Shown piece by piece: positions 1-64,000 of a stretch of 64,000 nt of DNA. Position 1 is the first letter of the stretch, and each line of letters starts with the position of its first letter. Origin of the DNA: Lama glama (lineage: Eukaryota). A program made the translations under genes and the position numbers. The stretch covers positions 6,572,001 through 6,636,000 of the forward strand of contig CM052851.1 in NCBI GenBank assembly GCA_028534125.1, written 5' to 3'. The notes below the pieces were generated by a model, which worked only from the letters and a program-made list of their open reading frames with translations, was not told the DNA's origin and did not search any database.

Positions 1-275
1 GGCCATGGCGATAGGGATGTGTGTGTGGTGGGGGTATATGCCAGGCCTCAGGAGGGCATAAGCCAAAGTGCAGGGTGGGACAGGCCCAAGAGGCACTGAG
101 TGACCTACACTGGCTGGATGCTGGGCAGCAGTGGGGCTGGGGTGGGCGAGGAAGATGCAGGCCTTGAGCCCAGCCCAAGAATAAAGGTTTATTCTCTGCC
201 CAGGGGCCCCAAAGGCAGGTGGAGGATTCCCATGCCCACCAAGACCTCCCCTAGAGGCTAAATGCCAGTGCTCAC

Positions 276-1444
276 CATGCGAATGATGTCTGGGTAGACA
301 GGCTCAATGAGAACCCCCCGAGTGCTCCCCACACACTCCACCAGTTCATTGAGTGCCGCCCGCTTCACCTCCTTCCCCTTCAGGTCAGCCACACAGTCCA
401 AGAAGTCAAACATCACCCCACACTGGGCCAGCTTCCGGCTCAGCAGCTCATGCAGCTCAGAGGCTGGAACATCTGGAGAGGAAGGAGGGGCTGAGCCTTG
501 GGCCCCAGCTGCCAGAGCTCCGGGTAGGGGCGGGCCCTCCTAATCCCTAGGGCAGCCTCCTCTGCCCCAGACCCCATCTTTTGTGCCATCTTCCACTACT
601 TGCAGAGAGGAAATAACTTCTGGCCCTCCTCCATTCTTGCACAGTACAATAACTTCATCTCTTCATCCTAACTCAGGCTCAGAGCTTGATAGCCTGATTT
701 TAAAGCAAGGTAACAGACCCCAGATGCCTGGGCTTTCCATAGGTGCCCCAAACAGCCACTGCTTCCTTCTCATAGGTGGCACTCTATTCCAAGAGCCAGA
801 AGTGGGGAGAAGAGCGAAGACCAAGGATCTCTAGGGTGCCCTCCGCCTCAGCCAGTTAGGTCCCAGAGGTGGGGGGGATTACACAGTGATTGTAGGGAGC
901 CATGTTAAGCACCTGCTCCAGGACCCTGGCAGCAGCTGAGCTGCTAGTGGCCTCCTGGAACCCAGGCTGTAGGCCCCACCCTTGGCCCTGGTCTGCCCCC
1001 CAGGGTGGCGCCACCTCCAGATGCCCCACCTCCAAGGATGACAGGCCAGTCAGGCCATGCGTCAGCAGAGAGGGCTAGAGGGCTGGGGGGTGGGGGTCAG
1101 CTCAGATAGTGGAGTCCCTGGCCTGGAAGGGGCCATCCAAACTCCCTCTGATCACAGCTACCAGCTGCTTCTCACTACCCCACCCCCAAGCCTCACTTGC
1201 CCACTCCAGGACTCAGGTACCCTCCCAGTCAGCAGCTGGGCTCACCTTTGAGCAGGGGCAGTGGAGTGAGTTCTTGCTGGTTGCTCTGATAGCGGAACTG
1301 AGAGGAGCTATGGGACCGCCGGGGCCGGGCCCTGCGGAGGGAACGGCGGGAGAAACCGTCCACCTTGTCTGGTGGAGGCACAGGGGACAGCCCCGGTGAA
1401 GAGGGGCTGGTGGGGGTGCTTGCAGGGGGCAGCTTCGTCTCCAT
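276..1444 (-). CDS. PPP2R5B: PP2A regulatory subunit B56-beta, first two coding exons (1444-1246 and 472-276); gene continues off the left edge
   Basis: Minus-strand ATG at 1444 (GCCATGG) reads [66 protein letters not shown]; donor G|GTGAG at 1246/1245; acceptor ctctccag| at 472 continues [66 protein letters not shown] to donor ATG|GTGAG at 276. Matches B56-beta N-terminus; synteny with ATG2A. Confidence 0.97.
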
Positions 1445-1691
1445 GGCAGCCAGGCAGCAGGTCAAGCCTTCAGAGCCCCTGCGGTTCCCGATGGGCCTGG
1501 AGGATGCTGAGTGAGGCTGGGCTGACTAACTTGGGCCCATCCTGTGCAGTTGCGGGGGGGACAACCACAGTCCTGGGAACCCCCCCCAGGGCTTTCGGCA
1601 ACAGCCCAGTCCTGGGGGGCAAGCACGGTAGAGAGGATGATGGCTCAGATCTCAGGTCCTTCCTAGGCGTCCGAAGATTCCCTCCCTGGCT
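1445..1691 (-). other. PPP2R5B: 5' UTR part of the PPP2R5B first coding exon
   Basis: Minus-strand polypyrimidine tract and acceptor (ctctgacttctttttccaaag|AGCCAGG) at ~1692/1691 upstream of the ATG. Confidence 0.7.
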
Positions 1692-2249
1692 CTTTGGAAA
1701 AAGAAGTCAGAGCTGAGAGGTCAGCAAGAAAGAGACAGACAGACCCTGTCAGTTCTTTCAGGACAGCGTGTGGGTCTGCCGCTGAGTGCCCAAGTCTTCT
1801 TTCCCTCATCCCCTCGCCCAGACTCTAAATAGAGGTGCAACCCCCTCCCATACGAGACATGTTCCTCCCTTCTCCCAAACTGAAAGGCCCCAGGCTCCAA
1901 AACAGCCCCTCTCGAAATAGGGCCTCTCCCCCAAGCCAGGCCCTACCTAGAACGGGGACCTCGTTTTTCACCCCTATCTCCTAAAAGAATGGGGCCCCGG
2001 TGCTACTCTACTAATCCTGGTCACCTGGGACCTCCTCAAGAATGGGGCCCCTAACCCCATGCCACCCCACTTCTAGAACCCGGCATTCTCCCCCACCTCA
2101 GTTTCTCCTTCCTCGCCCCCAAATCTCATCTGCCCCTGGGTGTGGGGGACACTCACTTCTAAGAAGCCCAGACTTTGGTCGCTGACCCCCAGAGGCTGCC
2201 GGTGGGGAAGGAGGAGGCTGCTCAGGGCTCCTTAGCTGCGGTTCTGTTC

Positions 2250-3000
2250 GGGGCACCAGCACTGGGCGGCGGCGCTCCTGGGTTCTCTCTCCGGCTCCGG
2301 GGGGGCCGGAGCATACCCCCGACTCAGCCCGGGGTCGGGGCGCGAGCGCCCGGCGGGCTCTGGGCTGGCCCGGGCAGCGCTTAGACCTCTCCTCAAGTCG
2401 TGGGACCTGACCCGCGCGGCGCCGCGGGAGCCCCAGCTCTGTGCGCACCGGCACCCGCCGCCCAGCTGCTCACGATGACATCAAGTCACCTCCCCCCGCC
2501 GGCCCGCACCTCCCCGCGGGTTTGGGGGGCGGGGAAGGGGGGCTGCGTCAGAAATTTCCCGCCCAGGTAGTTGGGAGATGTAGTCCCCGCACCGCTTAAA
2601 GCGGGCTGCCAAAGGGGTAATTCCTGCGGGTACCCGGGGACAAGACTGAAGCAGACTGGGACGGGATCCAAATGGGGCTGGGCTCCTGGGTTCTGTAAGG
2701 GAGACTGCATGGGAAGAGAGGAAGAATCAGGAGTCTGCCGAGGAAGCTGGGGGTGATGCCAGGATTATGGCAGGAAAGAGGCCCAATCCGATGTCAGGCC
2801 CAGAGATTTGGCCTGCGCCATCTGTGCCCCAGGCATTCCACCCCTAAGGGAACCCCACACCCACCTGAGAACAGGTGGACACTTTAGAACCCCGGTAGAA
2901 ACCAGCACTGGACTAGTTAATAGTCTACAGTGAGCCAGTGCCTGCTGGGAGGGGTGTGGTGCCCCCAAGGCTGCTGGGAAATGCAGTCCCTCCTCAGGCC
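2250..3000 (-). promoter_or_regulatory. PPP2R5B CpG-island promoter / non-coding first exon region
   Basis: CpG-dense 2250-2640; GC boxes; E2F-type TTTCCCGCC 2555-2563; two ZNF143-type ACTACA/ACTGCA..TCCCA motifs on the minus strand at 2572-2584 and 2975-2987. Exact exon-1 boundaries not determined. Confidence 0.7.
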
Positions 3001-4077
3001 TGCAGTCCCCCTCCCATCCCTTGCTGTGTATGGTGACATCATGGTCTGGGTTTAAAGGGCCAGTCTAGGAGAAGCAAAGCATCAGAGCAGGAGATGCTCC
3101 CTGGTGCAACCACCCTACTCCAGGCATGCTGGCCTCCCTGGATGGGACTCCCAGCCCCTCTCGGCCCTAAGGTGTGTTAGTAGGGTCTTTTGTTCAAAAC
3201 CCTCCTGCAGGGTATCCAAGGCACAGGTAGAATTCCAGGGGTTTGGCATTCCTGCCAAAAGTTCCCAACCTGCAATCCTGGGCCCCCTTCCTAGCACTCT
3301 GGACCCCAACACCCTTCATTCTCTTGGACTCTGTCCCCTGTACTACACTGTGAAATGTCCACCCAGACGTTTTGCCTGGATGAGCAACTGGTCCATGTGA
3401 ACATCAGGAGTGGTCAATGAGACCTGGCAACAAAGTGAGGGAGGGGCCCTTTTCAGAGTTTCCATACCCTGCCTTCAGTCTTGCTGACCACTCAATGCCC
3501 CAGTAGAACCACCCAGCCACCTTCCTTGCTGCAGGGAAAGCCTGGGTGCCCAAGACGTGCCCACCTGCTGGAGCAATAAAAAAACAAAAGCCACAGCTTA
3601 GCCAGGCTGAGATCTATGAGCAAACTCCCTGCTTGACAGGCCTTGTCCATCTTGGCCCTGGTGTCTTCATTTGTTAAATGAAAACATTTATTAAATGAAA
3701 AACCCATCTTCCAGGCTCAGGAGATGAAGCCTCTCCCATACTCCTATAGAAAAAGCTAGGGTAGGGCAGGCCCACCAAGCCTTCTACAACAAGGTATGGA
3801 CCCTGAGGCCCAGAAAGAAGTGCTTTGCCCAAGGTTACATAGTCTGTTATCAAAAGCTGGGACCAAGGTACAGTCCCCTACCTCCCAGTCTAAGTCAAGA
3901 GGACACCAGCTCCGACCTCCCACCCCAGGCCCCTGGGGGCTGGTGCCCTGGTCCCTGAGGATCTCCAGGCCAGGCTGGTCATGGAGGATTTGTGCTTTGT
4001 ACAAAGCAGTTGCTTGGTTTGAGGACTGGGGCACTAAAGGGTGGAGAACAGACATAAGACTTCCTATAAGAAGTGGC

Positions 4078-4490
4078 TTTTTTCTTAATGATCATATTTT
4101 ACTATCTATCTGTTTATTTATTTATTTATTTATTTATTTATTACCTTTTAATATATTTTTATTGAAGTATAGTCAGTTTACAATGTTATGTCATTATCTG
4201 GTGTACAGCACAATACTTCAGTCATATGGGAACATGCGTATATTCGTTTTCATATTCTTTTTAACCGTAAGTTACTACAAGATACTGAATATAATTCCCT
4301 GTGCTATACAGTAGAAACTTGTTTATCGGATTTGCTGAGAATCCTCCTGTATTTTGAAATGAGAGACCCTCTGCCAGAGTTCAGTAGGTGTTCTGTGCAA
4401 TTCAATGGGTTTGTAGATGTAATTCTTGGTGTATTTGTGGAAGAGGGCGAGCTGTGAGTCTCTCTACTCCACCATCTTGGCTCAACCCCT
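4078..4490 (-). mobile_element. Bipartite L1-derived retroelement (L1 5' terminus fused to L1 3' terminus + A-rich tail) with target-site duplication
   Basis: Minus strand starts AGGGGTTGAGCCAAGATGGTGGAGTAG (L1 5' end-type, YY1-like), joins at 4327/4326 to ATAAACAAGTTTCTACTGTATAGCACAGGGAA...CTATACTTCAATAAA (artiodactyl-type L1 3' end) and a (TAAA)n tail; flanked by AGAAGTGGC at 4069-4077 and 4491-4499. Confidence 0.8.
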
Positions 4491-4552
4491 AGAAGTGGCC
4501 TTTGAAGTGGGTCTCAAAATAGAAACAATGTCACCTGGGGGACAGAGAGTTA

Positions 4553-4760
4553 AAAATTTTTAAATCATCTTTATTGAGACAGAATTCACATATTATAAAA
4601 TTCACCCATTTTCATGTTATTGTTTAAGAGTATGGGTTTTGCAAGATGAAAAAGTTCAGTTTAGGTGCACAATAATGTGGCTATACTTAACACTACTGCA
4701 TTGTACTTTTAGAAATGGTTAAGATGATAAAATTTATCATGTGTATTTTACCCCAATTTA
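4553..4760. mobile_element. Old L1 (L1M-type) 3' end fragments in both orientations
   Basis: tttattgagacagaattcacat..aaaattcacccattt (minus 3' end) followed by gatgaaaaagttc..cttaacactactg..aaatggttaagatg..tgtattttaccccaat (plus 3' end). Confidence 0.6.
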
Positions 4761-5744
4761 GACAAAATGCAAAATCCAGGCCCTTCACCATGGACCAAGT
4801 CAAAAGCCACAGCCTCCAGGCTACCTTCCAGAATCCCTTTTATATCTATCCTGATCCCACTGAGGAAATTCCCAGAGGGGCTTCTTCTGGGTGGGCAATC
4901 CCTGGGGAAGGGCGAACCTCACCTCAGGGCTCCTGAGGTCTAGGGCACATGGTTGCCTGATAATTTTCCACCTAATCTGATGTGGGGAGGCCCTCAAGTG
5001 GCCCCACAAAGCCTAGCTCTCCTGCTTTTTTTTCTATGGGGAGGAACCCTAGTCCTATGCTTCCCCAGACCTCTTGAGTCCTCTGAAATCCAGTTGTCCA
5101 GTGCCAAAGGCCATTGTATTTGTTAGCACTGCTGGACCTAAAGTGGACCCCAGGACTTCATCCCAGAAATACCCCTATGGGGTTCCCAATACCATTTTCC
5201 CTAAGAGAACAGTATCCCCTTTACCCTGCTTGTATTTTTTATTCTCTCGTTCAGCTCCTACTTCAAGGCCTGGGTCAGGTTGTGAGATGACTATATCTCT
5301 CGAGTTGGATTTCTGTGGAGCTCACTGCAAGGACTCTTCTGCCCCTCTGAGTCCTGTCTACTTCTCTGCTGTGGCACAGACACTGCACTATGTCCTGGCT
5401 GCAGACGGAATCAGGCTCAGAGTAGATTCAAAGTCACCCACTGCTAAGAGATAGAGGTGGCTCCTAGTAAAGTTACAATGAAAGACATGAGTGCAGCCTT
5501 AGTGGAGGGAAGCCAGTCCAGGAAGCAGCCACTCCAGATTGGAGATCAAGATATTGGGGATGGCCTTGTGTCCCCAACCTTTGCATATAGTATGTTCCAT
5601 TCCCACTACAGGAGAATAGTAGCTCCTTCCTAGACTGAACATAAGGACAACTTTTCCTAGATTCTAGAAGCTGCTTTTCTATTCCCACTGTCTTTGGGAG
5701 AAATGATGTTTGTTCATTTACTTGCTTCACAAGCACTTAGGCAC

Positions 5745-5910
5745 ACAGCCTCAGTTTTCCTCTCTCGTAAAATGGGAATATTAATAATGCCTCCCTCGTG
5801 TGCCTGAGTAGTAAAGAACAGATGAGATCATGCATGTAAAGTGACAAACCCAGTGTCCAGGACATCACATTAGCTCAATTCATGGTATCTATTACTTTTA
5901 TTATTAATTT
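5745..5910 (+). mobile_element. MIR SINE fragment
   Basis: gcctcagttttcctc..gtaaaatgggaata..ataatgcct..gatgagatcatgcatgtaaagtg core. Confidence 0.65.
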
Positions 5911-6339
5911 AATAAACACTCGATGAACACAACTCTGCCCCTGGCCTCATGGGGGTCAGGCAGGTCGCTTGATTCATTCCACAAGCATTTTTGAAGCAAC
6001 CATTGTATTAGCCATCCTCCTTGAATGGGGCTTTCCTAGTGTTTCCCACAATTCTCTCAGACTGTAACCCAGTCCTTTCCAGGTAAAGAATTGTCCTGCC
6101 TACTAACCCAGCCCTAGGTTAAAGGGGATAAAACAAGTTCACAGAGGAGCAGTGACTTGCCTGAAGTCACAGAGAGCTGGAAATGGAATCAAGATCCCTG
6201 CGCCTGAGGCCAGGGAGGTTGCCCTTGCTTCAGGCAGACTTTTGGCTTTAGATTTCAGTAGAGTCCATCTCCCTAGTAAGGCTTAAGTGGAATTATAATT
6301 ACCTGTTGATATCTCTTAAGCCTTCATGATACAACTGGG

Positions 6340-6680
6340 CTTAGACGACCAAACCTGTACAGCCTAAAATAAATATATTTTAAATAAAATATTTTAAAAT
6401 ATTAAAATTTTACATAAAATATTTTAAATAAAATAGATATTTTAGGCTTTGTAGGCCTCCGTCTTAAGTACTCAACTCTGCTGTCGTAGCAAGAAACCAG
6501 CCCTAGAGAGTACTTATTCAAATGAGCAGAACTGTGTTACACTAAAACTTTATTTGTGGACACACATGTGAATTTCTTGAGTTTCACATCATGAAATTTT
6601 ATTCTTCTTTGATTTTTTCCCAACTATTCAAAAATGTAAAAACCATTCTTATTTCATGGGTTGCATGAAACAATAAACCC
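6340..6680. mobile_element. MER58-type hAT-Charlie DNA transposon remnant
   Basis: atattttaggctttgtaggcc..actcaactctgctgtcgtagc..aaaactttatttgtggacac motifs typical of MER58. Confidence 0.55.
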
Positions 6681-6740
6681 TTGCTCAAGGAAGTTAGAAT
6701 CCATTCTTTACTGAATTTTTGAATTAGAGATTAAAAAAAA

Positions 6741-6776
6741 TTATTACTACTACTACTACTACTACTATTATTATTA
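6741..6776 (+). repeat. (TAC)n/(TAT)n compound trinucleotide microsatellite
   Basis: ttattactactactactactactactattattatta seen directly. Confidence 0.9.
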
Positions 6777-7129
6777 GCCAGAGACCTGACCTACTACAGA
6801 GAGAAGGGTGGGTCAGTTAACCTCCTGTCAAGCATTTCAGTAAGGAGTGGAGAAAAAAGGACTTCCTTGATGATGGTTTCACAGCAAAACAGTCTTGTTT
6901 CCTTATTTCTAAAATGGTGACAGTAATCTCTAACTTAGAAGGTTATGAGGGTTGAATGAGATAAAGGAAGGTAAATCGTTTTGTAAAATGCAAATATTTA
7001 TTTACTTGTTTCTAGAGATGCGTGTTGGGGCTCACACTGACTTTATTCCTCTAGAAAGCTTTCTACGAAGTTTGATGGGACACTGCCCCTTTAAATCCTC
7101 CTTAACTACCTCAAGTACTAATAGGACAA

Positions 7130-7503
7130 GTCAGCACATGCGCATTCCTTTGCGGGGCTGGCACCTCAAGCTACAGCCTTCCCGGAGCCCGTAGGAGAGG
7201 TTGAAGGTCCTCCCACACAGAATTTTTACGCAAGCGTAAATCAATTTTGAGAGCACTATATCGTACCGAGAGCCCAGTCCCTTTTTCGCGCCTGAAGGCT
7301 CCGCCCCCGCGGCCAATCAGTAGGCCTCGCCCTTTGCAATGGCCAATGGCAGTGAGCGTGGGGGCGGGGCCGGGCGTCCGGGGGCGCGGCCTGGCGCTAA
7401 GAGAAGCGGTAGAGTGAGCCGGGGGCTCTAGTGAACCGCGAAGCCGGACGGGGAACGCTGGCGGACGGCGAGTTGAGGCGGCCCGGGCCCGGCGGTCTCC
7501 GAG
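7130..7503 (+). promoter_or_regulatory. ATG2A CpG-island promoter and 5' UTR
   Basis: Two CCAAT boxes 30 bp apart (7313-7317, 7343-7347), GC boxes (7301-7306, 7361-7370), E2F-type TTTCGCGC (7284-7291), NRF1-like GCACATGCGCA (7134-7144); no TATA. Confidence 0.75.
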
Positions 7504-10500
7504 ATGTCACGATGGCTATGGCCGTGGTCGAACTGTGTGAAAGAGCGGGTCTGCCGCTACTTGCTGCATCACTACTTGGGTCATTTCTTCCAGGAGCACC
7601 TCAGCCTGGACCAGCTCAGCCTCGATTTGTACAAGGGCAGCATTGCCCTGCGGGATATACATCTGGAGATCTGGGTAAGGATCTGGGCCCGAGCCCGGGA
7701 AGCGGCGGGGTGGGGGGGACAACGATTTGAGGCTACCTGTGAAAGGGTTGGACTTGGGGACCTGGCACTGGGGTGGAGAGGCCGTGGGAGTCCGGCCCTT
7801 TCCAGGGGTCAAGAGGGACCCCAGCTGGTCGCTTCCATAGCCAGTAGCTACCTCTACTTCACAGGAGGAGAAACTGAGGCTGGGAAGCGGGATGTCACTT
7901 GTCTGGAGAATACCAGAATAAGCATATCGAATTTGGGGCCTGAAATGAGGGTGGTACCAAGAAACTGAGGAGAGGGTGAGGAGGGATCAGAGGAACTAGG
8001 GAGTCTGGTGGGACGAGGCCAGGGCAGTGACAGAGTTGGGACACGAAGCTGGTTAGGGAAGTCTGGCAGGGGTCCAGGGCCCTGCTGCAGGCACCTGTGG
8101 GAAGGGTGCCCTGACCTCCTGACCCCACGACCCTGGGCCTGGTGGGTGGGGTTCACCTCCGGCTAGGGATGTCAACAAACGCGTCAGCACCGTGTTGATC
8201 AACACTTTGTGTGACTGCTGCCGCTGCCTACTTCCTGCTTTTGGGAGAGTGGGATGGACCAAGTGGCAGTTTGGGGAGGGGCTTGGGCATCCCTCTGTAG
8301 AGGAAAGCCCTAGAGGAAAGATGGATAAGTCTGGCCTCAGGCAGAGAGGAGCGAGATGCTGGGGAAGCTGAGAGGAGTAAGATCTGGATCTGAGTCCTGA
8401 GACTGGAGGTGATGAGGTGCGGTGATTCACAGGTCAGCTGACCTGGGAAGTTGCAAAGGAGCCACCAATTAGAGGCACCAGACCAGGGCTGGCACTGGGT
8501 CAGTCCTCCAGTTCAGAGAAACAGGGGTGGACATGGAGACAGGGGCTTCTCAGTTTTCTTGGGGGAGTTGAGGGCAGTGGGCAGATAGGATGCCTGGCCT
8601 CAATATAGCCTGGGCAGGAAGAACTGAGCTTTAGAAGTAGGCCAGGACTTCCTGAGCAAATGTGGGGTAGAGGAAGACCCCTGAGCCCAGAGTTGGTGGC
8701 ATCTCTTGCTTCAGAATCCTAGTGCAGGAGACCTTTTCTGATTTCTGACCTCAGCCTCTTAGGCTGGCCTGAAAGAAATAACCCAGACCTCTAGACTGCC
8801 TCTTTCTACATTCCCACTCTGCCCTACCCTCCCCTCAGCTGGGGATTGAATTGGCTCCCAGCTAGGCTGCTTTCCCACCTGGCCTCTGGTGAAGGAGTTG
8901 GGAGGAGCTGGGCCTTGGTGGAATGTAGGTGCTTTCCCAGGATGCCAGCCCTTCTACCTCGGCCTGCAGCCCCTACCTTGAAGATCCTCAAAGACGTCAG
9001 GTGCCTGGGAACCCTGGGATAGGATGAGGAGAGAGGCCTGGGTCTCAGTCTCAGTCCCCATGGTATACTGGATGACTGGTCCCTTCTCTTTAGGCCTCAG
9101 TTTCCCCATCTGTGGATCTCTGGGTAAGGAATTTGTACTCAGTCTCTATAGGCTTGCTAGTTCTGCTGTGTATTTTATTCATGGGTCCAACAAGTATTTA
9201 CTGAGGCCCTCGCTGGGTAGCACCACGCAGAACACCTGGAGTCACACAGAGACGGCAGGTGGACTGCTGCCCTCAAGGAGCTCCCAAGCTGGTGACTCCC
9301 CTGTTTGTAACCGGGAGCTCTAAGCTTGTGCCTCAGAGAGAGGTACAACTGCACCAAGTGTTTGCAGTTGGGGGCCCCCCTCCAGCTCAGGTCAGCCCCT
9401 GTCTGCCTCTCCTGCACACTCCCATTAAACTCCATGCTCACCCAGGATGAATATGGGGTGCTGTTGCATACTGCTGGGCCTTTACATGTGCTGTTCCCAT
9501 ATCTGGACATGCTACCTTCTATCCCCTAGCTCCCCCCACCTCTGGTTTGAAAAACTGGGCACATTGAACTATGCAGTAATAGGGGACCAAGCGTAGGGAT
9601 CAATTGAGCAAAGGTAGGACTTTGCAGGTAGCATGTGGAGGGGTGGGGAGAGCAAGGGTGGAATAGCCAGGCAAGGAGTGCAGCAGCCAGGGGGACAGCT
9701 GGATTTGGGGTTTCCCTGAGCTGGCTTTATCTTCCACTTGCTCCCAGTCTGTGAACGAGGTGCTGGAGTCCATGGAGTCACCACTGGAATTGGTGGAAGG
9801 CTTTGTGGGCTCTATCGAGGTGGCCGTGCCCTGGGCTGCGCTGCTCACCGACCACTGCACTGTGCACGTGTCAGGCCTCCAGCTCACTTTGCAACCCCGC
9901 CAAGGCCCAGGTGAGGAGAGGGCAAAGCTGGTCGGGGGCAGCGTGGAGCAGGAAGTGGGAGTGGGCCTGGCACCAGGGGCTGGCTGGGTCTGCCTGTCCT
10001 GAGACCCTCTTCCTACTTGCAGGAGCAGGGGCTGCTGACTCACAGAGCTGGGCCTCGTGTATGACCACGAGCATGCAGCTGGCTCAGGAGTGCCTGCGGG
10101 ACGGGCTGCCTGAGCCCTCTGAGCCACCACAGCCCCTAGAAGGACTGGAGATGTTCGCCCAGACCATCGAGACTGGTGAGCAGGCCCCTCCTGGCCACCC
10201 TGCCCCTCCATGGCCCATAGGGCAAGGGCCTCAGACAGCAGCATGGCCACCCTGCTGCCCGACAGGGAAACTCTGTCTGCCCCTTGCTGCTCCGCCTGAC
10301 CTGAGACCCTTCCCCACCCCTCAGTACTGCGAAGGATCAAGGTGACCTTCTTGGATACTGTCGTGAGGGTTGAGCACTCGCCGGGTGATGGGAAGCATGG
10401 TGTGGCAGTGGAAGTCCATGTGCAGAGGTAGGGGCAGGCTGAGCAGTGTGGGCTGGCATGAGGAAGAGGGGGAACGAGGGGCTGCTGAATGGCCCTGGCC

Positions 10501-13500
10501 CTGGCCCTGCCCCTGGCCCTGCCCCCGGCCCTGCCCCCATCCCCAGCCTGGGCTCCTGGGACATGTCAGGGCAAGTCTGGGTGGGCCTGGGCTGTGGCTG
10601 TGGCAGGTGGAAGCAAGCTGCGTGTGAGCCTGGTGAGGTGTCCAGGGGCCAGGCGGTGCAGGCCCAGGGTGACTGGGGCCCCAAGGATCAGGTTACACCC
10701 TGATGGTCTGAGGAGCAAGGAATGGCCATGGAGGTCCAGGATGGCCTGACTATAATGCGGCAGCTCTACAGGCCAACCTTCACTGACCCCAGACCCCCTA
10801 AAACAGAACAAGGTGTGGGGAGAGGGGCACCAGCCTGGGGTGGCTTGGGCAAGGGCTGAGCCTACACTCCTCAGACTGGAGTACTGCGATGAGGCCGTGC
10901 GAGACCCAAGCCAGGCACCCCCAGTGGATGTGCATCAGCCTCCTGCCTTCCTACATAAGCTGCTGCAGCTGGTGGGCATCCGCCTGCACTTCGAGGAGCT
11001 CCCCCAACAGGTGGGCCCAGTCTCGTCCTCACAGTGTCTTTAATTCCTGTTCTCTCTGGACATTTACCCATCTGACTGTCTCCAGCCCTTCTGACCATCT
11101 CTGACCGTATCTTCTTGACCTCTCCTTTCATATCCTCTTACCTCCCAGGAAGGACCCCCAGAGCCTCCCTTGCAGATTGGCAGCTGCTCAGGGTGTCTGG
11201 AGCTGACAGTGAAACTGAAGCAAAATGAGGCCTTCCCAGGCCCCAAGGTGGGTCCCCAGGCCCCTGGGGAGGAGGAATATGCCCCATCTCAGAATCTTCC
11301 TCAGCATTGCTGATCTTCCCTGGGACAAAGCAGAGAAGAGTGTTGACTAGGGGAATTACTGCCTTCTAGGCAACTGGAGAAACTGAGGCTGAGAGTCGTC
11401 CAGTTGTGGCCAGGGTCACACAGCTAGTTGGTGGTATAGCTTAGCCTGGTATCTGGCATCCTGCCTCCTCAGGGTGAGGGCAGGTGGGTGGCAGTTCTCA
11501 GAGGGCCTTGGTGGCAGGTGTTGGCTCCATGGTTACTCCCTCCACCCCTAGCTGGAGGTGTCTGGACAACTGGGCTCCCTGCACCTGCTTCTAACCCCAC
11601 GGCAGCTCCAGCAGCTTCAGGACCTGCTTGATGCAGTGAGCCTTGCAGGTGAGACTCTGGGTGGTCTAGGAGATAGGATGGTGGGAAGAGGCTGGCCAGA
11701 CTGGACTGACATAAGAAAGTGTCCTCCCCGTAGACCCCGAGGGCCTGGTAGACAAACTGAACAAGAGCCGCCCGCTAGGTGCTGAAGATCTGTGGCTGAT
11801 TGAACAGGATCTGAACCAGCAGCTGCAGGCGGGGACTGTAGCTGAGCCCTTCAGCCCAGACCCCGTTTCAAACCCTCTTGTCAACCTGGAGAGCACTGGT
11901 GGGTGTGAAGCCAGAACCAGCAATTGGAAGGGTGTCTGTATGGGTGCAGGAGTCAGGGGGCTGAGCACACCTGTCTCTGACCCTCTTCCCCTGGTTCACA
12001 GACCTCTTCTTCTCCATGGCCGGCCTCACAAGCAGTGTGGCCTCAGCCCTGTCTGAGGTCTCCCTCTCCGACGTAGACCTGGGTTCCTCGGTGCACAGCA
12101 ACATGGCCTCCCGCCGGCTTTCTGCCCAGCACCCCCCAACCGGTGAGTCCTCAGGGGCAGGAAGAGCTGGAGGAAGCCTTGGTGCTGGTGTGATGTTTGT
12201 TACTCGCATGCTATGTCTGGAGGTCCACCACTGTGACTTGGTTCCATGGGAACACTCAATGGGAGGTAAAGATGCAATGGACAGAGCCTAGGTTTCAGAG
12301 TCAGTGACCTTGGGCCAAGCTCTTAAACTGCTGGAGACTCAGTTTCCCCTTCCACAAAAAAAGAATAGGAAGATTTGATCCTGCCAGGCTGCATGTTTTG
12401 CTTGATGTTTATTGAGAGATTGTGTGTGGCAGGTACTGGGTAAGTGCTTTATCACCTTTCTTGCAGCTCCCTTGAGAGGACTGAATCAAGCCTGGGCCCA
12501 GTGTCTGGCTCAGTGAGGCTTCGTGTCACCCTTGCCTGGCCAAGCCCCCAGCCAGAGTCACAGTCCAGCTAGGCCAGGGCTTCTCCCAGCCCTTAGACCA
12601 GTGTCTGACTGTCACCTTACCTGGGATGCTTATGAGCTCTGGGGAGCCCCTGATGAAGTCTTTGTTCTTTCAGGCAAGACAGCCCCCACACCCTCCTCGA
12701 ACACCCTGCGCCCTGACTCGCTGCTGAAGATGACTTTGGGGGGCGTGACCCTGACCTTGCTTCAGACATCTGCCCCGTCTTCCGGACCACCTGACCTCAC
12801 CACCCACTTTTTTTCGGAGTTTGATGCCTCCAAAGATGGGTCCTTCGGCTCTCATGACTTCTACCATCTCCGACCGCGCTTCCAGAGGGCCTGTCCCTGT
12901 AGTCATGTCCGGTACAAGCCCAAGGCAGGGACCTGGGCTTAAGGGGACTCTCCAAACCCGCCCAAGCTCACCTTCTGATGCCCTGTGTCTTCCCCATAGG
13001 CTAACAGGTGCAGCTGTGCAGCTGTCCTGGGAGCTGCGGACAAGCAGGGGCCGGCGGATCACCAGCACGGAAGTGCACTTTGGGCAGCTGGAGGTGCTAG
13101 AGTGTCTGTGGCCCAGGGGCACCTCGGAGCCTGAGTACACAGAGGTGAGGGCTGAGAGAAAGCCAGGATATGGGCAGCAGGGCCTAGTGGTGAGGGTGGG
13201 TGTGGGGGCTCAGCCTCACCCTGTTGCTTCCCATGTCCCATCCCAGATCCTGAGCTTCCCCAACAGCCTGGCCTCCCAGGCCTCAGCTAAGCCTTGCGCC
13301 CACCTGCGCCACATGCAGACTCTGCGCCGGATACACAAGGTAACCTACCTCACTTCAGGCCCAGCGGCCCTTGACTGTTTCCCATGGTGTACTGCCCGTA
13401 CTGGCCTCCCCTGGTGCCTCCCTGCTCCCACTCTCCACCCCCATTACCTGTGTTCAAACCAGAGCACATCTTTCCATCCGGGATCCCTTGAATACATCTG

Positions 13501-16500
13501 GGGCTAGGCTGCTCCAGGGCTGGGAGTGGCAAGTATTGGGTAGCTTTCGCTAAACAAGCCTGATCTGCCTCGAGCAGGACAGTAAAGGGCTTCCCATCTT
13601 CTTCTGGGTCCCTTAACCAAGCTCTTCTCCCCATCGCTTGGGAGGGCTCTGTGTTCTGTTTTTCCTCAAGGGGGACCCTGCCCATCCTGCCCTCACCATG
13701 TCATAGCCTTCATTGACTTGTGTACCCTCTCCCTCAGAGCCGACCCCGGCGCCCAGCTGCCTGCCACTACCACTCAGAACTGGCCCTGGACCTGGCTGAC
13801 TTCCAGGCAGATGTGGAGCTGGGGGCCCTGGACCGGCTCTCTGCCCTGCTGCACCTGGCCACCATACCCCCTCCTGAGTTGCTTGCTGGCCTGCTGGTAA
13901 GATGCCCAACTAGGATGGAGAGCAGGGCGTGGACTAGCTGGCTCTTGACCACAGTTGCAGGGGCTGGAGGAGGGGATTGGCCCAGGCAGCATCTCTGACC
14001 CCCCGACCCTCCACAGACAGAGACCCCACCAGCTGCTGAGCAGCAGACAGTGGTGCAGCTATCAGCACCCAGGGCCACGCTGCAGCTGCGCTTCCCCATT
14101 GCCGACCTGCGGCCTGAGCGGGACCCCTGGGCGGGCCAGGCTGTGCGGGCTGAGCAGCTGCGGTTAGAGCTGATTGAGCCCCAGTTCCGGTCAGAGTTAA
14201 GCAGTGGGCCTGGTCCCCCAGCCCCAACCCGCCTGGAACTTTCCTACTCCGACCTACATGGTAAGAGCCCCCCTGGGTATAACTCGTTAGGCAGGGGGCT
14301 CAGGCCTCTAGGAGAGTTGGGCTTGGGGCAATGGAATGGGCTGGGTCACAGTGGGGACAGACCCTGGTCCAGGCCTCATCAGCTTTGTGAGGCACCAGCA
14401 TTGCCTATCCCCAGGCTTCCTGGGCAAGAGGCAGAGTGGACCCTTTATCCTTGAACGACTATAGACTGTGGGCATAGGTCTGTAAACAGTAAAAGATGGT
14501 TGTCACGGTGAGGGGTGCTCCAATCCCCCACTGGCCCACCTGGCATTGAGGAAGAAATAGGGAAAGGCAGCAGTGACAACCCCTCACTCCTCCCCATCCC
14601 CTCCAGTCACCTACGAAGATGGAGAGAAGCCACCTGTCCCCTGCCTGCGGGTCTCTAAAGCCCTGGATCCCAAGAGCCCTGGGCACAAGTACTTCCTGCC
14701 CCAGTAAGTTGGGGCTTTGGAGGAGCAGACAGAGAGGAGGGCTTTGCTACTGAGGGCGGTGGGAGGCCACTTGGGACCAGGGGCTCGGGGCCCTGCAGGC
14801 CAATGACAGGCCTGTGCCCTGGCAGGGTAGTGGTGACCCTGAACCCCCAGCTCAGCAGCACACAGTGGGAAGTGGCCCCGGAGAAGGGAGAGGAGCTGGA
14901 GCTGTCGGCTGAGAATCTGTGTGAGCTTCAGGAACCTGAGCCTTCACCCTTCTCCTCAAAAAGGACCATGTACGAGACGGAAGAGGTGAGGCCCAGGACC
15001 TACGAGTCTCATGGGAGCCACTTGGTGGCTGTGGGCCATGGGGAAAACACCATCTGGGGCACCAGGTGATGTGACCCAGCGTCAGTGAGAATTTCATCTC
15101 TTCCATCATCTCTGGTCAACAGGGAGGCAGAAACACCACAGCTGGCGGGGCCTAGGAGTGAGGGCAGGGACCCAGGGGGCATGGGTCCTTGATCAGGAAG
15201 ATCACAACCCCGTCCCTTCAGCCATTTATCAGCAGTGTATGTTTGGGCCTCAGGACCCTCTTCTCTGAAGGTGATGAGGGTTGAGTAGGAGGCGGTTAAG
15301 GGCCTGGCCTCTGAACCAAATGGCCTGGGTTCAAATTCAGGCTCTGTCACTCAATTGGGTGTATCATCTGGGGGAGTTGTCTCATCTCTTGAAAAGTCAC
15401 CTACAGATAAATTTCCCCACTTGGAAAGTGGGTATAATGACCTGTCTCACAGACCTGTTATGAGAATAAAGAAGTTAACATACACAAGGCACTCAGGGCA
15501 GGGTTCGCACGCAGTCAGCGCTTCGCACAAAATGGCTGTCCTATGTCCCAGCAGAAAAGGCTCATGTAAATGAATGAGAAATAGGTCAGGAAACTAACCT
15601 GGGTCTGATTGAAAAGCCAGCAGCAGGCTCTGACATTTCTCACCCCCTTTCCTGCTCCCCCATCCAGATGGTGATTCCTGGAGACCCTGAGGAAATGAGG
15701 GCCTTTCAGAACCGGGCCCTGGCGCTGTCTCGCTGCAGCCTGGAAGTGGTCCTGCCCAGCGCCCATGTCTTCCTGCCCAGCAAGGAGGTCTATGAGAGCC
15801 TCTACAACAGGTGGCGACATGGGTAGGGCGGGGGTGGCCAGGGGCTGGGCTGGGCCTCCCTCACCACCGTGGTCCTACTGCCCTCTCAGGATCAACAACG
15901 ACCTGCTCCTGTGGGAGCCTGCGGACCTGCTTCCCAGCCCCGCCCCCGCCACGCGCCCCGCTGGCTTCCCGGACGCCTCGGGCTTGTGGCACGACAACTT
16001 CAAGATGTGCAAGTCTGCCTTCAAGCTGGGTAGGAGGGGTGCCCTGGTGGGGCCCTGGGGCCAGGGCAGCCCTCCCAGGTCTCCTTCCCACTTGGCTCCT
16101 TGATCTCACCCCAGACTCGGACTCGGACGATGAGGACACCCACTTCTCAGTGGGGGCGTCAGGTGCCCCCCGGCCCCCTGCCCCTGAATCCCCTCACTCC
16201 CAGAGTACCTTCTCTACACTGGTGACGGTGCTGAAGGGTCGGATCACGGCCCACTGTGAAACCAAGGTGAGGGCAGCCCAGGGGAGGTGAGCCCCTAACT
16301 CCAGAGCCCCCACTGGCAAGAGAACAAGGCCAGTGTCAGCAGTTCCAAGCTGGGAATGTGGGAAACGGACTCCACTGGGAACTGAGTGTGGCCTCTCCAG
16401 CCAGCAGCATCTACCCACCACCCACTTACCCACCCGTGCCACCACACCCATCTCATCACTGCCCCTTATTAGCACCTGCTGTATGTAAGACACCATGCTA

Positions 16501-19500
16501 GGGGTCCTAATTGGCACCATCTGATGTTCGGAGGCAGACAGGGCAAGGATGACCCTTCCCCTCTGGCAAAAGAGAAAGTACTGCCCTGGACCTCCAGCAG
16601 TCTGGGTAGAGGCTGGAGCTGATCCTAGTCAGGCCAGGACTCTCCGAGGCCCCTCACCCCCAAGGGTCAGGGCTGCTAAGTGTAGCTGGTGAGGCCAAAC
16701 CACATGCTCTGTCTGCAGGACGAGTGTGGGAAACGGCTGGAGGCTGCACACGGGGAACTGGTGCTAGACATGGAACAAGGCACCATCTTCAGCGTCTCCC
16801 ATTACCGAGGCCAGCCGGGCCTTGGCTACTTCTGCCTGGAAGCTGAAAAGGCAACACTCTACCACCGAGGTGTGAGGGCTGGGGGCCAGTTGCCATGGGG
16901 TCTCTAGGGTCCATGGACAGGGGTTGAGTCTTTCAGGAGGAATACGTGCCTTTCCTGGGTGGAGTGGGGGATCAGCCAGCTTGGCAGGGGACTCACCAGA
17001 TGTCTCCCTAGCGGCCGTGGATGACTATTTGCTGCCCAGTCGCCTGGAGCTGCCCACCTTTGCTCCTCCGGCCCAGCTGGCCCTAACCATCTACCCATCA
17101 GAGGAAGGGATGACTGAGCAAGGAGCCTCGGGCCGCAAGGGCCAAGGCCGGGGCTCCCACATGCTGTCCACCGCTGTGCGCATCCAACTGGACCCCCACA
17201 AGAATGTCAAGGTATAGCCATACCTGCTTCTGGATGGCCCACTTGTTTGGGCAGGACCACTGCCTCCCTGGTGCCTGGCAGGCTGGGCTGCTACCATGGG
17301 CTGACTGTGCCCTGCCCCCAGGAGTTCCTGGTGACACTGCGGCTGCACAGAGCTACGCTGCGCCACTACATGGCCCTGCCAGAACAGAGCTGGCACTCCC
17401 AGGTGAGCGAGGGTGGTGTGGGCAGGCAAGTCTCAAGGCTGGGATAAGGCTGGTGTGAGGGCCATGGGCTGGACCAGAGCTGACCTTAGGCTGGAGCTGA
17501 CTTCTGGGCGGAGCCCCTGGGCAAGGGATGTGATGGACAGCTGATGGGCAGCAAGTGGGGACCTGTGCTGGGGTGGAGAGTTAGAGGGAGAAAGAGGTCC
17601 CTTTATCCTCACTGCCCCTCTCGCCCTGGCCCCCAAAGCTGTTGGAGTTCTTAGATGTCCTGGATGATCCAGTGCTGGGCTACCTGCCTCCAACAGTCAT
17701 TACCATCCTACACATACACCTGTTCTCCTGTGCTGTGGACTACAGGTACCCAGGCACAGGTGGCTGGGGCCAGGGGCTGGGGGCAGGCTCTCTCATGTAA
17801 GGCGTCTGCCCCAGCCCAAGTGTGACCTCCCACCCACCCCAGGCCCCTCTACCTCCCTGTACGTGTCCTTGTCACTGCTGAGACCTTCACCCTCTCCAGC
17901 AACATCGTCATGGACACCTCTACCTTCCTGCTCAGGTATGGAGCTCTCCCCACCCCAGCTCCCTGTCCATCCTACCCCAAGCTGAGTCAGCTGCCATTCC
18001 TCTAGGGTCCTACCTCCCTGCTGTACATCCTCAGGCCACTGTGAGCCTTTCTGTACAATCATGTGATCTCTTCCTGAGGCACAAGATTGGGTTTCACCTT
18101 CCTAGAGGGCAGTCAGACCTCCGAATCAGAGCCTTAAAAGCATTTAAGCTCTCTGACCTGATACTCTCACTTCCGGTGGCTGTCCTAAGGATATAAGGAT
18201 AAGAAAAGGTGAAGTATAATGCCCCTGTAGTATAATTTTAAATAGTCAAAACTTATAAACAATTTAAATGCCCCCACATCACATTATAACCTCAGTTAGT
18301 AAACATGGCCAACACAACCATTAAAGTCAAATTAAAGAATAACATTGAAAAATATAGGGAAATGCCATGTTACAATACTTACTGGAAAGAAGTAAGATAT
18401 AAAACTATTTTTTTAAGAAAGATTATTTGCATATAATTGGGATTGGTACCAGGACCCTTTGCAGATACCAAAATCCAGGGGTGCTCAAATCACTCATAAG
18501 TGACATGTAAAAGAGTGTGATATATGTATATAACCCATGCATATCCTCCCATATTCTTTAAATCATCTCTGGTTTATTTATAATACCTAATACAATGTAA
18601 GTGCTGTGTAAGTGGTTATCAGCACATGGAAAATTCAAGTTTTGCTTTTTGGAATTGTCTAATTTTTTTTCTTTTAATATTTTTGATCCCCAGTTGGTTG
18701 ACTCCTCAGAAGTGTAGCTAGCAGATATGGAGGGATGACTGTATATGGTCCTTTGCTCAGAGTTTGGGATTAGCTGTATTTTAAAATATCCTAAAGGAGC
18801 TGTGTTATGTTGCCCTTAAAATAAGGACTTTCAAAGAACAATGCATACTGTAGGGGGAAAACGGGACATTTTCCTCCCAGGGCTGTTGTGAGGCCCGGGT
18901 GAGGTGGAGGAGCTGCAAGTACTTGGAGAAAGATAAGTGCTGCCCAGTTTCTTCGAGTGTCTGCTATCTGGGCCTGAGGCACGGAAGACCAGGCCCAGTC
19001 TCCCCATTGTACAGACAAGAACACTAAGACCAGAGAAGGCCCAGCACTAGTTTCTTGTGGGCTTGAGACTCCCGGTGGGTGCTCCCTCTGCCTGTCTCTG
19101 GGAGCCCCACCCCTGCCAGCTCCTAGGAGCTGCTCCCTGCAGCGGCTCCCTGGCCCTTCTCAGCCCTGTTCCCCACCAGGTTCATCCTTGACGACTCCGC
19201 CTTGTACCTGTCTGACAAGTGTGAGATGGAGACCCTGGATCTGCGGCGAGGTGGGCAGGGCTTGGACTGGGCTCCTCCCCTCTGATGGACTGTGGCCCCT
19301 GGCTATACCCAGAGCAGCCAGATATCCTCCCCCAGCTGCTAGCCGGGTTTTCAGCACCCATACACATGTGCACACACACAAGGACTGCACCCAGATAAAC
19401 CCTAGGTTCTCCCCTCTGGTGGTGGACCAGGGGCTGGGTGGGAGGAGGCAACAGAGACTTCTGACTTCTACCTCAGATTACGTCTGTGTCTTGGACGTTG

Positions 19501-22500
19501 ACCTTCTGGAGCTCGTCATCAAAACCTGGAAGGGGAGCATTGAGGACAAACTGGTGAGTGTGGCTGTCACCCAGGGTTCCCCAGAGCCAGAGCAGGCACA
19601 TGGGCCAAGGGAGCCTTCCGGGGTCATTCTTTCCCTACACTGTCCCTTTGCTTCTGTTCCCTGGGCCTGGGCTCAGGTCACGGTCACTGACAGCCCTTTC
19701 CATGCTGGGCTATGGTTATTGGCCCTCCTAGGAAGGGCTGGGTCCACTATGGGCATCCCTCAATGTGAACCCTGCCACTAGAGGGCAACTGCAGCCAAGA
19801 AAAAGCCAGGGCCTCAGCATCAGGCAGCCTGGGTGGGTCCTCAGTCCCCTCCTCTGTAAAATGGAAATACTAGGCCCTGCCTCACTGGGCTGAGGTGAAG
19901 GATAAAGGAGGCTGGGCACTCGAAGTCCTTCACACAGGAAGTGCTCTCCTGCTTTGTCTGGCGGCCTTGGGCAAAGCCCCCTGCACTCTCTGGGCTGTTT
20001 GCTCACACGTTCAGTGGGTTATTGGGCAGGCTGACCACCCCAGGGAAGACCTGGCCCAGTCCTATAGTATGTGTGGTGGGGGTAGAGCCTGGGCTGATGG
20101 CCTACGACCAACCCCGCAGAGTCAGCCATTGTTCGAACTCCGCTGCTCCAACAACGTGATACACATGCACAGCTGTGCTGACTCCTGTGCCCTGCTGGTC
20201 AACCTGCTCCAGTACATAATGAGTGAGGGTGACCTGCACCCCCCACTCAGGCCCCCCAGCCCCACGGAGATCGCTGGCCAGAAGGTACAGGTAAGGCCTG
20301 GCTGAACAGGCTACCAGAGCTCTGCTGGGCCCCCTTCCTCACCGTGCCCCCAGGGACCTGGTGATGGGGGAGCAGTAGGGCCCTGCCCCCCCTTACATTC
20401 ACCACTCCTCCCCTGCCTGGCCCAGCTCTCCGAAAGCCCTGCCTCCCTGCCCTCATGCCCCTCAGTGGAGACAGCCCTTATCAACCAGCGGGACCTGACC
20501 GACGCCCTCCTGGACACCGAGCGCAGCCTGCGGGAGCTGGCCCAGGCTTCAGGTGGGTAGGGGTGCTTTTGGGCCAGCAGACATAATCAGGCACCCGCAT
20601 TGGGCATCCCCCTAAACTGTCCTCTCTCCCACAGGTAGCCCCTTCTTTCAGGCCTCGCCAGTATCGGTCTACCTATTCCCAGGTGAACGGAGTGGGGCCC
20701 AGCCCCCCTCGCCCCCTGTTGAGGCCCCCACTGGCAGCTTGAGGTCTCATTCAGAGGCCAAAGAAGATGAAAAGGAAGAAGAGGGGGATGGAGACACTCT
20801 GGACAGTGATGAGTTTTGCATCCTTGACGCTCCTGGCCTGGGCATCCTGGTGTGTGGTGGGCAGGCTGGGCAGGAACCAGGGAGAGGGTGGCTCACATCT
20901 AGGCCCTTCTAGGACTCCTACTGTGAGAGAGGCAGGAGGTGGTCAATATCAGCGTGGGGGCGGGGTCCATGAGTGGGGCTGGGAGGGTCTCCCTGGGGAG
21001 GCAGTCCTCACCCTGGGCTTTGAAGGAGTTAATGGGTTTCCAGAGGAAGAGAGAAGGCGTGGCATCCTGGGCAGTGGGACTGGGGCATTCAAGAGTAGGG
21101 AGGGAGAGGGGCAGAGCAGTTAGTGGGAGGGTGAGGAACCATTTGGCTGCAAGGGTGCTGACCTCCAAGCAAGATCTAGTTTCCAGGGAGTCAGGGCTGG
21201 TGGGAGCAAGGAGCACGCAAGCCCCTCAGGACAGTGGCCCGTGAGAGTCATCTTTTATGAAAAGGGGGAGGGAGATGTGAGGATGAGTGAGAAACAGGTG
21301 GCCTGGACTGGGGAAAGCTTCTGTGCCTCATATGCTCACTTGGCCTCCTCCCTGCAGCCGCAGGATGGGGAGCCTGTGGTGACACAGCTGCATCCAGGCC
21401 CCATCATTGTGCAGGACGGGCACTTCTCTCAGCCACTGGGCAGCACAGATCTGCTGCGGGCACCCGCCCACTTCCCAGTGCCCAGCAGTCGCGTGGTGCT
21501 GCGTGAGGTCTCCCTTGTCTGGCACCTCTATGGGGGCCGAGACTTTGGCCCTCATCCCGGACACAGGTGAGGAGAGGGTCCGGGTGGCAGCTGAGGCAGT
21601 GGGGCCCTCAGGAGATGGGGTCCAGGTTGGAGTCCAGCTCTGACCTTCAGCAGCTGATAACCTTGAGCCCAATCCTTGCCTTGCTAGCCTCAACTCTTCC
21701 TCTTTCCTTGCCCTGCCCACCTCCCAGGAGAGGATCTCTTGCCCCAGACTGAAAGTCCTGCTCTGACAGGAGGGAACGAGGGAAGGGGGTTCCCCTGAGC
21801 CAGCTTGTCCCTTGTTCCTCTTCCCAGGGCAAGAGTTGGCCTCACAGGCCCCAGAAGCTCCCCTTCCCGCGGCTCTGGCCCCAACCGGCCCCAGAACTCC
21901 TGGCGTGCACAGGGGGGCAGTGGGAGGCAGCACCATGTCCTCATGGAGATCCAGCTCAGCAAGGTGAGCTGGGGGACTCAGGGTGCAGAAGGCCAGCCAA
22001 GCTGAGGGACAGGGACAGGCCCTCCCATCCCTGCTAGCACATCTGTCCACAGGAACTTCGTACAGGCCCTTGGTCATGAGCTGTGTCTCATGTTCACGGA
22101 GCTGCTGCCATGCTATTCTACATGCTGGGTGTAGTGATGAGCAAAGCAGACAGAAACTGCCCTCCTGCCACTTGTATCATAGTCAAGGGAGCCCCATAAG
22201 ATATATAAATGTATATGGGTACATTTAGATACAGTCAAATGTGATAAATGCTCAGAAAAAGTAAACAGGGAGGAGGCATAGAGAGTGCTAGAGAGGGCAG
22301 GAAAGTCCTTGTTAAAATATGCCATTTTGTACAAAGATGTGAGGAAGTGAGCCAGGAGGAGGTTTTTCAGGCAGAGGGTGCAGCATGAAGGCTGCAAACT
22401 GGGAACATCCTTGGTGGGTTCTGGGAGCAGCAAGGAGGCCAGTGGGACTCCCGCTGAGCAGGGAGGACACAAGGCCAGAGATTCGGCCTAGACCAGGCTG

Positions 22501-25500
22501 CACACGGCCCTGTAGACCACAGATGGTTTTGGTTTTTACTAGAGTGAGATGCAGTCAGAATGAGACAGTAGCCGCATAGGGCGGTAGCAGCAGAGCAGGT
22601 GAGTTGGTCAGACTCTGGAGAGATTCTGAGCGTGGGAAGAACCACAGGATGGGCTGCTGGACTGACTATGCATGAGAGAGAGAGCAGGACAGGCTGGCTT
22701 GAGAAACTGTGCAGGTCAGGTACCGCTTACCGGGAGTCAGCCTGCTCAGACCCACCCCCGAGCTTGTAAGGGCGCCTGTGCTGAGACTCGGGGGGATGTG
22801 CTTCAGAGTGGTGACCGGGGCTCCTCAGAGATCCAACAGGCCGGGGAGCCAGCGCCAGCGCTGGGTCAGGGGGAGGGAAGGCCAGGGCAAGGACCTGCGG
22901 TTGAGGGAGGCTTTGACCTGTTGGGGGGTGGGGCAGGGTGGGGCGGGGGGTGGCAGAAGACAGGCCTAGTGCACGTCAGGAGCACCGGCAGGGGGCGGGC
23001 TTTGGAGGGAGAAGCAAGGCCTCACCAGGGGTTTGTGGAGCACAAGGTGGGCAGGCAAATGCTTTACAAAGATCCCCCCGGGTGTGTGGAGAAGGGGCTG
23101 GGAGGGGTGAGCAAGGGGCCATCCAGGGGATGGGTGACAGCAGCTGAGACCAGGTGCAGCTGTGACGATGACAGAAGTGTGGAGGAATTGGACAGATGTT
23201 TTGAAGAAGCAAAACTGACGACCATGGTGATAGAGATTGGAGGGTGACGGGCCAAACCAAGGTTTGCACTTAGGGTGACAGGAGCACAGGTACCACTTAG
23301 GTGATGGGAAGGAAGTCTGTGAGAATGGAGACAGTTAGATTTGGAGGAGGTCATCAAGAGTTCATTGTGGCTGTGTGGAGTTTGAAATAAATGCCTGTGC
23401 GACAGCTGTGTGGAGGTGTCCAGGTGGCAGCCAGTGTGGGCTGAGATTGGGTTGGGGGCAGGAGGGTGGCTGCGAGAGAAGGGGCCTGGAGCCAGCCCTC
23501 CCTCCCTGTCACCACCCTGCCTACTCAGCTCGGGCCTCTGTCCACCCTACAGGTAAGCTTCCAGCATGAGGTGTACCCAGCGGAGCCAGGCCCTGTAGCC
23601 CCCGGCAAGGAGCTAGAGGAGCAGCCGCTGTCCCGCCAGGTGTTCATTGTACAGGAGCTTGAGGTCCGAGACCGGCTGGCCTCCTCCCAGATCAACAAAT
23701 TCCTGTATCTACACACGAGTGAGCGGATGCCACGGCGCACTCACTCCAACATGGTAAGGCCCCCACCATTGTCCACCCTGGGTCCACACACCCATGCTTG
23801 CACGCACACATGTGCATGTGCACACGCACACGCAGGTTGTTTGTGAGCCTGGAAGGATGGTGGGGGGCTCAGGTGGGCTTAGCTGAGGGAAGCGTGTGCA
23901 GGACCAACTGGGTGAACAGTGGGGGTTGGGGGCCAGAAGCCCAGCAGGTGCCCAGAGCTCACCCTCTGCCTTCAGCTCAAGATCAAAGCGCTGCATTTGG
24001 CCCCCATTACCAATCTGGGTGGGCCTGAGTGCTGTCTCCGCGTCTCGCTCTTGCCTCTGCGGCTCAACGTGGATCAGGTGAGCAGGCTGGGTATGGGCAG
24101 AGCCTGAAGTGAGCCTGCTGCCTCCAGACCCCTGAATCTGACCTGCTCCTTCCCCTGCAGGATGCCCTGCTCTTCCTCAAGGACTTCTTCACCAGCCTGG
24201 CAGCCAGCATCAACCCCATGGTCCTGGCGGAGACCTCCACTGAAGGTGAGTGGCTGGGCCAGGGAAGGGAGGATCTAGGCGTCCTACCTCACAGACATTC
24301 CTTGGCCTATCCCTGCTCTGTCCCCCACCTCTCCTCCAGCTCACCCTGAGACCCGAGTCCAGCCCAGCAGTCCCCAGCCTGAGGGTGTGGAGACCACCAG
24401 CTCCCAGGAGGCCACAGGCAGTAGACACGGCTCCTCCTCTGCTGAGCAGCAGCCCATCTACTTCAGGTACGGCCTCGGGCTGGGGGCCTGGGGCCAGGAT
24501 GTAGGGAGCCAGGCCAGTGACCAAAGGACCCCTTTCCTCGCTCCCACCCAGGGAGTTCCGCTTCACATCTGAGGTGCCTATTTGGCTGGATTACCACGGC
24601 AAGCACGTCACCATGGACCAGGTGGTAAGTGAGGCTGTCAGGTCCCCATTCTGCCCAGGTGTGGCCTGGTCTATGGAGGCCAGGGAGCCAGGCTTCTGTC
24701 CATGCGCATTGGCTGCTGAGTCAGCCTCTAGTGGCTCCTGTGGGCTGAGTGGGTCCCTGGGCCCCATCACGTAAACTCCAACCCCTCCTCCCTCCCCAGG
24801 GCACTTTCGCAGGGCTCCTCATAGGACTGGCCCAGCTCAACTGCTCCGAGCTGAAGCTAAAGCGGCTCTGTTGCCGGCACGGGTGAGCCTCCAGGCCTCT
24901 CTCCAGCCTCCCTCCAGGGCCCTTTCTCCGTTCCTGACTGTGGCCTTGGCTGAGACATCACCCCTCTGGGATCATCCCTCCACACAGGGTTGGGTGGGGA
25001 CATGGGGAGTGTTGGGGTGCCTTGGTTCTTTCTGGCCCTGTGACCCCTCAGTGTGCGGCTCTGGCCCACCCCACCCTCCTCTCCCCTTCCTAGGCTCCTG
25101 GGTGTGGACAAGGTGCTGGGCTATGCTCTCAATGAGTGGCTGCAGGACATCCGCAAGAACCAGCTGCCTGGCTTGCTGGGGGGCGTGGGCCCCATGCACT
25201 CTGTGGTCCAGCTCTGTGAGTATCTGACTTCGGGGGCTCTTGAAACTGTCATACTTTCGGGTAGCCTAGAAGCCACTGTTGGGAATAGGTGGGAGAGTTC
25301 CTACAGCAGGGTAGGTAGGGGCAGCCTTTGGCATCTCTGACAGCCCTGTCCCCACAGTCCAAGGGTTCAGGGACCTGCTGTGGATGCCCATTGAGCAGTA
25401 CAGGAAGGATGGGCGCCTCATGCGGGGGCTGCAGAGGGGAGCTGCCTCCTTCGGCTCGTCCACAGCTTCTGCCGCCTTGGAGCTCAGCAACCGGCTGGTG

Positions 25501-27003
25501 CAAGCTATCCAGGTGAGCGAGCCCCATGTCCAGGCCATGCCGGACAGGGATGGTCTGCTCCATGGTGCCCAGTTCCATCCCCAAAGCTCTACTGAGGGCA
25601 GGTAATCTGGATATGTGGTATTTTATGAGGAACAATCACAAAGAGAAGAGGCCAAGTGACTGGCCTGGGGCCCTAGTGGCTCCCATATGGGAGGGTGAGC
25701 GCCCCTCAGGCTTTAGAGCCCACTCAGTCTCTGCTTATGGCTGTGTCTTGAAGGGGAGGGAAGGGGTGGTGGCTCTGTTTACCGACAAAGAAACTGAAAC
25801 CCAGAGACTGGCCCTCGTTCCTTCAGGCCCCATGCTTTTCTAGGCCCGGATGGGAAGCCAGGAAGGTGTCCTGTGAGCAGCTGTAAACGAGTGCTCTGAG
25901 TTCTGGGGTCAAGAGGGCTGGACGGGCAGGTGTTTGTGGCCTGTCCTAGGAGATGGGGGGTGAGCTTGCAGATGCACAGGGGGCAGGGTCTCTAGAGAGG
26001 AGGTTGGAGGGATAAGCAGTCACCTGAGGGCCCCCCCAGGGCACTAAGCTGGGATGTGGCACAGTCAGGTGAGGGGGCTGGGTGGGAAGGACTGACGCTG
26101 GGTTAGCGGACAGAGGAGCCTGCAGACAGAAGGGTCACACTCAGTGAGGGCCCACTGATCGGTGGGGATGGGTGAGGGGAACCCAGGTCTCTGCCAGGGC
26201 TGCCCCTAGAGCTGGCGAGGAATAGGATGGGGAAGGCAATGCGCTCAGCTCAAGCTGCCATTTGTAGCACCCAACGGACAGGGCTGGGGTACCTGGATGT
26301 GGTGGTCAGCAGGGGAGGGGTGTGGGTCTAGACAACATTAGGAGAGTCCCCTCAGGAGGCATGCAGTCTGCCTGAAGCCCCCTGACCTGGGTGATGGGAG
26401 CCTTGGCAGGACCCCAGGAGCAGCACAGTAAAGCAAGGCTCTAGGGGACGCAGGAGGGAGCTGGGCTCCCTGGCCTGAGGATTCTGCCCCGGCCACCTCC
26501 CCTCATCTGGTGCCCCCCTGTGCTCTCCCAGGCCACAGCCGAGACGGTGTATGACATCCTGTCCCCGACAGTGCCCATCTCGCGCTCCCTGCAGGACAAG
26601 CAATCTGTGCGAAGGCTACGAAAGGGCCAGCAGCCAGCTGACCTCCGGGAGGGCGTGGCCAAGGCCTATGACACAGTTCGAGAGGTAAAGAGGCCCAGCC
26701 CTGTTCCCAGTTGTCCCACATCCACCTCCCCACACAGACCCCTGCACTGACATCTGACCTCCACAGGGCATCCTGGATACAGCTCAGACTATTTGTGAGG
26801 TGGCGTCTCGAGGCCACGAGCAGAAGGGGCTGACAGGCGCTGTAGGAGGTGTGATCCGCCAGCTACCCCCAACAGTGGTGAAGCCCCTCATCCTAGCCAC
26901 AGAGGCCACATCCAACCTGCTTGGGGGCATGCGCAACCAGATCCTCCCTGATGCCCACAAGGACCATGCTCTAAAGTGGCGTTTGGACGAGGCCCGGGAC
27001 TGA
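7504..27003 (+). CDS. ATG2A: Autophagy-related protein 2A (lipid-transfer protein), 41 coding exons, 5775 nt / 1924 aa
   Basis: Starts MSRWLWPWSNCVKERVCRYLLHHYLGHFFQEHLSLDQLSLDLYKG (chorein-N), ends LPDAHKDHALKWRLDEARD*. Exons reconstructed with GT-AG ends and consistent phase: 7504-7674, 9748-9910, 10023-10175, 10325-10427, 10875-11010, 11149-11247, 11552-11648, 11734-11898, 12002-12142, 12674-12911, 13000-13144, 13247-13339, 13738-13896, 14017-14260, 14607-14703, 14826-14985, 15668-15810, 15890-16029, 16115-16266, 16719-16869, 17012-17211, 17322-17402, 17639-17745, 17843-17935, 19180-19250, 19477-19553, 20120-20290, 20426-20552, 20635-20849, 21358-21566, 21828-21963, 23553-23753, 23976-24077, 24161-24245, 24340-24466, 24552-24624, 24800-24882, 25094-25215, 25358-25512, 26532-26684, 26767-27003. 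LIR motif FCIL at 20814-20825 and WIPI-binding Y/HF motif (HFS) at 21421-21429. Confidence 0.97.
10491..10538 (+). repeat. Degenerate hexamer tandem repeat (GGCCCT/GCCCCT)n in ATG2A intron 4
   Basis: ggccctggccctggccctgcccctggccctgcccccggccctgccccc seen directly. Confidence 0.85.
18435..18745. mobile_element. MER2/Tigger-type DNA transposon remnant in ATG2A intron 24
   Basis: caggaccc..gataccaaaatcc..catatcctcccata..ctttaaatcatctct..ttataatacctaatacaatgtaa..gatatggagggatgactgta, characteristic of MER2. Confidence 0.75.
22110..23430. mobile_element. Degraded L2 LINE fragments in ATG2A intron 31
   Basis: Purine-rich segments such as ggtttttcaggcagagggtgcagcatgaagg and gagtttgaaat..ggaggtgtccaggtggcag resembling L2 3' regions; boundaries approximate. 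Confidence 0.5.
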
Positions 27004-27428
27004 GCACCGGGTACCCGGGACCCAAGGGCGCTGCCTGCCTAACATACCCAGCCAGCCTAGTGGCACCTCAGCTCCCGTGCCTCCCAAGAGCTGTGGCCCA
27101 CAGCCGGATGGGCCAAGCCTTCAGGGGTTGGACCAGGAAGGACCCTGACTGGCCCACCCACTGCCAATCGCTGTGAGAGAGGAGCCTCCCTGCCTCGGGC
27201 CTCAGCCCTGTCTCTGCACTTTTCCTCTGGGGAGAAAGGACACTGCCTCCACCACCACCTGGGCCCACACTGCTGCCTTGTTCCAGGATGGAGGCTTTCG
27301 GACCCTCAGACCCTGACCCCACTCAGCCAAGAGTCTTTCTGTGTCTTGGTGGTGGTGGGACAGACACCGTGTGGTTCAGTGTATTTTTAAGCAACTTGAG
27401 TGTGTGGGTCAGTGTCTGCATGAAGTGG

Positions 27429-27434
27429 AATAAA
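27429..27434 (+). terminator. ATG2A polyadenylation signal
   Basis: AATAAA ~425 nt after the stop codon, preceded by tgtatttt. Confidence 0.8.
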
Positions 27435-28199
27435 CTGTGCCCACCACCAGCCCCCTCATCCTGTGTACTTCCACTGCCCCAGCCTCCACCTTGACCTTGA
27501 CTTGCCCTTATCCCCACCTCTGTGCACCCTCTTCCCCACCCCCCACGCCAGTTTCTTGTCTATCCCTGAAAGAGCCTAGGGTCCAACCCTACCTGGGGCC
27601 AGGTGTGAGGGGACAGGTGGGAGGCTGCTGGCAAAGGGTAAGGCTGTGGAGTGCCCCAGGGAGACTTGAACCCTGACCTTGTGACCTAAGGCCACGCCCT
27701 TGGCTCTGAGCCTCAGGTCCTTCCTGGTAATGCGTTCCTGGCTGACCCAGGGACCAGGAGGGACACTGTTCCTGGAGGCTGGGCCCACTGGAGGCTGCTC
27801 CTGCCATCCCTAGCAGAAGCTGTTGAGGTGACTAGAACATTTGCCCTGGGTTCCCAGTTCCAGAGCACTGGAAGTGGCGGGTGGGGGTGGCACTGGAGGC
27901 AGCACTGTGGCTGGAAGGGGTCCTGACAGTGACATTTGCACAGAAACTTACATGGGATCAGGAAAATGCTAACATCCAACGCCCCTTACCTTGTTTCTTG
28001 TGAACAAGGAAGAAGGGGCTGCTCTGATCATGCCCCTCCCTACCCTGCTCCCCAGTAGCACTGGACTGAGGTGGGAGGACCCGTGGGGAAACTGAGGCCC
28101 AGATTAAGAGCCCTCACTTTGCAGGGGTCATCTGCAGACCTATTGGGTCAGCAAATCCCCTACAGCTCTCTGGTGGCCCCTCAGTGAGGGAGATCTGGG

Positions 28200-28548
28200 C
28201 ACCAGGTGAGTAGGGTGAAAGTTTGGTCCTGTGGATCCCAGGGTCCTCACAGCCCACATTCATGGGGGGCAGTAAGCCGTACAGTGGGGGAGGGATGGGC
28301 TTTGATGGCTGGGGTCTGATGCCGCCGGGAGTGGGAGATGGGGGCCCAGCCTGATGCTTCCTGGAACCGCCCCACCCTGCCTGAGCACAGTCCAGGGTTT
28401 CATGCCCTTCGAACCGCACTTGTGATCGGTATTGACAGGCGGCAGGATAATCATTAACTGCTGCCAGGGGCTGGGCCAACGGCTCAAAAGGCACTGAGCC
28501 CAGGGTGTCCCAACTTCCTCATGCCCCGAGGACCAGCCAAGCACCCAG
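28200..28548 (+). promoter_or_regulatory. Promoter / first exon of the miR-194-2/192 host transcript
   Basis: HNF1 palindrome GATAATCATTAAC 28446-28458 (1 mismatch to GTTAATNATTAAC), TCF/LEF CTTTGAT 28300-28306, strong donor CAG|GTAAGA at 28548/28549. HNF1A control of this cluster is established in human and mouse. Confidence 0.65.
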
Positions 28549-30175
28549 GTAAGAGCCTTCCCTGGGGGGTCACTCCCCTGCAGCCCCTCTGCCCCGGGAT
28601 GCTCCTGAGTCCAGCCCTTCTGAGGAAGAAAGGAAGGGGCTTAGGTAACCACAGGGTGACCCAAATAAGTCCCTTCCAGCCCCTGGGCCTCAGTTTCCAC
28701 CTGTGGGATGAGGAGGTCAAGACTCCTGATTGGATGATAGCATCTCTGCTGCTGCCGCTGCCTCCGCCTCTGCCAAACTAGGTACTTGATCTTACTCAGG
28801 TGCCTTTGGAAGGGACTGCTGGGCTTCTGGGGTGGGGGTTGGGGTCACCAGCTGAGGTGTCTTCATTCACAGGCCCCTCCTCCCAGGCAGAGGACTCCTA
28901 CCCCATCTCACCTTGACTGCATCCCAAAAGGGAGGATATCACTTCAGGGAGGTTGCCAGGCAGGATGGATCCCAAGGCCCTGCTCTGTGATCTTGGGCAG
29001 GCTTCTTTGCCTCTCAGGGCCAGTTTCCACTGCTGGGATAGGGAAACATGGCCCAAGTCCATTCCAAAAGCTCAGAGTCCCAGCTCCTCTTCCTCTCCAG
29101 AAGCTTTGGGGTCTCCAGAATATCCCCTAAGCCTCAGCAGGACTGGCAGTGTGACTTATCACTGAAGTCTGTTGGGCCAGAGCCTGGAGGGGATGAGAAC
29201 ACACTTTGCAGGAGAAACATCTGTTCCCCCAGGGCCCCTAAGCCATCTCAGGGACCCCAGCCAGCAGCTCCTTCCTCTCCCCAGTGGGGGGACAGACCCG
29301 AAAGTTGAAGGGAGGGTGGCTTCCCACCAGTGCAGGCCAGTGTACAGGATAGCCTCACAAGTCCTTATTTGCATATAAGGAACCAGCAGTGGCTCAGTTA
29401 ACCCACTTGCTCAAGGTCACCCAGCTCCCAGGACTCTGGCTCTCAGGCCACCAAGGTGCTAAGTGCTCTTCCAGATGGGCAGCTGCTTATAGCCCTGCAA
29501 GAGCATTCTGCAGCAGATTTGTGTATCAGCATCTTTTCCAGTTCCCTGTTCTTCCCCTTTTCTTCCCCTCCTCACCCTCCTCTGTCCCTTTCCAGTTCTT
29601 GGCCTGCCCACTCTTCTCTTGGCCTCTCTGCCCCACTCTTCCACTTTCTCTGTCTCCCCTTCTCCCACCACCCTTTTCTCTTTCCATCTCATCTCCAGCT
29701 TTGTATGTGGGGAGTCTGGGCATTCAGAGGTCCCCTGAGACAGATGCCCAGCTGTCCCTCATTGTCCCTCTGCCCTGGGACTGCAGCAGGAAGGGTGGGC
29801 AAAGGACAGACAGCGGAGGCTGCAGCAGCCAAACCTGAACATGGGACCCAGCTCTGGTTGGGAAAGAAACGAGGAAACAAGAAACTTGGGGAGAGAGGGT
29901 GTGGGGTGATAGAGCGGGCAAAGGCTGCCCAGGAGCTGTAAATTGGAGCCACTCCTGGCTTTATGAGCAGATCTGGGGTTGAGACTGGACTTCGCCCAGA
30001 GAAGGAGTGCTGGCATCAGACTCCAGGTGTGGGCCCTGGATGATAAGGAGCCTCAATAAAAAGACAATGGACCTGGGGCCATGAGGACCCAGGGGCCCAG
30101 GTGGGTGGACGTGCTGTACTCCCCAGACTTCTGCCCAAGGGGAGATGCCAGGCGGGCAGGGCCCAGGCCTCCAGT

Positions 30176-30260
30176 GGGCTCCCACCCCCTGTAACAGCAA
30201 CTCCATGTGGAAGTGCCCACTAGTTCCAGTGGGGCTGCTGTTATCTGGGGTGGGGGCCAG
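30176..30260 (+). ncRNA. MIR194-2: pre-miR-194-2
   Basis: 5p TGTAACAGCAACTCCATGTGGA at 30190-30211; 3p CCAGTGGGGCTGCTGTTATCTG at 30226-30247; arms pair. Confidence 0.98.
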
Positions 30261-30367
30261 TGCCCACGGAGGAGGAGAGGCAGCTGACGCCCAGCAGGCC
30301 AGCCGGGACCTCCACGGCCATTCTCCCAGGCCCAGGATGACGAAGGGTGGTGGGCTGTCGGCAGGCT

Positions 30368-30477
30368 GCCAAGACCGAGTGCACAGGGCTCTGACCTATG
30401 AATTGACAGCCAGTGCTCTTGTCTCCCCTCTGGCTGCCAATTCCATAGGTCACAGGTATGTTCGCCTCAATGCCAGC
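30368..30477 (+). ncRNA. MIR192: pre-miR-192
   Basis: 5p CTGACCTATGAATTGACAGCC at 30391-30411; 3p CTGCCAATTCCATAGGTCACAG at 30434-30455; ~110 nt downstream of miR-194-2 as in the known cluster. Confidence 0.98.
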
Positions 30478-32479
30478 CTCCAGGACCTGCAGGGGGAGGG
30501 GCAGGGCTGGGGGTATCCAGTGGGCAATGAAGACTTGCTGCCACGGTGCATCACTCAAGGAGCAGCTCCCTCCTGTCTCATTCCCACCTTTCCATTTCCC
30601 TCTTGTGAGTATGAACTGCTATAGGTCCCCACCTATACCCACTCCCCTGTGGCATGCCTCTGTGCTTTGTCCATGCTGTTCCCTCTGCCTGGAACACCCT
30701 TCCCAGCATTTTTTTTTTTTTTTTGGCCAGGCTAACTCTTACTAACCAAGTTCTGTCCAAGTATTTGCTGCTTCCAGGAGGCCTTCTTAAAGCCTGCTTG
30801 ATCGTAAGTGCCCAGCCAGGCACGCCCAGCACCCTGGGCTTCCCCCAAATACTGCATTCTCCCAGTATTTCTGTTCTCCCCACCGGCTATGAGCTCAGCC
30901 CCCAGCCCAAGCTGAGCCCAAGTGTGTGTTCAATAAATGTTTGAACAGATCCTGAGCCTCCATCTTATACCCTGAGGAAGAACCACCAACACTGGGTGTG
31001 GCCAAGGGGAGCCAAGGCCACAGTTGGAGTCTGTGCTGGAGCCCCCCAGGACAGGGAAACTGAGCCTCCCCCTCCGCTTGCCCCTTTCTCCTCTTGCCTG
31101 TCTTATCTCCCTGAAGCACATTCCCAACCCCAGGCTGCCCAGGCCCAGCTGTGGTGGGAGCGGAGGAGGCAGCCAAGTGGACAGGACTGCAGCCCCCACC
31201 CCTGTACCACCTTCCCACAATAGCCTCACGCCTGCCAGTTTTTTATCAAATGGGGTTGTGGGAACATTTTCATTTGAATAAAATGGTTTCTGCTGCTAAA
31301 AAATTAGAATTTAAACACTGGAAACATAGACCTAGGAATAAAGTCCAAATTGCTTAATAACAGGAACTGGTTCTTGAGCCCTTTCTGCAGGCTGGGTGCT
31401 TGTATCCATCAATCACCTGGAATCATCTCGGCAACCTTGTGAGGTAACTGTCAGAAACCTATTTGGGAGATGAGGACACAGGCTCAGAAAGGATGAGCAT
31501 CTTGCTAAAGTCACAGAGCAAGTGGGACCTTCTCCCTCTGAGGACTCCATGTGGCTGACAGGCATTTGGCCGCCTGTTCTAGTCGCTATGACTGCCTCAC
31601 CCTTTCCCATGTGCAGCTTTGCTCTCACTGCCTTGTCAGCTCCAGATCCCTGGGCCCCCATCCCCACTGCTGATGCCCAGCTGAGATGTCCCTCCCACAA
31701 CTCTGAAGGATCTACTCCCCTTCCTCGGCCTCCTTATCTCCTTATCTTGTGCAGGGTTGAGAGCTCCCTGAGCTTATCTTAATCCTTGTGCTGGTCCCAG
31801 ACTTCTTGAGGGTAAAGTCCAGGACTCACTCAGCCTTCCTGGTTGGGCAGCTCCAACCTAGTAGGTATTCACCGTACACTGGCCAGATGGAGGGGACTTG
31901 AACTCTGACCCTCTTGGGGCTGTCAGGCCCCAGGCCTAGAGTGCTGGCTTGCTCTGGGTTTCCCGCTCCATCTGCCTCTACAGTCTCTGACAGCTCTCAG
32001 AGACCATGTCCCAGCTTGTACAAGGTAGACCCAACTCCCTCTGACTGGTTTCTTGATCACTGTTGATCTGGGGTCTTTTCCCGACAGGCCCTGGGCCTGT
32101 GCACATCTTTCCTAGCTTGGATCCTGCTCCCACCCGTCTCCAGACCTCCAGGACACCTGCCTGCTCATTACCAGAGCCCGCTTCCTGCTCTCCCCAGCTC
32201 GCTGGCTCCCACGATTCTCTGTGGCCTCTCCTAGAGCTTTCATTACACCATGTCACCGGCACTTGGCTATTCCCACTAGCCTGTGAATCCCTGGGGACAG
32301 TGGCCACTGACTTTTTGTTTCCACTAGCCTCAGAGAATGGCTCAGAGTACGTGCTTAATAAATGCTTAAGGACTGACCACGTGGTGTAAATGAAGCTGCT
32401 TGGGGGAGGGGGGCAGCAGATGCCTGGAGTGGTCAGCACAGTGCTCACAGGTTAGAGGTCCTCGGTAAATGCCAGCCAA

Positions 32480-33020
32480 CGTCTTCATCACCACGCCACA
32501 CATTTGTGAAACACTGTGATGCCGCCTGGCCGTCGTCGGGGTGTACATTCAAATTAACCGTTTCAACCTCAAAGAAAGGACGATGGGGGAAGGAGTGGTC
32601 GGAGTTGGGGAGATTTGATCGGAAAAGGCACCTTGAGAAAGGTGAGTTTGAGTTCAGCTTTTGCTGAGGTGACGCCCGGGAAGAGGTCGGGAGCACTGCG
32701 AGGGGAAGGAGTGTCAGGGACAATTGTGCAGAAAGGAGTAGGCACTGGTGGGCCGGAGAGCCCACTCTTCTGAAATCCTTACTCCCTGCGGCCACCAGCA
32801 GGGGGCGCCCCGGATCGCATCCCGCCAGAGCTGGGTGAGGTCGATCCTTTCCCCGCCACCTTCCCCCACCCCCGACTCCTCCCCAGCTCTGATCCCGCAG
32901 CCATCCCTCCCTCCCTGCCCCGCGCCCCGACCCCGCCCCGACCGCTCCAGACCTGCCGGGTACCCACAGCGCCCTACACGCAACTGCGGATCCCAGGTAC
33001 TCCGCGCGAGCGTAGGGTTC
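32480..33020 (+). promoter_or_regulatory. Small CpG-rich element with CTCF motif and splice donor
   Basis: Local CpG enrichment, CCAGCAGGGGGCGCC at 32795-32809, GC boxes near 32920-32940, donor AAG|GTGAGT at 32641/32642. Confidence 0.55.
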
Positions 33021-33039
33021 CTGGTGGGACCTTTACAGC

Positions 33040-34020
33040 TGTTACGTGTGTATAAAACATAAATGTATAGTGTATATTTGAATAACTATAAAATGAGTCT
33101 GGGTAACTACCACTCAAGTTAAGAAAAAGAAAATCTCTGCGCTGCAGAGCGCCCCAGTGTGTCCTCGCAGGTGACCCCTCCCCAAGGAAGCACAATGCTG
33201 ACCTTTACTGTAACCACTTCCTCCCCTTTCTCTGCGGTTTACCACCTAGGCACGCAGCCCAAAACAGAATATGCTCACTTGCCTGAGGTTGCTGTAGTTT
33301 ATTATAAAAGCGGAGTCCTGCAGTTGTGTCGGGCTGTCTCCAGGTGGTTTCTGGAGCTGTAGTTTGCTCACGTTCATTCACTGCCCTTGTAGGAACAGAA
33401 TCCAGTTGACTTGTCCATTTGACTGTAAATGGACTTAGGCCCTGCTAGGTCATGAGGTAGCAAATGTAATCAGGCCACACAGTGCCTGAAGCGGGGGTGT
33501 CCTATTACAGGCCTTTTTGTTTTCAACAATTAGGAAATCTTCAGAAAAGCTGCAAGAAAATTACAATGAATATCCACATACCTTTCACTCAGATTCATCA
33601 GTAGTTGACATTTTGCCACCTTTGCTTTCCCTCTCTTCCTCCCTCTCCCTCTCTCTTACACACGTACGCACATGCATTTTTTCTGAACGACTTGACAGTA
33701 AGTTACAAAGGTCATGCTCCTTCACTCTTAAGTATTTCAATATATATGTCCTAAGAAAAATGACATTTCTTACACAACTGCAGTACGATTACCAAACTTA
33801 AGCCTAGCAACATTGATGCAATGCTGTGATCTGATATGCCGTCCACTTTCTAGGGTCTCTGATTGTCCCAATGAATTGGGATCGTGCCTCACATTTGGTT
33901 GTCAGGGATCTTCAGTCTTTCATCTGGAACCATCCTCAGCCTTACTTTGGTTTTTAAGACCTTAAAATTTTTGAAGAGTACTGGCCAGTTGTTTTGTAGA
34001 ATGTCCTTCAGCATTTTTTT
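33040..34020 (-). mobile_element. Old L1 (L1MC/L1ME-type) fragments
   Basis: cagaaaagctgcaagaa..tcagattcatcagtagttgacattttgccacctttgcttt..tttgaagagtactggccagttgttttgtagaatgtcc typical of old L1M 3' regions. Confidence 0.6.
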
Positions 34021-34344
34021 CTTCTTCTCCCCTAATTCAGAAAATTAAATTCAGTCTATCATATAAAATTTGGACAATATAGAGAAGTAAACCAAAATTG
34101 CCCCAGTTCCTTTGTCGCAGGAATACCCCTGTAGACATTTCCTGTAACCGATCGAGTTAGCTGACTTTGCTGTCCTGGGCATCTATACATTAACATTTAA
34201 TCCTAGGAGGTAGCTTTTTTTAGCCCCATTTTACAGCTGGTCCCAGAGCCCCTGAGTCTTGCTAAAAATCACAGAGTCAGAAGGACTAGAACTTAACAGT
34301 GCACTTGGCCCTTATGCTACACTCTCTCTCAATAGTGGCTGGTA

Positions 34345-34370
34345 GTGTGTGTGTGTGTGTGTGTGTGTGT
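34345..34370 (+). repeat. (GT)13 microsatellite
   Basis: Seen directly. Confidence 0.95.
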
Positions 34371-34518
34371 AGCCAGATCAAGTTGCATCAGTATTGAAAT
34401 CTGCTTTCCCAGTTACAGTACACCACAATCACTCTAGTTTCCTTTTATTTTTTCTCTCCTGTTGCCAGGTTTTGCCAATCAAATAAATTGTTGATTGACA
34501 AAAAGACAAATCCGTTGC

Positions 34519-35093
34519 TGTAGTGGCCTTCTATTCCACACAACAAATGACCACAATAAGTGGCTTAAAACAACAGTCATTTATTAGCTCATGGTTCTGT
34601 AGATCAGAAGTCCAGAGTCTTGAGTGCTGAAATCAGGTGGTGGCCAGGCTGAGTTCTCATCTGGGGACCCTGGGAGGCATCTGCTTCCACACTCATTCTT
34701 ATTGGTTGGCAGGGATTGGCCAGATTCAGGCCTTGCACCTATAGGAGTGAAGGCCCTGTTTCCTTGCTGGTTGTCAGCTGGGGGCTGCTCTAGTCTCCTA
34801 GAGGCCACCCACATTCTTCTCCATGTGGTCCCCCTCCATCTTCAAGTCAACAACGGCACATCGAATCCTTGTGCTTTGAATCTCTGACTTCCTCTGCCAC
34901 CAGCCAGAGAAAACTGCTTTTAAAGAGCTCATGGGATGAGGTCAGGCCGCTCTGATAATCTAAAGTTAACTGTGCCATCGAACATGACCTATCACAGGAG
35001 TAAACCCATCAAATTCACAGTCCCAGGCATTATACCGGGTATGTACACCTGGGTGGAGAATTTTGGGGACATCTTAGAATTCTGCCTACCACA
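34519..35093. mobile_element. MLT1-type (ERVL-MaLR) solo LTR
   Basis: TG...CA ends; acaaatgaccacaa..gtggcttaaaacaaca..catttattagctcatggttctgtag..cagaagtcc and terminal catcttagaattctgcctaccaca. Confidence 0.8.
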
Positions 35094-38000
35094 ATTACCA
35101 AAAGTTTTTCAGGGGGAGGTCTTGGGACCCAGGGGTAGCAGGCCAGGCTGGATAAGCAGGTGATGGAAGCTTGACCTCAGCTCTGGGGAAGGTTCTGTTG
35201 CATTCCCGCCCTTTGAGAAGGCCCAACATGTACTTCTCGGAGTGAGCATGGAGCTTGGGTACACATGAGCGCTCTCATCTCTGCCACTTCCGGTCCTTTT
35301 CAGATGACCCATCCCCATGGCCTGTACTCAAGGTCAGGATGAAGTCAGGGGAATGTTCCAGCTGGGCCAAAAGGGAAGTGAGAGACTGTTGGCAGGGCAG
35401 GTGGGCTGGGGCAGCTGCATGGCCCACCAAGCTCAGAGCCACCTGAGTGGAGACTAACTTGGGAGAGGGAAGAAGGAGGTGTTAGGTCAGTGGAAGGAGC
35501 TGGAGGGTGACCTGGGGCACAATATCTGAACCCCACTGAGATATGGGTGTGAGGGGCTGGGCTTGTGAAAAATGCATTGGTCTCTGTGCCCTGGCAGCTG
35601 AGGGTGACACATGACTGGGGACGGAATTATTCTCCAGCCCCCAGCCTGTGAGCCCCATGGTGAGGCTCAGGGCAGAGCCTGGTCATGGGGGAACAGGGAA
35701 TAGAGGCCACGGCGAGGGAGAGGAGCAGAGGAACATGCATGGGAGAGATGTGGGAAAGGCAAAGGACTGCACTCCCACTCGTGGGGCTAGGATTGTGGCC
35801 ACTCAGGCAGCAACATCCGTATGCCTTGCATGTACTCTCAGCTTCCGAGACCACAGGGACATTGGGGTTACACCCACCATTTCCCTCACAGTTAGGGGAG
35901 ATCCAAAACCCTGCCAAGGGACCCCCGATGGCATCACTATAGAAGGCCAGATAATAACCGTGCCAGATAATAAGTCACTTCCCCAAAAGTCCCCAGATGC
36001 GATGTGTCCACAGCAAAGGCTTGGAGGGCAGGGCTGGGATGGCACCTGAGCTCTCCAGGGAGTTTAGGTAAAGACTGCACCCTGTGTTCACCTGCAGCTC
36101 CCGCCCCAACAGCCCCTGCAAGATGGGGCCAGAGGCCACAGGGACTGAGACACACGTTTGGAAGCCCAGCAGTGGGTGGCCTCCTCCAGCCCTGCAGTAG
36201 AGTTTCTACCAGAGGTGCTCAGAGGCCTCTGCAGCTCAGCTCTGCAAAGCACTATGTGGTCACATGCGGAACCCCCTCGCTGCAGAGCAGGAGCTGCTGC
36301 TTCAGGGCAGAGTTCACTCCGGCCTGTACCAGGGAAAGAGACTCTTAAAACCCTCGTGCTTGGTTTGCCACCAGCCTGACCCTGCAACTTCAAATGGTTT
36401 GAGTGTGAAAAGAGCACAGTGTTAAGATTTCAAAGCCCTGCTTCTCGTTCAACCTGGGTGACTTCAAGCAGGCCACTAAGCATCCCCGGGCCTCACACTT
36501 TTGCTCATTGGGATCTGAAAGCAGAGACCCTAAGCAGCCCTGATACTCTGTCACCTCCAAGCCAGACCACATTCCAGCTCCTGCCTGACACCTGCAGAGG
36601 CCTCTGGAGCCCAACAGCCCTCCCATCTGCTGGCCAAATCTATCCCTCATGATTGCAAGGAATGTAAACTCTGCTTATGTGCAAACTTGCTCAGTGGAAA
36701 GAATGAACTATTCTTCATCCCAGGGACAAACCTATATGTTCTGGGCTTTTCTCAGCCTGATTCTTCCACCATATTTGGAGAAAAACTCCATTTTTCTTTT
36801 TTATTTTTAAGTTGTTTTTAGGGGCGTTGTAGACACATGTTTCTCTAGACCAGGCTGTTAGGGGCTTGAGCAGACTGCTTTGAGGGAAAGCAGGTAACCC
36901 CCTTGTGTAGCTGGGAGCAGTCTCTGAAGAGACCTGGTGGCACCCAAGGCAGGGTTTGGCAGTCTATGTCTGTGAATTTGAAGGAGTAGGAGATGGGCAT
37001 CATTTTTGAGATGAAGGAAAATATCTGAAGCCTTCTTCAATCTTTTGCTGGGGACCCAGACAAAAACAGACAGAAAGTGAAAGAGGAGAAACCAAAAGTG
37101 AAATGGTTCATTCACGGCTTATGAAACTTTCCCACCGAACAGAAACTACCTTACACAAAAAACAAACAGGAAAGAAAGGACATGTTCACAATCTGGAGCA
37201 TTACTAGATATGAAAGCTGCCCAGGACCTAGGGGCCAACTCCGTGAAATTGGGGAAACTAATTTCCACCCACTTGAGCCTAGTGAGGGAGATCCCTTTTT
37301 CCAATCCTTCAAGTCCTTGGAGAAACCAAGCATCCATACATAGCCAACAGGGGTTGGGTTTCATTTATAAATAACCCAGGAACATTTTGTTGTTTCCAAT
37401 TTTTTAGGGCAGGGTTTTCCCAGCAAACAGTGCTCTAGGGAGATGTGACAACCATGGTGGGTCAGTGTGAGAGCTGCCGGGACGAGCTAGTGGAACCCTC
37501 ATTCAGGCCATTAGACAACCACCTCTTTCAGGATCCTCAGCCCCGGGCCCTTCCCTGGAACAGCCCAGAAATTACATCTCCGGGGTGGACCCCTCAAAGT
37601 ACCATGTAGGAGATAAGTTCTTTGGCTTTTAAGGCTGGACCAGGAAGTCTAGACTGGCTCTGCCGGGGACTCCTAGTCACCAGCTGGCACACAGTCTCTG
37701 GTGACAGCCCTGCTTAGGAGTCTTAATATCCCCTTTTGAGGAGAAAGCCAAAGAAAGTGTCTCATGGCTGCTGCGTTTTACTGTGATGAAAAGAATGCTA
37801 ATGAAGTCCCAAGTAAAAGCAGTAAATCAGGGACCTAAGACCGAAAGCAGGGCTGGAATTACTCATCTGCTCTCCAATGGTCAGGGAGGGGGAGGGAAAG
37901 CAATCAATTTAACGTGAATTTTTCCCCTCAGAAAGCACCGAGGCCTGATCCTACAAGGGGTGGGCAATCAAATCTCCCATCTGGCCCCCTCTGGCTCCCG

Positions 38001-38322
38001 CTAGTATTCTGCTGTTCTCAAATCTGAGTTCCTGCCTCTGTCCTCTTAGCCTACCAGCCTGCTTTCTTCCTTGATACAGACACCCAGCCCTCCAGGCTCC
38101 CACATTTCCCAGAAGCCAGAAAATTGGACATGAGGCCTTCTAGTTTCCAGGTGCATTTTAGGTCTATCTAGGAGCAAGCACTGCCACCACCCCTGGCACT
38201 TTGGTGTCTTGATACTGGTTACATAACAATCAGTCTCCAAAGCTCTGACATCACCTACTGAAGATTCTCACCAGCTCGGACAGCCAAGAGGGCCTGGGTG
38301 TGGCCAGGGATGATGAGGGGGT

Positions 38323-38350
38323 ATGAGCCTATTGGAACAGCCAGGAACTG
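38323..38350 (+). CDS. EHD1: Candidate coding part of an upstream alternative first exon of EHD1 (MSLLEQPGT-)
   Basis: ATG AGC CTA TTG GAA CAG CCA GGA ACT G|GTAAGG; phase-1 donor fits the acceptor cccgcag| at 39500/39501, giving ...AASPVSGS-M in frame with the main ATG. Confidence 0.55.
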
Positions 38351-38869
38351 GTAAGGAAGGGGACAAAAGTCAGAGTAAAAGACGGTAAGTGGTGGTGACC
38401 CAGAGAAGAAAGGGGAAGTATTTGGGTTTTTTAATTCCCCCTAAGTTCCCACAAGATTTCACTGTTGCCCCATATTTCCCCTCTTCCCCACATAGGGAAT
38501 TTCCGATTTCACTTCCTCAAAACTCAAGGGCTAGAGGACCTGGGCTTCCTCTTTACACCCTCCCACAGATGCAGCCTCTTTACGGAGGCTATGTCTTCTC
38601 CCCACCTGTTATATGTCATATGTGTCCTCCACTGCTAGAGTCCCTCTCCCAATTCCCAGCCCCACTGCTGGTTAGACTTTCCCCATTCACCACCTCCCTT
38701 CCTATTTTTCTTTCTCCAGTCACCACCCTGTCTTGGATGTTCTACACCCTCAGCTTCCCCCACTACTTCTTTCCTGTCTCAGTCCCAAAGCAGATAAAAG
38801 ATGAGGGGGTGAGAGGGAGTAACAGGGAATCAGAGGCGAGGGGGAGAAAAGACAGCGCAGACAATAGGT

Positions 38870-39523
38870 GCAGGGCCCCCGGGGTCCTCCCATACTTCTG
38901 GGGATTCTGAGCCAGTGGGAGGAGGAGAACCGTTCATGGGGTCACTGCGGGTGGGGCGCTAAGTCAGGAAACTGGGGTGCCTGACTGGGAGTCTCGCGTG
39001 CTGGAAGGCGCGCAGACCCTGGGACCTCCTCGCGCCTGACGCCTGCTTCCCGCCTTCCCAACCGCAGCACTTCCGCGAGCAGCCCCACTAGGGGCGGGGT
39101 GAAACAGATGCGGTTGCCACGGCACCGGGGCCACAGGCTGGGAACGGAACAAGCGGCGCTCGCAATAAGCGGCGCTCGCGAGATTTGCAATTGGCCAATG
39201 GGAGGCGGGGGAGGGGAGGACGTGGCGCGGAGTGCGAGGGCAGAGCTCTAACCCCTCCACCATTTCCCGCGGCCCCCCGTGGCGGCGGCGCGCGCGCCCG
39301 AACGCGCGGTCTGGCCTTATAAAGAGCGCACGGCGAGGCGCGCGCTCCACTGCGCGGAGGGCGCTCCGCGGGCCGAGCCGTGCGCCTGCGCACTGCGGGC
39401 CGCTCCCCGCCCCCTGCCCCGCCGCCCCTCAGCCGGCCGGCCGGGCCCCGCCTCGGCTCCGCGCCCTCGCCCGGCTCTCAGCCGCCGCTCCGACCCGCAG
39501 CAGCCAGCCCAGTCTCCGGCAGC
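38870..39523 (+). promoter_or_regulatory. EHD1 CpG-island promoter and 5' UTR
   Basis: Very CpG-rich; TATAAAG 39318-39324; back-to-back CCAAT palindrome ATTGGCCAAT 39190-39199; ETS ACTTCCG 39069-39075; X-box-like 39113-39126; BANP-like GCTCGCGAGA 39174-39183. Confidence 0.8.
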
Positions 39524-42500
39524 ATNNNNNNNNNNNNNNNNNNNNNNNNNNNNNNNNNNNNNNNNNNNNNNNNNNNNNNNNNNNNNNNNNNNNNNNNNNN
39601 NNNNNNNNNNNNNNNNNNNNNNNNNNNNNNNNNNNNNNNNNNNNNNNNNNNNNNNNNNNNNNNNNNNNNNNNNNNNNNNNNNNNNNNNNNNNNNNNNNNN
39701 NNNNNNNNNNNNNTGGGCCAGTACAGCACGGGCAAGACCACCTTCATCCGGCACCTGATCGAGCAGGACTTCCCAGGGATGCGCATCGGGCCCGAGCCCA
39801 CCACCGACTCCTTCATCGCGGTCATGCACGGCCCCACCGAGGGCATGGTGCCGGGCAACGCGCTGGTCGTCGACCCACGGCGCCCCTTCCGCAAGCTCAA
39901 TGCCTTCGGCAACGCTTTCCTCAACAGGTAACCGCGCCTTGCCCCGGGGGAGCGCAGGGAGGGCGGCGGAGGTCCTGACCCTCTTGCTGCCGCCTCCCCG
40001 GCTGTTCTTTGTCTTCGAGGCCCCCGCGACGCCCTCAGCGACCACTCCCCAGGACTGGGTCCCCAGCCGCTTACCAGAGAAAACCCTACGGGGGAGGTAA
40101 TCTGGGAGTGGGCGTCGCTGGCTTCCCCAGCTCTGTCATCCCCCAGAATTTTCCAAGTTATCCGTTTAACTCCCAACCCCACAGGCAGATCGCAGACTCA
40201 CTTCCTTCAGTTAGTCTTGGTCTCCACCTCCTTCCCTCAGACGGGACGCACCTAATTCATTCAAACCAACCCTCCACACTCCTCCCTTCAAGGGTCTGTT
40301 TCTTAAATGTCATGGAAAAATACAGTGAAACTTTCAGCCATTCCCTTTGCTGGTGTGGCGTTCATTGCCTCCCCTGGGACCGGTGGTTTTATGTAGGAGG
40401 GACGGGGAGGATCTGCTGTGGCCTGCTGAGTTTGGGACAGCCTGCACAGGCAGCAGCCGGACCCAGTGCCACTACTTCTCCCAGGAACATCTCCAAAGGG
40501 CCTGTGATGCTTTAGGGGTTTCAGGAGTATGGGTCTGTGCTGCCAGGCAGTGGCTCTGGGAGCCTTGGAATGAGATTTGGGCCCCTCTGAAGACTCACTA
40601 GGACGTTTTCTAACGTACTTGGGCCTCAATTTCCCCAGTTAAATGGGTAAAACCCTGATGAGGGTAATCCTACAAGGTTCTAACCTTCATGAGGCTATGA
40701 ATGAAATGCCTCCTCTCTCAGGAGTGCAACAGCCAAGCTCACTTTTCTCTAAAGGAACCCAGTGCTTCTAAAATCCCTCCCCCCACCCCCAGGGGACATA
40801 CCGGAAGAACTTCACAGATCTGCTGACTCTGCCAAACCCCATTCAAAGAGTGACTCCACATGCCTTTCAAAGTCTCTTAGGAGAAGAGCCTGGGAAAGAA
40901 TCCTTGACTCTTGCTTTCCAGAAGGTCTCCACCCTGTATGATCACATTCCTTTCCAGACACTGTCTGGCCACACAGGGTAGACCAGCTCACCCTTGATCC
41001 AAGCCAGTGGCCAGGCCTACCTCTGTGAGCAGAGCTGACCTTTAATAGAAAAGACGGGTAGGCTTCTGTTGTCTCTCTGCCCCTTTCAGGCATTTAAACC
41101 TGTCCTGTTTCATGGCTGATGTCATTTGTGTGTCAGGGCCAGAGTAGAGCCCTTAGAGGGAGACTTCTGAAAAGGCCCAGCCCCCTTAGCCCTGAGCCCG
41201 CCTCCCTCCAGAGGATACTGGTGTTTTAGAATTGTTCTGCCTGTAGATAGGCGATTGGCTGACTGTCAGCTGGTGGGCGCCATACGATCTTGTGGAAAGT
41301 TTGGCTGCTCTGCTGGGAATTCCAAGCATTATTAGGTCTCTGTTTTCAGGCAGAAATTTGGAAAGCTAGAAGGAAGGGTAACTACACCTACTTCTACTGT
41401 CTTTAGGTGTCCACTTTTGATTGTGAGAGCAGACCTTTTTTGAAAAGAGAAATGGGAGTATGACCAGTTTTTTGAATTTGGAGACAAAGTTTCAGAGCTG
41501 GAAGATATCTTAAACACCATATAGGCAGCCCCCACCTCCTTTGGAAACCGCAGCTCAGATAGCCCAGCTGATTTGTAGAGTTCAGAGAGTTCGCCGACTA
41601 TCTGGCCTTTGTGCAGCCAGTTAGCACCTGCTGCTACCCCTGCCTGAAGAAGAGAGTGGTTCAGGAGCGATGGGCCAGAGAGAGGCACTCTGATGCTGCT
41701 GCTGCCACAGGATCCGAAAACCACACCTTTAATTCCTTCTTGTCAACGCTTTCTCTCCAGAGGGTCCCAGAACACTAACGGCCCTGCCCATGGGAGCCTT
41801 ATCAGCCGGGGGAGTGGGTGGTGGTGTGGGTTTGCACTCGAGCTGAGGCTGCGAGCTGTGTCAGCCTGTGTCGTCCACCAGTGCCACTGGCCGCCAGGCA
41901 CACAAAGAGGGCTCTTCACTAGCTGACACAGCCTCTCCCCTGCTCTTAAAGAGACCCATTGAGTCACAGACTTGACTTCCTGGCCTTTTTTCCCTAAGTG
42001 GCTGCTCTAAGACTAAAATCAGACTGAGCAGGAGACAGGGCACAGCCAGGATATGCTCAGAGTGTCCTGTGTAAACTCATTGCATAACTGCTACTTGTAG
42101 CTTGAGATAAAATCTGTGCATCCTTGTTGGTGAGGAAATGGGATTGAGTGCATCTACGCTGCCTTCTCCCTTTCATGTTTTCTGCCTCACTCCCCTGGCT
42201 TTGCAGAGATGTCAGCTAACTCTAGGCTCTTCACAAGGCATTTTTATGTATATTACTTCTCAGAGCCAACTCTACTTCAAATCCTCTTGTTTTGGTATTT
42301 TCTCCACTAACTCCCTTCCCTAGCAGGTGCCCCAGGTCCAATGTGTGGTTATTTATGGCACATGTACTCTGCTGCTGGCACCAGGCAGGATGAGGTCCAA
42401 GGTTTGTTCGTCCTGTGGGTCAGCTGGTTCTGCTCGGTTGTGCTTGCAGGCAGCACCTCTCACCCTGGCCAGCTGCCTCCGGCCAGTGGGCTGCAGGCCA

Positions 42501-45500
42501 CTTGAGGGGTGAGGCCAAAAGGAGAAGCTAATCATCTTCTCAGATTCCTAGACGATAGGTCAGTATTTTCTTTGCTCACAGTACCTTTTACAGAGAAGTC
42601 TTTAAAGGAGTCTTTTCTGTGTCCAATCAAGAATCTCTGCTGTCAGTTGGGACAGCCCCTTGCTCTTCTGGACTGTTCAAAGCTCAGTGGGAACTCAGGC
42701 GCACACAGCTAAGCCCTCGCCAGTGAGTTGCCAGCCTCTCTCTGTGGCTTCATTCTTCCTCAGTCTGCTGTGGCTTTCAGAGAATGGTGTCTGTACTTCC
42801 CTGCCCCACCATCCACCAGCCTGTGTGGTCCCCTGTCTGTCACTGGTCTCCCACTGCAATCCATTTTCCCAAGCAGCTGGGTGGAAGGGAGGGCTGGCCC
42901 CAACAGCAGTAAGAAAGGACCGTCTCTCAACAGGATGTGGAAATTTAGCCAAGTGGTTAAACATTTGAATGTGGAATTCCATGGTCCCAATTGTCACCCT
43001 TCTGTTTTCCTTCTGGAATTGAATGGTGGCCTAGGCTTGTGCAGTTTTCACTAACATGTCAGCAAACTTGAAAGTTGAACTCTTGAACTCTGGGGGAAAA
43101 GCTAAGTGAGGGAAGTGCTGATGTGGGTCAGTTTGAGCCTGCTAGTTGATTCCCAGTTAAGACAACATGTACAATTTGCTAGTCACCCCGGAAACTTAAG
43201 ACAATAGAAAACCTCCTTTAAGTGCTTTGCTTCTGGAAAGGAAGCCAGAGGGGGAAATGGAGTATAGAAATCACCGCTGTCCCATCAAGAGCAGCGATAC
43301 CTGAGTCTTGACATCTCTCTTCCTGGCTCTTGCTCCCATGCAGGTTCATGTGTGCCCAGCTGCCCAACCCAGTCTTGGACAGCATAAGCATCATTGACAC
43401 TCCCGGGATCCTGTCTGGAGAGAAACAGCGCATCAGCAGAGGTAAACAGGTTCCGACACAGCCCAGGGCACCTGATGTAGTCTGACGACTTCTATCTGAT
43501 GTCTGTGCCATGGGCCAGCTGCTGCCCCGGTTTCTCTCAGCCTGAGTGAGAACCTGTCTTACATCAGCCTTGTCTCTGGTCAGTGCTTCAAGCCCGGTAG
43601 GGGCTGGAGCTGCTTTTTCCTTGGCTCCCTTTGCTGAGGTTACAAGAGCCATCAGGGTGAGACAGCAACCAATTTTGTGTGGCTTTTGAGGTTTCCAGCC
43701 CCTGGGGCATGCTGGAGAGGAGGAGCATGGGGAGATGGGGCCTCAGGCTGGCTGTGAGTTCCCAGGAAATTGCTTAGTGTCTGGGCTCCAGGGACCTCAG
43801 GCAGCATTGCTGCTCAGAATGAGCTCCTGGCTCCCCTGGGGGCCCATTCACCTTAGTTTGTGTTTGAAAGCTTTGCCTCCCAAGGCAGTATAAATTCCCA
43901 GTGAGTCCAGCAGGACTGTGAGAGAACAGTTTGACTTGAGGAAGCCAGCCAAAAGGAGAAGCTAGCAGCAATTTGTTAAACATTTAGGGTACAGTGGAAA
44001 TATGTTTAAATTTGCTTAAATGTTGGTAATCAGAGCCTCCCTGGGCGCTTTGTGTAGCGTGAGGTTTTCATGCGGAATATTAGTGCACCAGGCCCGTTCT
44101 AGTTGTGTTAACTCCAGTTTTGATTTTGCCAGATCTAAAGATCTGGTTCAGGATGCGCCTGCACTGGGTTCTGTTTCTGCTGCTGCCCCTTTTCGTAGAA
44201 GGAGGGGGACCTCGGGGCTTGAATGCTCTCTGGGAGGAGTTGGAGTGGAGACGCAGGCTGTGATATCTGGCAGGCTAGGAGTGGAGTTTGCAGCTGCAAA
44301 TGTAAAAATGAAACAAAATCAGACTGAGAGCGGGTTGAGGACAAGTGACCAGATTTGTTTATCATTAACTTGCAAATCTCTCCTGCACCCCCTTTCCCTC
44401 CGGGCTGTCCAGCCCAGCGTTAGTGAGCTTTGCAGCTGAAGTTGGGAGGTAGTGTGTCTCTGCTGCGGCTCTGAGGGGGTGGGGCCCCATTCTCTGTGCT
44501 GAGAAACCTTGCTTCTCTTTTTTTCCAGGCTTGTGGGCCCCTGCCATTATGGGATTGCATCAGAGCATACTGAAACTGCTCTGTATCTCTAAATCTGGTT
44601 TAAACTTTTAGGATCTCCACCCCTAATAATAATGATACTTCTAGGAGTTCGAGAGAGCAGATTTGGGAATCCCTTCGAAAAAGGCAAGGGCCCTTTCTTT
44701 CTTTCATACTGACATCATTGTTCCAGTCTGGTTTGAAGAAAATGCCTGATAAACAAGGCTTTTGCCTTGTCATTTGCCAAAGCAAGGCTAGAAACTCTGA
44801 GTAAGTTACTCTTAAAGAGAAAGACCTACAAAAGGGAGTTTATTCTCCGTCTGCCTCCAGGACTGAGCTATCCTGGAGGGACTTTTCTGAGGCTCTGTAG
44901 AGTTCTCTTTTTATGGCCTGGGGGAGTAGGTTGGGGAGGGGCTTTCTTGATTGGGGGCCATCAGATCAGGTAGGTCAGTTGATGTGAACACCTCTTTGAG
45001 GAAAGGACAGTAATAGCTCATGAAAAGAGACGTATCCCCCCAGATGCCACACACCTTAGAACCTTCAGTGTTGGCAGTTGAGGTGTTTGGGAGAAAGCTT
45101 TTAGGGTTCTTGTGGCCCCTGTTGTCTCCCTAAAAGAGAACTCAGGAACAGTTGTTTTCCAGCAGTGCTGTGAGGTTCCCCTGCTGGGCTGTCTTTGACA
45201 CATCGGCCTGTGGCCTTAGCAGAGTGGTAAGTTGGGAGGGTCTGTCTTGCTACCACGGGGACCCTGGCCCTTCCTGATGGGATGTTTCCCTCCCCTTCCC
45301 TGTGCTTCCTTACCCCATTAGTGGAAAGGCAGACAGTGGTGTCCAAACTTGCCCTCTCTGGGACAGGCACCAGGGCAGTGCCCCAGTGTGCCCTCCAGTC
45401 AGGCACAGGGTGCATCTCAGGGTGCAGATGGCAGATACTTGGAGGAGGAAGCCAGCAGGAGATAGCGGGGTTCGCCGTTAGTGCTTCGCCTCATGGGGCC

Positions 45501-48500
45501 TGCCTGTGCCCCTCACCATGTACGGCATGGCCCCTTTGGGTCCCTGGGCAGCCAGGAAGGCCTCCCCCACCCATCATGGGCAGGAAGAAGGAGGTTGGCT
45601 TAAAGATAAGTACATCACTGTGGTTGGAAGAGGGCTTTCCTTCTGTGAAACAGAGATCAAACTGATTTTACAGACTGTTTCTTTCCATCCATAACCCTAG
45701 AGGTCTTGGTTTAAAGTGTTTTACTAAAAGTTACCAGGTTGGGATTTGCTGTGGAATATGTTTGGTGTCAGCGTTTTATCAGCTGGGGAAAGACTATAGT
45801 GCGGTACCTCTTAAATGTGCTGGATGTGACCTTCAGGAGTGGCGTCCTCTAGGTGGACCGAGAAGGGGTAGGTTTCTCCTTCTTGGAGACCCCATTCGTC
45901 TGTCATTGCAAAGGTCCCGTGTCACTCAACAGAGGAAGTCAGAGGAGGGCAGTGCATTCCAGGCTCCCTGGCCCACCGCCTCTGTGCTCCCTTTGCTGAT
46001 AGCATGGAAAGCAGGTGTTTCCCTCTCAGAACGATCAGGCCAACAGAAAACCTGGGTCCCGGACAAGCAGCATACATTTCTGTTGTCTGCCGACCTCATC
46101 CCCTAGAAACAGAGCATCCTCCAGGAGGCTGCGTGGACATTAGAGTTGCTAATTATGTTTACTTCCAGTTCCCACCCTGTCTGCCTGGCCCCCCCTAACT
46201 TTCCCCCATGGTCCCTAATGTGTGTAGGAAACATTGTCTGGAAAGATAACGTAGGGCCTGTGCAGGTCCAAAGCCTTTGGGGTGCAGCCCAGGCTCTGCA
46301 ACAGACCCCTGAGAATTGTTACAGGGACGAGAAGGGGCCTCTGGGGGGTCTTGGGCTGTTCTTCTCCATTGTGCTAATCTACTTTAAAAATCATGTTCTT
46401 CTGTGTCAGCAGAGAAAGGTGACCTGCGGGGACAGCATTCATTCTTGGGTGCCACCTGAGTGACTGATAAAGTGCATTCCAAAGGGCATCTGGGGCCTGG
46501 TGGGGCTGGTGGCCTTGGCTCCCAGGCTGCTGGCTGCCTGCGCAGTCACAGCAGTGCCTGGGAGGGAGCAGGACCTTCCCACCGCCGCCGGTCCTCAGTG
46601 GGCAGCGGCAGGAGGAGTCGTCCAAATGGAGGCCCCAACCCAGGAGGCAGGGGTCTGGCCAGGGCTCTCGTGCCATTGTCCCTACGAGGCTGTGAGCTGA
46701 GCCATAACTTTTGTACCTCGTTTTCCCCTGTGGGAGTCAAGTCAGCAGGGGCGTGTTTCAACTTAGATTAGGAGATCAGAGCTCAGTCGGCCTGGCTCTC
46801 TGCTGACCACTGCCACGTGAACCTTGGTTATCACAGCAGCTGCGTCTGTGAGGATGCCCCTGTCTTTCAGATGAGACAGAGGCTTAGCAAAGTTAAGTAG
46901 CCCAAGAAGGCACAGGCTAACACTAGTTGGCACTGGGATTTGAACCCAGCAGAGGTGCGTACTAGTGTGCTGAAAGGCGGTGCTCTAGGGTGAGGAGCTC
47001 TGAGAGCTTGGCTCAGGGAAGTCTTGCTGGCCCTGCTAGGTTGGTGCTGTGCAGGTATCAGCTCTCCCCGAATGCCCAGGGGCCACCCTTCTTCTCTTCA
47101 GGCCCCAGATCAGACTCCAAGTCCAGAAATGGGCCTGAGGTCTGGGGCTTTGAACAGCATTGCTGAGATTTTTACCCTATTCTCTGCCTGCAGCCAGAAA
47201 TTGCCCCCACCAAGCCATCCATGATGGGCACTAGGAGTCCTGGCTAAGGCTGGCCGGTTCCCTGGGTTCTCACTTGCCCTTCTGCTGACTGACCCTGTTT
47301 TTTAGGCTCCATCCAAGGTCAGGAGCCATCTGCTTCCTCAGCACTGGGGTAGGGGGCTGCCTGGAGCAAACCTGGAGCCCTCTGACCCAGAGGTGTCCCT
47401 TCCTGCTGACCACCTCCTGAGATGTCCAGCTTTTCAGCAGGGTTTTCTGCAGCCTATAGAACAGCTCCACGAGGTTGCCCAAAAGCCTTGTTCAAGGCTG
47501 AGTACTGCATCCGTTCTGGGTTCCCCGTGCCCACAGTACAGATGACAGGAGGTTCAAGTCCCAGGTCAGCACTTCAGAAGCTGAGGGCCCTAAGGAGCTG
47601 CTGAGCCCTGGGGAGTCACCTCAGTAAAACAGGAATAGCAATACCAGCCTCATGGTTCTTGTTGATTACAGGAATTTACATGTGTTAAGCTTTTGCCCTA
47701 GTGCCTGGTGGCCAGTTAAGTGTTCAACAAATGTCAGCTGAATAAAAATAAAGACACTGAAAAATCCAGGGATTCCCAGACTTTGGGGAGGAAGACCTTT
47801 TTCCAAATAACATCCTGAGGAGTCTGGCAGAGGGGGAAGCACTGACTCAGCAGGGGCTTCCCTTCAGTCTCCAGGACCTTCTCTGGGTCCCTGGTCCCCG
47901 ACCTCAGCACAGCTACCCTCCTCAAAGCCTTCCTCTCGCTACCACCCCCGACCCTAGCCAGCACTGGCTGGGAATGTCGCAGGCTCTGCCCAGGGTGTGG
48001 GCCGCTCTGCCCGCAGAAGAGTGGTACTAGCCTGTGCTGGCGCGGCACCTGTTCCGAGGCTGCGAGCCTGGCGGCCGGCTGGGCAGCAGCTGGCCCAAGC
48101 GCCTGCAAATGCTCGGTTTATATTTGGGATACGAGGCATTCTTCACGCGTTAGGGGCGGCCGTTGCCTACACACCCATCCGAATCTGAGCTTCTTGAGCC
48201 CAAAATACAAATCCTGTGAACAAATAATTGCAAACATTTACCGGGTGCCTACAGTGTGCCAGGCGCTCACTCACACTCAAAGCAGAAGTCCGATGTCTTC
48301 ATGTTGCAGATGAAGAGATGGAGGCTCGGAGAGGGTTATCCCACTGGCTGTTGAGTAGAAGGTTCAGGATTCAAATGTGGGCCTGATTCCAGAGTCCAGC
48401 TGTCTTCTTCTTGGCCCCCCATCCTTTGTTGCTTATTTCTAGGCCAGATTTATTGAGGTCTGTGTTACATACAGTAAAATTCACTCTGTGAAGCAGCGGT

Positions 48501-51500
48501 GTACCCACCACCAGGACCAAGATACAGAGTTTCCATCACCCCCAGAAAGTTCCCCACACCCCTTTGTAGTCCCTCCTGGCCCAGATAGCCACTGATGTTT
48601 GTCCCTCAAGTTGTGCCTTTCCAGAAAGTTGTAAGTGGAATCATACAGTGTGAAGCCTTCTGTGTCTGCATTTCACTGGGCATGTGCTTTTGAGGTTCAT
48701 TGTGTATTTGAGAGTCTGCAGTTCATTCCTTTTGGGAGCTGTTGTCTCCCATCACATGGATGGACTGTGACTTGTCATCCATGCACCTGTTAAAGGGCAT
48801 CTGTGTTTCCAGTTTGGGGCAGTTTTAAATAAAGCTGCTGTAAACCTTCATGTAGAGTACAAATTTTAATTTCTTAATTTGTCTTGGGTAAATACCTAGA
48901 TGTGGGAGGCCCCTTTCTCCTAACCACTGTACCCCACTGGAAAGTCCTTCCCTTAAGAACTTTAGCTTAAGGAAGCTCAGAACAAGTTCACAGGGTAGAC
49001 TCTTAGCTCTTTAATCTTTCTTGTTCCCCTGCACCCCTTCCTCCTGGCCCCAGCGTGAGTTAGAAGCCTGCATGATGAGAGCTATAGCAAGAAGCACTGA
49101 GGCCCACGCAGCTTGAATGGCAGGAAGCAAAAGTCGATTAGAGACAAACCGTCTATTGTTTGTGTTCTAGAAACTTCTGGAATGTATGAAGCAGCTTTTC
49201 CCCCAGCTGCTGAAAGTACCTGTGTTCGGAGGGGGCTGGGCTGGGGTGAGGACGCATCACAACTGCTCCCTTCACCTTGGTGCCGGAGGGCGGGACTCGT
49301 GACTCTCGATGGGAAGGCAGCCCGGGTCCCCGAGGTCAGCCTGCAGAGCGGCTCCTCTTTCCCTCTCCTCCCTCACCCTCAGGACTGTGTATATAGCAAA
49401 ACATGCATAATGTGAGTTACCATTTTAACAATTTTAAGTGCACAGTTCAGTAGCATTAACTACATTCTCATTGTTGTGCAAACATCACCACCACCAAGTC
49501 CTGAACTTTTTGCATCTTTCCAAACTGAAACTGTCCCCATTAAACAACAACCCCCTTCTTCCCTTTCCCAGCCTTTGGACCCCACCGTTCTTTCTGTCTC
49601 TGGATTGGACTCTGGGGACTTCAGACTAGTGGAATCACACTCTTTAACTGGCTTATTTCATAAAGTCTTCAAGGTCCCAGAACTCTGAGCCAGAGCTTGT
49701 CTCTTACCAGCACTGGCTTTTATTCACACTGCAGGCTCAGCCTTTTTTTCCTAGTTCACCCGCTTGGAGCGTGTTGTCCGGGTCCTTTGTGGGTGTCAGC
49801 GCCCTCACAACCATCTGCCTGAAACTACAGCACCTGGTCCACACGCGGTGGGCGGGGAATAGTTTTCTCCCCATCAGGCACCGTGCCTTCCCGCTTCTGC
49901 TGAGGAATTGCTCTGCCTTTTGTGGGGTCTGATGCCTGATCCTGCCCCTGAGGCCGACCTCTACGTGTCAGTGCCTGGGGCAGTGCTCAGAGGGGGCAGG
50001 AGGTTCCTCCCTGGACTTGTCACCTGCCACCGAGCCTTAGGCCTCTGGTGGCCTCTGGGCACCACAGCTATGGGTTAGTCCAGCCTTCAGTGCCTGTGGT
50101 GACACTCAGGCTGAGTGAGGGATTGGTGGGCTGAGGGGTGTTGGATGGGCCTAGTGGTGGCGGTGGCCATGTGCTAGGATATGGTCCTCCACCTGCAATG
50201 ACGTTGCAAAGACCAGATCGTTGTGACCCTCTTCGTAACCTGTGGGCGTGCTTGGCCAGCCACCGGGTCTCTCTCACCAAGTGTGAGCACTTTCCTTACA
50301 AACAGGAAATTTCCTTCATCTGCGAAAAAACGGTTTTAGCTCTGTTGGCTTCAACTTGAGGTGTTGGCAAGTAACTGGATTTGTGGGCGGGGCCGTGGGG
50401 GACACCTCGGATCTGGTTGGGCTCCCAGACCTGGTGCCTCCTTCAGAGACTCTCTTCCTCCTCCTCCTCTCTCTCCCCCTCCCCACTATGTACCCCCCAC
50501 CGCTGGCCACTGGGGGAGGGGAAGAGTGAGGCCGCATTGGGTGGAGTCTGGGGGTGACCTCAGCTCCCTGCATGCTGTCCTGACTCTGGAGCCAAAGCTA
50601 ACTCGGCCTCCAGCCTAGCCCATCAGGGCGCCCCTGTTCCCATCACCTCGGTTTTGGCATCGCCGCCTCCCCAGCTGTGTGAATCTGTGGTCTGATTTGA
50701 ACTTCTGGTGGTCTGAGGACAAACAGTGTGATGAGGGAAGAAGTGGGGCCTCATTTTTGCTGAGAGGGAGCTGCCGTTCAGTCCTGAGTCATCGCTTTTC
50801 CAGCACTGACCTGCCGGTCCCAGAGCCAACCATAAAAGGAGGTGGTGGCCTGGCCGGGCCACCCGACTCCCAGCCCGCTCCCCTCCGCCTGCTCCTCGTG
50901 TCTGGAGCCCCTTGTACTTTGGAACCAGCAGCCTGGGTGGTGGCTAGTGGCGGGCACAGGAGTGAGCCGGCCCTTGCCCTGTCCCCTCCCAAGCCCTCTG
51001 GGTGCAGGGGATCTGGTGCCCAGCCATTTCTGACGTCTGCTTGGGCCTCTGGAAGGCTGATGGCTCCCCTGCCTGGGCTCAAGTTCAATTCACAGGGGCT
51101 TTGCTGCTTCCACCCTGTTAAGAAATGACCGCTGTGGGGGCTGCCTCCGACCAGAGCGGCCTGTTTCCCCCTGTGCTGGGGTGGGAACAGGTTGTCCTGC
51201 GAGGCTACGGGCTCAGTTGAGGGAAGCAGTGCTTTTTGGGCTTTCCTTCAGTTTCGGTGTCTCGGCACAGGGACAAAAACTGGCCTCTGGGCTTAGAGCC
51301 AGGCTAAATGTTTGTCACTCTTTGTTCCTGACCAGTGATGCAGTCCCAGCCACTCAGTCTTCATTCCATGGGGCCCTACCATCTTCCCCGATCCCCGCCC
51401 CCGGCCTGGGCCTGCCCGACCCATGGGTGTCATTCCAGTGCTGGGGCCTGTGCTGGGAGCCCGACACATCACCTCCTTTAATCGTCCCTGTGACCTTAGG

Positions 51501-54500
51501 AGAAGGAACTGTTATTTGACTTTTATAGATGAAAAAGTATACATCAGAAATTAAGAACTTCAGGCCACAGAATCGGTGGCTGGAGCCTGGAGTTGAATCC
51601 AGAGCTTTCTTACTAAAAGCCTATGTTTTTTCTGAGTGCCCCGGTGTGGAATGCTGCTGCTCCAGGCACCCAGATGACTCAAGCCCACTTGAACCTGGGG
51701 GCCTGGCAGCCAAATGTTTGTCTCAACAAACACAGCTTCACCCTGGGCCCACCCCGCACGTCCCTTTTAGCTTAGAGCCCTCGTGTGCAGGGGGCCAGCT
51801 TTCTGGCTCCATTGGAGGCGGCCTCATCAGGGCAGCTGTGGACTTGCATTCAGCCCGGAGGGCCTGGCGGGACAGGAGAGCTGGACTGCGCTCTGGTGAA
51901 CTGCTCAGCTGGTGTCTTACAAGAGGGACGCTGAGGGATGCCCTCCCCTTGGCACTGTGAGTCACTCTAGGCCTTTTGTTGACACTTTGTCCCTTTCTTT
52001 GGTCTCCCCCTCTACCTGCTACTTTTCTGTTTCCTGCCGTCCAGGGAAGGCCTGTCAATCCCAGCCTGGTCAGGGTGGGGAGTATGGGAGCAGGCCCTGC
52101 GGGTGGGGGAGGTTGATTTTGGCCCATTTCTGGGCAGTGTCCCAGGCCCTTCTTTATAGGAGCGGCTTCTCTGGCTTCTTCCCAGGAGCGTGACTACTCT
52201 GGTTCCTAAGTACACAGTGGTTCCTAAGAAGTATGGCCTGCATTTCGGGTGGCCTATGGTAGGAGCTGAAGAACCAGGAGATGTGCCTAGAATCATCCAG
52301 AGAGGAGATAGCAGCTCAGGGGCTGGGACCCAAGCTTCCCCAAAACTTTTAGGTCATTGTTTCCACATAGTCTTCCTGCCTTTCCTTAGTGTTCTTAAAA
52401 GATGAGAAACAGAATTTTCACTTTTTCTGGGGACAGTGCCTCCAGAAGTGGAACATTTTGAAGTGGTATAATTGTAAGATAGGATACAAATTAAACCACT
52501 ATTGCCCAGTCTTGCAAATCCACTGGCTTAAATCAGGTATCTGATGGTCCAAGGCCACCCTGAACCCAAGGTGGCTATTCCAGCTCCTGCCATCACACCT
52601 ACCTTCCAGTCCTCGGGGAGGGAGAAGAGGACAAAGGGTTCGTGCGCCTTTTCTTTTCTTGTTCATTTCTGCTGCGAGAGAGGCTGGAAAATTCAGTCTT
52701 AAGCTGAGGGGGTTGTGTGAATGCAGCTAAAATTAGACAGTTCTGTTATTAAAGGAAGCGTCCCACGCAGCAGTCTGCCACACGTGGCATGGTTCACCAG
52801 TGGGCCTTTATTGGTTGGTGGGAAACAGCAGGGAATAGAGTTGAGATCAGGAGTTTAGTCCAGTCATTTTAGAGAAGCTTTTAAGACCTGGAGAGGGAAG
52901 TGGTTTGCAGTGCTTCATAGGCTTGCGGTAGAGCAGAGGTCACTGAACTGTTTCTGTAAGGGTCAGGGTGTTAATATGTTTGGCTTTGTAGGCCTTAGAA
53001 TATCTGCCACGATAACTGAGCTCTGCTGTTGCAGCACAAAAGCAGCTGTAGATGGTACAGATGAGTGGGCTGTGTGCCAATAAAACTTTATTAATGAATA
53101 CAGGTGGCAGGCCAGATCTGGCCCCCGAGCTGTAGTTTGCAACCCCTGTTGTAGAGAATTAATGAGATTCTTGCAGAGCAGGGAGCCCCACATGTAGCAC
53201 TGAACAGGTAGCAGCTGCGGGTCTCGCTGCTGTTTGCCGCTGCCGTGCAGGGGCCCCTGCGGTGCTGAGCCATGCTGCTGGGGGTCTCCTCCTCACTCTT
53301 GCTGTAGTTGGACCCACCCTAGAGCTTGGACTCTGACTTCCTTTGCATTGTTTGTTAAGCACCTCTTCATGCCAGGTGCTATATTGGTGAGGGTGTTACC
53401 ATGATGGGTACAGAAGTAGGGAGGCCTGGTGACCCTGCCCTCAGGGTGCTGTGCTGTCCACATGAGTACATTCTTGGAATTTAAATGACCCCAGGCTGCG
53501 AAGTACTAGGCCAAGTCAGAGACAAGACCCATCAGAGCCTCCTGGCCCCTGGCTCCCCTGACTCACCCTCTTTCTCTTCCCACAGGTTATGACTTCGCGG
53601 CCGTCCTGGAGTGGTTCGCCGAGCGGGTTGACCGCATCATCCTGCTCTTTGATGCCCACAAGTTGGACATCTCTGACGAGTTCTCGGAAGTCATCAAGGC
53701 CCTCAAGAACCACGAGGACAAGATCCGCGTGGTGCTGAACAAGGCTGACCAGATCGAGACCCAGCAGCTGATGCGGGTCTATGGGGCCCTCATGTGGTCC
53801 CTGGGGAAGATCATCAACACGCCCGAGGTGGTCCGGGTGTACATCGGCTCCTTCTGGTCCCACCCACTCCTCATCCCTGACAACCGCAAGCTCTTCGAGG
53901 CTGAGGAGCAAGACCTCTTCAAAGACATCCAGTCTCTGCCCCGAAACGCCGCCCTCCGGAAGCTCAATGACCTGATCAAGCGGGCACGGCTGGCCAAGGT
54001 AGAGCTGGCAGTGGGGACGGCCCAGGGGCCTCTGGGACAGCCACTCAGGGCACTGGCATTGGATGCCCAAGACCCAGGCCTTCAGAGCCATGGCCATGCT
54101 GTTCCATGCTTTGCCTGGACCTGTCCTCTGGTGCACCTGCGGGTGCAGCCTTTTCCTAAGTGAGATTCTTTTTAACTCATATAAACATCAAAGAGGATGG
54201 TACCACTGTACCAAGGGGCACCCTGGGAAGTAGAGAGTGGGAGAGGGTGCTGCTTGAGGCCTCATCGGCCCCCTCCCCGGGTCTGCTGAGCACTGCAGTG
54301 CACTCAGCAGGTGCTGGGCACTGGGGCCACAGTGGGGACTGATGGGCCCCCACCCTCCTGGCACTGGCCATCTGAGTGGGAGAAAGGAGGACACATAAAG
54401 AAAGAGTATGATGTATTTGTAGTGTCTTGGGGTAAGCATGGGGTGCTGCAGAGGCAGGTGACTGGAGAGCGATCCTGGGTGGGGGTGGGCAGGACCAGGG

Positions 54501-57454
54501 GACCTCAAGCGGGAGATGACTCTCAGGCCGGGACAGGAGGTAGTCAGTGGAGAGATGGGGCACAAGCCTGCGGGCCCAGAGAGAACTGCTGGGTGGCCTC
54601 CACCCAAGAGGCCTTGTCAATCATCCCTGCCCCTCCGTGGAATCGCTGTGGGCCTGCTGGCAGATGCTGACTACGTCTGGATTGCTCAAGAGTTTGGAAT
54701 CTCAGTGCCTGGCCAAGCACTTCAGGGAGATCCTGGGTGGCTGGGGCTGGGAAACAAAGGTTAAGACCACTATTGGACCCTTCAAACACTGAGAAACAGA
54801 ATGTGTTTCCTTAGGACATGTGATTTTGAATGGCACCATATCGGGAGCCTCTTTGGGTGGCAGGGCCTGTCCTGCAAGAGCCAGGAGGAGCCCCAAGGGC
54901 TGTGCTCCTGTCCGCAGGAAGCCGGCTGCCTGCATGCCCAGAGGTTTTGCGACTGCATAGGCCGAACACAGTGGCCCGGGGCACCCCATGCCGTCTTGAG
55001 GCCCAGAGTCAGGTAGCTTTGGGTGCTCCCTGGCCTGAGTAATGGAAGTGACCCTTCATCCCTACTTCCGGCTGCGTCTTCACCCTCATTACCTAAAGTA
55101 CTCCTGGACCCACAGATTGGAATTTACTAGAAGCGTAGGGTCTCAGGTCCCACCTCTGCCCTATGGAGCCAGGATCTGCATTTGGACACAGTCCCCTGGT
55201 GATCTGTGTGCATAGTAAAGATGCAGAAGCCTGCTCTGGAGGCTGCATATTTCTCTAGATATCTCACTTCTGGAACCTTCCTGGTGAGTAGAGCTGGTTC
55301 TGAGGAAGGAACCCTTGTAACTAGCTCCTAGCCTCAAATGGCCAAGGGACGGCCTGAGCTGAAGAGGGAGTGGCAGTAAGTGGAGGAGAGAGCTGGCCTC
55401 CTATTTTCCGGTCCGGTCTCTGCTCAGTTGCAGGGAAAGGCAGCTCCCCTGTCCCCTGCCCAGCCTCTCTCCTGGCAGGGCCACCCATGCTCTCACTTAG
55501 GCTCCTTCCAGGAAAGAACAAAGGGCAGACTTCAGCCCCTGCTGGCCCTTGGGCACACTGAGTCACCATGTCTGGAAAGCCCCGTCCTCTCCAATCTTGT
55601 CCTGCACCTGCTGATTTGAGACTGTTCCCTTTTTGTGGAATAAGTTGCTCTCTCTGCTGGCCTGTGATGGGTGGAGCTGTGACTGTGACTGTGACCGGCT
55701 TGCTTCCCTTGGTCAGTGCTCAGCCAGTCTCCCGGCCCTGAGCAGACAGGGTCAGGCCAGCAGAGGGGGTTTTATGGGGTGGAGCTGGCAGTCTGGGAGA
55801 AGGTTGCATGAGGCTGACTGGCCACAGCCCCTCCATGGCTGGATGTTGCTTGGCAAGGGACTGTAGTGCCCTCAGAAGGTTGCCAGCATTACTGGCCCAC
55901 TATCAGGAAGTGAAGGGTGTGCTGTCTTAATTGGCAGATGTCTAACCAAGGTACTGAGCTTAGATAAAGCCTGAAACATCTGGGAAAAGCCTTGTGTGAT
56001 TTTTCTAACCCTTAATTGTCCCCGAGGTTGTCAGGATGATAGAGGGGAACATAGCTTGGGTTGTGCTGGAGTTTTGTGAACTGGACATCAGCATCCAAAG
56101 ACTCGTGTAAGCAGGATGGTGTGAACATGTTCTGTGTCTGATGGACTGAGGCGCTGCCGAGGGAGGTGGGTGTGCCGCCGAGAAACAGAATGTGGGCTTC
56201 AGGGTGACAACAGTCCCAGCTGTCTGGGGCAGCCTAGGTGCAGGGCATGCTTCTGACGAGGTGTCCAGGAAGCACCTGACACCTGCCCCTTCCCTGTCTN
56301 NNNNNNNNNNNNNNNNNNNNNNNNNNNNNNNNNNNNNNNNNNNNNNNNNNNNNNNNNNNNNNNNNNNNNNNNNNNNNNNNNNNNNNNNNNNNNNNNNNNN
56401 NNNNNNNNNNNNNNNNNNNNNNNNNNNNNNNATCTCCCCCGGCGACTTCCCAAACCTCCGCAAGATGCAGGTATGGCTGTCTCTTGCACCCTAAGAGGGC
56501 TGCTGGTGATCAGGGAGTGAGGAAGGTGCTGGGGCAGTGGTTTTGGAGGAAACCGTGGCTCCATTGGTTGGGGCTTCCGAAAGTGGAAGCAGCTGGGTTA
56601 ATCAGCACCCCACCCGAACTGGAGAAGTTGACCACGGCCGTGACAGCTCACAGGGGAATGTGGTGACTCACCCTGAATGGTAGGGAGAGGGCAGGGCTGT
56701 GCCAGGCATCCCAACCTCCAAGTTTATCCCTGCCACAGCCCTGCAAGAAGGAGACTGTTGTACCTCTGATTTACAGATGGGGGAGCCCAGGCCCAGAGGG
56801 GTTAACTGAGTTGCCTGGGATGTTAAGGGGTTGGGGCCTTGTTGTGGAGCCAGCTCTTTCTTCTTGGGATCCCTTGCCGGAGTCCGGGAGGCCCAATCCA
56901 GTCCCGTCCTTCCTCCTTTCCCACCACAGGAGCTCTTGCAGACCCAGGACTTCAGCAAGTTCCAGGCCCTGAAGCCCAAGCTGCTGGACACAGTGGACGA
57001 CATGCTGGCCAACGACATCGCCCGGCTGATGGTGATGGTGCGCCAGGAGGAGTCCCTGATGCCCGCCCAGGTGGTGAAGGGCGGCGCCTTCGAGGGCACC
57101 ATGAATGGGCCCTTTGGGCATGGCTATGGCGAGGGGGCCGGCGAGGGCATTGATGACGTCGAGTGGGTGGTGGGCAAGGACAAGCCCACCTACGATGAGA
57201 TCTTCTACACCCTGTCGCCCGTCAACGGCAAGATCACGGGCGCCAACGCCAAGAAGGAGATGGTGAAGTCCAAGCTGCCCAACACAGTCCTGGGGAAGAT
57301 CTGGAAGCTGGCCGACGTGGACCGGGATGGGCTGCTGGACGATGAGGAGTTCGCGCTGGCCAACCACCTCATCAAAGTCAAGCTGGAGGGCCACGAGCTG
57401 CCCGCTGACCTGCCCCCACACCTGATCCCTCCCTCCAAGCGGAGGCACGAGTGA
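39524..57454 (+). CDS. EHD1: EH domain-containing protein 1 (dynamin-like ATPase), 5 coding exons, 1605 nt / 534 aa
   Basis: Exons 39524-39927 (AT[G], N-run, then P-loop GQYSTGKT), 43344-43441 ([13 protein letters not shown]), 53586-53998 (LNKAD), ~56306-56470 (start inside N-run, inferred from orthologue length), 56930-57454 (EH domain, ends [10 protein letters not shown]). Confidence 0.96.
39526..39713. other. N-run (188 nt) inside EHD1 exon 1
   Basis: Seen directly. Confidence 0.99.
48440..48905 (-). mobile_element. Old L1M fragment in EHD1 intron 2
   Basis: tttattgagg..tacatacagtaaaattcac..tttccatcacccc..ggaatcatacag..tttccagtttggggc..tcttgggtaaatacctag. Confidence 0.75.
49385..49670 (-). 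mobile_element. L1MA/L1MB 3' end fragment in EHD1 intron 2
   Basis: ttaccattttaac..ttttaagtgcacagttcagtagcatta..tacattc.cattgttgtgcaa..aactgaaactgtccccattaaacaa. Confidence 0.75.
52935..53148 (+). mobile_element. MER58A DNA transposon
   Basis: tttctgtaagggtcag..ggctttgtaggcc..ctctgctgttgcagcacaaaagcagc..ccaataaaactttatt..gctgtagtttgcaacccctg. Confidence 0.8.
55085..55240. mobile_element. MER5A-type hAT remnant
   Basis: tctcaggtcccacc..atctgcattt..cccctggtgatctgtgtgcatagtaaag..agaagc..gctct. Confidence 0.55.
56300..56431. other. N-run (132 nt) covering the acceptor and 5' part of EHD1 exon 4
   Basis: Seen directly. Confidence 0.99.
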
Positions 57455-58975
57455 CCACCCCGCCATCCACGACCCCACCTCAGTGCCCAGCCAGGTGGAG
57501 GCTAGGGGAGGGGAGGGTTAGTGGTTCTCAAGTCCATAAAGACTGAGTGATGTTTCCTCAGCTCACAAAAGAAAACCACCATCTTTCTCTTAAGGCTGCT
57601 CTTAGGGGAGGCAGGGGTGATACTCATATGTGAATGATGGAATTTTGTGCATAAGAACTACGGATATTTTTAATATATAATGTTAGAGGCAGCGTTCTTT
57701 CTTGCCTCCTCCAGCTGGCAGCCCCACGCACGCACAGCCGCTGCCCTCCCCGCCTTCTCTGCGGCCCACGCAGCAGCCCCGTGACCGAGACCTGGGGGAA
57801 GCCACCCGGCACGCCCTTCCAGTCTCTGGGGGCCCTGAGGACACGTGCAGACCCAGATTGGGATTCCCTTTTGTGTCTAGGTGGAGTCGCTCCATCCGGA
57901 CTGCAGCTTCCCTCCCCACCCAGTCCTGCCTCCTCCTAGGCTCCCAGATGGAGTTGGATCTCGTGCCTTCCTTCTTCCCTTCCCCATGGCCCCCTGTCTG
58001 CAAGTCCTGCTCCTTGCTCTCATGTCTCCCTGGCTCCACAGCCACAGAAGCAAGGCCCAGCTGCCTTTTTGAGGGGACTCCAAGGGATGGGTGGATGTGG
58101 GAGACTGTCTTCCGGAAAAATACATAAGCTGATTTTTGATCTGTAAAATGACACCTCTCATACTTGACTGAATTTTCCAGTAACTTCCCAACCTCTTGTT
58201 CAGAAGCTGTGATCTTTGTCCCCTTCCCCACACTCCAGCCGGGGGACAGCTCCACTTGGGAGCCATTAGAGGTGGGGTATGCGCAGAGCACACCCTGCCC
58301 GAGACCCCAGAGCTTGTGTTTTCCTGCTTCATCCTCTCACTTTCCTGGAACATTTCTGGGCACCTCCCTGCCCCACCTCTGGTGGATGGTGGGTCCCCGT
58401 GAGCCTGCTATGGCGTGGTGCTCCAGGTACAGAGACCAGGGACAACCCGGCCCCTTCCCTTTCCCACCTGCCGCCTTCCCCACTCCTGAGCACAGGAGGA
58501 TGGCAACTTGACTTGGATGCCCTTAAAGCAGTCCCCCAGGCTGAGCAGCCTGGGCTGGCAAGCAACCAAGTCAGGCCTCCTCACTCTGCTTTGCCTCGGC
58601 TGGGCTGTCCAAGCACAGCCTCTGGGGGCCTGGGTGTCCTGCTGGCCAACGTTCAGCTGCCAGGGCCTGGCGCTGCCACTGCAGAGCCACTGTGCCAGGG
58701 GGAGCAGGCTTCCCACCAAGACCGCCCATGGGGTCTCAGGACTCCTCCACTCTGACCTCTGACCCCTGACCCTGCCCACCCTTCCAATGCTGCCCTCTGG
58801 GCCTCAGCTGGGTCCCAGTCACCGGGAACAACTGGTTGCCTCCCGCTGGCTGTGGCCCACCATTCACATGGTATTGGGAGGATAGAGGCAGCATCCTCAT
58901 TGGAAACTCACTGAGGTGCAGTGGCTTATCCACATTTGTGGGAAGAAAAAGCAACTGAAGACAAGGCTTTCTCAC

Positions 58976-58981
58976 ATTAAA
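58976..58981 (+). terminator. Probable main EHD1 polyadenylation signal (ATTAAA)
   Basis: First canonical-class hexamer I found after the stop (~1.5 kb), with GT/T-rich sequence downstream; variant AATATA at 57672 and a distal AATAAA pair at 60715/60738 are alternatives. Confidence 0.55.
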
Positions 58982-61900
58982 AGAAGTTGAATTGTGCTGA
59001 AGCTGGCTCCTGGTGCTTAGATGTCTCTTCTGGGCCTGCGCCCCACGCTGCCTGCTCAGTGCTGGCAGAGCATTTCGGGCGGAGATACCACCAGGGACAG
59101 GTTGGCAAGCCTGCCTGGGTGAGGTGGCGGTCCCTGCCCAGCCGTGCTCAGTTCTGCAGCAGCTGCTGCCTCCTATTAATAGAGTGAGGCCTGGAAATGG
59201 GGCTGATGACCCCCTTTCCTTGTGCTAGGTGGGGGCTGAGCTGGGATAGTTTATTTTGGGGAAAGATGGGGTAAAGCAGTTGTGGTGGCCTCTGATGACA
59301 GGATTAGGCTCCCCCACTCTCAGGTCTAAGGGAGCAGGTGCCTGCCTATGACCATCTTCACAGCATCTCCTCCAACCTGGGCTCTGCCCCAGCCATAGAC
59401 AGACAGGTGGGTGCCCACAGGACTCTGGGCACTGGGAGGTATCAAGCAGATGGGGTGTACTGGGCTCCATGCTGGCCCCAGGGTTGTTTAGAGACAGGGA
59501 AGCCAGTACTTTGAAGGCAGACGAAGCAGATAACACCAGCGACAAAAATACAAAGGGTTGGCCAAGCCTATGTCACAGATAGGGGACTGCTTTTGCCCGC
59601 AGAGAGGAGGGTGACAACTTGGGAGCCAACGCGCCGTGCAAGGGTGTAGATTCAAGGTGCGATTGGGTGGAGACCACTCCAGGCACACTTGGGGCAAAAG
59701 GCAGAATGTGAACAGTTGCCTGCGGGTTTTGAGGACCAGGCACTGTGCTCCAGCCCAGGTGGTGGGCGTCTGGTCTGATGAGTGTCTGAGGCAGCAGGAG
59801 CTCCCCAGCCCTCCTTGCACCACTCGGAGCATTTGCTTGGTGCTAGGTTTACCCTGACTGTAGTGACCTGGGAGCTCAGCGTCTTCTCCACCTCACAGCT
59901 GAGGACCTGAGACTCAGGAGAGCTGGAAGATCAAGTGCAGCAGGACTAGATTCAAACCAAGGTCTGCCCAACTCCAGAATGTGCGCTTCACCGTTTCTAA
60001 TGGAAAATACCCTATAAAAGGAAAACCAGAGCTCACTGTGTCTCCTGAAGTCTGCAGCTCTAGACTCAGATTTGAGAAACGCACATGGAAGATTAAATGC
60101 TGTCACTGCAGTCTGGGGCCCTGGAAGCTGGGGGCAGCCCCTCAATTTCCAGGGTCACTGAAGAGGCAGAGCAGGCTCCTTCAAGCTGTCAGAGCACAAA
60201 GAAAACACAAGATGTAAGGGTCCTCTTGGGACATGAGTGTGAGAACCCCTGCCCGGCTTGCTCTGCCCCTGCACTGTGGGACACCTGGGCCCCCCTCCCT
60301 GGGCCCCTCATCCTTATGGTGGCTGACCCAGGAAGTGACTGCTCACCAGAGGCTTGAAGAGGGGCCACGGGCACACATCTGCCCCAGATCTCATACCCTG
60401 GTTTTGGCTTTACAGGTTGTGGGGGAGTCTTCTCCCCGCCATGATGAGGTGTGGCCAGTGGGCATGGACTAAGGTATCCCTGTGGGGGGCCAGACCCTGC
60501 CCCTTGCCTTCTCCCCAGGTCCCTAGTTGGCCAGGATCCTGGGTGAAAGGCCCCTCTTCCGAGGCTGGTCTGGGGCACGGGACCAGGTTCCACCAGAGCT
60601 TCTGGAGTTGGAGAACTTGGGGCAATCTGCCCACATGATACCTCAGATACCAGGGCCCACCCTCTGGGCCCTCACACAGTGGCTCTTTTATACATGGACC
60701 TTCCATGTGAAAGCAATAAACATTTCTTCTGCTCCTTAATAAACAAAAAAGTTAACCATGAATCCAGTTCAGTGCCCTCTTATCTCAAATGGGCTGGTCA
60801 GAGGACTTGCCCACAGACAAGGTCACCAGGCTGTGACAGGGTTAGGAATTCCACCAAGTCCTGCCCCTCAGCATTCAAAGTAGCTGGCTTGGAAAGCACA
60901 CAGAGGGTAGGCCTCAGGGCAGACAGGCAGGAGTTCGAATCCAACGCTGCCACTTGAGGGGACTCAGCCATCCTCTCCCCTCTCGATCTGTTTCCTCAGG
61001 ACTGAATGCAGACAGTGACCCCTGCTTCCTGGAGGCAGGGTCCCTGTGTGCCCAGCTTGAGCAGCCGCCTTTCCTGAGTACCTCAGGGAGGCTGATCAGG
61101 GTTGGGTGAGGGTCTTGCACAGAGCCCAGCACCCCACCCAACTCTCAGAACAAAGCAAGTGGGACCCACCCTTCCCTGGAGCAGAGTGCAGACTTCGTGG
61201 CGCCCAAGGGCCAGAGGGGTGGTGGCTGAGGGGGCTTGGGCTTGGCTTCCAGTGCGCCCAGAAGGACTGATAATTATAAAACCACATGGGGCTGCAGCCG
61301 TTGTGGCTGTGGAGCGTGGGAGCCCCTATGGCGTGTTGGAGCAGCAGGGAAGGTTTTTGGAAGAAAAGCCAGGATGATGAAATCACCATATGTCCACCCA
61401 TTTGGAGCGTGGACTTTTCAAAGGACACACCCCTGGTGTGCCGTGGGCAGAGGAGTGGGCTTATAGGGCTGCCAAAGACTAGCCTAGGGAGTAGGGACCC
61501 TCAGCCCCACCATCTGCATCAGCCCCTCCCCCAAGCCACTGCAGTTGATATATTTAAATAAAACCAGAGGCCTGAGCAGGATTGCAGTTCTACAATCCTC
61601 CACCCTCCAATCACATGCCCCTCCTAGGGGCCTGTTCTAGCCACAGCTGGAGGCCAGTCCACGTACCCTTTGTCCCCCACACCTGAGCTGGCCCAGTTCT
61701 CCGTTGTGCACAGAGACAGAGACCCAGAAAGAGAGGAAGTCGCTCACGAGAGGCCACACGCCTGGCCAACAGGAGGCAGGGCTGTCTGATCCCAAGGCCG
61801 GCCTCTCCTTGTCCTCTGACTCCCTGGGGCAGAGTAGGGCGCTGCACCTCTGCTGTGGCCAAGGGCAGGAGCCCTGTAGGACCATCTGCTGAGAGCAGTT

Positions 61901-64000
61901 TTGGGAGGCACAGCTGGGAGAGGCTCATCCTCAGCCATGGGCGGCTGAACCTCGACCTTGGGGAAAGGGGAACCACAGACCAGGGTCAGGACGCCTAAGA
62001 TTTGGGTGTGGGTGTGGATGTGAACGACCCCAAAGCCTGCCCTGTGTCTGGGCCCCTCCCAGACACAGACTCAGAGGGCTGTGCTCTAGGGGTCAAGAAA
62101 CCCGGGTTTCCTGCTACTCACCTGCACTGGGCTCTCACCTTCCACCTCTTTGGGGTCCCCCTTATCTGAACTGTCCTCTTTCTGCTAGGCCTGGGTCAGT
62201 TGTTAAGCTGACAGTTTCCTTTTCTCACCATCTAAGACCCTCCTCAGAAGCCCACATACATCAAGTCCACCATAGTCTGGCCTTTCCCTTTTCCTTGTCC
62301 CCAGGGGCTGGATGCCAGATGCTGCCTTTCTGCTGCCAGGCACTGGCCTAGGCCTGGAACCTGGCACAACCCACTACCCACCACCCCAGCCTCAAGGTAT
62401 CAATCTGTTAACGAGGGAGGGCAATAATAACTCCCTCCTTCTGGCAGGGCCCTGGTGAAGATAACAGATATGCACTCACTTTGAAATGCTAGGAAGCACC
62501 AGAGAAATGTGAGGCGGTGTAATCACCACGATCTGCTACCCCTCGGGGCTGGGTAAGAGCTAGTGCCAGCACCTCAATGCCAAAGGGGCTTAGGTGGGCT
62601 GGGAGGGTGGAGGGGGCAGTTGACCCTGTACCTGAGTGGGTCTCCAGAAAGCAGTGACTGGAGGAGTGTGAATGAGGAGGTTGGTGAGAAGAGAGGGGTG
62701 GTGGAGTTCTCCTGCTCAGACTCACTCATCTGCAGAGTACCCACCCGCTGGGCCAGGGTCCCTGCCACACACCGCTGGATCAGAGAATAGATCTCCTTGG
62801 GGCAAGGCAGGGCCAAGTGCTGGAACTTCTTCTGACAGCAGATCTGGGGGACTAGCTACTCACTGAGGCTGGAGCAGGAGTTCAGGTACAGACTGAGTCC
62901 CAAGGGGCATTCTGACCTTACAACTGCATAGAAAAGGAATGCAGGGAGCCCAACCTCCTTTTACAGACAAGGCAACCGAGGCTTGGAACAAGGTCGTGAC
63001 AAAGCCAAATACAGGACCAAATAGAATCAAGCGCCAGTCCCAGCTCTGCCCCATGAAGACTCCAGCAGGACTGTTTTTGCTGTAGAGGGCTGTTTCCCCT
63101 CTGCTGTACTATGTGGGACAGAGTCCGAAGGGCAGGGGATAGACTTGTTGAGAACTTGACATTCAGAGAGGCTAAGGATCACACAGGGAGTGACCTAGGT
63201 GAGACCCAGAGTCCTCACCAGTTGGCCCTTGACTACTGACCCTTGGGGACTGTGGTGGGGTTGGGGTGAGGGATCAGGGTGTCCAAGAAGGGCAGAAGAG
63301 GGATGGCCCATTTTCCTACCCAGGACCCTTTCCCTCCTGTTCCCCAGGAAAAAGGAACTTGCTCCCAGCTTGAGTACCTGGCCCTACTCTGGTCTCTGGC
63401 GCCCTCCTGTGGCCACAGAGGGTGGGAATCTTTCCCATGGGCCCCACCTCTGCCCCGCCCCCTTAAGGAGGGCCTAGAACGCTTCAGGTGAGAGCCAGGA
63501 GGGCTCAACACACCATCCCCACCCCCCTCCCGTCACAGAGGCAATGACAGCATCCCCAGATCTGGGTTTGAATCCTGGCCTCCCTTCCCTAACCTGACCG
63601 CCTTGGGTGAGACAGCCCATTGCACAGACCTCGGGCCTGTGAAGCCACAGGGCAGGTCTCTGAGGAGATCAAGTGTGAGACCCGTCGGGAAGTCCCCTGT
63701 GTGCTGCCAGGGATGCTTAGTTCAAGAATTTTGTCACGAAACTAACCCTGTCTGGTTTCAAGAAGGTCCCCATCTGAGGGAGGAGGCACATCTCCAAACA
63801 GAACTTTTAATGGAAGAATTTGTTGTCTAAAGCCACGAAAATGCCCCACCCTTTGATCCCTCCTCTTGGACAGCCCCACAGCTCCACGGCGTCTGGTCCA
63901 GCTGGAGACAGCTGGGCAATCAGAAATACCACTGGACAGAGTCAGTCCCTCCCCTTTCCCACCTCCTCCAGCCCAGCCTGGACATCTTTGGCCCTCACGT

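Follow-up and report, generated by a model that had tools for sequence, protein, structure and literature searches.

How did the first and the last part of a LINE-1 (L1) element come to stand side by side in one insertion, without coding sequence between them, and does such a unit multiply on its own account? The question is raised by a 409-nt insert in the window, that is, in the whole stretch of 64,000 nucleotides from Lama glama that was analysed here. An earlier note on this DNA had proposed that an L1 RNA was spliced and then retrotransposed as one unit, and that the product could behave as a SINE-like family. In what follows, copies of the joined unit are called minis, and the unspliced elements that carry the same head or tail are called parents.

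Results

The joined unit lies on the minus strand at 4082..4490 and runs from 4490 to 4082. It begins with a 164-nt L1 head ("exon 1", 4327..4490), which is the start of the L1 5'UTR, opens with a G-run (AGGGG), and contains near its start an AAGATGG core (4472..4478) that we take to be a YY1 site. At G4327/A4326 (4326..4327) the head is joined directly to an L1 tail ("exon 2", 4158..4326) of subfamily B haplotype, comprising the last 169 nt of the 3'UTR up to the AATAAA at 4163-4158, and behind it stands a decayed poly(A) tail (4082..4157), degenerate and A-rich, with an (AATA)n microsatellite. The whole is enclosed by a single target site duplication (TSD) of 13 bp with one mismatch between its copies, which are located on the minus strand at 4491..4503, on the element's 5' side, and at 4069..4081, behind the tail. 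The earlier note had described this arrangement, a 164-nt minus-strand segment joined to a 3' segment and an A-rich tail within one TSD, and it is seen as claimed; its assignment of both halves to the ends of L1 also holds, as unspliced copies of the head lead into the L1 body and the tail ends the L1 3'UTR. An Rfam scan of 3500-5100 gave two weak chance matches only, with no RNA family at the insert and no match to a tRNA, 7SL, or 5S RNA, the Pol III transcripts that supply the head of a SINE. Beside the insert, at 4560-4790, the window is AT-rich and may hold older L1 3'-end fragments, which it resembles.

The joint recurs throughout the genome. When a 70-nt junction query was compared with the animal's own genome, matches were found in all 40 scored candidates (the best 40 of 246), and a 24-mer pattern over the joint gave 91 exact matches against none for the reversed control. 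Examination of 150 loci, 142 of them distinct, identified head-plus-tail minis at 113, at least three of which are one locus assembled repeatedly; two further minis have damaged tails that fell below the cut-off. Most minis have their 5' end in the G-run with which the L1 begins, and about 100 copies of different subfamilies share the joint to the base. Of the 109 scorable copies, 60 reached a TSD score of at least 9, as compared with 3, 3, 3, 6, and 10 in five shuffles of the flanks. The junction is thus multicopy with independent TSDs, and a fixed GT/AG joint that recurs with its own TSDs also upholds the view that post-insertion deletion, 5' truncation, or twin-priming inversion does not account for the unit.

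A hand count with an 18-mer head anchor, over 200 of the 222 matches listed, yielded approximately 91 minis and 104 unspliced-type heads, in addition to three alternative-acceptor minis and two intra-UTR joints; the anchor filter loses minis with the short AAC form. Minis and unspliced heads therefore stand at about 1:1, a ratio that may be inflated by the loss of long copies from autosomes, as the L1-rich contig C37 holds 23 of 81 unspliced heads versus 10 of 72 minis in hand counts. When decay of the anchor at 6.5% divergence is allowed for, the total probably comes to a few hundred minis.

The head in the window ends with ...AAATCCG, and unspliced copies run on with GTAAGA at the same point. 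Among 60 fetched head copies, GTAAGA follows the head in 47 and GTAA or GTAG in 55, while among the rest two more retain GT, one is without it, and one is an intra-UTR splice product. CCG plus GTAAGA fits seven of the nine positions of the donor consensus. In parents the tail is preceded by AAAATAG (1323 and 1499 exact tail matches for the two AAC-indel forms), and AG, not GG, precedes the tail in nearly all matches listed. A GT donor after the 5' part and an AG-ended stretch before the 3' part, both inferred in the earlier note, are accordingly present in the parents. Upstream of the acceptor, a branch-type motif is seen as TACTRAY in 39 of 60 parent tails and as TACTAAC in 20; of the 39 tails, 32 have the branch A at -19, and in 35 no AG intervenes before the acceptor. 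The acceptor is located approximately 170 nt ahead of the poly(A) signal, in a TA-repeat and A-rich region. Loose ends of public contigs at 4327 carry this parent sequence upstream of the tail as well. A polypyrimidine tract is absent at this 3'UTR acceptor, and its strength is therefore doubtful. The two parent ends overlap at the joint by one base (G) and are loosely alike (AAAAT..G.TAA). Six of 113 minis, spread over different subfamilies, have G at +1; we do not read them as a separate joint, as approximately four to five are expected by A>G mutation alone.

The same donor is also joined to other acceptors. L171-L173, which have different heads, use the AG that comes next, 9-12 nt beyond the main acceptor, and in L037 (the same locus as L170) and L174 the partners are two AG sites within the 5'UTR, both pyrimidine-rich. 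L247 and L266 are longer minis; here the main 3'UTR acceptor is paired with a further GT, which lies 268 nt beyond the usual one. All of these alternative joints lie on GT or AG boundaries and show no sequence likeness to the main site, whereas ordinary internal deletions in the same parents have scattered positions, many with overlaps of 2-9 nt. Such cross-use of donors and acceptors, together with the one-base overlap, fits splicing and not deletion.

Two other L1 5' head types, represented by L252 (approximately 5880-6150, element strand) and L362, each have a donor-like GTAGG about equally far from their start. A search for minis from the L252-type head gave a single non-G match, located on a small contig, and the control gave just as many, which makes this a weak negative result.

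Unspliced heads continue through a GC-rich 5'UTR into ORF1 and ORF2, and in full-length copies the tail is found 6.3-6.8 kb past the head. Head and tail markers split the copies into subfamilies A and B, and the 5' and 3' markers are linked both in 103 minis (Fisher p 2.6e-12, best pair) and in 30 two-ended parents (p 6.4e-7); the mini set consists of the 113 plus one, with ten dropped for truncation, N, or duplication. The copy in the window belongs to subfamily B at both ends, and both tail forms of the AAC indel are present in parents and minis. Therefore, both halves of a mini come from the same L1 subfamily, with markers linked as in two-ended parents, which removes the earlier concern that they might not, and minis arose from several subfamilies.

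The parents include a HAL1-like element. In 12 of 32 two-ended copies (L160, L161, L162, L170, L231, L232, L235, L236, L239, L240, L257, and L259) one shared non-GT/AG joint removes ORF2, and these copies, mostly of approximately 2.8-2.9 kb, keep the 5'UTR, ORF1, and the 3'UTR with the same donor and acceptor. L170 is intra-UTR spliced and HAL1-like at once. All 12 belong to subfamily A and none to subfamily B, which in the sample has L1 parents only; because of this, A-type minis may come from a shorter intron, and some minis may have lost ORF1 only, from ORF2-less HAL1-like parents. The proposal that ORF1 and ORF2 were removed as a single intron thus stands for full-length parents (6.3-6.8 kb), but possibly not for minis derived from HAL1-like parents, which make up 12 of the 32 two-ended parents.

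A different L1 tail type, with 4872 exact matches, is nested inside A/B copies and is therefore likely younger. Among 20 copies of it (L361-L380), the branch segment is gone in ten, two of these being too truncated or masked to judge, and the other ten carry an extra AG between the branch motif and the acceptor. The old head was not found at 53 younger-tail matches preceded by a pyrimidine-purine pair (30 with loci, 13 of them printed in full, and 23 judged on a 12-base context). As a hypothesis, L1 may have escaped from splicing via a damaged acceptor region. Eight 5'-truncated younger tails (L338, L343, L345, L352, L356, L357, L358, and L360) start no more than 1-2 bases away from the acceptor. 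Several of them have clear TSDs; the coincidence is possibly just an artefact of the search pattern.

We also compared minis and parents for signs of separate descent. At non-CpG sites, minis differ from the majority sequence of their subfamily by 6.5% and parents by 6.7-7.2%, and the distances among minis (0.12) and between minis and parents (0.12-0.13) are nearly equal. The phylogeny is star-like, and minis interleave with parents; there is one mini-only clade, with ten members and a support of 0.93. Its haplotype is a mini in three of the first 30 of 82 genome matches, the haplotype of the window copy is a mini in none of the first 30 of 149, and the markers of the clade are also found in ordinary L1 tails. 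When heads alone were compared, in 103 minis and 63 parents, 64 of the 103 minis had another mini as their nearest neighbour (63.7 expected), and no mini-specific allele survived correction. The sole allele that passes is a parent head variant rare in minis (1/103 versus 12/63, p 4e-5). The AAC indel was considered as a mini-specific marker and rejected, as both of its forms are common in ordinary tails. The minis are probably dead ends without a lineage of their own, at a resolution (approximately 300 columns at 6.5% divergence) that small secondary bursts would escape. With minis interleaved among parents and carrying no diagnostic changes of their own, the Pol II-driven, self-propagating SINE-like family of the earlier note is unsupported; nor do minis form the subfamilies of their own for which it had proposed to look in a tree, the mini-enriched haplotypes being mostly ordinary L1 tails.

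Two RNA-labelled contig sets (X1 and X2) have depth profiles that track the DNA-like run X16; they look like carried-over DNA and thus show neither transcription nor splicing. The raw RNA reads of run X24 include none at the element. No spliced read was seen, and the RNA data speak neither for nor against splicing.

Discussion

We consider it highly probable that the minis are dispersed retrocopies of an L1 head and tail, formed each time by splicing of an L1 or HAL1-like transcript, moved in trans, and left as dead ends. Fixed GT/AG-bounded joints, TSDs, and tails are found in copies from several parent subfamilies, and the signals at the joint make the spliceosome the likely cutter. Transcription by Pol II would start at the L1 head, and the major spliceosome would remove an intron of 6.5 kb (or 2.8 kb), with the strong branch point presumably offsetting the weak pyrimidine tract. 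The polyadenylated RNA of approximately 350 nt would then be exported and would undergo target-primed reverse transcription by ORF2p, which must be supposed to come from another L1, in trans, as the mini RNA has no ORF. It is possible that short length spared most copies 5' truncation and later loss. Several findings count against this explanation, namely the missing polypyrimidine tract, the G at +1 in 6/113 minis, the head variant nearly missing from minis, the ten-mini clade at support 0.93, and the mini to head ratio of approximately 1:1, which is high for trans-mobilisation and would be explained more easily by some re-amplification.

Re-amplification has accordingly to be weighed. If splicing made the first minis and some of them became masters, transcribed by Pol II from the promoter start that they keep and re-amplified in the manner of a SINE family, then the retention of a head with the AAGATGG core and of a poly(A) signal, the many minis relative to unspliced heads, and the mini-only clade would all be accommodated. 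We nevertheless regard this course of events as unlikely, given that the haplotypes of the clade and of the window copy are minis in three and none of their first 30 matches, that no mini-specific allele remains after correction, that the nearest-neighbour count is at chance, and that the minis are as old as their parents; in addition, human SpIREs were found to have reduced promoter activity (Larson et al. 2018, PMC5860796).

The remaining explanations dispense with splicing. The loose likeness of the parent ends (AAAAT..G.TAA), the internal deletions with 2-9 nt overlaps that are common in this lineage, the six minis with G at +1, and the want of a polypyrimidine tract could all point to recurrent template jumping by reverse transcriptase, or to microhomology-guided repair, between similar A-rich stretches. 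Such deletions are scattered, however, whereas about 100 minis of different subfamilies share one joint to the base and the alternative joints all fall on GT/AG boundaries that are unlike the main site in sequence, and we give this explanation very little weight. Alternatively, one ancient genomic deletion may have founded a single bipartite master (SIDE), as apparently occurred for the HAL1-like element, whose 12 copies with one non-GT/AG joint demonstrate that one deletion can found a family. This is barely credible for the minis. Their linked 5'/3' markers are those of two or more L1 subfamilies and of several sub-subfamilies, a diversity that a single master could not produce, and the idea could be saved only by supposing massive gene conversion in both halves.

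Formation by splicing places the minis close to human SpIREs. As described by Larson et al. (2018, PMC5860796), these are retrocopies of spliced L1 RNA (SpIRE97/622, 97/790, and 97/976) in which one 5'UTR donor is used with several acceptors; they recur across subfamilies, are read as dead ends, and number 131 of 6,609 full-length L1s, about 2%. The intra-5'UTR type also exists in this genome (L037 and L174). At the DNA level, the minis have what defines a SpIRE in general, that is, GT/AG bounds, a TSD with an A-rich tail, recurrence across subfamilies, and a branch motif. However, they fall outside the described subclasses (intra-5'UTR; 5'UTR/ORF1 with ORF2 retained), as their acceptor is in the 3'UTR and 6.3-6.8 kb is gone. 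Units of approximately 350 bp are left without an ORF, both proteins are needed in trans, and minis are approximately as common as unspliced heads, in contrast to the 131/6,609 reported in humans. L1 RNA has been shown to be spliced from 5'UTR donors, with testis products that can equal full-length RNA in abundance (Belancio et al. 2010, PMC2896524); the SpORF2 product of that study differs in that ORF1 is removed and ORF2 kept, and no 5'UTR-to-3'UTR product is described in the portion of it consulted.

The minis also resemble short bipartite elements of other LINE clades. ORF-less bipartite non-autonomous LINEs have been listed from RTE, Ingi, Vingi, and R2 sources only (Kojima 2018, PMC5786205, in the text available), and a bipartite SIDE from CR1 has been reported (Wang et al. 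2019, PMC6740152). Like the minis, SIDEs consist of nothing but the two ends of a LINE, have no coding sequence, and are moved by a partner LINE. They are described, however, as internal deletions that replicate as families, with L1 not a listed source and splicing unmentioned in the main texts of PMC5786205 and PMC6740152, whereas the mini joint is a likely splice junction that was made repeatedly, and the minis show no lineage of their own. The minis thus share with SIDEs the possession of ends only and a multicopy state, but not replication from short masters of their own, small secondary bursts being below resolution. HAL1 (half-L1; Bao and Jurka 2010, as cited in the parts of PMC5786205 and PMC13756887 considered) is a non-autonomous L1 derivative in which both ends are likewise kept, and the HAL1-like element of this genome, with the same head and tail, is a possible mini parent. 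HAL1 differs in retaining ORF1, as the 409-nt mini is without any ORF, and the joint of the HAL1-like element is non-GT/AG. We found no description of a 5'UTR-to-3'UTR spliced L1 family among the papers listed in literature searches, and a survey of camel transposable elements (PMC8605555) names no such family in the part considered. On our best reading, the minis were moved in trans and constitute a 5'UTR-to-3'UTR class of SpIRE that is new by comparison with the published descriptions considered.

The minis are probably dead ends with an age of tens of millions of years, and for this reason they matter less than a self-propagating family would. They extend SpIREs beyond humans and to an extreme in which the whole coding body is lost as one intron, and they supply an ORF-less bipartite derivative of L1, a class that Kojima (2018, PMC5786205) lists, in the text available, only for other LINE clades. 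With this, splicing is pointed to as a route to ORF-less bipartite elements. The minis are also a natural measure of the trans-mobilisation of non-coding Pol II RNA by L1, and in repeat annotation they are probably either broken up into two L1 fragments or taken for L1 heads.

Finally, the L1 3'UTR offers a testable case of splice signals shaping its evolution. We tentatively suggest, as a possibility that we hold to be somewhat doubtful, that an L1 lineage with a near-perfect 3'UTR branch point and acceptor spliced a sizeable share of its RNA into a gene-less parasite of 350 nt, that this RNA took over L1 machinery in trans so effectively that minis came to match unspliced heads in number, and that deletion or disruption of the branch-point region later freed the lineage, whereupon the minis ceased. 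If this were true, the genome would hold both an ORF-less bipartite mammalian L1 derivative and a fossil record of how an L1 evolved to avoid being spliced.
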